DNA of 64,000 bases from a virus: positions 1 through 64,000 of IMG/VR virus record IMGVR_UViG_3300028364_000033. One strand, given 5' to 3'. A program made the position numbers and the translations under genes. The notes under the pieces were generated by a model. That model ran no database searches. It was not told where the DNA came from and saw only the letters and a list, made by a program, of their open reading frames with translations. Shown one piece after another: positions 1 through 64,000 of this stretch (positions are counted from its first letter, which is position 1; the number at the start of each line of letters is the position of its first letter).

Positions 1-281
1 ATATGAGCGTATCACCTTTTTTAAAGTCTCGGTCATTTTTTCTAACCTCAAAGGTTTTGTGACCCATAAACACTTCTTCAAAGTATTCGTTCCAAGTTTT
101 AAGCTCGTGTATCATTTCCGTAATTTTTGATAAAACTTTTTAGGTGTAGCGTAATGGTCGCTTTCCCTTGTACCTTGTATTTCTTTATTAAATCTAATCA
201 TATATTTTAGTTTTGCTCTATTAATCCGTACTGCATACAACAATATGTAAAAAACATTAAAACGATTTTTTACACTCAACG

Positions 282-488
282 TTATGTGCAATGTGGCACA
301 AATCCTCTATCGCATTTACATTCAACTTGTACTTGTACAGGTTCAGGCACACCACAACATCCGTAATTTTTATAATTTCCGCAACAATTAGCCTCTATTT
401 CAATAGTATATCCATAACCTTGACAAACACTGCACATAACACCACCTATATGTAATGCCTTGTCTGTGTTTAATTCTGTTTTTTCCAT
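282..488 (-). CDS. hypothetical small Cys-rich protein
   Basis: ORF track; multiple CxxC-like Cys pairs; no recognisable family. Confidence 0.3.
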   Translation of the reverse strand: MEKTELNTDKALHIGGVMCSVCQGYGYTIEIEANCCGNYKNYGCCGVPEPVQVQVECKCDRGFVPHCT

Positions 489-775
489 TCTGTATTCAAC
501 ATATTGGCTCTTTTTTGATAGTTAGAAACCATTTTTTTATAAGTAGAAAAAGCGTATTTTTTAGCTTCTAACTTATTTGTAAATTCCACTATTTTATTTT
601 CATAGTTAAATCTATTATCAAAAATACTTACAACGTAATCTTTATAAATATCATTAGAATCAATAGTTACTAAAGCAGTTTCTAAACCACATTCAACAGT
701 ATAAATAGTTTCACTTTCCATTCTTCCAGTAACGTTAGTCTCTTTAGTTGTTTTAACAGTTACTTCATCATTCAT
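470..775 (-). CDS. hypothetical protein
   Basis: ORF track; same strand and tight packing with neighbours. Confidence 0.35.
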   Translation of the reverse strand: MNDEVTVKTTKETNVTGRMESETIYTVECGLETALVTIDSNDIYKDYVVSIFDNRFNYENKIVEFTNKLEAKKYAFSTYKKMVSNYQKRANMLNTEWKKQN

Positions 776-1071
776 TAAAGAATCTAATTTGTTTTCTAAT
801 TGTGTTTCTGTAATTTCAATTCCGTTTTCGTTATAAGTTGTCAGTTGTCATAATGTTTGTTTTAGTTTCGTTGATTACTTTCAACACTACAAATATAAGC
901 ATATACTTAACACTAACCTAATGTTTTTGCATTTATTTTCAGTTTATACTTAAACTTTAACATTTCGTTAGGTTTTGCTACGCAATTTACCATCGCTCGA
1001 AAAGAAAACTAAAAATAACGTACCTGTATAAAAAATCGTTTTAATGTTTTTTTATACAGGTACGTTATGTG

Positions 1072-1356
1072 TTATTCTAGCGGATAACCATTAGTAACTG
1101 TGTGTCCAGTATCTAATCGCTCAAAGTCCACTATTGTTTGTGGTGGTTCGTCCATACATCCGCAACCTTCTCGGTGCATATACTCGTGTTCGCCAAACTT
1201 TATTTTTTCCTTGCAAAAAGAACAACACATAACATCAGCTATACGTAATTGCTCTTTTAGTTTTTCTAATTCGTTTATAGACATACCTACATTTCCTCTA
1301 TCTGGGTAGTTTAACCATTTAATGATAAGGTTTATTTTTTCTTCTACTGTTTTCAT
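1072..1356 (-). CDS. hypothetical Cys-rich (zinc-binding-like) protein
   Basis: ORF track; CCSFC...HxxGCGC motifs. Confidence 0.35.
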   Translation of the reverse strand: MKTVEEKINLIIKWLNYPDRGNVGMSINELEKLKEQLRIADVMCCSFCKEKIKFGEHEYMHREGCGCMDEPPQTIVDFERLDTGHTVTNGYPLE

Positions 1357-1444
1357 TCTGTATTTATTTACTAAATTATTTTTCTACTCAACGCAACTAC
1401 GCATAGCCAAACACGTTAGCACAAATACTAAGGAAGTGCTTCGA

Positions 1445-1858
1445 TTAATCCCATATCCCAATTCTCCATTTATCTGAACTATAATTTATAGGTTTTGCTC
1501 TATGTTTATTTATTGAACCAAAACTACTATAAACAACTTGTACGGGAATTGTTTTTAAACCTAATTTAATTGCAATACATAATCGATGATTTCCTTCAAC
1601 AATTAAACCCTTACCACTATTAATTTGTAATTTTATTGGTATTTTAATTCCATTTTCTTTTATATCAATGGTTAATTTTTCAATATATTCATCACCATAT
1701 AAATTATCATCACCACATCTATCAAACTCACGATATTGCCACATAAAATCAACAGGTACATCATATATATCCATCATTTTTCTATATGTTGGGTCTAAAT
1801 ACTTGTTTTCGTTAAGATATTCTCTAATCGTGGTTGCTATAAATTTTCTTAGTTCCAT
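1445..1858 (-). CDS. ParB-like nuclease (ParBc/sulfiredoxin-fold) domain protein
   Basis: motif GLIVEGNHRLCIAIKLG resembles ParB N-terminal domain G-x-HR-x-A motif. Confidence 0.45.
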   Translation of the reverse strand: MELRKFIATTIREYLNENKYLDPTYRKMMDIYDVPVDFMWQYREFDRCGDDNLYGDEYIEKLTIDIKENGIKIPIKLQINSGKGLIVEGNHRLCIAIKLGLKTIPVQVVYSSFGSINKHRAKPINYSSDKWRIGIWD

Positions 1859-2015
1859 ATTCTTAAATAGTTTAATCTATATATAAATATCCCAAAATAA
1901 AAAATTAGACCAAATAAACCGTACTGTGTATAATAAAGTTTGCTATCAAGTTCGGTGGTAATTTGAAAGTTTATTAAAAGCAAACCTTCTCACACACCAA
2001 CCGTCAGTATTAACA

Positions 2016-2297
2016 CTACGTCCATAGTGCTAATCTAATTTTCATCAACCTATTAAGCATCTCATTATCTTCGTCATCATTATCAAATGAATCATCTTTT
2101 TTGCGTTTAACCCACCATTTGTAAAGTAATCTTACTTCATCTACAAAGTCCTTGTGTGCTTCATAGTTGCAATCGGTATCAACATTTTCTTTTTCAACGC
2201 AATCTTTTAATATCTGAAAACAAGCGTGCAACATTATGTGGTCTCTATCAACCCATTGCTTTGCATTTGGTAAACTATCAATTTTTAATATTCTCAT
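2016..2297 (-). CDS. hypothetical protein
   Basis: ORF track. Confidence 0.35.
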   Translation of the reverse strand: MRILKIDSLPNAKQWVDRDHIMLHACFQILKDCVEKENVDTDCNYEAHKDFVDEVRLLYKWWVKRKKDDSFDNDDEDNEMLNRLMKIRLALWT

Positions 2298-2308
2298 AAT
2301 TTTAAATT

Positions 2309-3517
2309 TTATGTGGTTTTTATGCCAAGTTCAAAATTTTCATTTATAAAATCTATAATTTCCTGTGAATCAGAACTAGATTTGAACATTAAATTATATC
2401 CGTGCTTATCTAAATACACAGCCTTTATATCCCCAAAATTTGCTAAATTATTTACTGTATTCATACCACATTCTAAACTACCGCATTGAAATTTCTTTTG
2501 TGATGCCACTGGTACCTCACTAGCCTCTTTTAGCGGTGTATGTGTGTGAATAATACAATCATAACCTGGATTATCCTCGAACATCATCCATTGGCTCCTA
2601 GCACCCACTGATGGCTTATGAGTTCCGTAAGCGGTGAATACATTATCGTTTACCGCAACGTTTGTCATACCGTTTATAAAAACATCATTATGGTTCACTT
2701 TTCTTTGCGAAGAAATAAAACTTTTATCCGATGTTTTATAGCAGAAATGACCTGGAGTAAACCCATTACCATTATTTACTATAAAACCATTGTTATCAAC
2801 CAAGTACTTTAAAACTTCTTTAAATGTTTGTGGTGCACTCTTATCAACTATAACGTTTTTAATATTAACCAATTCAGTTCTATTATAGGTTAAATCATGT
2901 CTATCAAGTATTATCCTACTTAATTCTTTTAGAGTTTTACCTCTTGATTTATATACATATTTAGATTCTTCTGGTGTTATGATTATGTTTTTCCTAGTCA
3001 CAGTATCGTTAGCTAGAACCAAATTACACTTACTGCGCTTCATCATCTTTAAACCAGTTAAAAACTGGTCCTCATCAGATGCATTTGTAGTCGTTTTAAA
3101 GCCAATTAAGAATATGTCTGGTCTAGTAAGTCTAATCTTGTCTATAATCTTCTTAGATGGTGTTAAAGTAAGTGTAATATCACCATCGGATGTTTTTAGA
3201 CGTTCACCATGGAATCCAGCTTCATCGTCAATTACATTGTAGTCACAGAATGCAACGTTTAAAACAATTGTTTTTACGTTTTCATCTAATATTAAATTAT
3301 CAATAAGTAATTCAACATCCTCATTGGTAACCAATTTTGATTTTTTAAAGGCCATCTTCGTATAATGTGTAATAACCTCATACTTATTTGAATCCGACAT
3401 ACTGGTTAAGTATTTCGACATAACCCTAGCCGTTGTACCAAAAGCTGGTGCGCATAGTGATAAATGATTTCTAACTGGTGAAAATGTTCCACCACCGATA
3501 ACTACTATTTTTTTCAT
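2309..3517 (-). CDS. two-domain hypothetical protein; N-terminal DFP/CoaB-like Rossmann motif, C-terminal class-II-aldolase-like HTHTP motif
   Basis: N-term IVVIGGGTFSPVRNHL...FGTTA resembles CoaB GGT-EPIDPVR-ISN-SSGK-G; C-term IIHTHTP resembles class II aldolase/epimerase metal-binding motif. Weak. Confidence 0.35.
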   Translation of the reverse strand: MKKIVVIGGGTFSPVRNHLSLCAPAFGTTARVMSKYLTSMSDSNKYEVITHYTKMAFKKSKLVTNEDVELLIDNLILDENVKTIVLNVAFCDYNVIDDEAGFHGERLKTSDGDITLTLTPSKKIIDKIRLTRPDIFLIGFKTTTNASDEDQFLTGLKMMKRSKCNLVLANDTVTRKNIIITPEESKYVYKSRGKTLKELSRIILDRHDLTYNRTELVNIKNVIVDKSAPQTFKEVLKYLVDNNGFIVNNGNGFTPGHFCYKTSDKSFISSQRKVNHNDVFINGMTNVAVNDNVFTAYGTHKPSVGARSQWMMFEDNPGYDCIIHTHTPLKEASEVPVASQKKFQCGSLECGMNTVNNLANFGDIKAVYLDKHGYNLMFKSSSDSQEIIDFINENFELGIKTT

Positions 3518-3858
3518 ATATTTTTTATTTTGATTTTTAAAAATTCTAGGATTTCGATACCTCTTTCCGTTATTTTATCAGCCATATCTGGGTTATATAA
3601 TGGGAATGTATCATAATTAAATTCACTCGTTTCAATATCAACAAAATACTCTTTATTTTCTGGTTCAATATTATAAACTTCAATAATTTCTAGATATAAA
3701 GCCATATAATGACACATTGGGTGAATTTTATCTGCTAATCCGTTATGTCCATTATTTCTAATACAAAATAACGAAATTTGTCTAATAGTTTCAGCATCTG
3801 TTACGCTAAAATTTTCTAATTTATACATTTCCTCAACTGTCATTATTTTATCACCCAT
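3514..3858 (-). CDS. hypothetical protein
   Basis: ORF track, overlaps upstream gene stop by 4 nt (operon-like). Confidence 0.35.
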   Translation of the reverse strand: MGDKIMTVEEMYKLENFSVTDAETIRQISLFCIRNNGHNGLADKIHPMCHYMALYLEIIEVYNIEPENKEYFVDIETSEFNYDTFPLYNPDMADKITERGIEILEFLKIKIKNI

Positions 3859-3863
3859 TTGTT

Positions 3864-4151
3864 CTATTTTTTACTTTCTTTTCTTATTCCAAAATATGTT
3901 CCTACTGTACCCCCGATTAAAAATGCTAATATCGGTATTAATTGCCCTTCCATAATTGAGTTGGCACCTATTGACATAGATACCAACCAACTAAGCCCAA
4001 TACCGTTTCCAGTTATAATTGAGGCGAGCATTCTTCGTTCCGATGTGTATATTACATTAAGAGTTCTTAAAAATATAAAAATTATTTGAGATATCAAAAC
4101 AACTAGTGCCGAATAATACTCATTCTGCAATATTTCGGACATACTTACCAT
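3864..4151 (-). CDS. small membrane protein (2-3 predicted TM helices)
   Basis: hydrophobic stretches ALVVLISQIIFIF and GIGLSWLVSMSIGA; ILAFLIGGTVGTYFGI. Confidence 0.4.
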   Translation of the reverse strand: MVSMSEILQNEYYSALVVLISQIIFIFLRTLNVIYTSERRMLASIITGNGIGLSWLVSMSIGANSIMEGQLIPILAFLIGGTVGTYFGIRKESKK

Positions 4152-4405
4152 TTTATTTCATAATAAATCTTTTCTCTTGGGTCAGATGGTAATTTTTTTT
4201 TAACCCCAAAACCCCTACTTGCCAACTCCTTAATAGTTAAGTTATCTAAATTGATATAGATATTTACGCTATTTTTATTTTGGTGATTACTTTTAAGTTT
4301 AGAAACTATTAACATTTCACATTCCTTTATCTGATTTAGGACGTGTTTGTCTAATATTTCACTGGCGGTTTTCCTGGCCCATTCTGCTGTAATACTTTTA
4401 TCCAT
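4145..4405 (-). CDS. hypothetical protein
   Basis: ORF track. Confidence 0.35.
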   Translation of the reverse strand: MDKSITAEWARKTASEILDKHVLNQIKECEMLIVSKLKSNHQNKNSVNIYINLDNLTIKELASRGFGVKKKLPSDPREKIYYEIKW

Positions 4406-4407
4406 GA

Positions 4408-5538
4408 TTATAATATTTTATAAAGTTTTTTATTGTCGTAATTAAACATAAATTCACTAACTGATTCAACCTTTTTATCCTTAAGGGAGAAAAATAATCC
4501 ACTAAACTCAGCAACACCCATTTTCTTTGAAATCTCGAAAACTTTCATTGCAAATTTCTTTTGTTCTTGTTTAGTTATATTCTTTGGTAAAGATGTTTTA
4601 ATTTCTTCCCAAGTCGAATTTAAGTCACTAATCAATTTATCATAATTAGCCTTTAGCTTTTTAATTTCTTCAAGTCTTTCTGGAAATGTTGCCCCGAACT
4701 CATCTATCTCATTGGTTTTAACAACCCCAAGTATGTTGTGCTCACCAGTTTTTGATTTTAAATGGTGAACTGCCAGGTAAGCTGGGTTTTTAATTTTAAT
4801 CCTATTATGGTAGCCATCAACTACAACATAACCCTCATCGGTCCATGGCATACCCTCTAGGGTCCTAATTAAGGCACCACTATCAGTAACGTTTAAATCA
4901 TATGATTTAACCACTGGTAATCCAATCAAATGACCCAATTGAATCAACTCATCATATGATATTTCTTGTAAGGTTTTAACATTTCTGACAGTTAATAGAG
5001 TAATTGAAGATATAGCGTGTGGTTTCACAACTATATTATAAGGTGTTGTTAATTCGAAAACAAAGTTATAATCTTTATTTAATGTATTTAAATCAAAGTT
5101 ATACTTAGTTTCCATAATATCCATGAACAGTGAGTGAAAAGTCGAACCTAACTTGTTATTAACTTCACCTTCTCCTTGTATCATACCACTTGTGGCAGCA
5201 AACCATTTATTATTATATGAATATAATGTTATTAAGGAGCCGTCCAACTTCTCCAATATATGCGCAGTAGACCAATCTATTTTGGCAGCATAACCCTCAG
5301 CACTGTTGAAGAATTTAAAAAAGGGTAAACATAAAACCCTTAATGTTTTTTTCTCTAATATAAGACCCCTACATTCTTGTACTTCTGGAATCCCCATATT
5401 AGATTCGATTTGGTTATATTTTAATAATATTCGCTCACCATCGTCTTTACATATTAATTTAAAATCAGATATTGCTTTATCTAACCCATATTTTCTAATA
5501 TATTTTACTATTTTTAACATAATTTTTTTATTTAACAC
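4408..5538 (-). CDS. rnlA: RNA ligase 1 (T4 RnlA-like, Rnl1 family)
   Basis: Lysine nucleotidyltransferase motif I ILEKLDGSL (T4 Rnl1 ILTKEDGSL), ECRGLILE (T4 ECRGIMFE), KFFN, EGYVVV and RIKIKNPAY (T4 EGYVAV, HFKIKSDWY); similar length (376 vs 374 aa). Confidence 0.85.
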   Translation of the reverse strand: MLNKKIMLKIVKYIRKYGLDKAISDFKLICKDDGERILLKYNQIESNMGIPEVQECRGLILEKKTLRVLCLPFFKFFNSAEGYAAKIDWSTAHILEKLDGSLITLYSYNNKWFAATSGMIQGEGEVNNKLGSTFHSLFMDIMETKYNFDLNTLNKDYNFVFELTTPYNIVVKPHAISSITLLTVRNVKTLQEISYDELIQLGHLIGLPVVKSYDLNVTDSGALIRTLEGMPWTDEGYVVVDGYHNRIKIKNPAYLAVHHLKSKTGEHNILGVVKTNEIDEFGATFPERLEEIKKLKANYDKLISDLNSTWEEIKTSLPKNITKQEQKKFAMKVFEISKKMGVAEFSGLFFSLKDKKVESVSEFMFNYDNKKLYKIL

Positions 5539-5593
5539 AAAGATAATGAAAAAAATGGAAACTACCTAAATAATTTCCATTTTTTATTAATAA

Positions 5594-5833
5594 TTAATTT
5601 GGTAGAATTAGTGGTGTCCAATGGGTTATTTTATTACCCATAACCCTTTCACCATCATAATCGAAATACCACTCTGGTTCTTCACCATCTTCATAGTAAA
5701 GTTTTAGTGTTACGGATTCACACCAGTATTCGGAACCATTTCTAAAAAATGCTATAACTTTTTGACTACTTTTAAAATCACCATCTTCAATATCCATTGC
5801 TGGTAATTTATCTAACACACTTACCCAATTCAT
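5594..5833 (-). CDS. hypothetical protein
   Basis: ORF track. Confidence 0.35.
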   Translation of the reverse strand: MNWVSVLDKLPAMDIEDGDFKSSQKVIAFFRNGSEYWCESVTLKLYYEDGEEPEWYFDYDGERVMGNKITHWTPLILPN

Positions 5834-5838
5834 AATTG

Positions 5839-6222
5839 TTATTTTAATTTATCACCCAAATTAGTACCTAAATCATCATTATTTTCATCATCATCATCAT
5901 CATCATCATTATCTTCTTCCGACATTTTTTCATCAATCTTATTTTTAAGTTGATTTAATAGTTCGCTTAATTCACCCTCATCCTTTGGAGCTAGGTGACT
6001 AAATGACATCTGGGCATCTAATATTTTTTTAGCGGAGAACATACCACATATTTCACCAAATAACATTACATCGTCTTTGTCGTGAATTAAACCACTAATT
6101 AGTATCATGAAATCACCAATACTATTTATAATGTAATCACCACTAACTTGACCCTCTTCATGTAGACCAAAACCCATTTTGAATATCTTATCACTTAACT
6201 CTTCGTGTCTTTTATTTTCCAT
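5839..6222 (-). CDS. hypothetical acidic protein with poly-Asp tract
   Basis: C-terminal EEDNDDDDDDDENNDD low-complexity acidic tail. Confidence 0.4.
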   Translation of the reverse strand: MENKRHEELSDKIFKMGFGLHEEGQVSGDYIINSIGDFMILISGLIHDKDDVMLFGEICGMFSAKKILDAQMSFSHLAPKDEGELSELLNQLKNKIDEKMSEEDNDDDDDDDENNDDLGTNLGDKLK

Positions 6223-7023
6223 CTATTTAAATATTTGCTCTGTTATTATTCCACTTAAAACTATGTAATTTTCAAGTACTTTGTACTCTGTAATATCATT
6301 TGACATTACTGGCTTACCACCAGCATTTACATTTACCGCAATGGTTATATGTGCAATTTTGTTATCCGTATGATAACCCTGAACGTGAACAGCTAAAGCC
6401 ATATCACTTGAACCAACGGCAACGGCCTTGATGTTCTTGGTGGAACCTAAGTCACCACGCAAGTTATCAGGCAAACCCTTACCAAAGTTAATGGTCATGT
6501 GGTGTGCGAAAACTTTCCAACCCTCTGGTATCAAGTGCCCAACGGCACCCAACAACTTTGATTTAGACTTATCATCCAATACCAATGAGGCAAACTTTGT
6601 TTTTCTATTTCTATCCTTACTTTCCATAACTTTTTTTATTGTTAATTCACCAACACCACCGTGTGATGCTATCATACCGTTAATTGTTTCTAAACCCACG
6701 TTGTGAGTATTTCTAGCAGCTAGACCTTCAGCTAACAACCCACCAGTACCAACATCCTCAAATCTAATGTTTTTATCGGCAAACCCCATTTCTAGAGCAG
6801 CTTTAACATATTTCTTTGGTTCGTTAGCCTTAATGTTCGTATTATCGATTACGCATGGGGTTATACCTTCTAACATAGATTTCTTAGCATTAAGGAAGTT
6901 CTTGTGGTGCATTTTACCATGCTCGGACCAATCTCCAGATTCAACCATTCTTTTGAAATAGGCATTGTAGTCACCAGTAACCTCAATAAGGTCATCAGTG
7001 GAGTGTATAATACCCTCGCCCAC
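6223..7023 (-). CDS. polynucleotide-kinase-like domain fused to 2H phosphoesterase (LigT/CPDase-like); P-loop lies upstream of an in-frame TAA (see findings)
   Basis: two HxTx motifs (HHMTINFG, AHITIAVN) typical of 2H phosphoesterases; VIDNTN kinase-family motif; GVPGSGKST-type P-loop is encoded immediately upstream (7042-7077) but interrupted by TAA; track ORF begins at a GTG. Confidence 0.6.
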   Translation of the reverse strand: MGEGIIHSTDDLIEVTGDYNAYFKRMVESGDWSEHGKMHHKNFLNAKKSMLEGITPCVIDNTNIKANEPKKYVKAALEMGFADKNIRFEDVGTGGLLAEGLAARNTHNVGLETINGMIASHGGVGELTIKKVMESKDRNRKTKFASLVLDDKSKSKLLGAVGHLIPEGWKVFAHHMTINFGKGLPDNLRGDLGSTKNIKAVAVGSSDMALAVHVQGYHTDNKIAHITIAVNVNAGGKPVMSNDITEYKVLENYIVLSGIITEQIFK

Positions 7024-7184
7024 TAATTCTTTAGCTCTAGTTGATTTCCCACTACCTGGTTACGGTACCCCTCTCATGATAATCAATATCTGAGAGGGGC
7101 GAGTGATTTTAATATTTAAACTATTATGTGAGATATCCTCACGTAAAATTTTTCTTATATTATTTTTCATATTTTTTTATAAAT

Positions 7185-7964
7185 TTATTTTTTTAATCGT
7201 TTCCATAATGGGGTTTTCTCACCATTATGTTGTCTATGGATTTCTCTCATTCTTCTAACACACATAAGCACATAAGTTTTAGAATTAAATCCATAAGAAC
7301 CAATGGCCCACATGTCATTAACCTCAACCAAACAAGTCTTACCTTCCTTAGTTATGCCCACATCCAATGTGTAAGCACAATTTGCTGATTCATAATCCTT
7401 TATCATATTCTCGATAACACTAACATCTGGAAATAATTTAAAATCCCCTGTGTAGTGTTGAATACCTTTCAATTCACCCTCATGAACGAAACATCTATGT
7501 TCTGAAACAAATTCTAGTATTTCACTACAATATAATGGTGTATCATCCTCAACATTATAATAATCCCTCAAGAAATCAAAACCTAAGTTGTTTTCAATTA
7601 CACAACCAGTAAATAATTTAACACCTTCACTAGGTTTAATGAATATTGGGAACTTACCCTTTGATACCACATGCTCAAATGTTGTTTCTATAATCTCCCT
7701 ACCTAAGTATTCACTTAATTCCATTGGATACCCTAGATACTTTGGTGTTTTTACACCACAAGCTTTAAAAAACTCGGTACTGGCCTGTACAGAACCTATT
7801 ACGATATCATCACTTAAGTTTAATACTCTATTGGTTAATGTATTCTCCATATCATCACCATCGAATGGTATAATTGTAAATCCCATCTGTTTTAATGGTT
7901 CAACTGACATATAAACAAAGTCATCCAACCACTCTCCACCTATTTTTTCTAAATATGCTTTCAT
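7185..7964 (-). CDS. ATP-grasp fold protein
   Basis: FPIFIKPSEG (ATP-grasp K-loop like PVVVKP), CLVEVND (Mg/ATP-binding E-x-N), overall RimK/Ddl-like layout. Confidence 0.5.
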   Translation of the reverse strand: MKAYLEKIGGEWLDDFVYMSVEPLKQMGFTIIPFDGDDMENTLTNRVLNLSDDIVIGSVQASTEFFKACGVKTPKYLGYPMELSEYLGREIIETTFEHVVSKGKFPIFIKPSEGVKLFTGCVIENNLGFDFLRDYYNVEDDTPLYCSEILEFVSEHRCFVHEGELKGIQHYTGDFKLFPDVSVIENMIKDYESANCAYTLDVGITKEGKTCLVEVNDMWAIGSYGFNSKTYVLMCVRRMREIHRQHNGEKTPLWKRLKK

Positions 7965-7967
7965 ATC

Positions 7968-8324
7968 TTACATTAATTTAGCACCATAAATATAAGCGTT
8001 TGGATTTACTTGTAAACCAAATTCTTCATGTTCACCAACCATAATCATAACTTCACTGGTGACACCTTTTATAACACTTGGCTCAAGGTTAACTATGAAT
8101 GGACATTGAATACCTATAAGAGATTCTGGTTCACTTGTTTTACCTAAATTAGTGAAAGCTGTTTTTGTTACCTCTTCACCATCTAAATCACCAAATTGAA
8201 CTGTTAATTTAATCCCATAACTTTTAGGTATACACTCAGCACCTATAATTAATCCAACTCTAATATCTAATTGTTTTGAAATTTCTAAAAATTTATCAAA
8301 ACTTATTTTTTCTTTAATTTCCAT
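7968..8324 (-). CDS. tRNA-binding domain protein (Trbp111/CsaA/EMAP-II-like OB fold)
   Basis: LDIRVGLIIGAECIPKSYGIKLTVQFGDLDGEE matches the tRNA-binding domain signature L-D-hRVG-I-E-E-HP-ADKL-V-VD-G. Confidence 0.6.
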   Translation of the reverse strand: MEIKEKISFDKFLEISKQLDIRVGLIIGAECIPKSYGIKLTVQFGDLDGEEVTKTAFTNLGKTSEPESLIGIQCPFIVNLEPSVIKGVTSEVMIMVGEHEEFGLQVNPNAYIYGAKLM

Positions 8325-8326
8325 AA

Positions 8327-8728
8327 TTATTCGTTTCCAAAAAGGTTAATATTTACTCCCATACTCTCCAATGATTCAAAAACCATTAAATTCCATTTAC
8401 CAAAGGAACCTAAATATAGGTCCTGATAAATACACCACTTAACAACATGAGGCTCATCGGTTGATATTTCACCACTCCAATCCTTTATGAGGTAAGTGTA
8501 CCCCATATAACCATCTCGATGCATACTGAAAACTTGTATGGCTGTTGACATGTCTACGTCTAACCCAGTTTCCTCTTTAACTTCCCTTATAATGGCGGAT
8601 TCCAATGATTCATCATCATCATCCACTTTTCCACCTGGAAGTCCCATATCATTATGGTCTTTTTTTCTGGAAACACCTAATACGTGACCAGTTTTATTTA
8701 ATAGTACAGCTTGAACAGTATATTTCAT
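8327..8728 (-). CDS. Nudix hydrolase
   Basis: Nudix box GLPGGKVDDDDESLESAIIREVKEETGL (Gx5Ex7REUxEExGU). Confidence 0.75.
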   Translation of the reverse strand: MKYTVQAVLLNKTGHVLGVSRKKDHNDMGLPGGKVDDDDESLESAIIREVKEETGLDVDMSTAIQVFSMHRDGYMGYTYLIKDWSGEISTDEPHVVKWCIYQDLYLGSFGKWNLMVFESLESMGVNINLFGNE

Positions 8729-9123
8729 TAGTATAATCTTAAACGTTTAGTTAATTTATCTATTTCGACCGATTTATTAGGTCCTATTGCAGCACACGTT
8801 ATCGTTGGGGTACCATTGAATTCCGTTCTACCCTTATCTATTATTACGTGAGCCTCAAGTCCAGCTTCTTTCGCTTTTTTAACTAAATTTAATAACTTAT
8901 CTTCACTATCTATTTTCAGACAAACTTTAGTATGACCTGTTTTTAACCAGTTAAGGGCATCATCGGACATATTCACATTATTTTTGTGTTTTCCCTGTGC
9001 CATGATTTGTTTTAATATAAATGACATGGAAACATGACTGACCTGGGCCGCAAGTTTACCGATACTCATGTCCAAATCTTTTCTAATTATTATAACTTGT
9101 TTAACTTCTGACATAATTTTCAT
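8728..9123 (-). CDS. peptidyl-tRNA hydrolase, PTH2 family
   Basis: KQVIIIRKDLDMSIGKLAAQVSHVS matches PTH2 core ([24 protein letters not shown]). Confidence 0.7.
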   Translation of the reverse strand: MKIMSEVKQVIIIRKDLDMSIGKLAAQVSHVSMSFILKQIMAQGKHKNNVNMSDDALNWLKTGHTKVCLKIDSEDKLLNLVKKAKEAGLEAHVIIDKGRTEFNGTPTITCAAIGPNKSVEIDKLTKRLRLY

Positions 9124-9134
9124 TTATAGGTCAA

Positions 9135-9163
9135 ATATAGTGAATAAAAACTTATGAAACAAA
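9135..9163 (-). promoter_or_regulatory. sigma70-type promoter TTGTTT-N17-TATATT upstream of PTH2-Nudix-tRNA-binding-ATP-grasp operon
   Basis: family motif caaatatagtg...aaacaa; immediately after terminator at 9167-9187. Confidence 0.4.
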
Positions 9164-9166
9164 AAA

Positions 9167-9187
9167 AACCACTAAAAAGTGGTTTTT
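9167..9187. terminator. bidirectional terminator AACCAC-TAAAAA-GTGGTT
   Basis: 6-bp stem, A-run/T-run flanks. Confidence 0.45.
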
Positions 9188-16739: not shown

Positions 16740-17852
16740 TTAATTCAAATACTTTAAAAAATTCTGTAATTCTAATTTTTTAATCATTCTACCCATTTCT
16801 GGACCAGCTTCAATACCTAACTTTTGAACCTCGGCACCACCAATTGATAATTCGAATTTTATAAATGACTCAAATAATTCAGTGTTTAAACCAACTAAGT
16901 TTGAGAATTTTCTAATCTGTTCGTCATTAACACCAGAATTATTCTGCATCTTCTTAAGTTCATATACATTGTTAACATTTAACATTGTTAGATTTACTAA
17001 GAAAACAATTCCCCTAATCTCATTGATGGAGTACGTCAATTTATTCAACTTACCGTTCAATTGTTTGGGGTCATTATTTCTTAACATGTATGCCAATAGA
17101 ACAGTTGGGTCCCTTTCCTCTTGAAAGTCAGTATCAACATTCTGTATATCCTTAAATATCCAATCTAATAGATTGTATTGATTTAGTAGCCCTAGGAAGT
17201 ATTTAATCGATTTAGCGGTCTTAATACCCTTTAAAAACTCGTCTCTAATCCTCTCAGATGATATTCCCTCTAAGCTGGCATCATTTGCGAGTGATTTTTC
17301 AGCATCAGCATCCAAATCTGAATTAAATCTACCAGCGAACCTAATTGCTCTAAGTATTCTAAGTCTATCTTCACCGAATCTATCATTGGCTGAACCAACG
17401 GTCCTAACAACTCGGTTCTTCAAGTCATCAATACCGCCAACAAGGTCAACAACCTCACCAGTTTCGATATCATAAAATAATGCATTGATTGTTAAATCCC
17501 TACGCATAACATCGGTATCAATATTCGTGAATTCAACAGAATTTGGTCTGCGGCCATCCGAACCTAAATCAGACCTAAATGTAGCGATTTCATATTCATC
17601 TGAATCGGTGAATACATTTATGACCCCAAAGCTTTTTCCAGTCCCTAATGTTCTAAGACCAGCGGTCTTCATCATATTCTCGACTATATCTGGTTTAGCA
17701 TCGGTAGCTAAATCCCAATCTTTTATTGACTTTTTAAGTAATGAGTCACGAACGGCACCACCGACAACAAATAGTTTATAACCATTGCTTACAAATATAT
17801 CCTTGATTTTTATAATGTCTTTTGGAACCTGTAAGTTAAATTTAACTCTCAT
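16740..17852 (-). CDS. cca: tRNA nucleotidyltransferase (CCA-adding enzyme / poly(A) polymerase head-domain family)
   Basis: FVVGGAVRDSLL...DWDLAT...GTGKSFGVINV...EIATFRSD and RRDLTINALFYD motifs diagnostic of class II CCA-adding enzymes. Confidence 0.85.
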   Translation of the reverse strand: MRVKFNLQVPKDIIKIKDIFVSNGYKLFVVGGAVRDSLLKKSIKDWDLATDAKPDIVENMMKTAGLRTLGTGKSFGVINVFTDSDEYEIATFRSDLGSDGRRPNSVEFTNIDTDVMRRDLTINALFYDIETGEVVDLVGGIDDLKNRVVRTVGSANDRFGEDRLRILRAIRFAGRFNSDLDADAEKSLANDASLEGISSERIRDEFLKGIKTAKSIKYFLGLLNQYNLLDWIFKDIQNVDTDFQEERDPTVLLAYMLRNNDPKQLNGKLNKLTYSINEIRGIVFLVNLTMLNVNNVYELKKMQNNSGVNDEQIRKFSNLVGLNTELFESFIKFELSIGGAEVQKLGIEAGPEMGRMIKKLELQNFLKYLN

Positions 17853-17871
17853 AATATTTTATATTTATACA

Positions 17872-17900
17872 AATATACATATAAATAATATAATAAACAA
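17872..17900 (-). promoter_or_regulatory. sigma70-type promoter (TTGTTT-N17-TATATT) upstream of cca gene
   Basis: same motif and spacing as other family members. Confidence 0.4.
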
Positions 17901-17909
17901 ATATTATTT

Positions 17910-18878
17910 TTAAGCTTTATAGGTTTTGTTTATTATATCACCTAAATCAACTTTTTTATCATTAACCTCTAATGCCAATATCTTTAATGGAGTATTTTTG
18001 AAAAGGGTAATTTCTTTTTCTTCTTCACCTAGGTTAGGGTCTATATTCGACTCTATGGTTTGTTCCCAGTTTATATATTTTTCACCAATGGCCGACTCAA
18101 TTCTAACAACATTGGATTCTTTACCGCCCCAATGTGCCTCGGCAGCATCTTTTTCAAATGACCAGAACACACCTAGTCTGTTACCAGTGTGAGGTAATCT
18201 ATCTAACCAATCATCATCTACCGTCATTACTCGCCAAAGTCTAATGTAACCATCTGGTGTAATTTTATGTTTTATATCATAGATTGCATCATCAATTTTA
18301 CTTTCGACCTCATATAACAACCATTTTTTAAATCGTTCCGTTTCTATTATATCATCCTCATCCATTAGTTCTTCTTTTTCTTCTGGTGATAGATAATAGT
18401 CGTCTTGCATTTTATACTTAAAATTTCCAACAACAGTACTTGGTGTGCTATTTAACCAATTTTCAGCTATACCTTCAATATTAAAGTCAGATGATGAAAT
18501 TGCCTTTATTGATTTTTCGGTAATCAGTGTTTCATTAACGCTAGTCAAATCACCCTGAATATCCTTGTGTTTAAATTTGGCACCTAAATCAGTTTTCATT
18601 GATGGTTTATATTGATATTCTGGGTTATCATTTTTTATATATTGCATCATTCTAGAAGCGTAACCCTTTCTTCTAAATTCTGGTCTAATAAATATATTAC
18701 TTACGGTTAATTCACCCTCAAAAAGGGTATATTGTGTTATACCTAGTATCTCTTCACCTAAATAAAATCCAAGTTCATAGTTGTGTTGTTCCCCATATGA
18801 ACTTAAATGTTCAACCTCATATCTAAATTTGGGTTTATCAACATTTTCCCTTAATAATTTTTTAATTAAGTATTTCAT
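17910..18878 (-). CDS. GNAT-family N-acetyltransferase domain protein with C-terminal extension
   Basis: NIFIRPEFRRKGYASRMMQYI resembles GNAT motif A (acetyl-CoA binding R/Q-x-x-G-x-G/A). Confidence 0.45.
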   Translation of the reverse strand: MKYLIKKLLRENVDKPKFRYEVEHLSSYGEQHNYELGFYLGEEILGITQYTLFEGELTVSNIFIRPEFRRKGYASRMMQYIKNDNPEYQYKPSMKTDLGAKFKHKDIQGDLTSVNETLITEKSIKAISSSDFNIEGIAENWLNSTPSTVVGNFKYKMQDDYYLSPEEKEELMDEDDIIETERFKKWLLYEVESKIDDAIYDIKHKITPDGYIRLWRVMTVDDDWLDRLPHTGNRLGVFWSFEKDAAEAHWGGKESNVVRIESAIGEKYINWEQTIESNIDPNLGEEEKEITLFKNTPLKILALEVNDKKVDLGDIINKTYKA

Positions 18879-20370
18879 CTTTATTTCTTAATTTTTTTCT
18901 AACCAACTTACCTATTAACCCCTCATAAACTTTGGTGTTTATAGTTTCAATTATTTCAGACTGTAATTTATCCAAATCATTAACTAAAACCCAAACTTTA
19001 CTATCGTTTTTTGTGTTAACCCTAACTGAGTCTTCTCGATGCCCATATTTATATTCATCGTAGAATTTTTCGTGTAGGGTCACCGCATCATCCTTTATTA
19101 TTATCTTACCGTCATAGGTTTCTATGGTGTCGTCATGAAATGCATGTGGTACTTCATAAAGTTCATTATCTATATCAACATAATCATCTTCCATAGTTAT
19201 ATATTGACCTTCACCGTAATGATTATATTCTAACTCTATGGTATCTTCAAATTTAGCATAATCACCCTCATAAACTCCTGCGGTTAATTCAACTATCATT
19301 TCATCATCATTATATTTAAACACCGTTTCATTATTGTATGTCTTTACACAATCGTCATCTAAGTAGAGTTCACCATCTATATGTATTATATTATCAGCGT
19401 GGGCATAACCCTCTATATAACCATTTGGTGTCTTATAAGATAGATAGTAAGCTTCATCTTCATTTACAATTTCACCCTGACGGTCTCCAAGTTCAATCAT
19501 TACACCAGGTTCTGAAACACCCCCATCAGTATCGGTTAACGCTACGGTTTCATAATTATCGTCACTATCGGTCATTAATTTACCATTATCTTTGTTTAGA
19601 TACTCAAATGTATCCATAAACGGATATTTTTCAAACTCCCAATAATCTAAATCCACCTCACCATTGGTGTTGGTTGTGAAACCATTTTCTTCCGCATATT
19701 GTAAGAATAAGTTTTTATATTCATTATTTGTTAAATAAACCCTATCCATAAATGTAACATCTTCCGATGTGTGCCATAATAATGCTCTACCACGAACCTT
19801 ATTGTTATTTGGATTAATTAATACCAGACACTTAACATGTTCTGGGTTTTCAGTATATATCTTAAGGTAGGCTTGTGCTGCCTCATATCGCATACATGAA
19901 CCCATTGTTTCACCTTCATCATAATTTTCACAGTGATAGGCCCATAATATTTTATCACCCTCAACAACCTTAAAGTCTTCGGTTGTACCCTTCTTTAAGT
20001 GGGCGATTAATTCCTCTAATTCATAACCCTTGAATTCTTGTGTACCAATACCTAAATAGTTCAATAATTTACCGACCTTGAATTTTCTAACCTTAGCATT
20101 ACCATCTCTATCTTTATAGTAACCCGTTAAAGTTTTATCATCGTCATCGGTGAAGTCTATAGAGTCTATAGTTACCTTATCTGATATACTATTTGAGTTT
20201 AAGAATTGTAATAACTTATCAGCAAATGGTTTATTAATATTATCTAATTTTTTTTTAAGTTTAGTACCTACCGAAATTTCCTTTTCAATTAATAAAGAAA
20301 GTTCTTCTAAAAGAATTCTTTTACTATATCCCTCGTTAAGTAACTTAACTATATACTTTTTATTGTTCAT
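18862..20370 (-). CDS. hypothetical protein, paralogous N-terminus to 20472..21617
   Basis: shares N-terminal MNNKKYIVKLLNEG with the neighbour (MDNKKYIVKLLREG) and a duplicated ~100-bp upstream cassette. Confidence 0.4.
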   Translation of the reverse strand: MNNKKYIVKLLNEGYSKRILLEELSLLIEKEISVGTKLKKKLDNINKPFADKLLQFLNSNSISDKVTIDSIDFTDDDDKTLTGYYKDRDGNAKVRKFKVGKLLNYLGIGTQEFKGYELEELIAHLKKGTTEDFKVVEGDKILWAYHCENYDEGETMGSCMRYEAAQAYLKIYTENPEHVKCLVLINPNNNKVRGRALLWHTSEDVTFMDRVYLTNNEYKNLFLQYAEENGFTTNTNGEVDLDYWEFEKYPFMDTFEYLNKDNGKLMTDSDDNYETVALTDTDGGVSEPGVMIELGDRQGEIVNEDEAYYLSYKTPNGYIEGYAHADNIIHIDGELYLDDDCVKTYNNETVFKYNDDEMIVELTAGVYEGDYAKFEDTIELEYNHYGEGQYITMEDDYVDIDNELYEVPHAFHDDTIETYDGKIIIKDDAVTLHEKFYDEYKYGHREDSVRVNTKNDSKVWVLVNDLDKLQSEIIETINTKVYEGLIGKLVRKKLRNKDEILN

Positions 20371-20407
20371 AAATGTAACTATATACGATAAATATACTCA
20401 AAACACG

Positions 20408-20436
20408 AAAAAACCCAATCATTTGATTGGGTTTCT
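20408..20436 (-). terminator. rho-independent terminator (AACCCAATCA..TGATTGGGTT plus T-run), copy 1 of a duplicated cassette
   Basis: perfect stem with T-run on minus strand. Confidence 0.55.
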
Positions 20437-20471
20437 AACTTTATATTATTTTTTTCGGAACTAATTTCATA

Positions 20472-21617
20472 TTAATGTATTGCTAGAAATGTTTTATGTA
20501 CATCCTGTCTTTGTGCACTGATATCAGTATCACCCGTTGGTAACACGATAACATCATATTGAAACTTTTCACCCTCGGTAGATGGTAGTTCTTTATGGTA
20601 TTTTAAGCGATTTATGTCTATATCATATTCTTTAGCAACTCTACGTCTAAGTTCTTCTTTACCACCATCAACGAAAATGGGTAACCCATCTTCATCTTTC
20701 TTATATGAGTTCGCTTTTGGGTAAAATAAACCCTTAAATAATTTTTTAGGTATGACATCGGAATACTTGGTTGTTTCCAAATCAACTTGTCTTAACTCTT
20801 TTGGTGCTGAACCCTTTGAGAAGTTCATAATAAAATCATCACTGGCCAGGTTTACGAATTTTGCCTGTTTAGTATATGCGTATGATTTTACATCGAATCC
20901 AGCATCGAACAAATCTTTAGTAACCTTTACTGCTATATCAAAATACTTTTGACTAAAGAAATCCCCAGCATCGTTCCATCTCATAACTAATTTTGGTACC
21001 GAACCGCTACGCCTACCTTGTCTTTTGAGTTTGAATGCCAATGGTTCCAATTCATCCATTATCATATTATAATATTCGGTGGGGTCGTTCATTAAAAGAT
21101 TAAGTCTTCTAATTAATTTTAATACCTTACCATCGTTCATACCATAAAACCCTTTTCTGGCATAACATATCAATTGACATGAGCCAGCACCTGGACATGT
21201 GTTTATATGGTAGAATTTTCCATTATCATTATCATATATAATTCCATTAATTGCTGGTAACCCAGTATTTACTGTCATTTGTTCACCACCATCATCCGAT
21301 TTCTCCATCTTTGGGTTTTGGTCAAATATAGTCTTTGGTGGGGTGGTGATTAACTTTTTAAATTTTGCAACATCTAACTCACCATCGGCAGTTAGATTTT
21401 TTTCCATTTGGTTCCTAGTATAAATAACATCCTTGGTTCCACGCTTATCCCTATCCTTGGATGCTAGGTTTAGTCTACCCAATTCCTTATTCATATCATC
21501 AGCTAACGATTGTGGTGTAACACACTTAGCTTGTGTATCCGAAAAATCACCCTCCCAATCAACTTCATTGATTGGACCTTCTCTAAGTAATTTAACTATG
21601 TATTTTTTATTATCCAT
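20472..21617 (-). CDS. hypothetical protein (paralog family with 18862..20370)
   Basis: ORF track; CPGAGSCQLICYARKG motif; no confident family. Confidence 0.4.
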   Translation of the reverse strand: MDNKKYIVKLLREGPINEVDWEGDFSDTQAKCVTPQSLADDMNKELGRLNLASKDRDKRGTKDVIYTRNQMEKNLTADGELDVAKFKKLITTPPKTIFDQNPKMEKSDDGGEQMTVNTGLPAINGIIYDNDNGKFYHINTCPGAGSCQLICYARKGFYGMNDGKVLKLIRRLNLLMNDPTEYYNMIMDELEPLAFKLKRQGRRSGSVPKLVMRWNDAGDFFSQKYFDIAVKVTKDLFDAGFDVKSYAYTKQAKFVNLASDDFIMNFSKGSAPKELRQVDLETTKYSDVIPKKLFKGLFYPKANSYKKDEDGLPIFVDGGKEELRRRVAKEYDIDINRLKYHKELPSTEGEKFQYDVIVLPTGDTDISAQRQDVHKTFLAIH

Positions 21618-21653
21618 AAATGTAACTATATACGATAAATATATTCAAAACAC

Positions 21654-21682
21654 AAAAAACCCAATCATTTGATTGGGTTTCT
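21654..21682 (-). terminator. rho-independent terminator, copy 2 of the duplicated cassette
   Basis: near-identical to 20408-20436. Confidence 0.55.
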
Positions 21683-21702
21683 AAATTTATATTATAATTA
21701 TC

Positions 21703-22614
21703 TTATTTTTTTTCGGAACCTATTTCACCACTTAATAGTTTTGCACCTATAATTGATTCAAATATACCTAACTCTCCACCACCTTTAGTTTGTGTACCAC
21801 CGTTGAACATAGTAGTCGGTAGGGTTAATCCGTTTGGTCCTGATAGTGCTTTAACTCTAGCAACACTCGCATCCAATTCCATTTGTAAGCGTGTTTCTGG
21901 AGTAATACCAGCACTAACTTTTCTTTGGATTTCATACGCTTCTGCATCGGCTGTTACTCTAATCCTTTCGGCAGACTTTAATGATGCGGCAAGTAGATTG
22001 GTTTCCTCTTGTTCTTTATAGGAGGCTTCTTTAGCTCTAGTATCTGCCGCAATGGTAACTTCAAGTTGTTTCTTTTCTAATATAACCCTAGTTTCAGCTT
22101 TTTCACGTTCACCCTTTGCAATTGCTTTTTGGGTTGCGTAGTATTCTTTTTCAGCTTCTTGTTTCTCTAATTGGGTTTGCGCAACTTGCTCTTTTTGGTC
22201 ATTAAGTCTTTCGTCAAAACTATCTTCCCAATCGATATTGGTAACTGCCGCTTGCTGTACGGTTATACCGTATTTTTTAAGTGAGTTTGATGTGTCCCTT
22301 ACAGGTTCACCAGCTGAGTTGGTCCTAATTCTATATTTCTTTTCACGTTTTTCATTATTTATTCTTCCAATTGCTACTGTTCTAGTGGAATCCGAAGTAA
22401 CGATAGGTGTTTCGATTATATCTTCATAAACTTCTTCTGTTAAGTACATTCCATTCTCCATTTGGTCTTTTAAGTAGTAATCGAATTGTGAGGAAGCACC
22501 TGAAATATAATCTTGGGCATCCATTAACTTACATGTGTTTTTTAAAGCTTGGTCATATACTGGGTATACACGGGCATAAACTAACTTAGCTTCGGACCTG
22601 TTTTTATCGGCCAT
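21703..22614 (-). CDS. SPFH/band-7 (prohibitin/HflC-like) domain protein
   Basis: long charged coiled-coil EKQEAEKEYYATQKAIAKGEREKAETRVILEKKQLEV typical of SPFH C-terminal region; adjacent membrane partner. Confidence 0.45.
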   Translation of the reverse strand: MADKNRSEAKLVYARVYPVYDQALKNTCKLMDAQDYISGASSQFDYYLKDQMENGMYLTEEVYEDIIETPIVTSDSTRTVAIGRINNEKREKKYRIRTNSAGEPVRDTSNSLKKYGITVQQAAVTNIDWEDSFDERLNDQKEQVAQTQLEKQEAEKEYYATQKAIAKGEREKAETRVILEKKQLEVTIAADTRAKEASYKEQEETNLLAASLKSAERIRVTADAEAYEIQRKVSAGITPETRLQMELDASVARVKALSGPNGLTLPTTMFNGGTQTKGGGELGIFESIIGAKLLSGEIGSEKK

Positions 22615-22728
22615 AATTAAAAAGCCCTCTGTATCTGCGTAATCTATTGATACGATTAATGATGCTGCAATATCAGCTTTAATCGCATCGGCAAATTCTC
22701 TCCTTTGTGCCGTTCTGTAATAAATACC

Positions 22729-23133
22729 TTATTCCCTTACGGTTTCGATAATATTCCCTTCCCTATCTCTTTGTGGAATTAAATCCTGTAGGGCTATTTC
22801 AAATGAAATGGGTATAGTTTTACCCCAATACTTTAATTTAAGTCCCTGTGTCGAGATTGCATTATCACCACCCCAAAGATATTGTACGGCAGTTGCAGTA
22901 CCAGATTTATTGATGAAGAATAGACCACTAATAGTCATAATCAATATTCCACCAACAATTGAAAGTACTGTTTTTTTAAGGGTCCATGAAGTTAAGAATT
23001 TTGGATGTGCTTTTTCGATGGTACTACCATAAGTAGTTTTTCGTTCAACGTCCTCTGTTCTTAGGTTCATAAACCTAGTTGTTACATACATCGCAACTGC
23101 AAAAATAATAGTTAAAATACCTAATGTTGTCAT
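22729..23133 (-). CDS. membrane protein (2 TM), putative partner of SPFH protein
   Basis: N-terminal and central hydrophobic helices. Confidence 0.4.
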   Translation of the reverse strand: MTTLGILTIIFAVAMYVTTRFMNLRTEDVERKTTYGSTIEKAHPKFLTSWTLKKTVLSIVGGILIMTISGLFFINKSGTATAVQYLWGGDNAISTQGLKLKYWGKTIPISFEIALQDLIPQRDREGNIIETVRE

Positions 23134-23201
23134 AATTTTTCTTTTTTATTATTAATAATTTTATTAATCTGGTGCAAATATAAACTTCTTTTATTTAATA
23201 A

Positions 23202-24221
23202 TCAAGTATTTTTACCTAAATCCAATAACATATCATAAACTTTTTTAACTAAATCTAATAACGTACCATCATTTTCAATGACATAATCCCATTTTTTATA
23301 CTTATCCAACTCTATTTCGGATTTATGTGGTTTACTGTTAAAATCACCTAATTGTTGAATGCATGTGCTGGAAAATACTCTATTATTAAATTCACTTAGT
23401 GTTATTAATTCTTCACCCCAAGAGTATGTAAAGTTTTTTCTATCCCAACCGTCTGGGTCCATTATAATAATTTTAGGGAATTGTTTTTGCCATTCCTCAG
23501 AAGTTCTTTTGCTTCTATTTACCCTAATTCTAACACCCTTAAATTTTTCTATGGTGTCAACTTCGTTATTAAACCTAACATCGGTTATAATCCACCTAGG
23601 GTATTCAAAGCCACCTATTGCGTGGTCGGTATGTATTGGTGTAAAATCACTGAATAAACTATTTACCCAAATATTTGGGTGAATGATTTCCCTACCACAT
23701 TCAGTACCCAATAACTGTAATAATAACCTTGGGGTCATTTTTACCCTATATACGTGTGTAGTGTTATTTAATTTATGTTTTTTAATAAATTTGTTGGCTT
23801 CTTTTTCACTAACAAATATCCCACTATCGACCAAAGAGGTGCCGTCATTTATTTCATTGGTGTGGCCAATTTTAAAAACATCCCAAATATCAGCCAATTC
23901 CTTCTCCTTAAATTCTCTATCCTCTAACCTTTTTCTAGTACACCCTAATATAAGGCAAGCAATGTCTTTAAGTTTATCTGCGAATTTTTTATTTAAGTAT
24001 GTCTCTTCACCATACCACTCCGACCCATTGACTACTCTTTTTATTAATTCAAGGTCATTTAACATTTCATATCCTAAACTACCATGTATTTCATTCGTGT
24101 TTGGATACCTACCCCTGGTCATGAATGCTTGTATAATTCTTTCTACGGTATCCTTTCCAGAACCCACCTTACCACTAAGACCTATTAAGTTAGGTACTTT
24201 ATTGAAATTAATTTTTTCCAT
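23202..24221 (-). CDS. 1: deoxynucleoside monophosphate kinase (T4 gp1-like) with C-terminal extension
   Basis: LIGLSGKVGSGKDT (T4 gp1 LIFLSGVKRSGKDT), RLLLQLLGTE (T4 RRLMQALGTD), WVNSLF (WVKLF), IITDVRF (IVPDTRQ), IENDGTL (ITNDGSL). Confidence 0.75.
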   Translation of the reverse strand: MEKINFNKVPNLIGLSGKVGSGKDTVERIIQAFMTRGRYPNTNEIHGSLGYEMLNDLELIKRVVNGSEWYGEETYLNKKFADKLKDIACLILGCTRKRLEDREFKEKELADIWDVFKIGHTNEINDGTSLVDSGIFVSEKEANKFIKKHKLNNTTHVYRVKMTPRLLLQLLGTECGREIIHPNIWVNSLFSDFTPIHTDHAIGGFEYPRWIITDVRFNNEVDTIEKFKGVRIRVNRSKRTSEEWQKQFPKIIIMDPDGWDRKNFTYSWGEELITLSEFNNRVFSSTCIQQLGDFNSKPHKSEIELDKYKKWDYVIENDGTLLDLVKKVYDMLLDLGKNT

Positions 24222-24239
24222 ATTTATTTATTTAAAACA

Positions 24240-24268
24240 AATATAGTATTTTTTTTCCATAAGTTCAA
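24240..24268 (-). promoter_or_regulatory. sigma70-type promoter TTGAAC-N17-TATATT upstream of dNMP kinase gene
   Basis: conserved family motif and spacing. Confidence 0.45.
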
Positions 24269-24337
24269 GCAAAAAAAAGACCCACCATGAATATGATGAG
24301 TCTTTGGAGGCAAGATAAAAATACGTTAAACCTAAAA

Positions 24338-24389
24338 CGTCACAGATAATATCTTATTAATTATAATTAATAAGATATTATCTGTGACG
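24338..24389. repeat. 52-bp perfect palindrome (25-nt arms, 2-nt centre)
   Basis: cgtcacagataatatcttattaatt-at-aattaataagatattatctgtgacg read directly. Confidence 0.9.
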
Positions 24390-24464
24390 CATGCGTTAAT
24401 CTTTTAGTCACCTAATTTAGGTGTGCAACAACCACTACGTGCAAGTAGATTAACTTCGGTTGTT

Positions 24465-24502
24465 TAGCGGGGGGAGGATTCGAACCTCCGACCTCTGGGT
24501 TA
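24465..24502 (-). tRNA. initiator-type tRNA-Met(CAU), 3' exon (positions 36-73)
   Basis: TAA-CCCAG-AGGTC-GGAGG-TTCGAAT-CCTCC-CCCCGCT-A; pairs with 5' part at 25242-25276. Confidence 0.6.
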
Positions 24503-25241
24503 TATTAATTATTTATTATCATACTCCCAATGATGGTTAGGGCATAATCCCATTAGGTTTGATAATAAATTTATTTCTCCTATTGTTGTAAATCCATCAA
24601 ATTCTGAAACGGCTTTTATGTGAGCCACTTCAACATGATTTAAATAACCACAATTTGCACAACTTGGTGAAGGGTTAGATTCAAAAAACACACTCCTAGC
24701 GTGTTTTTGGATGGCACTCCTTGCGGATTGCCAATTTTTACGTTTGTTAAAGAGTTCATCTTTTGTTAAAGAAGATATACCTATTGATTTGATTAATTTT
24801 AGCTCCACACCTAACATTGAGCATCGTCTTTCAATAGAATCCTTCACATCTGAAGAAACTTTACTTTTGTATCCTAATTTTTCACCAATTTCCTTCCACC
24901 CTTTAGAATTATTTATAATAAAAATAAAATTAATGTCAGATATTTTATTAATTAAACTATCTTTTCTATAGCCAACGTGACTAAAATTTTCATTTTTATT
25001 AACTTTTCTTCGTGTTGGTAAGGAAATTTCCAATTTCTTTGCCGCTTTTTTAATAGCGTTTCCAGAAACGTTATACAATTTACCAATAGCAGTATAACTT
25101 TTATTCTGCTCTAAAATTAATCTTTCTAAATCTTTCTTATTATATTTATCCACACTAATAAATAGTATGAAAAGATATAAACGAACCTAATCCCTAAAAA
25201 TTAATTTTAGTTCGAATATTTTTCAGTCTTTTAAAACTGTG
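24503..25241 (-). mobile_element. 739-bp insertion in the anticodon loop of tRNA-fMet carrying an HNH endonuclease gene (intron-like, non-canonical)
   Basis: lies between anticodon-loop position 35 and 36; ORF fills ~88% of the insertion; no G at the 3' boundary. Confidence 0.55.
24509..25153 (-). CDS. HNH homing endonuclease
   Basis: C-terminal CANCGYLNHVEVAHIKAV...LCPNHHWEYD HNH/Zn motif; N-terminal HTH-like region. Confidence 0.7.
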   Translation of the reverse strand: MDKYNKKDLERLILEQNKSYTAIGKLYNVSGNAIKKAAKKLEISLPTRRKVNKNENFSHVGYRKDSLINKISDINFIFIINNSKGWKEIGEKLGYKSKVSSDVKDSIERRCSMLGVELKLIKSIGISSLTKDELFNKRKNWQSARSAIQKHARSVFFESNPSPSCANCGYLNHVEVAHIKAVSEFDGFTTIGEINLLSNLMGLCPNHHWEYDNK

Positions 25242-25276
25242 TGAGCCCAGCGAGCTGGCCACTGCTCCACCCCGCA
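25242..25276 (-). tRNA. initiator-type tRNA-Met(CAU), 5' exon (positions 1-35)
   Basis: TGCGGGG-T-G-GAGC-AGTGGCCA-GCTC-G-CTGGG-CTCA; matches E. coli tRNA-fMet position by position, including GGG/CCC in the anticodon stem and a 1:72 mismatch. Confidence 0.6.
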
Positions 25277-25350
25277 ATGTGTCTTTTAATTAGGTTTTTC
25301 ACCTATTAACTATGGTGGGTTTAAAAGTTTTGTTTATTATATATAGTACA

Positions 25351-25379
25351 AATATAGTAAATGTTATTCTTTATGTCAA
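25351..25379 (-). promoter_or_regulatory. sigma70-type promoter TTGACA-N17-TATATT upstream of split tRNA-fMet
   Basis: minus-strand CTTGACAtaaagaataacatttacTATATTtg. Confidence 0.5.
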
Positions 25380-25688
25380 GTTTTTTTTACTTTTTTTTTC
25401 AATTAATGCATAATCATCAGCATATTCTTCAATTATGACATAAATAGTGTGGTTTTTATCAATATTATGTACAACATTCACAACCCTATAGTATTTTAGT
25501 TCATCCACTAAATACACTATTTCATGTATTCTTGGTATTGCTTTAACTGAAACATCAGTTTTTACTATCTTCCAAGATTCGTTAAGAAATGTAACCTTAT
25601 GCTTTTTAAACATCATATATTGTTTATATAAAAATACTAATATTAAAAAAAAAATAAATAGAAACACTTTATTTTTATAAATAAACAT
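25371..25688 (-). CDS. hypothetical membrane protein (N-terminal TM)
   Basis: ORF track; FLFIFFLILVFLY hydrophobic segment; overlaps predicted promoter, so uncertain. Confidence 0.3.
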   Translation of the reverse strand: MFIYKNKVFLFIFFLILVFLYKQYMMFKKHKVTFLNESWKIVKTDVSVKAIPRIHEIVYLVDELKYYRVVNVVHNIDKNHTIYVIIEEYADDYALIEKKSKKNLT

Positions 25689-25828
25689 ATTTATTAGTAT
25701 ATAACAATTAATTAAAATATAAAGATAATGGGCTGTGGATGCAAGAAGAATAAACCGAAACCTACTAATACTACCGTTAAGACGAGTTCACCAGTTAGAA
25801 CCGTTAATAAACCGACTAGTAAGTAAAA

Positions 25829-25858
25829 AAATAAAGCCAGAATTATCTGGCTTTATTA
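25829..25858. terminator. bidirectional terminator hairpin AAAGCCAGA-ATTA-TCTGGCTTT
   Basis: 9-bp stem; T8 on minus strand. Confidence 0.55.
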
Positions 25859-25862
25859 ATTA

Positions 25863-26123
25863 TTATTGATTATCTTTATTGGATTCATCAGTAATACTTT
25901 GTTTTGTTTTTGAGAAACCTCTTACTACCGAAACACCTAACATAGTCGCTGAAAAAATTAATAAAGATTCAAACATGTCTATGTTTACACTAATAAATGT
26001 AAACATATCCAATAAAAAAGCAATACAACATAAAACACCGCTGGCTAGCCCCATTGTTTTTTTAGACGAGTATTTATTGTCGTCCTTATCTTCTGTGAAG
26101 ATATCTTTAATAAATTCCTTCAT
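25863..26123 (-). CDS. small membrane protein
   Basis: ORF track; GLASGVLCCIAFLLDMFTFISV hydrophobic. Confidence 0.4.
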   Translation of the reverse strand: MKEFIKDIFTEDKDDNKYSSKKTMGLASGVLCCIAFLLDMFTFISVNIDMFESLLIFSATMLGVSVVRGFSKTKQSITDESNKDNQ

Positions 26124-26204
26124 AATAATTTGTTTAATTATAAATACTTTATAATATTAAAAAAGCCCCCAAAAGGAGGCTTAAAAAAACAAATTCAAAA
26201 GAAT

Positions 26205-26663
26205 TTACTCAACACTAACTAATTCCAAATCAAAAACCAAATCTTTTCCAGATAGTGGATGGTTAGCATCCAATAATGCTGAATTTTCTTTAACTTCAAC
26301 TACAACAACGGTCATTTGTTGACCCTGAGCATTTTGAGTGTGTAATACTTGACCAGCGGCAACTGTTTCTGGTAGGTATTGTTTTTCTACTTCTTGTATA
26401 AGTTCTTCTCTTGGTTGTCCGTAAGCCTCGTCACAAGTTATTGAAACTGTTTTAACCTCACCTTCGGACATTCCTTGAAGAGCTTTTTCAAACCCTGGGA
26501 TTAATTTTCCCTCACCAAGAACAACTTCAAGTGGTTCTTTAGTTTCAAAGTTATATCCTTCAACGGCTTTTGAAGAATAAAATACTTGCCCATCAACAAA
26601 TTTACCTGTATAATGAACTTTAATTTTACTGTTTTCTACTACTAATTTACTATTTTCTGACAT
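26205..26663 (-). CDS. FKBP-type peptidyl-prolyl cis-trans isomerase (SlyD-like with IF insert domain)
   Basis: KVHYTGKFVDGQVFYSS...PLEVVLGEGKLIPGFEKALQGMSEGE matches FKBP core. Confidence 0.75.
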   Translation of the reverse strand: MSENSKLVVENSKIKVHYTGKFVDGQVFYSSKAVEGYNFETKEPLEVVLGEGKLIPGFEKALQGMSEGEVKTVSITCDEAYGQPREELIQEVEKQYLPETVAAGQVLHTQNAQGQQMTVVVVEVKENSALLDANHPLSGKDLVFDLELVSVE

Positions 26664-26693
26664 AATTTTAATTTTTTTAAATCTTATACTTCA

Positions 26694-26722
26694 AATATAG
26701 TATTTTAAAATCATAATGTCAA
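26694..26722 (-). promoter_or_regulatory. sigma70-type promoter TTGACA-N17-TATATT upstream of FKBP gene
   Basis: minus-strand CTTGACAttatgattttaaaatacTATATTtg. Confidence 0.5.
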
Positions 26723-26759
26723 GTTTAAAACAAAAAAAACATTAGATGTAAATAATATT

Positions 26760-27146
26760 TTAACTTAACACATATTGAAAATTTTTAGGTAATTCAGATA
26801 TTTTTATTAATTTCGATTTGACATATGGTAAATTATGTTTTATTGATTTTTGTACCCTATGATTTCCATCTAATATGTATTTAAATTGATTGTTATCATT
26901 AACGATAATTAAAACAGGGTATTGTAAATCAGATTTTTCTATTTTTTCAATTTCATCTGTATTTCCATCCCAATTTAATACTATTTTCGATAGTTTTTGC
27001 GTTGGAATATTTTTGATTGGAGTATCTTTTGTTAAATAAAGTAATTGTTTTAGTGTTACAGTAACAGCACCATTTACCCACTTATCTCCCAACCCTTCGT
27101 TTATATATTTTTTAAGCGAACCTTTAATGATTTTTTTTAAATTCAT
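26760..27146 (-). CDS. hypothetical protein
   Basis: ORF track. Confidence 0.35.
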   Translation of the reverse strand: MNLKKIIKGSLKKYINEGLGDKWVNGAVTVTLKQLLYLTKDTPIKNIPTQKLSKIVLNWDGNTDEIEKIEKSDLQYPVLIIVNDNNQFKYILDGNHRVQKSIKHNLPYVKSKLIKISELPKNFQYVLS

Positions 27147-27203
27147 AATTTATTTTTAAATAAATATTTGTAAATTAATTTTATAATTCTACTTTAATAA
27201 AAA

Positions 27204-27225
27204 AACCCACTAAAAGTGGGTTTTT
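27204..27225. terminator. bidirectional terminator AACCCAC-TAAAA-GTGGGTT
   Basis: 7-bp stem with A-run/T-run flanks. Confidence 0.5.
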
Positions 27226-27235
27226 AAAAGTGGAC

Positions 27236-27330
27236 GTTATGGGAGTCGAACCCATGTCTTACAAACTCTTCAAAAGATTTCTAGAAGTTTAGGTCATAAT
27301 TTATCAAACTATCCGAAATTCTTCCTTACT
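27236..27330 (-). tRNA. tRNA-like element with canonical T-arm (ATGGG-TTCGACT-CCCAT); acceptor not resolved, possibly interrupted or degenerate
   Basis: T-loop signature and a family promoter 285 nt upstream; cloverleaf not completed by eye. Confidence 0.3.
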
Positions 27331-27614
27331 TTTATAGTGGTTTTGGTCCCACTCATAGATTACCATGATTAATAGATTACTATTATTTGGTGATTTATCA
27401 CCATCAACATTAAATTAGGCTAATGCTACCTCTCCCATACCAACACCCAAGGTGGCGGTATCTAGGAAATTTTTGTCAATGTCAAACTCGTTGCCATTTA
27501 AAAAGTGTTTGATAGTGATTTTAGGAGCTTCCAATCTAACTCCACTTCCTTACTAATTACGAATATCCATAATCAATTCCGTAAAACGCCCAATTGTTTT
27601 AATAAATATATACA

Positions 27615-27643
27615 AATATAGTGAAAAACATTTAATAATTCAA
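27615..27643 (-). promoter_or_regulatory. sigma70-type promoter TTGAAT-N17-TATATT
   Basis: family motif; drives tRNA-like element downstream. Confidence 0.4.
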
Positions 27644-27649
27644 GGTTTA

Positions 27650-27985
27650 TTAAAAATATATTATATAAATATCTTTTCCTTGTAATTTAGCCTTATTAAT
27701 TGAATCAGCCGTGCCATTCGATTTTAAATCCCAACAAGCCACTATCACTTCACCTTCATCAATAATTAATTGATTTCTTATGAATCCAGCCGATTTATTA
27801 TATTTTGCCCAATCTGGTAAATGAATACTTTTTTCTATACCATTATCATCCGCATACTTTTCACCCAATGAATCAGCACCAAGTGCGCCACCCGATATAA
27901 TTTTAGTAGGCTTAAGTGCATCCAATATCATCTTAAGCCTATCAAAATCTTTAAAGGTTCTACTACCTATTACGGAAACAACCAT
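27650..27985 (-). CDS. SLOG/DUF2493-like (DprA/LOG-related Rossmann) protein
   Basis: IGSRTF...IISGGALGADSLGEKYA pattern of SLOG family. Confidence 0.4.
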   Translation of the reverse strand: MVVSVIGSRTFKDFDRLKMILDALKPTKIISGGALGADSLGEKYADDNGIEKSIHLPDWAKYNKSAGFIRNQLIIDEGEVIVACWDLKSNGTADSINKAKLQGKDIYIIYF

Positions 27986-28698
27986 TAGGCAGCTTTATTT
28001 ATAATAATACCATCGATGATACCATAATTTAAAGCTTCTTCTGATGTCAACCATTTATCTCTATTACAATCGATAAGAACTTCTTCTTTTGTTTTGTCGC
28101 AGAAACTAGCTAACATTTCAAATAATATTTCATTATACTTATCAGCTTGCTCTAGGGATATTCTCATATCCGCAACATGGCCTTCCGCACCACCAGAAAC
28201 TTGGTGTAACATCACTTTACTATGTTTAAGGCTAAATCTCTTACCCTTGGTCCCATTACCCAATAGGATTGAACCCATTGATGCTGCCATACCAGTATTG
28301 ATTGTTGCTATATCGGATGAAACATAATTCATAACATCTACCATGGTTAAACCAGCCTTTACGCTTCCACCTGGAGAATCGACATGCATCGTTATATCGT
28401 TTGTTTCTAGGTTATCCAAGAACATTAATTGTGCGGCTACAACATTACTCATATTATCGTTAACAACACCAGCGACCCATAAAATTCTATCCATCATCAT
28501 TCTGGAGAAAATATCAAGCTGTGTAACACGTAGTTCCCTCTCTTCTAATATATATGGTGTCATACTACCCATTGGTACCCCAATGGTTTGTACGTTACTA
28601 TATAATGTCTTTTGTAAATTTTCCCACGATTGGAGTTGCATTCCACTTATACCCATATGCCCTATAGCATATTTTTTAAATTCTCCGTAATAATCCAT
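27985..28698 (-). CDS. ClpP-family (S14) serine protease
   Basis: MHVDSPGGSVKAG (ClpP IDSPGGSV), GMAASMGS (active-site Ser), MLHQVSGG (His). Confidence 0.7.
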   Translation of the reverse strand: MDYYGEFKKYAIGHMGISGMQLQSWENLQKTLYSNVQTIGVPMGSMTPYILEERELRVTQLDIFSRMMMDRILWVAGVVNDNMSNVVAAQLMFLDNLETNDITMHVDSPGGSVKAGLTMVDVMNYVSSDIATINTGMAASMGSILLGNGTKGKRFSLKHSKVMLHQVSGGAEGHVADMRISLEQADKYNEILFEMLASFCDKTKEEVLIDCNRDKWLTSEEALNYGIIDGIIINKAA

Positions 28699-28702
28699 AT
28701 TT

Positions 28703-29386
28703 TTATTTTTTAATTTTAAACCATTTTTTAAATTTATGGTTATTTAATCTATATTTTACAGTACTTCTATTTATGTTAAGTTTTTTAGTAGCTTCTTTTA
28801 TGGTATCATATTCAACACCATTTATAGAAACTTTCTGAGCTTTTGGATTGTTCTCAACCATAAATTTAGAATGTTCTGGCGACTTACGACCACTCATAGA
28901 TTTAGCTATTTTTTCTTTAGTCTCATTACTATGTGGAAACCCACCTCTATTTTTAGTACCTTTACCTATATTTTCCCTATGCTCCTTAGTAAAAAACTTA
29001 GCCTTGGCAGAGTCGCTCATTTTTTTCTTTGTTTCTTTACTAAAGACCCTACCTTTTAATTTTTTAGACTGTTTTAATCTAATTTCTTTTAATTCTTCAT
29101 CTGTTTTATCATAAACCCAATGATTACCGCCCTCGCCACCTTTAGTCGAATTATAACCATCATTAAACGAGTTTTCTAATTTAATATAATAAATTTCCTT
29201 ATCATTTAAATTATTATCATTTATATCATCTTCAAGTATAACCCTATCAAATATAATTGCACCATGAACTTTAGCTATTCTATTAGGGACTAATCCAGAT
29301 GACCAATAATCTTTTTTTTTATCATTATGTTTTCCAACATATTTTTTACCATTTCTCTTATCTATTAACATATATATGTAACCCAC
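28703..29386 (-). CDS. GIY-YIG homing endonuclease (Seg-like) with NUMOD-like repeats and C-terminal HTH
   Basis: MGYIYMLIDKRNGKKYVGKH GIY-YIG; repeated SKETKKKMS/SNETKEKIAKSMSG; INGVEYDTIKEATKKLNINRSTVKYR. Confidence 0.7.
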   Translation of the reverse strand: MGYIYMLIDKRNGKKYVGKHNDKKKDYWSSGLVPNRIAKVHGAIIFDRVILEDDINDNNLNDKEIYYIKLENSFNDGYNSTKGGEGGNHWVYDKTDEELKEIRLKQSKKLKGRVFSKETKKKMSDSAKAKFFTKEHRENIGKGTKNRGGFPHSNETKEKIAKSMSGRKSPEHSKFMVENNPKAQKVSINGVEYDTIKEATKKLNINRSTVKYRLNNHKFKKWFKIKK

Positions 29387-29548
29387 ATTAAAGTATTTAT
29401 ATAATAAATATATCCAACATTAGTTAAGAGAACAAGTTATAGCGAATTTTTCCCAATAATGTAATTGCATGCTGCTAATCCCCATGTGGTTATTAGCATA
29501 TTTTTTAAATTCATTATAAAAATCTAACATATAAATTTATTTTTTAAA

Positions 29549-29773
29549 TTAATATTCATCGGTATATATGAATACTGGGGAATACTCACCTAACCAAGCT
29601 CCTGAAACATTAAAATTATAATATTCTAAAGCTTCATCTTGTGTCATACCACCTTCTGTAAGTATTTTTATTATTTTACTGGCATCATAGGCAACAACTG
29701 GTCCGAAATTAATTCTTTCGGCCATACCAATTATTGCCTCTGAATTATAATAAGCAACTTCATCAATACCCAT
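29549..29773 (-). CDS. hypothetical protein
   Basis: ORF track. Confidence 0.3.
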   Translation of the reverse strand: MGIDEVAYYNSEAIIGMAERINFGPVVAYDASKIIKILTEGGMTQDEALEYYNFNVSGAWLGEYSPVFIYTDEY

Positions 29774-30192
29774 TATACCTCAGCTCCGTTCTTTTCAACA
29801 CTGAAAAGAGTTCTAATACTTTCTTGAAGAACTTCGTAGTTATCATACCCATACTTTGATAGAACCCCAGAAAATGTTTTAATATCCTCTTGTGTGATAA
29901 TTAACTTATCTTTATCCATATCATAATGGATTCCAGCAATAACTTCATCGGCAGCCATAACTTGTTGCTCTTCCGTTAATTGTTCAAATATATTTTCATT
30001 TACGAAGATATATACATCATTTTTAGTCTCATACTTAACTAAATCATTTGCTCTAACCGCTTTAGCCACTACTTTTTTAAGGCTGTTATCAGTTAAGACT
30101 TTAATAGTTACGTGAGCATTAAGTTCTGCTTTTTTAATAACTCCTTCAAAAATTTCCAATGTATCCTCAAAAGGATTTTCGTACTTAGCCAT
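29773..30192 (-). CDS. hypothetical protein
   Basis: ORF track. Confidence 0.35.
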   Translation of the reverse strand: MAKYENPFEDTLEIFEGVIKKAELNAHVTIKVLTDNSLKKVVAKAVRANDLVKYETKNDVYIFVNENIFEQLTEEQQVMAADEVIAGIHYDMDKDKLIITQEDIKTFSGVLSKYGYDNYEVLQESIRTLFSVEKNGAEV

Positions 30193-30220
30193 AATTTACT
30201 TTTTTTAATTAATTAATAAT

Positions 30221-30451
30221 TTATTTTTTAATGAATTTAAATATTTCAATACCGACATCTTTTAAAAAATTTATAATAATGACTGATGTGAATAGTAGTA
30301 CATAAATTGTTACTGGTAACCATAACGGTAAAAAAACCGAATACCAAGACCAATGTTCTACTGAACCAATACCAACCAATTTCATAAATAGAAAAATTAT
30401 AAATAATAAGATTCCTAATCCAATACTACCAGTTTTAAAATATTCCTTCAT
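30221..30451 (-). CDS. small membrane protein (2 TM)
   Basis: ORF track; hydrophobic. Confidence 0.35.
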   Translation of the reverse strand: MKEYFKTGSIGLGILLFIIFLFMKLVGIGSVEHWSWYSVFLPLWLPVTIYVLLFTSVIIINFLKDVGIEIFKFIKK

Positions 30452-30558
30452 TAATTTCGTTTGTACAAATATACTATTAATTAATTATAGATGCAAGGTA
30501 TTTCAAAAATCATTTAACCACATATTTACATATAACATTAAAAACGTATATTATACCT

Positions 30559-31218
30559 ATGTATAGAGTCATTTTAACGATAAATAATAGATATAAAAAA
30601 ACACTTCACCGAAGTAAAACTAAAGAAGCATCTTTTGATAACTTTAGGAGGTTAATCGATGAGAACAATAATGTTATATTCCCAAAACAATATACAAATA
30701 GTCATGGTATAAATAAGATTAAATATAAGATATTGGTGGTTAAGGATAAGGAAGATTTTGATGAAAATCGAACACTCAGAGATGGTTTGGGTAAGCTTTA
30801 TATTGAAAAACCGATATTTGATTTATGGACGGTACTTAGTGACAGTGATTATGAAATAGAGGAAACTTTTTGGATGTATGGTCGGGACCCAGTATTTGAT
30901 AGGGTTACGATTCATGAAATACTTAAACCAATGATGTTACACGCCTATAAGAAAACAACGGTAAAACAGTTGATAGTAGTTAACAATAAACTTGTTCTAT
31001 ATAATGAAGACCAATTTGAGATGGTTATATGTAAGTGCAAGAAAGATGCTCAAAGACTACACCACGCTTTAGCTAAGGCGTGTAGTAAGAATAAAATTAA
31101 GAGTATAATATTTATGGGTACAGCTTCCAAGGCAACAATACCACAAATGTATAGTATCATTCTTGAAAACACGGATTGGAGCATTGAAAAGATAAGGAGA
31201 ACGAGTACCAGACCCTAA
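30559..31218 (+). CDS. hypothetical protein (plus strand)
   Basis: ORF track; convergent with 31220..31492. Confidence 0.4.
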   Translation: MYRVILTINNRYKKTLHRSKTKEASFDNFRRLIDENNNVIFPKQYTNSHGINKIKYKILVVKDKEDFDENRTLRDGLGKLYIEKPIFDLWTVLSDSDYEIEETFWMYGRDPVFDRVTIHEILKPMMLHAYKKTTVKQLIVVNNKLVLYNEDQFEMVICKCKKDAQRLHHALAKACSKNKIKSIIFMGTASKATIPQMYSIILENTDWSIEKIRRTSTRP

Positions 31219-31219
31219 A

Positions 31220-31492
31220 TTAAGAAAGGATGAGTTTTAATTTCTCATCCCTTGTTAATTGTTTAATCTTATATTCCATTTTACTCGCTTCGGACCTGTT
31301 TTCTACGCTCCAGTGTTTTTTTAATATTACGGGGGTCTTATTTCTAGTGTATTTTGCTCCTTTACCCTTATTGTGTGTATCTATTCGTTTATCAATATTA
31401 TTTGTTATCCCCGTATATAAGGTGCCATTGGAAACCTCAATTATATAAACACACCAATTATTAATATTCATCATTCTTTCCCTCATCACCAC
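31220..31492 (-). CDS. stand-alone GIY-YIG domain protein (UPF0213/YhbQ-like)
   Basis: WCVYIIEVSNGTLYTGITNNIDKRIDTHNKGKGAKYT matches the small GIY-YIG nuclease family. Confidence 0.6.
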   Translation of the reverse strand: MVMRERMMNINNWCVYIIEVSNGTLYTGITNNIDKRIDTHNKGKGAKYTRNKTPVILKKHWSVENRSEASKMEYKIKQLTRDEKLKLILS

Positions 31493-31751
31493 CTTGACCT
31501 ATATCAAAGTTTTTAATAAGGTCCTGAACTATTGTGTTTATTTTTGACATATCAACATCACTCACTTGTAATGGATTTATACATACTACCCTTTCCTCAA
31601 CATCGGTCGGTAGAAAGAAGGCTATTGCGTTAGATTCCCTAGAGGCTAATGTTTCATTTACCTGATTAGCTATCAGAGGCATAATATCATGATTGGTTAT
31701 TGTATCCCTATCGAGATAAAATACTATTATTAGTGGATACCCTTTTTCCAT
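31461..31751 (-). CDS. hypothetical protein
   Basis: ORF track. Confidence 0.3.
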   Translation of the reverse strand: MEKGYPLIIVFYLDRDTITNHDIMPLIANQVNETLASRESNAIAFFLPTDVEERVVCINPLQVSDVDMSKINTIVQDLIKNFDIGQGGDEGKNDEY

Positions 31752-31752
31752 A

Positions 31753-31971
31753 TTAATTATTTTTATACTTTAGTGTTGAAATTCTATCTATGTAGTTAAG
31801 GTTATTCAATTTACAAAAAGGTTTTATTTTTTCGTTAATTAATTTATTTACAATTTTAGTTGATTCCATTTTATTATTTACAGTCGCACTAATCGCTTGA
31901 TTAGTTTCCGACATCAGATATGTTATATTATTAACACCATCTTCATCCATTTCCTTTATCAATATTCTCAT
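31753..31971 (-). CDS. hypothetical protein
   Basis: ORF track. Confidence 0.3.
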   Translation of the reverse strand: MRILIKEMDEDGVNNITYLMSETNQAISATVNNKMESTKIVNKLINEKIKPFCKLNNLNYIDRISTLKYKNN

Positions 31972-32240
31972 ATTAAGTGTTTATATCATTATTATAAGTA
32001 CAATTTAATTATTATTTTTGATATAGTCAAGTAATAGAAAAAGGTTTATACAAATTAATGTATAAACCTTTTAATTTTAAAACCAGAATGTGGGGGCATT
32101 TAATTCAAACCCAATAAGAATATTGATTATAAGTGTTATCAACACCACCTTAGGCTACTTATTTTTTAGGGGCAAGCCAGAGGACCCCAGTTATCAGTAT
32201 CAATTTATATGTTTTAGATTGCTGAATACATTCTTTAGTT

Positions 32241-33695
32241 TTATATTGTAATACTATCGTACCTATCAGAGTTAACAATATCCATCATCATAGATAATGG
32301 TGTCATATCCTTACCACCCAAAAGGTTCTTTAACAATGAAACACTAAATCCGCTAACAAGTGCCGTACCTTGTTTATCAAAAGAAACGGGGCTGTTATCA
32401 TTTCTTGAATTTAAGTTCCAGTAAACAAGTTTTGGCATTTTATAACCAGAATCGGCATACATTTTTTCAACCATTTGTTGAGCACTTGGGTTCCAGACTG
32501 GATGAGAAACCCCCCAACCATTATTACCAGTTGCAAAGTCAAACTGCATATCACTTAAAATTAATAACATGGTAGGCATATCGGATTGTAGCACATCGCT
32601 AGACTTGGCTTTAGTTAAAATTGTTTCAAATGCGGCTTGTATATTAGTGCTCCCACCCCAGTCAGCTCTACTCAATTGAGTGAACCTATCATTTAAACTA
32701 CCTTTAAGGACCTCTAATTTAGGTTGACTCGTGAATGTTAGAAACGCATCTTTAAATGCACCAACATTACGCTCTGAAATATATAACCCAAGAGATATTG
32801 CAACGTCCATACAAGTAACCGATTTACTACCACCAGCTGGACAGGTCATTGAACCAGATACATCTACAAGTGGGAGTAAACGTTCGCCATTACCTTCTAA
32901 ATAGTTAGGTAGTGCACCCCATTGTGCGTTAGCACCATCTGAGTTACCTTGTTTTAAACTTTTTATTATATCATATGGATAAACCGCACCAGCATTAATC
33001 GTAGCTTCACCCTTTTCGACTGATTGCAAATAAGAACCAAATCTTTGGGTATCATTTCTCGAAAATGATTTCATATAATCGGACATAGCCTTAGATGGTA
33101 CGTGAGAATATGTGATTGCATCAAATTTCTTAGCGCACATTAATTGCTCAACAGTGTTTGATAATCCAACTAATAAGGTTCTATATTCTTTTGGTGAAAG
33201 ACCTAAGTAGTTTCTTATAGCTTTAGCCCATAATTTTCTTTCCCTGTTTTTTGTATTGCCCCTTGGAAGCCATTTGGAACATAAACCATCACCCCTATCA
33301 AGGGCTGATTTTATAATAACCAAAACTTCATTTTCTAATTTAGTACCTATTAGAACAAGTAAATCGTCCCACCTACCAAACTCGGAAAATAAGTTTAAAT
33401 TCTTACCTAACACATCTGGGTGGTTATTTGATAAATAAACAACAATTTCCCTAAAGGTTTCTCTTTCACCAGCACCACCTCTAATATCCCTAGCCCAAAA
33501 TAATATTTTCATGGCCAATAGTGGGTTTTCACCGAACGCCTTTGAAAATGCATTTATCTTATCTCTTTTGCCCTTACCCCTTAAGGCTCCGATTTTAAAG
33601 AATAAATCAACACATAAATTCAAGGATGTTGAATTTGTTGTCATACCATTTTCTGTGAACGCATCATTAGTTCTCATTGCATCTATTAGTTTCAT
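32241..33695 (-). CDS. TROVE/DUF2828-like protein with C-terminal vWA (MIDAS) domain; possible Ro60-like RNA-binding protein
   Basis: MIDAS residues DVSGSM ... GGST ... LSDMQFD in vWA order; Ro60 has the corresponding FLLAVDVSASM / PAGGTD / VFTDNE; N-terminal helical region. Confidence 0.5.
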   Translation of the reverse strand: MKLIDAMRTNDAFTENGMTTNSTSLNLCVDLFFKIGALRGKGKRDKINAFSKAFGENPLLAMKILFWARDIRGGAGERETFREIVVYLSNNHPDVLGKNLNLFSEFGRWDDLLVLIGTKLENEVLVIIKSALDRGDGLCSKWLPRGNTKNRERKLWAKAIRNYLGLSPKEYRTLLVGLSNTVEQLMCAKKFDAITYSHVPSKAMSDYMKSFSRNDTQRFGSYLQSVEKGEATINAGAVYPYDIIKSLKQGNSDGANAQWGALPNYLEGNGERLLPLVDVSGSMTCPAGGSKSVTCMDVAISLGLYISERNVGAFKDAFLTFTSQPKLEVLKGSLNDRFTQLSRADWGGSTNIQAAFETILTKAKSSDVLQSDMPTMLLILSDMQFDFATGNNGWGVSHPVWNPSAQQMVEKMYADSGYKMPKLVYWNLNSRNDNSPVSFDKQGTALVSGFSVSLLKNLLGGKDMTPLSMMMDIVNSDRYDSITI

Positions 33696-33729
33696 AACTT
33701 TAAAATTTTGATTATTATTGTTGAGTGCA

Positions 33730-33758
33730 AATATAGTAACTTATTTTGGATAAAACAA
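33730..33758 (-). promoter_or_regulatory. sigma70-type promoter TTGTTT-N17-TATATT upstream of TROVE/vWA gene
   Basis: family motif. Confidence 0.4.
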
Positions 33759-34106
33759 GTAAAATTTAATTTTTTTTTATATAACAATAAAAGTTGGTTA
33801 CTGACGAGCTTAATGGGTATTGGTTTTTAACCTCAGGGTTTCAGGATTCCAACTGTTACTACAAACCCTTTTTCACTTGTTATATTTAGTTTCTAAAATT
33901 AACCCACAACCATAAAATTACAAGTACCCTCAATATTACCAAAAAAACAAATATTGAAGTAATTATAAAACCAATTGTTTCTAAAAAATTATAATTCCAA
34001 GTAATTTCCATATTGTATATATTATATATAATATTATATATAATTTATTATATATTATATATTATAGTACAATAATACTAATAATATTTTAATGATGCAA
34101 GTATTA

Positions 34107-34331
34107 TTATATTTTTTTTATAAATTTAACATTTATATCACCTATGACCACCTCTACCATATCCCTATGGGTAAATTTAGTATTACTTGGGTTGGCCTTA
34201 TAGAAAAGATGTTCATCCATCTTTTCATGTATTTTTTCATCGAGTTCATATACCAATGTTAGACCTTTCTTGTATATTTTGTCATTATCGAATATCTCCG
34301 ATATGCTTTCTATCAATTGTTCGTATTTCAT
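34107..34331 (-). CDS. hypothetical protein
   Basis: ORF track. Confidence 0.3.
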   Translation of the reverse strand: MKYEQLIESISEIFDNDKIYKKGLTLVYELDEKIHEKMDEHLFYKANPSNTKFTHRDMVEVVIGDINVKFIKKI

Positions 34332-34332
34332 A

Positions 34333-34650
34333 TTAAAACCTTGTAAAAATATTTTTTATTTGTAATGAAAATTTTTGATACCACGTTTTTTCAATCTTGG
34401 TTATCTTATTGGGGTTCTTTTTAACTTCCTCACCCAGGCCAGATTTAAGTTCGTTTATAAAACTACTCTTTTTTAAATCTGTGCTATATTTTATACTTTT
34501 AATATCATTACTGATGTTTTGTTGTATAGAATTTATAGAACCCAAATTTTCCACATCTTCCTCACGGTTGATTTCACTTATGAATTCATCATTATGTGTT
34601 TTGAATTTAGTCAAAACTTCCTCAAGCGATATTATACGATTTTTATCCAT
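34333..34650 (-). CDS. hypothetical protein
   Basis: ORF track. Confidence 0.3.
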   Translation of the reverse strand: MDKNRIISLEEVLTKFKTHNDEFISEINREEDVENLGSINSIQQNISNDIKSIKYSTDLKKSSFINELKSGLGEEVKKNPNKITKIEKTWYQKFSLQIKNIFTRF

Positions 34651-35080
34651 GGTTATTTATTTTTTCTTTAGTTCCCTTGAATAGTGGTGACGGTAAATCA
34701 TCAACCCCGAACCACCCATATTCGTGATGTTCAAAATTTATTTTAGCCTCGAACTCTTCATCTACCAATCCCTCATAGTAGTGTAGAACCTTATTATTAT
34801 CAATATCGAAGGTATCTATGAACTTATATTTAATTATGTCTGGGTCAACGCCTATTTCCTCACTCACCTCTCTTTTAAGACCATCTAAGACACTTTCTCC
34901 AGAATCTATACCACCAGTCACAAAAGACCATTTTTCTTCCTTATTACCATCGTTTCTCAATAGTAACAATAGTTTATTTGTCTTACTACACTTAATCAGT
35001 ACCCCACCGACTAAATTATTTTTTTGTTTACCATTTTCGGTTAAATAGGTCCTAACTTTGTTTTTAATAATATCTTTCAT
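34643..35080 (-). CDS. hypothetical protein
   Basis: ORF track. Confidence 0.35.
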   Translation of the reverse strand: MKDIIKNKVRTYLTENGKQKNNLVGGVLIKCSKTNKLLLLLRNDGNKEEKWSFVTGGIDSGESVLDGLKREVSEEIGVDPDIIKYKFIDTFDIDNNKVLHYYEGLVDEEFEAKINFEHHEYGWFGVDDLPSPLFKGTKEKINNHG

Positions 35081-35138
35081 ATTAATAAATATTGATTTAT
35101 TCGGTTAATATATGTATATTTGAGTAAAATTAAAGATT

Positions 35139-35480
35139 ATGGTTGAATTATTTATTTTTATTCTAACAGCTTACGGTGCAACGAACATTATGATTTATGG
35201 TTCGATATTTAGTGGTTTTAGAAAAATTATGGGAGTTAATAGAGAAAAGGAACATTTTATTGGTAAATTATTTGGTTGTTTTATGTGTTTATCGTTTTGG
35301 TGGGGTGTAATCCTATCATACGTTTTATATTCACCAACAATGGAAAGTGAAATGACCCAGAACTTACTCTTATTTGATTTCGTTATCGATGGTGAGTATC
35401 TGGCCCTATTTTTTGATGCGTGTTTAGCTTCGGGTAGTGTTTGGTTAGTACATACGATACAGGAAAGAATAGAAGTATAA
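35139..35480 (+). CDS. membrane protein (plus strand), followed by terminator
   Basis: 3 hydrophobic helices; terminator GCCCCTAAACGGGGC plus T8 at 35487-35510. Confidence 0.45.
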   Translation: MVELFIFILTAYGATNIMIYGSIFSGFRKIMGVNREKEHFIGKLFGCFMCLSFWWGVILSYVLYSPTMESEMTQNLLLFDFVIDGEYLALFFDACLASGSVWLVHTIQERIEV

Positions 35481-35486
35481 AAAGCC

Positions 35487-35510
35487 CCTAAACGGGGCTT
35501 TTTTTTATCC
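35487..35510. terminator. bidirectional rho-independent terminator
   Basis: AAAAGCCCCTAAACGGGGCTTTTTTTT. Confidence 0.7.
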
Positions 35511-36149
35511 TAAACATATTGAGCATGCCTCGTGTTCAGCACATTCACAATTCCTATCTTTTTTAGCTATAGGTAAATCGTCATATTCTTCATATTGTTC
35601 ATCGACCACTTCGGCTTTTGGTGGTAATTCGATACTTTGACCACTTGATGTAACTATTGTTGTAGAGTTATTGGTTTGTACTACATTATCGACTTGTTCC
35701 CTTACGCTTACCGATTTTGGTTCTGGTTTAATATCGACCGCATTATTGAAATCGTCATCAAAATCTATTTCCATTAATGATGGTGAGATATCTTCATCGG
35801 AAAAAGAAAATACCAATCTATTTAACTTGGTTAAAGATGTTGTTTTAAACATCGCTTGTAATTCCTTAACCTTTTCTTTTAATAATTCGTGTTTTTTCTC
35901 CCTTTCAATATTAATCTTGATTATATTTTCAACGTAATCAAGTAAGTCATCGAACGTCATACCTTCTTTATCACTAAAGAACATATAATAATTCTGTTCC
36001 TTATCAACTAATTCCTTTCCAATAATCTCAGAATTAGGTACGGTCCAATTTTCCTTGAATACCGCATCTACTATTTGCATACCTTGTATATACCTAACAC
36101 CGTTTACATAGGGTTGTAGTGAATCTAATTTTTCTTGTATTTTTGACAT
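35505..36149 (-). CDS. hypothetical protein with C-terminal Cys cluster
   Basis: ORF track; DRNCECAEHEACSICLG. Confidence 0.35.
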   Translation of the reverse strand: MSKIQEKLDSLQPYVNGVRYIQGMQIVDAVFKENWTVPNSEIIGKELVDKEQNYYMFFSDKEGMTFDDLLDYVENIIKINIEREKKHELLKEKVKELQAMFKTTSLTKLNRLVFSFSDEDISPSLMEIDFDDDFNNAVDIKPEPKSVSVREQVDNVVQTNNSTTIVTSSGQSIELPPKAEVVDEQYEEYDDLPIAKKDRNCECAEHEACSICLG

Positions 36150-36158
36150 AAAACTTTT

Positions 36159-36374
36159 TTAATTTAAAAATAGACCATTAAATATCGAACTCAATAAATA
36201 AGCTATCGATAATGATAGAATCCATAGTGATTTATTCGTTAATCTATATTTTTGTGAGTTTTCAGTATTTGATTTAAACCAAGCTTGTATAAAGTAATAG
36301 GCGTGTCTAAATACGTTCAACATACACATAAATAATATGATAAGTAATATTTTATTAATTATATCGACTAACAT
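36159..36374 (-). CDS. small membrane protein
   Basis: ORF track. Confidence 0.3.
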   Translation of the reverse strand: MLVDIINKILLIILFMCMLNVFRHAYYFIQAWFKSNTENSQKYRLTNKSLWILSLSIAYLLSSIFNGLFLN

Positions 36375-36377
36375 ACC

Positions 36378-36602
36378 TTATCCTTTTTTCTTTTCTGAAA
36401 TCTCTACCCTAATTTCTTGGGCCAATTTCTTTATGGCTTGCATTGCAACCCTTACTCTAGTACCAGCCGTACTATTCCCTTTTTCATCGAATTTAATTAT
36501 ATCATCACCGATAGATTCGACTAAAACTTTTAATTTATTATAATTTTCCATATTTTTAATTATTATTTTTTGGGTCCATATTAGGACCAATATTATTATC
36601 AC
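36378..36602 (-). CDS. hypothetical protein
   Basis: ORF track. Confidence 0.3.
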   Translation of the reverse strand: MIIILVLIWTQKIIIKNMENYNKLKVLVESIGDDIIKFDEKGNSTAGTRVRVAMQAIKKLAQEIRVEISEKKKG

Positions 36603-36798
36603 TCTCAGGTGTAGTACTATAACTTCGCCATGTAGTAATCATTTCGTTCAATATAGATATTTCACGTAATGTTATTTTAATTTTATTAACAGTTTCGGTA
36701 AAATTACTATCAGTGCTGTTGATTAATCTTTCTAAAGATTCTTCTTCTTTTAATTTTGAATTAATCAAATCGTTTAAAACTATTCCTATTGTTCTCAT
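36556..36798 (-). CDS. hypothetical protein
   Basis: ORF track. Confidence 0.3.
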   Translation of the reverse strand: MRTIGIVLNDLINSKLKEEESLERLINSTDSNFTETVNKIKITLREISILNEMITTWRSYSTTPESDNNIGPNMDPKNNN

Positions 36799-36805
36799 TT
36801 TTTAA

Positions 36806-37000
36806 TTATATTGATGTAAATGTTTCAGGGTAATCCCTACGTAATACCCTACTACTTAATATACGTTGTAAATTATGAAAATTAATTAACCACTCAGATA
36901 TTTCTGAGGTATGTGTTTTATCTAATAGCGTGAATTCATTATGCGCCTCAACAAGTAGGTCCATTATTTTTCTTTCTTTATCAGTAAAAGGGTTTCTCAT
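36806..37000 (-). CDS. hypothetical protein
   Basis: ORF track. Confidence 0.3.
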   Translation of the reverse strand: MRNPFTDKERKIMDLLVEAHNEFTLLDKTHTSEISEWLINFHNLQRILSSRVLRRDYPETFTSI

Positions 37001-37061
37001 TATTATTATTATTAAACAAATATAATAATATAAACCACAAAGTCAACCATAAATGTATTTA

Positions 37062-37517
37062 TTAAACACTTTTTAAGGATTCTTCCATTAGTTTGTAGAT
37101 TTTAAGGAAGTTGTCAACTTCTAAGTTGGTTTTTACTTTATCGTAAGAAAAAATAGATGTCCATATAAGCCTAATTGCCATTATAATTTCCTCTAAATCA
37201 TTTTCCTTATCGATTAAATAGAAAAAGTTAATTAAAAATTCTAAAAAATAATCATGCAGTGTGGTATTTTCACTGAATACAATACCTTCCTTTTTAAAAT
37301 TTTCAATATTTTGTAACCAACACCAGTTGAAGTGATTCAGTTTATCCTCACTTGATGTTATGTCATCCCCAAGGTAAGTTTCAAATACTAACATAAGTAA
37401 CGATTGTGAAAAATCATTAAATAGTGATACTAAGTCGTAATCAATATCGTTAGCACTATATACAATGGCCAAACTATTTTCATTCACTGGTAAATTATTG
37501 AAATTAGTGTCTAACAT
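37062..37517 (-). CDS. hypothetical protein
   Basis: ORF track. Confidence 0.35.
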   Translation of the reverse strand: MLDTNFNNLPVNENSLAIVYSANDIDYDLVSLFNDFSQSLLMLVFETYLGDDITSSEDKLNHFNWCWLQNIENFKKEGIVFSENTTLHDYFLEFLINFFYLIDKENDLEEIIMAIRLIWTSIFSYDKVKTNLEVDNFLKIYKLMEESLKSV

Positions 37518-37531
37518 AATATTTTATTTTT

Positions 37532-38410
37532 TTATAAACTCAGTAGCATGTCGATTAATCTAGGGCAAGGATACATATCCGTTTTATCTTTACGGGTGTT
37601 TGTGTGGCTCCATAGTCCCTTCACCCTACCGAAAAAAGCGTTTTCATTATATTCAAAACCCTTTACACCGTTTTTCTTTATTTCGGAAATTAAACCACAT
37701 CTAATATCGATATTATCTCTATCACCAACATACTTTATTAATTTACCTAAGGATTTTATTTGGTTATCAGAATATTTATGCCAATCCTTATGACCCCTAA
37801 ATGCTTGCTTCAATGTTGTGATTTGATTATCTGCAACATCTGTGCCCACATATGTTTTTTTATCGATTAAAAACCCAAAATTACAAACTTCTAACCCAAC
37901 TGAATGTGTGTGCATATATTGGGACCCATTTCTACCCAAATGCCAACCATAACCACCCTCTGGAAAAGCCTGTAATATTGTACCATCATGTTTATTGGTA
38001 GCATCGGATTTAACTGATTGCCCACCAATTACAAATTCAGTGGCTATTGTTCCCCTTCTATCTGAACCCCATTGATTTACTTGATTATATGGGTTCTCCC
38101 AACCAGCGGTGTGATGTATGAATAAATATTCCTTTTTAGTGGGTCCTTTTACATATTCACCAACGGGTAGATAATATTTTTCTATTTGTACATTTGAAAC
38201 ATTAATTGATTCACGGGCATCGGTTGTCGCAATCGCCATCATATTCCAAGTCTTTGGACCAACAATACCATCGGCCTTTAAATTCATACTCCTTTGCCAT
38301 TTTTTAACAGCCCTATCAGTATTTGGCCCAAAATCACCATCTTGTTTAAGACCTAGAAAATCCTGTACAAGTATTACATTTGGTCCTTTACTACCTATTC
38401 TTAATAACAT
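37532..38410 (-). CDS. endolysin: peptidoglycan-binding domain plus N-acetylmuramoyl-L-alanine amidase (Amidase_2/PGRP-like)
   Basis: N-term GSKGPNVILVQDFLGLKQDGDFGPNTDRAVKKWQ (PG_binding_1); FIHHTAGW amidase_2 zinc-site motif. Confidence 0.7.
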   Translation of the reverse strand: MLLRIGSKGPNVILVQDFLGLKQDGDFGPNTDRAVKKWQRSMNLKADGIVGPKTWNMMAIATTDARESINVSNVQIEKYYLPVGEYVKGPTKKEYLFIHHTAGWENPYNQVNQWGSDRRGTIATEFVIGGQSVKSDATNKHDGTILQAFPEGGYGWHLGRNGSQYMHTHSVGLEVCNFGFLIDKKTYVGTDVADNQITTLKQAFRGHKDWHKYSDNQIKSLGKLIKYVGDRDNIDIRCGLISEIKKNGVKGFEYNENAFFGRVKGLWSHTNTRKDKTDMYPCPRLIDMLLSL

Positions 38411-38469
38411 AACCTTTTTATTATAAATATCTATATAACAAAAAAAAATCCCCAGTTAGGGAATTTTCT

Positions 38470-40071
38470 TTATTTTTTATTGTAAACGTCTTTTGGTTTA
38501 CTATTTGGGTCATTTTTATCAAAATGAATTTCATCTGGAGGTGATGGCAATTGGTTGTCATTTTCGTCAACACCACCCTTTCTTAGATTTTTTAAATCTT
38601 CACCGTCAATGTCACCATCTTTATCGGTATCCATTTTTTTACTTTGTTCGTCTGATAATCCTTCATTTACATCATCTTCATCATCAAGACCTTCAAATAT
38701 CTCGTCAAACCTATCTTTTTCTTCTGTATCACAGTCTTCATCTTCTTCTGCCATTACCATTGGCCCTTCTGCGTTAGCGTGACCGCTTTCAGTACCTGGT
38801 TTAACTTCACTTGGATTAGGTTTGTCAGCAACAAATCCCATTCCAGCAACACCAGTAGCATTTTCATTAATAACATCCTTAGATGCCATATTTTCTATAA
38901 GAGCTTTAGTTTTATTAAATACGTCAGCAAATTTTGCATTTTCATCTAACCTAGCAGAACCTTTTACAGTCCCAAGGGTATCTTGTGATTTATAACCCAT
39001 TAGGTGTTTCATGTGTGCCATGTTCTCACTAATCATCGTTTTATCACCAGCTTTAAGAATTACAGCCCTACCTTCGTTAACTGTTCCCTCCCACCTTATT
39101 TCGTAATTTTCATTACCATCGGTCATTTGAAATTCTTTCTTATCCACTTTGTAACCTTCTGGTATTAACTGTAATGCATTACCAACTCCGTTGAACGCTT
39201 TTTTAAATTTAAGTCTTTTCATTTTATCTGTTTTATTTTCATTAATTTTATTTTCAAACATACCACCACCAGCAGCTTTTTCGACTTTGTTAGCGGTTGT
39301 TTTTGCTGATTTATATGCGGCATCATATTTACCACTTGTTAAATATTTTGAAACTAGGTTAACACCGTTACCGTAAGCCATTGAATCTGGTAGGTGTGAA
39401 ACCATACCAGTATTACTAACTTTATCTATTAATTTAACCGCAGCTTCATCTGCCCCTAATTGTTCAACCCACTTAGCTAATACTAATTGACCTTTCTCAG
39501 AAAGACCTTCCTTAATAGTTTTCTTTTGTGCGTTTTCAGAAACGGCAACTGGTTTGTTATTTTTATTTTTACCTCTTGGGATTGCGACATCACCCATACC
39601 ATCATATTGCATAGCATCGGATTCTTTATCGACCCTTGATTTAACCCTTTTTATTAGGTCCTTACCAAAAGTATCGCTAGATGCCCCCCATGTAGCTTCA
39701 GCGTTTGCACCTGGGCCATTACCCATACTGGAATGACCCTCAATAGATTTTATAGCCCTTTCCTTGAATACTTCACCAGGGTCATTATCATATTTAATCA
39801 TTTCTTGACCATTTAGAATTTCATAGTCATCATGATATTCCTCTTGTTCCGAATCGTTTTCGTATTTCTTTACGGATTCTGAGTTTTTCTTCTCATCGCT
39901 TTTGCTGGCTTTATCATAAGCCGTCATTTTCTTACCGACCTCAGATTGATACTCTTTGTTGAACTTTTTACTATCCGCTTGTACTTTTTCAGTGCTAGTT
40001 AAACCAATATGTTTTTTTTCCTCAGCTAAAAAAGTAGTTTTAAGATATTTTTTAATCATGTTCTTATCCAT
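38470..40071 (-). CDS. large hypothetical protein (possible virion/internal protein), acidic C-terminus
   Basis: ORF track; low-complexity acidic tail. Confidence 0.35.
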   Translation of the reverse strand: MDKNMIKKYLKTTFLAEEKKHIGLTSTEKVQADSKKFNKEYQSEVGKKMTAYDKASKSDEKKNSESVKKYENDSEQEEYHDDYEILNGQEMIKYDNDPGEVFKERAIKSIEGHSSMGNGPGANAEATWGASSDTFGKDLIKRVKSRVDKESDAMQYDGMGDVAIPRGKNKNNKPVAVSENAQKKTIKEGLSEKGQLVLAKWVEQLGADEAAVKLIDKVSNTGMVSHLPDSMAYGNGVNLVSKYLTSGKYDAAYKSAKTTANKVEKAAGGGMFENKINENKTDKMKRLKFKKAFNGVGNALQLIPEGYKVDKKEFQMTDGNENYEIRWEGTVNEGRAVILKAGDKTMISENMAHMKHLMGYKSQDTLGTVKGSARLDENAKFADVFNKTKALIENMASKDVINENATGVAGMGFVADKPNPSEVKPGTESGHANAEGPMVMAEEDEDCDTEEKDRFDEIFEGLDDEDDVNEGLSDEQSKKMDTDKDGDIDGEDLKNLRKGGVDENDNQLPSPPDEIHFDKNDPNSKPKDVYNKK

Positions 40072-40114
40072 TATTATTAATGTTTTTATATAAATATTAT
40101 ATTTTTACTAAAAG

Positions 40115-41665
40115 TTACTTACTTTTACTTATTATAGTTTTAACCTCATCAACTGTCTTACCAGTTCTTTTGGCAATAGCTTCGTAAACATTTTCTTTAG
40201 CCACCACGGAATTAGAACTACCCTTAACTTTAACAACGCCTGAATCACCTTGATTGCAACCACCGTTCTGAGCAACTTTATTATTATTTAATTTAACGCA
40301 GTCATCAAAGTCTACAAAACCACCACCTGGGTATTGTGTATCTTTCTGTGCATCTTCACTAAGGTCTAAAGATATCCCTAATTTTTTAGCAGCAGCCATT
40401 AATTTTGGTTTTAGAACTAACTTATTATTTGGATTGGCCTTCTTATACATATCCATAAGAATTGTGTACTTATTTCTATCTTCGGATTGACCTACCATAT
40501 TCTCATTCATTTTCTTATTCAGTTTATTACCCTTAGTCCAAAAATCACTGTTATTACCAGCTGGCGCATCATAAGCGAACGTACCACTATCACCACCAAC
40601 TGAAGTTGTAGTGGTTACCTCATCTAATTCTTCTGGAACATTTGACCTAAATTTACTACCCATAGTCAAAGGAGCTTCAAAACTACCAGAAGATGCGGCA
40701 GTAGTTACTTCATCTACACCGTTTAAAATAGATACCAATTTTTTATCGTCACCATAGTATTTTAATATCTCATCTTTATTTTCTGGTCTAACTATTGCTA
40801 ATATGTCCTTGAATGGGTTTAATCCGATTTGTAGGTCACCTTGTGTTGCTACGTAATTAATATAATTGTTAATACATTCGGCATCTATACCATTAACATC
40901 CGAACAGAAATCATTTAGTATTTCACCATCATGCTCCATGGCAATATGAACGAATAAGTTACCATCTTTTTTAAATAAAGCAAATCCATCATTTTCTTCA
41001 TTATAATGAAGCATTTCAAATGGGTATTCCGAAGGTTTTAAATATTCTTCGTCAGTTTCTGGTTCCATGTCTGGTTGGTTCCATGGTGCGCTTGAATCAT
41101 TCTCAGCACCAGCTGGATAACCCCCATATTCGTTTAATTTGTTTTCGATTGTTTCCATAACCTTATAATGTGAACCACCGTTCATCATTTCATTAAGTCC
41201 ATGACTAATAACTTCTTTTACTCTGGTCTTATCGTTATTGAACTTCTCTTTTTTAATTTTATTGTTTTCAATTAGGCCAGCAACTTCCATTAATTTAATT
41301 AATGATTCATATGTATTACTAGCACCACCCTCATTTACCCCATAAAGCTCATTAATGAACTCTTCGTATAGTTTACCTATATCTTTTTTAACGCCTTTAT
41401 CCAAACCACTTTCAAAAGCATTATTTACGGCCTTACTTGGAACTTTGTTTGCTGGCATTTTAACACCAGCTATCGTATCCTCGGTTTTTAAATCCATAGA
41501 TTCCATTTCTAGAATCTTATTGTATTGTGCCTCGGTAATTTTAAGTGATTTATTCTTAGGGACATCTTCACCCATATTTTTAAGAATATTGGCTTGTCTC
41601 TCACTAATTCTAATTTTTTTCATATTATGTGCTTTTGTTTGATAATGTGGAAGACCAGAAGCCAC
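40115..41665 (-). CDS. large hypothetical protein
   Basis: ORF track. Confidence 0.35.
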   Translation of the reverse strand: MASGLPHYQTKAHNMKKIRISERQANILKNMGEDVPKNKSLKITEAQYNKILEMESMDLKTEDTIAGVKMPANKVPSKAVNNAFESGLDKGVKKDIGKLYEEFINELYGVNEGGASNTYESLIKLMEVAGLIENNKIKKEKFNNDKTRVKEVISHGLNEMMNGGSHYKVMETIENKLNEYGGYPAGAENDSSAPWNQPDMEPETDEEYLKPSEYPFEMLHYNEENDGFALFKKDGNLFVHIAMEHDGEILNDFCSDVNGIDAECINNYINYVATQGDLQIGLNPFKDILAIVRPENKDEILKYYGDDKKLVSILNGVDEVTTAASSGSFEAPLTMGSKFRSNVPEELDEVTTTTSVGGDSGTFAYDAPAGNNSDFWTKGNKLNKKMNENMVGQSEDRNKYTILMDMYKKANPNNKLVLKPKLMAAAKKLGISLDLSEDAQKDTQYPGGGFVDFDDCVKLNNNKVAQNGGCNQGDSGVVKVKGSSNSVVAKENVYEAIAKRTGKTVDEVKTIISKSK

Positions 41666-41879
41666 GCTTAGTCCACAATGTCTTATATAATTGCGTTAGA
41701 ACATTCTTTGTAATCTCGACAATTTTATCCTCTAACATCTTCTCAGACTTAATTCTATCCTTAACTATCAATTCAATTTTACTTTTGAAATCATTTGAAT
41801 CGACATACTTCTCAATCTGGGTTTTAACCTCTGATTTAGTGACGTTCTCATTTAATCTATGTCTAATCAAATCTTTCAT
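41625..41879 (-). CDS. hypothetical protein
   Basis: ORF track. Confidence 0.3.
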   Translation of the reverse strand: MKDLIRHRLNENVTKSEVKTQIEKYVDSNDFKSKIELIVKDRIKSEKMLEDKIVEITKNVLTQLYKTLWTKRGFWSSTLSNKST

Positions 41880-41948
41880 AATTAAGTTTATTAATAAATA
41901 TTAGATAAAACAAAAAAGGCCCGTTAAGGGTCTTTATAATATCTTTAT

Positions 41949-42350
41949 TTACTCTATTTTGATTCTCTTAGGTCTAAAGGTGGCTGTTATTTCAGTTGCA
42001 TCATCATTAAAATAATTTACTGAGCCAAAATCTATCTGAGTAATCACACTTTTCTCTATAACCCATTTTTCTAATGGTTCACCATAACCGTCTAACATTA
42101 TGATATCAAAATCGATTTTGGTATTATACTTAAATAAGTCTAATAGTATTTTTGATAATTTAATATCAACGGATTCTCTAAATACTAAATCTATATCATA
42201 TGTTTTATAACCTAAGAAATTAATAAAGTAACTTTTAAACTTTGGTCTTTCAGCTGAAATTAAATACCACTCTTTTATTTCTTTGTTATTTTTAAATTCA
42301 ATAACCCACCTATTTTGTTGCTTTAATTCTATATTTTTTGGTAACCTCAT
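41949..42350 (-). CDS. hypothetical protein
   Basis: ORF track. Confidence 0.35.
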   Translation of the reverse strand: MRLPKNIELKQQNRWVIEFKNNKEIKEWYLISAERPKFKSYFINFLGYKTYDIDLVFRESVDIKLSKILLDLFKYNTKIDFDIIMLDGYGEPLEKWVIEKSVITQIDFGSVNYFNDDATEITATFRPKRIKIE

Positions 42351-42574
42351 ATATTTTTATTTAATAACCTTAATACTTCTTCCCAAGTATTTTTATCTTC
42401 ATATTCAACTATAATTGAATTATTCGGAAATTTTATTTCTATATAAAATAATTTAGTGTCCGTTTTTAACCAACTATGAAGTATTACATCTTTATTTCTT
42501 GGGATTCTTAACTGTAATATACCGTTAAAATATATTCTTAACCCCTCCGAATCACCCTTGTAAGATATTTTCAT
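42347..42574 (-). CDS. hypothetical protein
   Basis: ORF track. Confidence 0.3.
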   Translation of the reverse strand: MKISYKGDSEGLRIYFNGILQLRIPRNKDVILHSWLKTDTKLFYIEIKFPNNSIIVEYEDKNTWEEVLRLLNKNI

Positions 42575-43045
42575 TTAGTTAGATATTAGTACACCAGTAA
42601 CAATCAGTACACCAGAACCTATAAATCCGAAAACTTTTTGTCTCTTTTGACGTTTTATTTCTTTCCTTTGCGCCTCGATTGTAGTTTTTAAAATAATAAA
42701 CTCTTCTTCCTTATTGGTAACCAATAGATTTAGATTGGTATTTACCTTATCTAGATTGTTGTTTTTGGTTTTAAGTAGGTTTATTTTACTTTTTTGATTG
42801 GAGATAATATCTTTATTAATAAGACTACTTTTTTTATACTCCACAATCATACTATCGGCAAACTTGTATTTTAAAACATCCTCCAATAAAATTTTACTAT
42901 CACTAAAATACATGCTGGTGATGGTGTCACCTTCTGAATTTATAAATATACTAATCCTGTCTTGTTTCGAGATATTCTGTGAGTGCCCTATCGACACCGT
43001 TAATATCAAGACCACCAACAAAAGAACCCACTTTATTTTTTCCAT
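42575..43045 (-). CDS. secreted/membrane coiled-coil protein (signal peptide plus C-terminal TM); spanin-like
   Basis: MEKIKWVLLLVVLILTVSIG signal-like N-term, coiled-coil middle, C-term VFGFIGSGVLIVTGVLISN. Confidence 0.35.
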   Translation of the reverse strand: MEKIKWVLLLVVLILTVSIGHSQNISKQDRISIFINSEGDTITSMYFSDSKILLEDVLKYKFADSMIVEYKKSSLINKDIISNQKSKINLLKTKNNNLDKVNTNLNLLVTNKEEEFIILKTTIEAQRKEIKRQKRQKVFGFIGSGVLIVTGVLISN

Positions 43046-43316
43046 TTTCTAAGATTTTTATTTTATTTGTTACGAGTGTTAATGAATCTTCCTTAACCTT
43101 TATAACTTTATTAATCGATTGTATCTCCTTATCTAAGTTGATGTTGATGGAAATAATACTATCGTTTTTTTTAACTAATAAACCATTTTTTAAATTAAGC
43201 TCTTTTAATTCACTTGTCTTTAACTTTATAGTTCTACCACCAAATACAATAAACCCCACTAAAAATAAAATTAGTACGAGTATTAATATATTTTTATTTT
43301 TATCCTTATCTATCAT
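42951..43316 (-). CDS. N-terminal TM plus coiled-coil protein (i-spanin-like), overlaps previous ORF
   Basis: ILILVLILFLVGFIVFGG TM then heptad-like region; overlapping gene pair. Confidence 0.35.
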   Translation of the reverse strand: MIDKDKNKNILILVLILFLVGFIVFGGRTIKLKTSELKELNLKNGLLVKKNDSIISININLDKEIQSINKVIKVKEDSLTLVTNKIKILENGKNKVGSFVGGLDINGVDRALTEYLETRQD

Positions 43317-43710
43317 TTGATTTATATTCGGTATTTAATTTTTTACCCCATTCGATATCCCAATTTTCGAAATAAGCTTTTAATTTTTTAGTTAACTCAA
43401 CAATTTCATCGGTCAATTCAATGTTTGGAAGGTTAATATAAACCCCATCAACTTTTGAAAATTGCCACTCGATACCATTATCCATTTCTCCACTGAAAAC
43501 AACATTACTACTGTTCGGGTATATTTTATATGGTCCGAATTTAACCCCAGAATATACTATCTCCATGAACTTCTTTTCTTCACCCTTTAATTCTTCACCA
43601 GTTAAATCGATTATATCATTATCATTTTCGTTAATGGATGTTCTACGCTTGGCTTCATTATCTCTTATGATATTTAGCATTGTTTTGGTTACTTCATGTT
43701 CTTTACTCAT
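43306..43710 (-). CDS. hypothetical protein
   Basis: ORF track. Confidence 0.35.
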   Translation of the reverse strand: MSKEHEVTKTMLNIIRDNEAKRRTSINENDNDIIDLTGEELKGEEKKFMEIVYSGVKFGPYKIYPNSSNVVFSGEMDNGIEWQFSKVDGVYINLPNIELTDEIVELTKKLKAYFENWDIEWGKKLNTEYKSNDR

Positions 43711-43759
43711 TGTATTTGAATTTATTAATAAATATTACGTAAAGTAAAAACATAATATT

Positions 43760-44416
43760 TTATTTATCATTTTCGACTTTATCTTTAAATTTTATAAAAT
43801 CCCAAGCTGGACTTACATCTGAGTAATATTTTTTAAAATTACTCTTATATAACACCCCACTAAACCTATCGGGCTCATCGAAACTTATATTATGTGGTAT
43901 TACATTTATTGGTATATTAAAGTCCGTACATAATTTTCTAACCAATAGTGTTGCTGAATCAAGTTGTGGTATACTGTACGGTGCCCAAAATCTTTTATTC
44001 CTCCATTTTTTATCTACCACATTATCGTCCCTACCATAAACTTCACCAATATAGTTAACATATTGCCCACTATTCAGTGGGTTATCCACTAACCAACCCT
44101 CATTTTCTAAAACTATCGATATACTTTTTTTATTTAATTCTAAATTATTTAGAAACTGTGAATAATATTTAGGTGGGAAGTGTTCTATAATTTCCCCACT
44201 TAACGTAACGGTATAATTCGCACATTTATTGTAACTACCAAACCACCTAGTCGTCCAACCTATGAAATGATTCATTTTGGTCGAGAATGAATTACCTATA
44301 ATTATTCTATTTTTTTTAGTTTCTTTTTTTACAAAATTTAATTCACTTAATCTATAATCTGACTTATTTATTATCATTTGGATTACCACCAGTTCTTTTG
44401 TAATAGATAATATCAC
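43760..44416 (-). CDS. hypothetical protein
   Basis: ORF track. Confidence 0.35.
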   Translation of the reverse strand: MILSITKELVVIQMIINKSDYRLSELNFVKKETKKNRIIIGNSFSTKMNHFIGWTTRWFGSYNKCANYTVTLSGEIIEHFPPKYYSQFLNNLELNKKSISIVLENEGWLVDNPLNSGQYVNYIGEVYGRDDNVVDKKWRNKRFWAPYSIPQLDSATLLVRKLCTDFNIPINVIPHNISFDEPDRFSGVLYKSNFKKYYSDVSPAWDFIKFKDKVENDK

Positions 44417-45605
44417 CGTTACCGTCTCTTATTTCTTTATTGGCACCGATTCTATCTATCTTATTGTTATTTCTATCTGGAATATCTACGGAAAACCCTC
44501 TTTCCCTTATTTCTTTTATGTCATTCCTGGTTATTCTATTGTTATTAGCTAACTCTGTTGGGGTTGCTGTAGTTTCTTCCGTAAAATCATCTTCTATTTC
44601 AACTTCGGAATCATCTTCGGATATTATATCATTTACCGCATCATTTACCGCATCATTTACCGCATCATTTACAGCCTCAGTTGCTCCCTCAGTTACTCCC
44701 TCAGTTACTCCCTCAGTTACTCCCTCAGTTACTCCCTCACTTACCGTAATGGGGTTATATTCGACCCCAACAGGCTTCTCTACTTGAGGGTCAACTTGTT
44801 CACCCTCATCTTTTTTATTAACTATTTTATTAAAAACTATAATCAATAATACGGCCATAGGGTCACCTATTATTATTAATAACAATATAAACCATTTCAT
44901 AACCTCATCCATTGATTTACCAGTTACACTCGATAGGTATTTTAATGAATTAAGTTCTGCGGCTCCCTTATTATCTTGATTTAATTCGATTACCGACAAT
45001 GATTTAGAATTTAAACTATCATTAATTACGTTTAAATTATTAATTAATTCATTTATATCATCTTCAATAGTTTTTATATCTTCGTTAGCCTCCGATATTA
45101 TTTTTTCAGTACCTCTTGCTGTGGTAACCCAATTTTTATCATATAACGCAACCAATCTATCTTCTTGTTGCGCTCTAACCTCCAATATTTTTGTTATCCT
45201 ACCTCTTTTAAGTTCAATATCTTTATTGATATTTTCCTTAGATTCAATAAGGAGGGTTTTACTACCCTCTATTAACTCAATTTGGTTGTCTATACCAATC
45301 ATTGATGCATATGATTCTTGGTATGAGGTGCTTAAGAACCCATAAATACCAACGGAGGTTATTATCATGGATATTACGACACCAATAGATAATAACAAGG
45401 AATACAACAAACCTATTTTTTTATAATAGGTATGTATCGCAGAAGTGGCTACTATCTTCGCAATCTCAATCGCAATGAAGAATAGTAGCCCCAACATACC
45501 AGCACCAGTAAAAACTTTTAATAATCCACTAACGGAAACAACCGCAACTATGGATGCCATACTAACAGCCATAAATAAAACTAAATATAATAATACTTTT
45601 TTCAT
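44364..45605 (-). CDS. multi-TM membrane protein with coiled-coil and in-frame tandem repeats (VTEG x4, NDAV x4)
   Basis: N-terminal 4 TM helices; DNA tandem repeats gtaactccctca x4 and accgcatcattt x3 at ~44630-44730. Confidence 0.45.
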   Translation of the reverse strand: MKKVLLYLVLFMAVSMASIVAVVSVSGLLKVFTGAGMLGLLFFIAIEIAKIVATSAIHTYYKKIGLLYSLLLSIGVVISMIITSVGIYGFLSTSYQESYASMIGIDNQIELIEGSKTLLIESKENINKDIELKRGRITKILEVRAQQEDRLVALYDKNWVTTARGTEKIISEANEDIKTIEDDINELINNLNVINDSLNSKSLSVIELNQDNKGAAELNSLKYLSSVTGKSMDEVMKWFILLLIIIGDPMAVLLIIVFNKIVNKKDEGEQVDPQVEKPVGVEYNPITVSEGVTEGVTEGVTEGVTEGATEAVNDAVNDAVNDAVNDIISEDDSEVEIEDDFTEETTATPTELANNNRITRNDIKEIRERGFSVDIPDRNNNKIDRIGANKEIRDGNGDIIYYKRTGGNPNDNK

Positions 45606-45627
45606 GTTCTAAATTTAGTAATAAATA

Positions 45628-46458
45628 TTACTTATTTATTATATCGAATAAATTATCGGCATTATGTCTAAGTTTTCTTAGAGCCTTCTCCTTTATCTGG
45701 CGTATTCTTTCCTTGGTTAGATTATATTTTTCACCTATAACTTCTAATGTCATACTATCATAATCCTTATCGATACCAAAATAACAATTAATTATTTCCC
45801 TCTCTCTGTCGGAAAGTTCACTTAACATATTAACTAGTTCGTTTTTTATGATACCATCACCCTCATTGAATATATCGTCATAATCATAATCATTGTCAAT
45901 CAACAATTCAGATATCTCACTACCAGAATCGTTGATTATCTCATTAAATGATGAGCATTTGGCCAGGGATTTAAAATCAACCAATGAGTCATCATAAAAA
46001 TCGGTGAAATCGGCCTGTCTGCAATTGTCAATCTCAAATTTCTCAAATTTTTTCTTTGTTAATGATATTTTGTTTATAACATTAGATGGATATCTAATGG
46101 TTCTGGAGTTATCGTTTAAACTTTGCATTATGGATTGTCTAATCCACCAAACAGCATAAGATATAAAACGAAACCCTCTAGTATGGTCATAGCGTTTTGC
46201 CGCTTTCACCATACCAAGATTACCTTCACTAATTAAATCACTTAATTGTAACCCTTGTCCTTGGTATTCTTTTGCAACGGATACAACAAATTTTAAGTTA
46301 GCACTCACCAACTTGTCAATTGCCACTTGACTACCATTTTTTATTTGTATCGCTAACTCAACTTCTTCTTCTGGAGTTAGTAATTTTGTTTTCTTTACGT
46401 CTTTAAAGTATTTTGAAATACTTTCATCGTCATTAAAATTAATATATTTTTTACTCAT
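45628..46458 (-). CDS. sigma-70 family RNA polymerase sigma factor
   Basis: region 2 DLISEGNLGMVKAAKRYDHTRGFRFISYAVWWIRQSI; region 4.2 HTH TLEVIGEKYNLTKERIRQIKEKALRKLR. Confidence 0.75.
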   Translation of the reverse strand: MSKKYINFNDDESISKYFKDVKKTKLLTPEEEVELAIQIKNGSQVAIDKLVSANLKFVVSVAKEYQGQGLQLSDLISEGNLGMVKAAKRYDHTRGFRFISYAVWWIRQSIMQSLNDNSRTIRYPSNVINKISLTKKKFEKFEIDNCRQADFTDFYDDSLVDFKSLAKCSSFNEIINDSGSEISELLIDNDYDYDDIFNEGDGIIKNELVNMLSELSDREREIINCYFGIDKDYDSMTLEVIGEKYNLTKERIRQIKEKALRKLRHNADNLFDIINK

Positions 46459-46614
46459 AAATAACCAATAAAGCCCCTAAATAATTTATTTCTTATGGGA
46501 TATATAACATACGTAATATATCCCAAAAGTAAACTAAATTTAGGGGTTATTTTTAAAAAAAACCGTTTAAAAGGTGTTTTTTAACGTTTAATTTATGTTT
46601 TAACCTATTTTAGG

Positions 46615-47181
46615 TTATTTTGTCTGTGCAGAAAGCTCTGATAACTTTGCTAATGTTTCTCTATCATATTTGGTTAAATTATCAGTACCCTTATCGAGTA
46701 TTTGATTAATAATTTCAGTGATTTCCGATTTTGTCATATCCTCGGATATTATATAACGTGTCTTAGGTTTAACAATTCTACTCTCTAGATTTATCTTAGT
46801 TTTTTTGGGTTTATTAATCCTATTGGTAGCATTGGCCCTACTTTGTCGATTAATATCATCGATTAAGTCATTGGTCTTATTTTTAAACTCAATACTTCCA
46901 TTATCTTCATTATCCAAGTGTCCGAACAATAATTCCTGTATCTGCTTATTAGTTAAATTAAATCCAGAAGAATTTTTATTTAAATCGAACACCATGAAAT
47001 TTCTATTAAACGTTTTAAAGTATTCGGTTATTTCACCAGGCTCCGCAACGCTTAAAAATGTGGCAATAGTCACACCCTTAGCTTCTAAAAATCTTGGTGT
47101 ATCCTCGGCAATCTTTACAATCTCGATTTTACACCCCTTGGTTTCACCCATGATTATTACGCAATAGTTTTTAAAATTCAT
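46615..47181 (-). CDS. hypothetical protein
   Basis: ORF track. Confidence 0.35.
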   Translation of the reverse strand: MNFKNYCVIIMGETKGCKIEIVKIAEDTPRFLEAKGVTIATFLSVAEPGEITEYFKTFNRNFMVFDLNKNSSGFNLTNKQIQELLFGHLDNEDNGSIEFKNKTNDLIDDINRQSRANATNRINKPKKTKINLESRIVKPKTRYIISEDMTKSEITEIINQILDKGTDNLTKYDRETLAKLSELSAQTK

Positions 47182-47249
47182 ATATTTTTATTTTTCTAAT
47201 TATTATACTACAAAGATAGGAATATTCTAATGTTTAAACTAATATTTTA

Positions 47250-49490
47250 TTATAAAGTTTTTATTTTAGAGATATTATTATCCTTTATTACCGTCACAAT
47301 TTGATTCGCCCAATCCTTAACTAAATCATTCTGAGTTATAAAGAAGACTATATCGAACATATCGGTTATTCTTTCGAATAATGGTCTCATGGCTGAAATA
47401 TTCTCTGGTGCAACCCTACCTAGGACCTCATCAAATGCAATGAAGTTAGGTTTTGGTAGATTTGACATTTTACCCAGTACACATCTTAACGCAATACTTG
47501 CGGCAGTCAATTCAAAGCCACTACCAGATTTTAATGGTTTCTCAACCCCATCCTTTATTAATAAATATCTAACTTCATTCTTATCGTCAACAAAAACTTC
47601 AACATCAAAATCGGTGATATCGTCAAGTAGTCTTTGTATCTCACTATTTATTATAGGTAGTACCGACCTAAGTACTAATTTACTAATACCCTTTTTACCG
47701 ACCATATCAATATACACCCTAAAGACTTTATCAACCTCCAACTCTTTATTTATGGTTTTTATTAAATCCGTTTTTAAGGTAATATCCTTATTGTTACTTT
47801 CCTTTAGGATACCATTTGACTGTATTTTATTATTGATGCTTTCTTTTTCACGTTCACAAACAATAAGTTTAGTGTCTACTATACTTATTTCACTATCAAG
47901 TTTAGCATTTTTATCAATACCACTTACATTTTCATTGTACTTATTCAAGTCGTCATTTTTAGTCTTAAGTGAATTTCTTAATGACCCAATTTCAACTTCT
48001 ACCCTATCCTTTCTTAATTCTAATTTATTTTTTTCATTAATTTTAACCTTTGCAACACTTAATTTCTCAATTTCAATATTGATAGATGATAATTTAACCC
48101 TTAACGACATTAAGGCTTCACCTAATGCACCTATTTGTAATTTATGAGTGTTTATGTGTTCGGTGTTATCAACGTCCTCTAAGGCTCTGTTACAAGCCTG
48201 ACATATACCACCAGCTATTAAATCATCGATTACTTTGTCTAATCTAATTATTTCAGCTTCTTTAACAGCTATATCACTACTTACGGATGTTTTTTCTTTG
48301 CTTAGTTCAAAATCTCTATCCTCATCAAAATTTATATCACCGATTTTTTTTATTTTGACCTTTAACTCAGCTATCTCATTTTTATACCCAACACCCGTTT
48401 GAGTTATGGTGCTAATCTCTTGATTCAATTTAGATGGGTTTAGTGTTAATATTTTTGCATCTATTTTTTCCTTTGAACTTATAAGGGTAATTTTTTCTTC
48501 GTTTAATTTAACTTGAATTTCCTTTTGGTCAGTTAGCTCAATATCTAAAATTTTTCTTTGACTATTTAACTCGTCTATTTTACCTTGATGCTCACTAATT
48601 TCTTCGTCTAAAGTTTCAACATCATAAATGTTTGACTTCATAGTTTTTGAAAATGTTGAATACATCTTACGGGCAGCGGTTTCTTTCAACGATATCACCT
48701 CTAGACCTATAAATCTAGTTAATAGTTTACCACTTTCTCCAGATGTAGAATCAACAAGGGTGTCAAGATTTCTAGATGTGGCTAGGACCACTAAATCAAA
48801 ATCACTTTCGGTACCAACGGTTTCTTTTATTAAATTTGTCGTTTTAGTGGCATCTTCATCGTTCATTAACTCTTCTTCACCATCTGGTAAGATTATGTAG
48901 TAGTTTAATTTATTCTCTATGGTCCAACCACCCTTACGTTTAGCCTTCCTCTTTAAAAAACGCTCTATAATTATCTCGTCATCACCTTCAATTTGAATCA
49001 TGGCCCTAAGAATAAGGTCATTGTTTTCACTAAATTGATTGAATACCTGTTCATTCTTATCGGTTTTGGTTGTTGTACCAAAAAATAAGAATTTAATTGC
49101 ATCAATTGTTAAGGTCGTGTTATGTGATACTATATCATTTGAATAATACTGATGAACTTTATCTACTTGAATATCATATAAAGTGTCTCGCTCATTTAAT
49201 AATTTAATTGACTTAACATTTGAAATACCATTCCTAACTTGAATAGGTGTTCCGATTTCAATATTCTTTAAAACTTCAAATTCCCCATCTTCTTTTTTTA
49301 ATCTATGATAATCAGCACCTTCAACATACAAACCATTTTCTAGTTCACATCTATATACCTCGGCATTTTCTTCGGTTATACCACACCATGTAATATCATG
49401 AAAGCCATATGGTGTGTCCACCTCAAAACCTAAATCACCATATTTTTTGTAAATTTCATTTAATTTACCTATCTCAATTTCTTTAACCAT
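47250..49490 (-). CDS. 46: SbcC/T4 gp46-like recombination ATPase, C-terminal fragment preceded by a ~124-aa C-intein-like segment
   Basis: N-terminus ends LYDIQVDKVHQYYSNDIVSHN|T (intein block G, HN plus Thr+1); continues TLTIDAIKFLFFG (T4 gp46 TMLEAITFGLFG); long coiled coil; C-terminal signature/D-loop SGSGFELTAASIALRCVL...FIAFDEV. Confidence 0.7.
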   Translation of the reverse strand: MVKEIEIGKLNEIYKKYGDLGFEVDTPYGFHDITWCGITEENAEVYRCELENGLYVEGADYHRLKKEDGEFEVLKNIEIGTPIQVRNGISNVKSIKLLNERDTLYDIQVDKVHQYYSNDIVSHNTTLTIDAIKFLFFGTTTKTDKNEQVFNQFSENNDLILRAMIQIEGDDEIIIERFLKRKAKRKGGWTIENKLNYYIILPDGEEELMNDEDATKTTNLIKETVGTESDFDLVVLATSRNLDTLVDSTSGESGKLLTRFIGLEVISLKETAARKMYSTFSKTMKSNIYDVETLDEEISEHQGKIDELNSQRKILDIELTDQKEIQVKLNEEKITLISSKEKIDAKILTLNPSKLNQEISTITQTGVGYKNEIAELKVKIKKIGDINFDEDRDFELSKEKTSVSSDIAVKEAEIIRLDKVIDDLIAGGICQACNRALEDVDNTEHINTHKLQIGALGEALMSLRVKLSSINIEIEKLSVAKVKINEKNKLELRKDRVEVEIGSLRNSLKTKNDDLNKYNENVSGIDKNAKLDSEISIVDTKLIVCEREKESINNKIQSNGILKESNNKDITLKTDLIKTINKELEVDKVFRVYIDMVGKKGISKLVLRSVLPIINSEIQRLLDDITDFDVEVFVDDKNEVRYLLIKDGVEKPLKSGSGFELTAASIALRCVLGKMSNLPKPNFIAFDEVLGRVAPENISAMRPLFERITDMFDIVFFITQNDLVKDWANQIVTVIKDNNISKIKTL
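49119..49490 (-). other. C-intein-like segment (IntC) of an apparent split intein in gp46
   Basis: terminal VSHN followed by Thr; hydrophobic beta-strand-rich Hint-like sequence. Confidence 0.55.
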
Positions 49491-50505
49491 ATTTTAAAAA
49501 TTTTTTACATTTATCTATTACTTTTTCTTTATTCCCCCAACGATATTCTGAATCCCAAATAACTAACACATCAAAACCTTCTTTATTGGCAATATCTAAC
49601 TTACGTTTATCTTTATCCCACATTTCTTGTGCGGTGATTGTTTTTCTAAAAGGGTGTGGATAATCTTCTGCTAAATATTTTTTAGGGTTTCCATGATATT
49701 GGTCACCATTATATTCGATTATCTTTTTATTTTTGATATCAGTAAAATCATACATCCAAATCCCACCTTCTGATTCAGATTTATTTAATTTAAACTCTTT
49801 ATTATGTGTGGCAAAATTAATTTTATCCCTATCTTCTATTTTATATTGTTTTAATAATTTATAAAACAAATCTTGTGATATCTTAGAATACCCTATTTTA
49901 AGATTTCCATTATTGGTTAAAGATTTAGACCACTTATTCTGTCTTTCGGTGAAAATTTTTAAACCTTCAACCTCACCATATTTTTTAACACAAATTTCTT
50001 TTGAGAATGTAGATTGTCTTTCACTACGCTTTATTTTAGCTTCATCCTCAGAATAACCTTTATTTAACCAATATTGTAAATTAGCACTACCCTTTTTACT
50101 ATTTTCACTCCTTTTTATTTCCCTTCCACTCCAAATACGCTTCCCCTCAATTTCTCCATACCTAGCTATACAGCCCCTTTCTGAAACCAATTTTTGACCT
50201 TCTATTTGTAAAATAGCCTCACTTTCTGAATAACCTAACTTAAACCAGTATTCGGGATTAACGGGTCTAAGTGTTTTTATATGAGGGTCAATTAAATCTT
50301 CATCCATTCCCCTTTCTAACCAATATTTTTTGGAATATGCAGAGCGCTTAGGAATTTTAATTTTATTATCCCTTAATCTTTTTATTATAACACCAGTATC
50401 AACATTATATTTTTTAGCGATATTATTTGTTGATTGAAATTCATTAACATACATTTTAACAATATCATTTAACTCCACTTTTGAAAATTTATATACTTTT
50501 CCCAT
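49483..50505 (-). CDS. Vsr-fold (PD-(D/E)xK) homing-endonuclease-like protein with N-terminal DNA-binding repeats, sited between the two halves of fractured gp46
   Basis: C-terminal EYNGDQYHGNP ... GFDVLVIWDSEY resembles Vsr FVDGCFWHGH ... IRIWEHE; repeated YW-x-GYSE-EA and KKYGE motifs. Confidence 0.55.
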   Translation of the reverse strand: MGKVYKFSKVELNDIVKMYVNEFQSTNNIAKKYNVDTGVIIKRLRDNKIKIPKRSAYSKKYWLERGMDEDLIDPHIKTLRPVNPEYWFKLGYSESEAILQIEGQKLVSERGCIARYGEIEGKRIWSGREIKRSENSKKGSANLQYWLNKGYSEDEAKIKRSERQSTFSKEICVKKYGEVEGLKIFTERQNKWSKSLTNNGNLKIGYSKISQDLFYKLLKQYKIEDRDKINFATHNKEFKLNKSESEGGIWMYDFTDIKNKKIIEYNGDQYHGNPKKYLAEDYPHPFRKTITAQEMWDKDKRKLDIANKEGFDVLVIWDSEYRWGNKEKVIDKCKKFLKYG

Positions 50506-50566
50506 AATTAAATTATTTATATATAAATATAACCGTTTAATCAGGGAAGTAAAGAGGTTTAAATAA

Positions 50567-51148
50567 TTATTTTAATTCTTCGGGTATAAAACCCAGTTTT
50601 TTCTCTATTTCATCGAGATTATACTTAATTTTAATTTTAGTGTTGTACCTAATACATTTTCCGCCTTGGTTTGCTGGGTCTGAGTTAACAACGGTTAAAC
50701 CCTGGTACCTGTCAACGGGAAAGAAATTATTTTCACCAAAGGATAGGAAGTTGTTTAACATCATCCATTTGATTTTATATTTTCTGTGTAATTTATCCTC
50801 TAATTCAATATTTAATTCAGCATTAACTTTATTATCTAAATCAATTAATCTATTAAAATCAACATCTTTATTTTCTCTACTTAACCATTCTTTAAATAAT
50901 TCCCTTTGATATTTAATGGTCATTATATTGTCTATACTACCACCTTCTATTTGTATAGTCTCACCATCCCTATTAACTTTAACGGGTTGATATATCACAT
51001 TTACATTTTGCGATGGAATACCATATTTCGTTGAGAAGAATTTCCTAACCTTATTTCTAGCTTCTCTAGAATAATGTTCAGGTTTATCATTCCAATATAC
51101 CTTTATCTTACCATTTGCTGGTACGACTATACTATTATTATTCACCAT
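50567..51148 (-). CDS. 46: SbcC/T4 gp46-like ATPase N-terminal fragment ending in a 29-aa N-intein-like segment
   Basis: YKIKWMMLNNFLSFGENN ... TVVNSDPANQGGK|C aligns with T4 gp46 YKNIMSVGQNG ... LITGRNGGGKS|T; ORF stops 29 aa after the Cys. Confidence 0.65.
   Translation of the reverse strand: MVNNNSIVVPANGKIKVYWNDKPEHYSREARNKVRKFFSTKYGIPSQNVNVIYQPVKVNRDGETIQIEGGSIDNIMTIKYQRELFKEWLSRENKDVDFNRLIDLDNKVNAELNIELEDKLHRKYKIKWMMLNNFLSFGENNFFPVDRYQGLTVVNSDPANQGGKCIRYNTKIKIKYNLDEIEKKLGFIPEELK
50570..50656 (-). other. short N-intein-like segment (IntN, 29 aa, CIRYNTKIKIKYNLDEIEKKLGFIPEELK)
   Basis: starts with Cys exactly at the Walker-A GK|(S/T) position. Confidence 0.5.
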
Positions 51149-51551
51149 AAATATCTTTATTTTTATCCTTTAATAACTTTAATTCTTTTTCAAGTGCTTC
51201 AACGTTAGTTTTTAACACATTTCGCTCTTTAGTGATTTCGACTAAATCAATGGTTTGATTGTCAAACTTTAACTGTAATTCAACTATTTGACTATTTAAT
51301 TTGGTGTTGGCTTCATCATCGGTAACATAAACTTCTTTTTCAACATAAACTTCTTTTTCGACAATAACTTCTTTTTCAACAATAACCTCTTTAGTTTTAA
51401 ATGGTGTGCTACCGTATTTTTCAGCAGTAAACCCCTGTTTAATTATTTTAAGATTAAATTCACTAATATTCGGAATATCGTTTACTTTACAATATTCCCA
51501 AATTTCATCTTTTAAGTCCTTAGGTATCTCCATCTTTATTAATTTTTTCAT
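51138..51551 (-). CDS. hypothetical protein with VEKE repeats
   Basis: ORF track; EVIVEKEVIVEKEVYVEKEVYV repeat. Confidence 0.3.
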   Translation of the reverse strand: MKKLIKMEIPKDLKDEIWEYCKVNDIPNISEFNLKIIKQGFTAEKYGSTPFKTKEVIVEKEVIVEKEVYVEKEVYVTDDEANTKLNSQIVELQLKFDNQTIDLVEITKERNVLKTNVEALEKELKLLKDKNKDIYGE

Positions 51552-51961
51552 TGGTTTTATCTAAAAACACTATTTCTTTTGTATTTTCATCAATTTCAAT
51601 ACTTAATATAGGTTTATCAACCCTATAGAAATAATCTTCATCGATTTTACCAAACTCACCATTTACTATTTTATATTTTTTAAATTCATCTGGCAAAGAT
51701 AATAAAAATGTTATTAATTCGTGTAATTCCATCTTATATATTTGTTAAAACTTCAACATTATTATCTAAATCATCCAGCGAGTTTATCTTAAATTGGTAG
51801 AACCCAAAATCGGTCTCTATGTCACACTCGGTATATGTCCTAGATTCAACATCCCAGAATAAAAACCCATGTTTATTAACAGTCTCACCAAAGTTTTGTT
51901 GTATTAGGCTACTGCTAAAACACATTGGGACTATTTTTTTAATTTTAATCTTTTTTTCCAT
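51520..51961 (-). CDS. 47: possible C-terminal fragment(s) of the gp47/Mre11-like protein (two overlapping ORFs 51734..51961 and 51520..51732, perhaps joined by a frameshift)
   Basis: KHGFLFWDVESRTYTECDI weakly resembles T4 gp47 RGFWMFDTETERTEFI. Confidence 0.3.
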
Positions 51962-52862
51962 ATTTTTTAATTTCGTTAAATAATTTGAATTTAAAATTTT
52001 TCTTTCTAATATCGGTTTCGCAAAATCTAATCAAATTATAGTCATTTTTATAAGCTAATTTATTTTTAAATTCATCATTTTTTTTATTTATTTTCTGAAC
52101 CTCTGTTAATATTTTATCATCATATTTATTTGGGTTGCTATGCCAATAATCGCCATCGGCTTCAATTAATAAATTAAATTCATTTAAGTAGAAATCATAA
52201 GACCTAAAATTTATTTTATTATAACTAATTTCAAATTGTGTCTCAAATTTAATGTTTTGTTCCATTAATAACTTACCAATTTTAATTTCAATGCTAGTCC
52301 CTTTATTGTTTTTATTAGCCATTAATAATAACTCAAACGCAGTTTTACCATATTTTTTTATACAAGTATTATCAGCTTTAGTTCTATACATATCTATTTC
52401 TGATATATTTTTAACACCATATTTTCGTAATAAAGTATTTTCTCGTTTCTCTAACGATTTTTCATCAGAACCACACCAAAATCCATTTTCTTCAAAAAAT
52501 CGCTCTTGACCTAATTTAACATTATCTCTATGATTTTCATTAATCCATAACCCCTTCATTCTATTCGAATTCCATACCTTCCATTCATCAGTATGTTTAT
52601 TATTATAAACTGGATTACCTTCTTTTAAGTAAACTTCTTTTTGATGTTCATCCTTACATTTTCTTGAACAATATTTAGATTTACCAGTTTTAAGTTTATT
52701 CGGTAATGTGTTAAATTCAACCTTACAAAATAAACATACGGTTTTAACTCTCTCTATTTTATCTTTTTTATAACTATTATATTGGCATTTTCTGGTACAA
52801 TATTTTTGTGCCTTTCGTTTAGCGTTATATTCGTTACCACATTTTTCACATTTTTTATACAT
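51945..52862 (-). CDS. Vsr-fold (PD-(D/E)xK) homing-endonuclease-like protein with N-terminal zinc fingers, paralog of 49483..50505
   Basis: CEKCGN..C..C and CLFCK..C..C zinc ribbons; RKYGV/KKYGK repeats; C-terminal IEADGDYWHSNPNKY Vsr/DUF559-like motif. Confidence 0.55.
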   Translation of the reverse strand: MYKKCEKCGNEYNAKRKAQKYCTRKCQYNSYKKDKIERVKTVCLFCKVEFNTLPNKLKTGKSKYCSRKCKDEHQKEVYLKEGNPVYNNKHTDEWKVWNSNRMKGLWINENHRDNVKLGQERFFEENGFWCGSDEKSLEKRENTLLRKYGVKNISEIDMYRTKADNTCIKKYGKTAFELLLMANKNNKGTSIEIKIGKLLMEQNIKFETQFEISYNKINFRSYDFYLNEFNLLIEADGDYWHSNPNKYDDKILTEVQKINKKNDEFKNKLAYKNDYNLIRFCETDIRKKNFKFKLFNEIKKYGKKD

Positions 52863-52922
52863 ATCTAAAATTTTGTTGTATTATTATTTAATAATAAATA
52901 TAACAACAAACGTGAAAAGATG

Positions 52923-53603
52923 TTATTCATCCATAACCCAACCCATTTTTTCATACCTTTCTAATTCTGATTCATAAATTTCTTTTTTTTCAATATTATA
53001 AAAACAACTTCTTTTATGAATATCCCCTAATAAAACCATATCACAACCATCAAAATGTTCCAATGATTGCGCTTCATCGAATTTATAACCTATATCCGTA
53101 GTTGCGCCAGCTAATGGTGCATGATATAATCCGATATATGTTTTATCATCACCGAATTCAAGTCTAGCGGATTCAATATCTGGTCTACTATTTTCCTCAA
53201 AAATAGAATAAACACACCAAACTATGTTTCCGTCTTCAAAACACCCAGTATCTCTATAATATTGTATTTTACAATCAGGTAACAACTTAACCATAGGTGT
53301 GATACTATCTAACCTATCCTTGTTATTTTCTAACAAATCATGATTGCCAGCAATTATAACAACTGGTGCTATTTTATCTAACTTTCTAAGGAACCAGGTC
53401 CCTAGCATTAATAATTCATTAGATATGGTTATTTTTTGGTGAACATAATCACCAGCGATAACTATTCTAATTTCATCTCTTTCATAACCTTCGACTAATT
53501 TCCTAATCTCCTTTAATGTTGTCTTAAAGGCTTCACCATATTCAGAATGCATTTTGTATGTTCTGATGTGAATGTCGGCCATATGTATTATTTTTTTTAC
53601 CAT
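52923..53603 (-). CDS. 47: SbcD/Mre11-like (T4 gp47-like) calcineurin-fold nuclease, N-terminal fragment with C-terminal Cys-initiated 27-aa tail
   Basis: phosphoesterase motifs MADIHI, AGDYVH, GNHD, GLYH, GDIHK; shorter than T4 gp47 (226 vs 339 aa); tail CFYNIEKKEIYESELERYEKMGWVMDE resembles gp46 IntN-like tail. Confidence 0.6.
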   Translation of the reverse strand: MVKKIIHMADIHIRTYKMHSEYGEAFKTTLKEIRKLVEGYERDEIRIVIAGDYVHQKITISNELLMLGTWFLRKLDKIAPVVIIAGNHDLLENNKDRLDSITPMVKLLPDCKIQYYRDTGCFEDGNIVWCVYSIFEENSRPDIESARLEFGDDKTYIGLYHAPLAGATTDIGYKFDEAQSLEHFDGCDMVLLGDIHKRSCFYNIEKKEIYESELERYEKMGWVMDE

Positions 53604-54556
53604 TATAATCTACTTTTTAGTAATTTAACCCTATCTTCTTCGGCTATTAAATCAGTTTTTTTCTTTTTCATCACCTCTTTAATTCTAGGTAATGGTGGCA
53701 TTGTTAACACTATATTTATAAAATCCCTAGATACTCTAAATTCTTTATAAACTCCCTCAGCCGATAAATGAACAATAATACAACCAAATAATTTAATATC
53801 CTCATATTTTGTACCTTTTAACATATCCAATATTAATCTAGCATATAATGGTAATTGTATTTTATAGTGCCCTAAGGACGTATCCATTTCATCTTCAAAC
53901 GGAGGTAACATAGCTTCCGTATATGAATGTACCTCGAAATTTTTAGGCTTATTCGATTTCCAGTCGGTGACTATGAAACCCAAATTACCCTCACCATCGA
54001 ACATTATCCATACCTTATCTGGTTGCCCAGTATACTTTAATTCGTTACTACCCAACACCATTTCCGTATCCAATAAAACCGCACCTCGCCTATGCATCAA
54101 TCTTATAAAATTATGGCCAGCATCAATCATGGCATTGCCATCGTTAATCTGGTCTTCATTACAATCGAATATGGGCTTTCTAACGTCCTTATAAGAACCA
54201 TATTGGGCCAGTAGGTCCATTTCTAATAAATAATGTACCCTAGACCCCTTAGAATTAGCATAATCCGCTGTACCCCTCCATTCGGTTAACAGTTTGTCTT
54301 GTTCAAATATATCACCATTACACATATCGAATGATTTTTCAAGTGCTGGAAACTCATTGTAGAATTGTTTAATAACAGTTGATACCGATGGAAATTTAGT
54401 TGTCATGTCACCCTCTTTTGTTCTAATATGATAAGTGTGGGTATCTTCAACAAACGTTAATTCAAGTTCTTTTTGTTTTTCGGTAATTATATTTCTTATT
54501 TCCTCACCTATCTTTAATAACTCGGCTTTATAGTTGGTATTTGGTTCGTTTTTCAT
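53603..54556 (-). CDS. PD-(D/E)xK (RecB/Cas4-like) nuclease-fold protein
   Basis: VEDTHTYHI ... GQPDKVWIM ... FIVTDWKS consistent with D / D-x-K nuclease motifs. Confidence 0.4.
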   Translation of the reverse strand: MKNEPNTNYKAELLKIGEEIRNIITEKQKELELTFVEDTHTYHIRTKEGDMTTKFPSVSTVIKQFYNEFPALEKSFDMCNGDIFEQDKLLTEWRGTADYANSKGSRVHYLLEMDLLAQYGSYKDVRKPIFDCNEDQINDGNAMIDAGHNFIRLMHRRGAVLLDTEMVLGSNELKYTGQPDKVWIMFDGEGNLGFIVTDWKSNKPKNFEVHSYTEAMLPPFEDEMDTSLGHYKIQLPLYARLILDMLKGTKYEDIKLFGCIIVHLSAEGVYKEFRVSRDFINIVLTMPPLPRIKEVMKKKKTDLIAEEDRVKLLKSRL

Positions 54557-55085
54557 TCTTACTAATTAATTGTAATATTCTATTAATCTTATGTTGTGGG
54601 ATTGATTTATTAAAATTCATTTCTTTTTTAATTGTCAACGAATTATCCACCTCATTTGTACTACGTGAGGGCCAAATATACCTTCCACTATATCTTTCTT
54701 TATAACTTTGACCTATATCAACAGGTGAGCTAGTATTACAATTTGGTTTACGTTTGGTAGTAGTATAAGACAAATAATTTGGGCGATTATCTACCTCTTT
54801 TTCATCATTAAATTCATCGAACACTGTAATAATCTTATCATATAACTTATATCTGAATATTATATTCAATGGCACTTTAATACCATTATCAATTAACTTA
54901 AACGTTGTTAAGTCTAAAATATAGTTTGCGGTATCCTGTATAAAGGATGTGTGGTGTGTGTTGGTGATTTCATAAAAATATAACTCTTTATCCTGATTAT
55001 CCAGTCTAATCAACCTATTTTCGATAACGGACCATTTTCCATTATCGGCATTACCTAGCAAATCTAATAAATAAAAATCCAACAT
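54528..55085 (-). CDS. hypothetical protein
   Basis: ORF track; family promoter (TTGATA-N17-TATATT) at 55104-55132. Confidence 0.35.
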   Translation of the reverse strand: MLDFYLLDLLGNADNGKWSVIENRLIRLDNQDKELYFYEITNTHHTSFIQDTANYILDLTTFKLIDNGIKVPLNIIFRYKLYDKIITVFDEFNDEKEVDNRPNYLSYTTTKRKPNCNTSSPVDIGQSYKERYSGRYIWPSRSTNEVDNSLTIKKEMNFNKSIPQHKINRILQLISKNEKRTKYQL

Positions 55086-55156
55086 AATTATACGTATTTA
55101 GGCAAATATACTAATTTTTATCTATTATATCAAGTATTTATATTAAAATATAATAC

Positions 55157-55732
55157 ATGAAAAATTATATAAAACAAAGGTTAAGGGAAGATTTAGAATA
55201 TCATCACGTTTCAGATGCTACAAAGGATGAATATACTCTAAATGAAGATGCTATCACAAATGATTTAAGAAATGAATATATAAAATTGGGTCTTAAGACT
55301 TCATTTAGTAACCCAAACTTAGCAAAAAGGGCATTGGAAAATATTTTATATATACTTAATAAATTACCTCAAACTATTACTTTATATAGAGTAGTATTTG
55401 TTAGTAGTATAGAAAGTATTGATACAAAACATATAGGTTCACACTATGTTTTAAGTGATAAAGATTTATCATCTAGTCACAGTCAGAAAAGTCATGTTGG
55501 TGGTGGTGAACCTGTTCTACTTATAGTTAAATCACCCAAGAACTTAATAGATGTAGATGCCACAATAAGAAATAGAATGGAATTTCCGAATGAAAAAGAA
55601 ATAACTTTAAAAAATAGAGGTTTAGGGGCTAAAATTATAAGTAAAACACCTTTCTTAAGTAGTGATAGTGAAGAAGATTTAATCGGCTTACCTGATGATG
55701 ATTTTGATTTTGGTTACGATGACGATTTTTAA
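55157..55732 (+). CDS. hypothetical protein (lone plus-strand gene), acidic C-terminus
   Basis: ORF track; ends 4 nt inside primase gene stop region. Confidence 0.4.
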   Translation: MKNYIKQRLREDLEYHHVSDATKDEYTLNEDAITNDLRNEYIKLGLKTSFSNPNLAKRALENILYILNKLPQTITLYRVVFVSSIESIDTKHIGSHYVLSDKDLSSSHSQKSHVGGGEPVLLIVKSPKNLIDVDATIRNRMEFPNEKEITLKNRGLGAKIISKTPFLSSDSEEDLIGLPDDDFDFGYDDDF

Positions 55733-56691
55733 TATAACTCAATTTCTGGAACCCTTTTAGAAGTTTTTAATAATTTTATAATACCAGACCTACCTTCATT
55801 TTTAAAAATAGAAGCTGGGTCTTCTTTATACGGTGGAGTACATAACTTAATCTTATTATATAAATCACCAACATTAAGTTCTTTATAAATTCTAATAGCA
55901 TCATCGTAGGCATCCTCATCTAATAATATTACAATATCCGCTCTGGACTTGGTTAATATCATTTGTTTAACTCTAACACTTAAATTTTTACCCAGTATAG
56001 GTATTGAGTTTGGAATTACTATATGGTCAAAGGCTCCTTCTACCAAATATATTGTAGAATCCCAATTAATCTTATCCTCATTAAAGATAATCGCTTGTTT
56101 TTCAGCATCTGGGTTATTATATTTTGGTTTATTGAAATCGTCCCAAGCCCTACCAACGAAATAATTTAAATCACCTACCTCATCGTATGATGGGATTATG
56201 ACCCTGTTCCTAAATTTACCATAAGTAGTAAAACCTATATTAAATTCTTTAATTATTTCATCAGTAAATCCTCTATCTATTAGATAATAATATGCGTGTG
56301 AATATTTATACTCACTACCAGTGCACTCACTAAGTTTTTTAAAGCCATCGGGTAAATGTACAACCGTTGCTTGTATATCATTTAGGTTCGGTTGATAATC
56401 ATTCTCTGGTTTAAGTAATAAATAATCCTTTAGTATTTTTTTATTACCGTATCGTTTGATTAATTTAGGTATTTTACCGTACATGTTGTTTTGGTAGTTA
56501 CAAACCCAACACTTAAATATACCACGTTTATAATTAATCGCTAATTTATGTCTACCATCACCTTGACCCATAGGAAGTCCCTTATCCTCAGCACAAGCTG
56601 GACAATCCCAACTTGTTTGACCACTTTCTTCATTGTGTTCATGTGGCTCCCCTAAAAAACTTCTAAATATGTTAAGTATGATATTATCCAT
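55729..56691 (-). CDS. 61: DNA primase (T4 gp61-like): zinc ribbon plus TOPRIM
   Basis: WDCPACAEDKG...HKLAINYKRGIFKCWVCNY zinc-binding domain; YLVEGAFDHIVIP TOPRIM (T4 YVLEGPIDSLFI). Confidence 0.7.
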   Translation of the reverse strand: MDNIILNIFRSFLGEPHEHNEESGQTSWDCPACAEDKGLPMGQGDGRHKLAINYKRGIFKCWVCNYQNNMYGKIPKLIKRYGNKKILKDYLLLKPENDYQPNLNDIQATVVHLPDGFKKLSECTGSEYKYSHAYYYLIDRGFTDEIIKEFNIGFTTYGKFRNRVIIPSYDEVGDLNYFVGRAWDDFNKPKYNNPDAEKQAIIFNEDKINWDSTIYLVEGAFDHIVIPNSIPILGKNLSVRVKQMILTKSRADIVILLDEDAYDDAIRIYKELNVGDLYNKIKLCTPPYKEDPASIFKNEGRSGIIKLLKTSKRVPEIELY

Positions 56692-56778
56692 GTTTACAAA
56701 TATATAACTTTTTTTTTAAAAATGCTATAAAAAAGCTATTTTTATTATTTTTATAGATATTTATTAATAAAGATATAA

Positions 56779-56931
56779 TATGGGAAGACCAAAATTAAAT
56801 GAAAGTGATAAGAAAATAAAAGTTAGTATAACTTTGGATAAAGACTTAAATGACCAGTTAAATAAAATCACAAATAATAAATCTAAATTAATTGGGGAGT
56901 TGTTAGAAACACATATAAAAGAAAATGAATA
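56779..56931 (+). CDS. small ribbon-helix-helix-like protein (50 aa), translationally coupled to downstream GIY-YIG gene
   Basis: MGRPKLNESDKKIKVSITLDKDLNDQLNK... beta-strand/helix pattern of Arc/CopG RHH; stop overlaps downstream ATG (AATGAATAA). Confidence 0.4.
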
Positions 56932-57773
56932 AAATAGGTATATATAGGATAATAAATATAAAAAACGGTAAATTTTATATTGGTAGTTCAATTAATATAA
57001 CTAAAAGATGGTATGACCATAAACGTACACTTAGAAAGGGTATTCATGATAATGATTATTTGCAAAAATCTTGGAACAAATATGGTGAAAATAATTTTGA
57101 GTTTAATATAATCGAAATTATTGAAAATGTTACCGACCTATTAATACGTGAACAATATCATTTAGATGTTATGAAACCATTTGATAAAGATAAAACATAT
57201 AATATATGTGGCTTTGCTAATAACATGTTAGGTTTTAAGCATTCAGACGAAACAAAAATGAAATTATCTAAAATTCATAAGGGTAATAAATATAACTTAG
57301 GTAATAAACATTCTGATGAAACTAAAAAAATGATGTCCATTTCACATACTGGTGAAAAACATTATAGTGAAACTATAATTAAACTTATAAAAACTAAAAC
57401 TGGGGTTGGTCATTCAAGTGAAACTAAAAATAAATTATCCAACATAAAAAAAGGTAAACCAGCGTTAAATAAAAGAAAAGTTTACCAGTTAGATACTGAT
57501 GGTAATACAATTAAACTATGGGATAGTTTAACTGATGCAGCTAATAATTATAATATCGACCCATCTAGAATTAGTTCAGTTTGTAATGGTAGAACTAAAA
57601 TATGTATTGGGTTTAAGTGGGTGTATTTTTCTTCAAATGAAAAAACTAAATTAACTGATACAATTAAAAAAGAAATTATAAATCTATATAAAACTGGTTA
57701 TTATTCAACCAGAAAATTAGCTGATTTATTTAATATTAGTAAATCAACAATTTGGAATGTGGTTAATAAATGA
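56925..57773 (+). CDS. GIY-YIG homing endonuclease (I-TevI/Seg-like) with NUMOD3-like repeats and C-terminal HTH
   Basis: GIYRIINIKNGKFYIGSSINITKRWYDH; repeats GFKHSDETKMKLS / GNKHSDETKKMMS / GVGHSSETKNKLS; C-term RKLADLFNISKSTIWNVV. Confidence 0.75.
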   Translation: MNKIGIYRIINIKNGKFYIGSSINITKRWYDHKRTLRKGIHDNDYLQKSWNKYGENNFEFNIIEIIENVTDLLIREQYHLDVMKPFDKDKTYNICGFANNMLGFKHSDETKMKLSKIHKGNKYNLGNKHSDETKKMMSISHTGEKHYSETIIKLIKTKTGVGHSSETKNKLSNIKKGKPALNKRKVYQLDTDGNTIKLWDSLTDAANNYNIDPSRISSVCNGRTKICIGFKWVYFSSNEKTKLTDTIKKEIINLYKTGYYSTRKLADLFNISKSTIWNVVNK

Positions 57774-57951
57774 ATATTGACCACTGTCATCATTGTGACT
57801 GTGGCATTCACCTAAAAATCCCCTAAATAAATTAATTAAAATATTGTCCATATTGCAAATATATGAAAATTAATCCATATTTGCAATAGGAACTTAGTTT
57901 ATAGGCCAATAACCATTTTTTTGTATATAACCAATAACACATAAGTAACTA

Positions 57952-58737
57952 TCACTCATGGTAGGACCATTTAAAACCGCCAGCCGTTTTTTGTTTTTTA
58001 GTACAAACTTTACTAATATATGTATAATGTATGTTGGTGAAATTAGAAGCTGCGGTTAGTGAATCAAAAACTCTAATAACTTTACCATCTAACGTTTTCT
58101 GTTCTATTGTTTTAGATGCACCTTTTTTAATTTTTAAATTTATAATATCATATTTGGATACCAAATCCCATTTAAACCTCCAGATAAACCCTTTAGAACT
58201 TTTGTTTTTTCTTAAACAACATGCTGAAATATTTTCAGCCTTAAACCCTAATACTCTTTCTATTTGTGCAGCGGATTTCCACACTTTAATTAAATTACCT
58301 TCTAAATCGTATTGAACTGTAGCTTTACCACAATGATTATTATCAATTTTTATTTTACTAATCATTTCACCATAACCTTCAGGTCTTTCAATTGGTATAT
58401 TCACTTTTGCGCTTTTATTTATATTATAACCATTTTCTCTTAGAAAAGGTTTCTCCTTAGATAACCATTTTTCTTCAATTAAGGTTAGTTCATCAATCAT
58501 TTTATCTCTATTACCAATTGGTATAGACTCTAGAATTGTAAACTCAAAATTATTAATACCGTGTTTATTTATAGCATTTCTTAATATAATACTACCTTTA
58601 CCATAACGATGTTGATTCCATCGCCTCTCTATATCAATTGATTGGCCAATATATTTTTTATTATTAATTGTGTTTTCTATCTGATACACACCACATAATG
58701 GTGTTTTAGATAACTTTCTAACTATTTTATCCCCCAT
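57952..58737 (-). CDS. GIY-YIG homing endonuclease
   Basis: CGVYQIENTINNKKYIGQSIDIERRWNQH...NAINKHG GIY-YIG core. Confidence 0.7.
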   Translation of the reverse strand: MGDKIVRKLSKTPLCGVYQIENTINNKKYIGQSIDIERRWNQHRYGKGSIILRNAINKHGINNFEFTILESIPIGNRDKMIDELTLIEEKWLSKEKPFLRENGYNINKSAKVNIPIERPEGYGEMISKIKIDNNHCGKATVQYDLEGNLIKVWKSAAQIERVLGFKAENISACCLRKNKSSKGFIWRFKWDLVSKYDIINLKIKKGASKTIEQKTLDGKVIRVFDSLTAASNFTNIHYTYISKVCTKKQKTAGGFKWSYHE

Positions 58738-58811
58738 AACTTTATTTATAAATATATAGAAAGTGGGTAAAATACCGATTTAGGTGAGAAAAGATTTATA
58801 TATGTGTGTTA

Positions 58812-59462
58812 TTATTTAACCCACACACCAATTTTATTCATATAGCCTATAACTGTGATATAAGCATCACTCATGTCAAAATTTTCCTTTTTTAAGGTTT
58901 TTGTTCTTGTATGTAACCAAGTGATTTGTGGTTCTAAATCCGCAACTTTTTCCCAAACGACCATTTTTTTATCGACTTCCCAATCATAACCGCCAAATAA
59001 TACTGGTTCTTTCTTGGAGATTTCTTTTTCACTATATGGTTCACCCTTTTTATTAAATTTTCTAATGCCCATTAATTCGGGTATACCGAATTTTCTAGCA
59101 TCGTAAGATGAAATAAATTCTGGAACAATATCAAGTGTATCATATATTGCCCTGGCAATCATACCATTGAATCTAAGTAAGGTTGCTACGGTGTTTACGT
59201 TATTTGAACGTAAAAGAGGCTCTTCGATTATAACTTTAGTTATACCTACATTACTATATTTATTTAAAAATTCTTCATCGAATATTCTAGCCTTTTCAAA
59301 TAACATTTGAATATTACTCTCTGGTTTTGGTTTTACGTTAGGTGTAACATGGTGAAGTAATTTTAATTTACCACTCTTACCTAAATCCTCGAACAAAGCA
59401 ATTCCAATCGTTTTTGTTGAAACATCCAGGCCTAATATTAGGTTATTTTTATTATCTTCCAT
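58812..59462 (-). CDS. RuvC/YqgF-like Holliday junction resolvase
   Basis: ILGLDVSTKTIGIALFED resembles RuvC/RuvX N-terminal catalytic Asp motif. Confidence 0.45.
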   Translation of the reverse strand: MEDNKNNLILGLDVSTKTIGIALFEDLGKSGKLKLLHHVTPNVKPKPESNIQMLFEKARIFDEEFLNKYSNVGITKVIIEEPLLRSNNVNTVATLLRFNGMIARAIYDTLDIVPEFISSYDARKFGIPELMGIRKFNKKGEPYSEKEISKKEPVLFGGYDWEVDKKMVVWEKVADLEPQITWLHTRTKTLKKENFDMSDAYITVIGYMNKIGVWVK

Positions 59463-59516
59463 AGCTTATTTATAATTTAATATAATAATAAAACAATTTT
59501 TATAAATAGTAAAGGA

Positions 59517-60719
59517 TTAATAATCAATAGTTATATTAAAAGCAACAAAATCATCCACAGGCTTATCATATGTTCGATTTAATTTACCAATGGCAATTAA
59601 AGTATTGTTGGAATCGTAAAGACCTATCTCGGTAATTCTAGGTACATCCGAAGTAGCCCAGGTAGGGTTTGTCGATACACCGAATTCACCCCTATTGGCA
59701 ATACAGGTAATTGATTGTGATACTCTGTTTCTAATAGTATTGAAACTAATTGTAGTTGCACTAGAGGTTGACCCAGTTAATACGAAGTTATCTACAATGT
59801 CTGGGTGGGTAATAACAATAAAGCCCTTATCCAAATATGCGATACCTATTGCCTCATCTGGGGTTGTGCTCGTGTTGACGTTACCCCTATAATTAAATAA
59901 TTGTTTACCGTTAACACTAAATGGTTTATTTTGTGCATATCCAGTGGCCCAACTTAATAATGGGTTACCGTTAGGTCTTTTTACATCATCACTGAATAAT
60001 AAAACCCTGTTAGGTCCAAAATTGGCAACATTGGTCGATGAATCGGTTACAGCTGAATCTTCGTTGGTTAATGAGATACCTTTTCTTTCGTAAGTTGAAT
60101 AAACTTCATATGGTTGAATACTGGTCTCCAACGATAACTTAATACTTTTACCATCGATTAATTCACTATACTCACTACCATCGATACCTATTACCAATAT
60201 CTTATCGGTAGCTAGTCCACCTAATGCGGTATTTGAAAATCCACCATTTTGGAATGTAGTACCAGTAAATCTCATAAAATCAGAATCACTTATCGGTAAG
60301 TTAAATGAATAGAATAAATTAACTAATGAATCACTATTTAGGTCTTTTAAATCCACAATTTGTTGTGAAAAAGTTCCAGCGGAAAAATATAAATCGTTAT
60401 ACCCAAGTGATTGAGGGAATGAAGAAACATTTATTGATTGCGTTTCAATTGGTTTTCTAAGTGTAGTCGAATTAAACTTTAGTACACTTTTTAATACGTA
60501 ATCGATTCCACCATTATTGGTGTCGGCACCATAATAGTTACCAGATATCTGTGGAACTTGTCCACCAGTTAGGCCAGAAAAAACAGAATAATAACTATCC
60601 GAATCCCCCAAACTAAATGAGGTGATAAGATTATTATCATTTGTTATTAAACCTATTCTACCTTTTGGGGTAAGTTTGGCTTTTAATTCTATCGAAGGTG
60701 TGTTATTTAAAAATCCCAT
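59517..60719 (-). CDS. structural protein (tail fiber/baseplate-like), paralog of 60772..62937
   Basis: N- and C-terminal similarity to the next ORF (C-termini PRITEIGLYDSNNTLIAIGKL vs IRVTEVGIYDNTGDLVMIGKL); Gly/Asn/Thr-rich. Confidence 0.4.
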   Translation of the reverse strand: MGFLNNTPSIELKAKLTPKGRIGLITNDNNLITSFSLGDSDSYYSVFSGLTGGQVPQISGNYYGADTNNGGIDYVLKSVLKFNSTTLRKPIETQSINVSSFPQSLGYNDLYFSAGTFSQQIVDLKDLNSDSLVNLFYSFNLPISDSDFMRFTGTTFQNGGFSNTALGGLATDKILVIGIDGSEYSELIDGKSIKLSLETSIQPYEVYSTYERKGISLTNEDSAVTDSSTNVANFGPNRVLLFSDDVKRPNGNPLLSWATGYAQNKPFSVNGKQLFNYRGNVNTSTTPDEAIGIAYLDKGFIVITHPDIVDNFVLTGSTSSATTISFNTIRNRVSQSITCIANRGEFGVSTNPTWATSDVPRITEIGLYDSNNTLIAIGKLNRTYDKPVDDFVAFNITIDY

Positions 60720-60771
60720 ATTAAAAGTATATTCTTAGTTCAATCATTATTTATATTATTCTTATATACTA

Positions 60772-62937
60772 TTAAAAGTCGATACTTAACTCAACCATGA
60801 TAGTATTTCCAGATGTTAATTTTACTGGTTTACTTAATTTACCAATCATAACTAAATCACCAGTATTATCATATATACCTACTTCGGTAACTCTAATATC
60901 TGGTGGATTAACCGCAGCATTGGACCTACTTGGGTTACCAGTGGTTTTAAAGTCATCGGCAGAAATATCTATATTGAATATAGATTTATAAATCGTTGCA
61001 CCAATATATGTTTCCAAATTACCGTAGAAAAATCGTTCATCACCAAATTGTAAAACTTCTGGTGTTGTATTCGCTGGCATGTTTAAAGATGTCATAATGC
61101 TGAATATAGTGGCTGAAGTATCAACCACACTATCAATTAAGAATCCGTTTACCGTTGGGTTTTGATTTTCTAATTTAATTGGGTCTATAGTTTCACCGAC
61201 CGCATCGGTTATATTTGTATTGGTGTAATCGTAAACTTTCCAAGCATCTGATTTTGGTCTATCCGTTACATCATCAACTATTTGATATAATACCTTGAAC
61301 TCCCTTGCTGAGAAACCAAGACCATCATACCCAACTTTTTCTTCTTTTCTCATGTAAGGTAGCAAATCGATATCGTTCAATTTAAATTGAACATCTTTAC
61401 TACTAGACGTTGAGTTGTATATTTTAGCGTATGATTGACATGGTAGTGTCGTACCTAAACCGTTGGTTGTGGAGTTCTCGAAACTATATGTAATATACAT
61501 TGTTTTTTTAGCAGCTAAAACACCTGAACCAGACCCCAAATTTGAGGTTATTAGGTTGGCACTTAATGATGGTAATGTCCAATTTCTATTTGATTTATAG
61601 GACATTGCCGCAATAATTTCATCATCATCGAAAATAACGGTCTTTAATTGTGGGAATACTTTACCTACAACTCTAGGGGTTCCACTAACCAAAGTTCCAT
61701 ATTCAACTAATTCAATATATTTGATATCTGAATTATCTATAAATTTAGTATCCCCACTAGCTATAAAATCCATTCCCATTAATGTACCATTTTCACTTGT
61801 AAAATCTCTTCTATGATACATAATATCTGGAAGACGTAATATTAAATTTTTATTTTTATCACCGTCAATGAATAGATACTCACCATAAAAGTTGGATATA
61901 GTGTTATTTGTGTAATGTAATATTGATATTGATTTTTTAGTCCTATCTTTTACCGACTGTCCAAGTGAATTACATTCATCTAATACACCACTATTAGCCC
62001 CACTATTTTCATTACATGAATATCCTAAATATGGATACTTTTGACCTAAAAAACCATTAGAACCAAATTTACTAAAATTCTCATTAGGTGTTGATACCGA
62101 ATTATTAACACTAGTACCTGTCATACCTACTAAGTTTTCGCACCACACATTATTCATATTCCAAACTGCAACATCACCAGATGATATTTCACTTGACCCA
62201 GCAAATGATAATGTATTACTGTTCCAGTATGGTGTGGTTTCCTCAAAACCGAAATTACCATAAACTTCACCACCAGTATAAACTATAAATTGTGAGTCGG
62301 AAATACTAGAATTAGTGTTTGGTAGATTCCTATCTAAAATTGCCGTATCATTAACATCGTTTGTGGTCGTTAATGATTGTATTTTATACCATAGGTTTGG
62401 TACTGGTGTTGTATTTTGATTTAAAGGTAGTGTACCAACGGTGTCATTGGATACCTTAACCAATATTACATCACCAACCGTGTAACCAGTGCCAATAACC
62501 AAGATATTTGAACCGTCCATATTGGGTCCAGGTATAATACCGCCCCCCTTTATGTAAGTGTCACCACTATACGTTACATAATCAGACCCCACTTTTTCAA
62601 AGAAACCTCTATCTTCGGCTTTATTGTTAACAATAGCTTTTATTGTATTGATTTGTGAAGTATTTAAAACATTTAATCCACCTTCACTAGTATTTTGTGA
62701 AGTTATGAAGTATTTAAGATTAGGTTGATTATCAAACGGGCGTAAAACCTTACTTGAACCCGATAAACTTACGTCCATTGGGAAATTATCATGGTTTACC
62801 TCTCTGTCATAATTTATTTCAGAATCACCTATAGCCCAAGAATTAAAGGTCAATTGACCTTGTGCTATTTTTTGTCTACCAATTTCAGTTAATTTTATAT
62901 TAACAAAAGCACTTGTATTATTTATTATATAACTCAT
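60772..62937 (-). CDS. structural protein (tail fiber/baseplate-like)
   Basis: ORF track; paralogous termini with 59517..60719. Confidence 0.4.
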   Translation of the reverse strand: MSYIINNTSAFVNIKLTEIGRQKIAQGQLTFNSWAIGDSEINYDREVNHDNFPMDVSLSGSSKVLRPFDNQPNLKYFITSQNTSEGGLNVLNTSQINTIKAIVNNKAEDRGFFEKVGSDYVTYSGDTYIKGGGIIPGPNMDGSNILVIGTGYTVGDVILVKVSNDTVGTLPLNQNTTPVPNLWYKIQSLTTTNDVNDTAILDRNLPNTNSSISDSQFIVYTGGEVYGNFGFEETTPYWNSNTLSFAGSSEISSGDVAVWNMNNVWCENLVGMTGTSVNNSVSTPNENFSKFGSNGFLGQKYPYLGYSCNENSGANSGVLDECNSLGQSVKDRTKKSISILHYTNNTISNFYGEYLFIDGDKNKNLILRLPDIMYHRRDFTSENGTLMGMDFIASGDTKFIDNSDIKYIELVEYGTLVSGTPRVVGKVFPQLKTVIFDDDEIIAAMSYKSNRNWTLPSLSANLITSNLGSGSGVLAAKKTMYITYSFENSTTNGLGTTLPCQSYAKIYNSTSSSKDVQFKLNDIDLLPYMRKEEKVGYDGLGFSAREFKVLYQIVDDVTDRPKSDAWKVYDYTNTNITDAVGETIDPIKLENQNPTVNGFLIDSVVDTSATIFSIMTSLNMPANTTPEVLQFGDERFFYGNLETYIGATIYKSIFNIDISADDFKTTGNPSRSNAAVNPPDIRVTEVGIYDNTGDLVMIGKLSKPVKLTSGNTIMVELSIDF

Positions 62938-62990
62938 ATATTATAACTTAGTTTAATCTTATTTACTAATAAATACTCAAAAGTAAATTA

Positions 62991-63986
62991 TTAGTATGAA
63001 TTTATTGAATTTGTTTGTATTGTTATATCCACTATTTCACTAAATGAAGTACTAATAATGGGACCACCGCAAATATCTATGAATTTTTTTTCATTCTTGA
63101 CCCTGTAATAAACTTTATCGCCAGCACTACCGACTAAACCTAGTATCGTTGAATATGTTATGATATTTTGAATATAAGGTACCTCTATTGAGTTTATTAT
63201 ATTTGTAAAATCCAAATCACTACTTAATTCAAGTGTAAATTTACCCCTATCGTTTAACTTTGGTGGATTTATTATTGACCAATCGATTATAACGGTATCC
63301 GAAAATATATTACCTTGTGCTTTAATATTGGTATTATACCAAATATTAATAATATCCCCAATTATTATATCCCCTTCAAGAATAATTCTTTTAGGATTTG
63401 ATGATGAAAGATAATAATCAATATTATTGGCCAATGCCATACCATTTATAGTAACTACAACGTCATTATTAGATACTGGAGTCATTTCCATGTATAATTC
63501 GTATTTATTTTTTGTTGTGTTGAAGAATACTTTATTATCACCCTGATTGTTGGTTGACCCATTTGTAATAGTGGTAACTACATCAATAACATCTTGTTTA
63601 ATATTATTTTTAGATTCATCCGAGCTTGTATAGATATAGGTGAGTACATCACCGTCATATGTGTCACCACTTAATTTTAAAACTGTTCGACCACCTTCAC
63701 TAATCGGTTCTATTGAATAGTCTAGTCCTTTACCTAGAGTAAGTCCGTTTAGATTAACAATTAAATCACCAGATTGTACTGGGTATGAAAACTGGTCGGT
63801 TCCACCTGGTAATATTTGACTTATAACCTTTAATACGCCAAATACGTTTTCCTCGTTATTATCCCCACTTTCTACTAATGGAACATCTGCATTATTGAAC
63901 ACTACGAAATAAAAATCTTTATTAGCGTTATATAACCTATATTCATCACCCAATTTATTAATCTCCGTTGTGTATTTTTGACCCAA
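62991..63986 (-). CDS. structural protein (partial at window edge?)
   Basis: ORF track; beta-rich Asn/Thr-rich sequence. Confidence 0.35.
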   Translation of the reverse strand: MGQKYTTEINKLGDEYRLYNANKDFYFVVFNNADVPLVESGDNNEENVFGVLKVISQILPGGTDQFSYPVQSGDLIVNLNGLTLGKGLDYSIEPISEGGRTVLKLSGDTYDGDVLTYIYTSSDESKNNIKQDVIDVVTTITNGSTNNQGDNKVFFNTTKNKYELYMEMTPVSNNDVVVTINGMALANNIDYYLSSSNPKRIILEGDIIIGDIINIWYNTNIKAQGNIFSDTVIIDWSIINPPKLNDRGKFTLELSSDLDFTNIINSIEVPYIQNIITYSTILGLVGSAGDKVYYRVKNEKKFIDICGGPIISTSFSEIVDITIQTNSINSY

Positions 63987-64000
63987 TAAATTAGCAAATT

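Follow-up and report, generated by a model that had tools for sequence, protein, structure and literature searches.

A probable intein-less fractured gene: an Mre11/SbcD-like nuclease gene with a free-standing Vsr-like endonuclease gene inside it

A locus on the minus strand of the window (the whole 64-kb stretch of viral DNA analyzed here) is very probably an intein-less 'fractured gene', in which a free-standing Vsr-like (EDxHD) homing endonuclease gene sits inside an Mre11/SbcD-like nuclease gene (gp47). This layout was published in 2009 (Dassa et al.), and the locus is therefore a new example of a known element and no new kind of element. An earlier note on this DNA had considered the locus a possible second split intein, next to the one proposed for the neighboring gp46 gene; what it observed was partly confirmed, and its interpretation was partly supported. 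All open reading frames (ORFs) of the locus and their peptides were found on the minus strand exactly where that note had placed them. The features, from the upstream piece (N-piece) to the downstream piece (C-piece) of the nuclease gene, are the following:

52992..53603, minus strand: N-piece of the Mre11/SbcD-like nuclease, native part, amino acids 1-204 (Pfam Metallophos; collinear with the unsplit homolog P0002)
52926..52991, minus strand: 22-aa acidic tail of the N-piece, EKKEIYESELERYEKMGWVMDE, missing in unsplit relatives
52923-52925, minus strand: stop codon of the N-piece
52863..52922, minus strand: spacer from the N-piece stop to the endonuclease start, with a promoter-like box inside
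51945..52862, minus strand: predicted homing endonuclease, free-standing, intact, 305 aa (fold and catalytic residues)
51932..51961, minus strand: 10-aa basic head of the C-piece, MEKKIKIKKI, missing in unsplit relatives
51734..51931, minus strand: C-piece of the Mre11/SbcD-like nuclease, native part, VPMCFSSSLIQQNFGE...VEVLTNI (match to unsplit P0002)

The N-piece ORF (52923-53603) encodes 226 aa and ends in ...GDIHKRSCFYNIEKKEIYESELERYEKMGWVMDE, and the C-piece ORF (51734-51961) encodes 75 aa. The ATG of the latter, at 51961, lies within the 3' end of the endonuclease gene, so that the two overlap by 17 nt (51945-51961). Residues 1-202 of P0002 matched the N-piece (E 2.6e-124) and residues 198-269 matched the C-piece ORF (E 1.5e-31), which ends in ...LTNx at the same point as the 270-aa homologs. 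Judged from these alignments, the two pieces span the unsplit homolog end to end with no part missing, and their separate translation is strongly supported. About 110 C-terminal residues had been thought to be lacking, but the intact protein is just 270-274 aa long in unsplit relatives (split N-pieces being 226-227 aa) and is fully covered by the two ORFs. Two small ORFs had also been proposed to resemble the C-terminal region of gp47. This held for 51734-51961, which is the C-piece, and failed for 51520-51732, a separate conserved gene without similarity to gp47. Homologs of the latter directly follow gp47 at 44 loci that do not belong to the split set (in most of them gp47 is unsplit) and at nine split loci. 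The 64-kb window held no full-length or other second copy of gp47. The same ORF layout was present on 20 contigs with an identical C-piece (six places inspected, in JGI, ENA and Logan assemblies). The split layout is no artefact, as it is identical in all three sets of assemblies, and frameshifted small ORFs, which had been suggested as carriers of an intein C-terminal part (IntC), play no role. Near-identical DNA was absent from GenBank phages, and tblastn retrieved distant relatives only.

The N-piece matched Pfam Metallophos (calcineurin-like phosphoesterase, E 1.7e-11), as expected from the phosphoesterase motifs reported before, and a PHROG SbcD-like family (E 2e-16). Its native part contains phosphoesterase motifs I-V through GDIH, followed by the first strand of the native beta-hairpin (SCFYNI), while the C-piece contributes the last core strands and a small capping domain. 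An AlphaFold2 (AF2) model of the fused pieces matched SbcD/Mre11 structures in Foldseek, with 7dog_A first (E 7.6e-10) and many Mre11/SbcD entries after it. A Rad50-like gene lies downstream of the locus; the assignment to Mre11/SbcD thus combines the phosphoesterase motifs, the Mre11 nuclease-plus-capping fold and a neighboring Rad50/SbcC-like ATPase. The cassette is inserted at the tip of the beta-hairpin after metal-binding motif V (GDIH), where uninterrupted alleles of the P0002/L004 type read ...GDIHKRQSFNYKG/IPIAYPSSLIQQNFGE..., the slash marking the site.

The endonuclease begins with CxxC zinc ribbons as DNA-binding modules (~aa 1-75), continues with a helical middle region and closes with a Vsr-like/EDxHD nuclease domain (~aa 190-305), in which E234, D236, H241 and D263 are the predicted catalytic residues. 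Among 77 homologs, D236, G237, Y239, H241 and D263 were invariant, and D223, E234 and D238 nearly so. Sequence searches were weak: neither the single sequence nor the full-length profile gave a useful match to solved structures, a domain-only profile gave weak ones (3hrl, E 0.1; 3r3p, E 0.21), and the other matches were a weak one to DUF559 with a sequence profile (E 3e-4) and weak Pfam matches to DUF7487, PvuRts1I_N, MTES_1575 and Vsr. The fold search settled the family question. With an AF2 model of the endonuclease (pLDDT 92.3), Foldseek against the PDB placed Vsr (1cw0_A, E 5.4e-4) and I-Bth0305I (3r3p, E 2.3e-3) on top; 3r3p superposed at a TM score of 0.70-0.71 and an rmsd of 3.7-3.9 over ~113 columns, and 1vsr reached E 6.2e-3. 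The Vsr fold that had been called for 51945-52862 was thereby confirmed, and the model identifies the intact ORF as a Vsr-like (EDxHD) family homing endonuclease with predicted activity. I-Bth0305I is the prototype of this family (Taylor et al. 2011, PMC3239194; PDB 3R3P), and the gp47 endonuclease resembles it in the C-terminal nuclease fold and in the catalytic residues E, D, H and D. It differs in being free-standing with N-terminal zinc ribbons, whereas I-Bth0305I is intron-encoded (group I) and has NUMOD/HTH modules for DNA binding.

The split state proved to be common. Among the best 120 clusters, 66 were split, 52 unsplit and two in-frame. The empty site, with 57 nt from GDIH to SSL, was found at about 60 of 80 loci, and the same interval measured ~1085-1105 nt with the full cassette. 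At other loci (435, 302, 238 and 163 nt) the split was kept with the endonuclease shortened or lost; at L016/17 the endonuclease is gone and the split persists, 5 nt separating the stop from the start. In-frame fusions of tail and head occurred in L009/L011 (156 nt) and likewise in P0088 and P0112. This patchy distribution of empty sites, endonuclease-less forms and in-frame forms is the one expected of a gene in pieces, and on sequence comparison every stage of the endonuclease life cycle is represented at one insertion site, so that the cycle can be seen whole.

The distribution also points to movement. On the core tree the split state changed ~15 times, and the 15 cores nearest to that of the window (77-87% identity) were all unsplit. 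The window gene itself is a mosaic, like unsplit P0002 distally and like an L013-type split allele near the insertion (23/24 against 9/16 identities). We read this mosaic as co-conversion, and the insertion, as judged from its sequence, behaves as a mobile one. Endonuclease homologs at 40-48% identity hold the same site in phages with Mre11 cores of only 37-38% identity, and the tails at these distant loci still matched the tail HMM (E 2e-6 and 4.5e-5). The same site is also taken by a second nuclease type.

At the break lie two conserved peptides of opposite charge. The 55 distinct tails gave an indel-free alignment in which tail length is invariant and Y, G and W hardly vary, and their net charge ranged from -2 to -10 (mean -4.6). 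Of the 50 C-piece clusters, most kept heads of the form M(E)KKKIKIKK, in 17 distinct variants with a net charge of +3 to +5 (mean +4.2). From these alignments, both peptides appear to be conserved parts of the cassette. On a codon alignment, pN/pS was 0.53 in the tail versus 0.30 in the core (the latter among split alleles), and pS was lower in the tail (0.48 versus 0.74). The tail is under weaker constraint than the core, and recent spread of the cassette instead of function could therefore explain part of its conservation.

In the AF2 model of the fused pieces (pLDDT 88.4; 76-90 in the tail block), strands at 199-209 and 231-241, a helix at 211-219 and a strand at 223-227 were predicted, and the head forms part of the 11-residue strand 231-241 that continues a native strand. 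The model was built on an artificial single chain, so the pairing of tail and head strands is read from secondary structure and confidence only. Tail and head thus model as an extension of the native beta-hairpin, and this placement suggests that, without any splicing, they may keep the two pieces associated: the lengthened hairpin, the helix cap and the opposite charges could together act as a clasp. A more specific proposal is that tail and head did not arise by accidental read-through but are portable along with the cassette, forming a non-covalent clasp by a beta-strand zipper and charge pairing. This clasp would dock as a split intein does but not splice, and it might itself derive from gp46-type intein fragments flanking the endonuclease insertion site. 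We regard this as tentative and, on balance, doubtful. Trans-complementation without splicing, which the earlier note had listed among its alternatives, fits all of the evidence. We infer that the two pieces form an active enzyme while remaining unligated, for which purifying selection on both pieces and the confident fused-chain model are indirect support. If the peptides do hold the halves together, they would offer a natural, minimal way to run an enzyme as two chains, and the clasp would be worth comparing with the true split intein that the Rad50-like gene of this genome carries 1 kb away.

As far as can be read from the sequence, the cassette supplies the upstream piece with its 22-aa acidic tail and stop codon and brings in the promoter-like box and the endonuclease ORF, the last 17 nt of which hold the start codon of the 10-aa basic head of the downstream piece. 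The two pieces would then reassemble non-covalently into one Mre11 fold. The endonuclease putatively cleaves the uninterrupted allele; it would do so during co-infection, and repair would then copy the cassette with a short flanking stretch. Later decay would include loss of the endonuclease, in-frame scars and restoration of a near-native sequence. With such a clasp, a selfish gene could interrupt an essential enzyme gene at the tip of a hairpin and leave it functional.

The closest known system is the SbcD-like 'fractured gene' from the Lake Gatun GOS sample, which has no split intein (Dassa et al. 2009, Nucleic Acids Res 37:2560; PMC2677866). There, a Vsr-like ORF separates the halves and overlaps the downstream ORF with its 3' end, and 25 residues at the upstream ORF's C terminus and nine at the downstream ORF's N terminus are absent from intact homologs (PMC2677866). 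Compared by its published description, that locus has ~25 and ~9 extra residues where ours has 22 and 10, and the overlap is 17 nt here. The Lake Gatun paper described one locus, whereas the arrangement occurs here in 66 of the best 120 clusters, with decay stages and in-frame scars, a conserved tail and head of opposite charge that model as a hairpin extension, and a second nuclease type at the site. A single intein-less gene known from 2009 thus stands for an element that is dynamic and widespread among large environmental phages.

The gene also resembles nrdA of Aeromonas phage Aeh1, whose nrdA-a / mobE / nrdA-b 'genes in pieces', as far as the published outline goes, are likewise an essential phage DNA-metabolism gene split by a free-standing homing endonuclease gene that overlaps the downstream piece (Friedrich, Gibb, Edgell and co-workers; PMC2677866). 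In that outline, the Aeh1 pieces are separately translated and form a non-covalent complex with activity shown by experiment, whereas here assembly is predicted from sequence and a model; the Aeh1 endonuclease is of the HNH type and its host gene encodes ribonucleotide reductase. To our knowledge, no conserved tail or head peptides have been described for Aeh1 nrdA.

The order N-piece, endonuclease, C-piece is further shared with the split-intein fractured genes (gp41-1, NrdJ-1 and IMPDH-1, among others; Dassa 2009) and with the gp46/Rad50 locus of the same window (47250-51148), as are the nuclease family of the endonuclease and the promoter-like box upstream of it. Split-intein loci have a real N-terminal intein part (IntN, with Cys1) and an IntC ending in HN plus Thr, Ser or Cys, which the gp47 locus does not. 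The gp46 C-piece accordingly matched Pfam Intein_splicing (E 3e-5), and contiguous mini-intein forms of gp46 exist in relatives.

Another reading takes the tail and head as non-splicing leftovers of a gp46-like intein, from the flanks of its endonuclease insertion site, which were either brought into gp47 with the moving endonuclease or remained after deletion of the other intein parts. When the tail-plus-head module was compared with the gp46 intein N-region, hhalign produced a 17-column alignment that spans the stop/start junction (P 0.016). With its sequence ...EEYKKMGWKVNGGLPDEVHVSKL..., the in-frame variant P0088 resembles the contiguous gp46 intein EIGKKIGVLPDEITIGEL, and it contains an 'LPDE' motif, and the gp46 and gp47 heads share the pattern M-x-K-x-I-x-I-x-K. 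The two endonucleases have a related nuclease domain (BLASTP E 4e-5), but their N-terminal domains are unrelated. Moreover, the hhalign probability was 2.9%, with P values that are marginal for short K/E/I-rich peptides, and the DNA similarity of the upstream regions comes down to the promoter-like box, which is found at other genes too. We therefore consider an intein relic unlikely.

Split genes are commonly taken for dead ones, and the insertion might have inactivated gp47, leaving fragments to drift while another nuclease substitutes. This is very unlikely: the ORFs of both pieces are undisrupted and are conserved across dozens of clusters at 90% identity, the core pN/pS among split alleles is 0.30, tail length does not vary, the split outlasts loss of the endonuclease (L016/17), the C-piece is identical on 20 contigs and the 64-kb window has no second gp47. 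A 'degenerating split', as the earlier note had put it, does describe some relatives that lack the endonuclease, but not the window, where the endonuclease is intact.

A second split intein, with the tail as a short IntN and a diverged IntC downstream that trans-splices as proposed for gp46, can be given almost no credence, even though the gene order is that of true fractured genes, the endonucleases are related and the tail region of the window contains a Cys. That Cys200, taken before as the first residue of the tail, aligns to a variable native residue (C/T/S/K/G/L/V/I in split and unsplit proteins), and the real break lies five residues later. Most split relatives show no Cys, Ser or Thr pattern at this position, and their inserts start with E, Q or T. 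The tail, of 22 aa, lacks blocks A and B (TxxH), the insert measures 32 aa in total, and the fused model gives it a hairpin extension and one helix. The head, of 10 aa, has no HN, and HN plus a nucleophile was found in none of the 50 C-piece clusters (63-106 aa) or in any frame of the window, in line with the earlier failure to locate an IntC. Pfam intein and Hint families had no match at E<=1 in either piece or in the endonuclease, and a gp46 IntC HMM run on all six frames of the window and on 90 loci matched only gp46. In the comparisons made, the similarity of the tail to the gp46 IntN was at or near chance level and not significant. There is a weak motif likeness (ExYxKMGWxxD versus EIxKKLGFLPD; hhalign P 0.017, probability 2.6%), but 4% of 400 column shuffles equaled the hhalign score, and a 55-sequence tail HMM that recovered every gp47 tail had no match to the gp46 IntN even at E<=100. 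Once tail and head are removed, the sequence is already collinear with unsplit homologs. The absence of splicing machinery from both pieces is thus strongly supported, which removes a false lead: with no second, unusual split intein at gp47, the locus holds no new trans-splicing tool.

Upstream of the endonuclease, two further candidates were rejected. A regulatory hairpin (cf. Dassa et al.) can be drawn as a stem at each locus, but the fold at the window's own locus was no better than shuffles (z-score -0.54), and RNAalifold returned no consensus hairpin for the endonuclease upstream regions. DNA comparison of the gp46 and gp47 endonuclease upstream regions found similarity limited to a 23-nt promoter-like box; other gene-upstream regions in the window scored equally well or better, and the box is therefore no evidence for a shared cassette. 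In the spacer of the gp47 locus, the promoter-like box TATATTTAT lies at 52894-52902, and ATATTTAT was invariant in the spacers of six loci. Within the window the box showed ~2x enrichment and a strand bias, and it also occurs upstream of two other endonuclease genes.

The gp47 gene, which encodes an Mre11/SbcD-like nuclease, is divided in the window between an N-piece and a C-piece separated by an endonuclease ORF. The observation made in the earlier note is partly confirmed. Its ORF coordinates and peptide strings were correct, and the genes of this region are arranged as follows:

52923-53603, minus strand: 226-aa phosphoesterase (gp47 N-piece), ending GDIHKRS-CFYNIEKKEIYESELERYEKMGWVMDE
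between the N-piece and the 305-aa ORF, minus strand: spacer, 60 nt
51945-52862, minus strand: 305-aa ORF (endonuclease)
51734-51961, minus strand: 75-aa ORF (gp47 C-piece), its ATG 17 nt inside the 305-aa ORF
51520-51732, minus strand: 70-aa ORF
51138-51551, minus strand: 137-aa ORF
50567-51148, minus strand: gp46/Rad50-like N-piece
49483-50505, minus strand: gp46-locus 340-aa ORF
47250-49490, minus strand: gp46 C-piece, 746 aa

The eight-gene layout was identical across the JGI, ENA and Logan assemblies and the exact C-piece was present on 20 contigs, which excludes a frameshift or an assembly artefact as the origin of the split. Pfam searches assigned the 226-aa ORF to Metallophos (E 1.7e-11), and Intein_splicing matched only the 746-aa gp46 C-piece (E 3e-5). 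Directly upstream of gp47, with a 1-nt overlap, a 317-aa ORF (53603-54556) matched the PHROG exonuclease family phrog_298 (E 5.4e-20) and no Pfam family. The conserved 137-aa ORF between gp47 and gp46 carries four tandem copies of a short peptide, EKEV[IY]V, and the copy number appears to differ between contigs that otherwise match (ORF of 137, 131 and 125 aa in the related loci L083, L085 and L084).

A homolog search with the 226-aa ORF returned 1097 sequences, the best 120 of which fell into an unsplit class of 270-274 aa (...GDIHKRQ-SFNHKG-IPIAYPSSLIQQNFGE...LTNx at the end) and a split class of 226-227 aa (ending ...GDIHKR[QSG]-xFxxK-[QE]T[KL]EI[DY]ExELExYxKMGWx[IL]D[NE]). These classes imply that the full-length enzyme of this lineage has ~270 aa, and not the 339 aa of T4 gp47. 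Residues 1-202 of the unsplit homolog P0002 aligned to the window N-piece (E 2.6e-124) and residues 198-269 to the 75-aa ORF (E 1.5e-31), and a six-frame search of the 64-kb window gave no further match. The window gp47 is complete across its two ORFs, and the C-terminal part once considered lacking by comparison with T4 gp47 is accounted for. Of the two small ORFs previously likened to the gp47 C-region, only 51734-51961 belongs to it. ORF 51520-51732 was rejected as a gp47 fragment: it has no similarity to gp47 and is a separate conserved gene, whose homologs directly follow gp47 in nine split loci and in 44 others that lie outside the split set, most of them with an unsplit gp47.

We consider it very likely that gp47 has an intein-less, separately translated architecture. 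Trans-complementation without splicing, offered earlier as a fallback, is the reading that the analysis supports. The competing proposal, a second split-intein locus, started from a Cys-initiated tail and from the likeness of this tail to the gp46 IntN. Cys200, however, occupies the column that follows KR[QS], which varies in split and unsplit proteins alike (C, T, S, K, G, L, V, I or H). The four residues past it (FYNI) still align to native F-N-[YH]-K, and the non-native tail begins only at residue 205 of the N-piece and comprises 22 aa without block A or B. We treat the Cys as a coincidence of a co-converted flank. All 50 clusters (63-106 aa) retrieved with the 75-aa ORF start with M(E)KKKIKIKK followed by native [IV]P[IV]AY, and an IntC or HN motif was absent from every one of them. 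Run against the window and all loci, an HMM of ten gp46 IntC sequences matched the window gp46 C-piece (E 1.2e-72) and nothing else below E ~4, in agreement with the earlier failure to locate an IntC for gp47.

An HMM of 55 distinct tails recovered every gp47 tail (E <= 5e-7) and also that of L001, a phage only 37% identical (E 5e-4), but gave no hit to the gp46 N-piece at thresholds up to E 100. With hhalign, tail and gp46 IntN aligned over 11 columns (ExYxKMGWxxD with EIxKKLGFLPD; P 0.017, probability 2.6%), a score that was reached in 4% of 400 column shuffles; with head and IntC start included, 17 columns aligned (P 0.016). The DNA upstream of the gp47 and gp46 endonucleases has only a 23-nt box in common, also carried by other window genes. 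Homology of the tail to the gp46 IntN is unproven, and the reading of gp47 as a second split-intein locus is not supported.

The 305-aa protein begins with two or three CxxC...CxxxC zinc ribbons, continues through a helical middle region and ends in a domain with IEADGDYWH...D. Among 77 homologs, D236, G237, Y239, H241 and D263 were invariant, while D223, E234 and D238 were almost so; this is the E-D-x-H-D pattern defining Vsr-like homing endonucleases (PMC3239194). Sequence-level matches were weak (Pfam Vsr 0.0019, DUF559 3e-4, PDB 3r3p 0.21). The AF2 model was confident (pLDDT 92.3), and its top four Foldseek matches were Vsr and I-Bth0305I (1cw0, 5.4e-4; 3r3p, 2.3e-3, TM 0.70-0.71; 1vsr, 6.2e-3). 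The paralogy suggested earlier with the gp46-locus endonuclease holds for the nuclease domain (E 4e-5), but not for the N-terminal half, which is unrelated. Two endonuclease kinds occupy the same gp47 site, with a common N-terminal zinc-ribbon region (E 2e-9) and different nuclease domains. The window, L019 and L030 carry the Vsr-like/EDxHD kind; a TnsA-like PD-(D/E)xK kind ('PDF...EVKG'; Pfam Tn7_TnsA-like_N, E 5.8e-6, above the family cutoff) is found at:

L003, 5745-6626
L040, 5746-6630
L041, 5720-6625
L074, 5764-6648
L001, 3671-4588

The two kinds are thus the product of a nuclease-domain swap, with the DNA-binding module kept in common.

Several observations support the view that the insertion is a mobile cassette. 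Site states were read in 80 IMG/VR loci, ~60 of which had an empty site (GDIH to SSL, 57 nt). Full cassettes of ~1.1 kb were present in L003, L019/20, L030, L040, L041/42 and L074. Split gp47 with the endonuclease truncated or gone was found with gaps of 435 nt (L013/27), 302 nt (L014, an endonuclease N-terminal remnant being fused to the head), 238 nt (L081) and 163 nt (L016/17, stop and start 5 nt apart). Tail and head were fused in frame in, for example, L009/L011 (KQTMEVDKENLERYIKIGWVVDDDKNSAKINIKKVIPIC) and homolog clusters P0088 and P0112, and near-native scars remained in L037 and L080. A neighbour-joining core tree of 120 sequences requires ~15 changes of the split state, and the 15 cores closest to that of the window (77-87% identity) were all unsplit. 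Distal blocks of the window gp47 resemble unsplit P0002 (21-25 of 25 identities per block), and around the break it resembles a split L013-type allele (23/24 vs 9/16). Such a mosaic is the pattern expected of a co-conversion tract, and 'SCFYN' and 'PMCF' came in with this tract. Endonuclease homologs of only 40-48% identity occupy the same site in phages with Mre11 cores 37-38% identical to the window's and the Mre11 C-part fused to Rad50; their tails match the tail HMM (E 2e-6 and 4.5e-5). In the distant L089, L091 and L093 (and L001, L002), this fusion with a Rad50-like ATPase (930-946-aa ORF) is split at the same Mre11 hairpin by the same endonuclease family, with tail and head recognisable; in Microcystis phage Mel-JY01 the Mre11-Rad50 fusion is unsplit (1066 aa).

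The N-piece holds every metal-binding motif, and the C-piece supplies the last core strands and a small capping domain. Both pieces were modelled with AF2 as one artificial chain (136 aligned sequences; pLDDT 88.4, pTM 0.87), and the model matched SbcD/Mre11 nuclease-plus-capping structures (7dog_A, E 7.6e-10). Near the break (block pLDDT 76-90) it contains strand 199-209 (SCFYNIEKKEI), helix 211-219, strand 223-227 (VMDEM) and strand 231-241 (IKIKKIVPMCF), so that tail and head residues would extend the native short hairpin (SFNHK-G-IPIAY), with the helix as its cap; we infer strand pairing at the break from this model. Tails were acidic in all 55 cases (mean charge -4.6, range -10 to -2) and heads basic in all 17 (mean +4.2). 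Among nine split alleles pN/pS was 0.53 for the tail vs 0.30 for the core, and synonymous variation at conserved residues indicates that constraint acts on the protein. Together these results suggest that tail and head may form a beta-zipper and charge 'clasp' aiding two-chain assembly, a possibility we hold at somewhat below even chances.

Dassa et al. 2009 described 'fractured genes' together with the family of Vsr-like endonucleases, and reported explicitly one Lake Gatun locus of this architecture, with 25 extra C-terminal residues on the upstream ORF, nine extra N-terminal residues on the downstream ORF and an endonuclease overlapping the latter (PMC2677866). The window gp47 locus has the same architecture and is a further example of this described type. 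Beyond the 2009 description, the analysis shows that the split arrangement is abundant, that every stage of its decay is represented, in-frame scars among them, and that tail and head are conserved and carry complementary charges. It also places the break, from the model, at the tip of a hairpin, and finds one zinc-ribbon module joined to two different nuclease domains at the gp47 site.

The intein of the gp46/Rad50-like locus (47250-51148) is inserted in the P-loop (GGK|C...SHN|T); its IntN is unusually short and its split site atypical. It is contiguous (a mini-intein) in L016/17 and L019/20. In the window and five further loci a 336-342-aa endonuclease splits it after intein residue 29; L062 has the split but no endonuclease, and in L013/14 the split comes with an unrelated 140-aa ORF. 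The first ~130 aa of the gp46 N-piece (50567-51148) precede the Rad50 P-loop and weakly match the Mre11-Rad50 linker of the Mel-JY01 fusion protein (E 0.002, 23% identity); part of the T4 gp47 C-terminus may sit at the gp46 N-terminus in this lineage. Elsewhere, a 35-aa ORF (57744-57851, minus) shares 18 of 28 residues (64%, E 2e-12) with the N-terminal 28 aa of a primase-like ORF (55729-56691, minus), and between them lies a plus-strand pair of a 50-aa ORF (56780-56932) and a GIY-YIG endonuclease (56925-57773). Region 55729-57851 looks like an endonuclease insertion duplicating the 5' end of its target gene. Finally, the box [TG]ATATTTAT occurs at 52894-52902, 50523-50531, 58748-58756, 56756-64 and ~20 other sites (~2x enriched over shuffles; of 25 copies, 20 are on the minus strand, which is the coding one). 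Both Vsr-like endonucleases and one GIY-YIG endonuclease have a copy 11-40 nt upstream of their start, and in six loci the spacer before the gp47 endonuclease contains the box unchanged. It is probably a lineage-specific promoter element.
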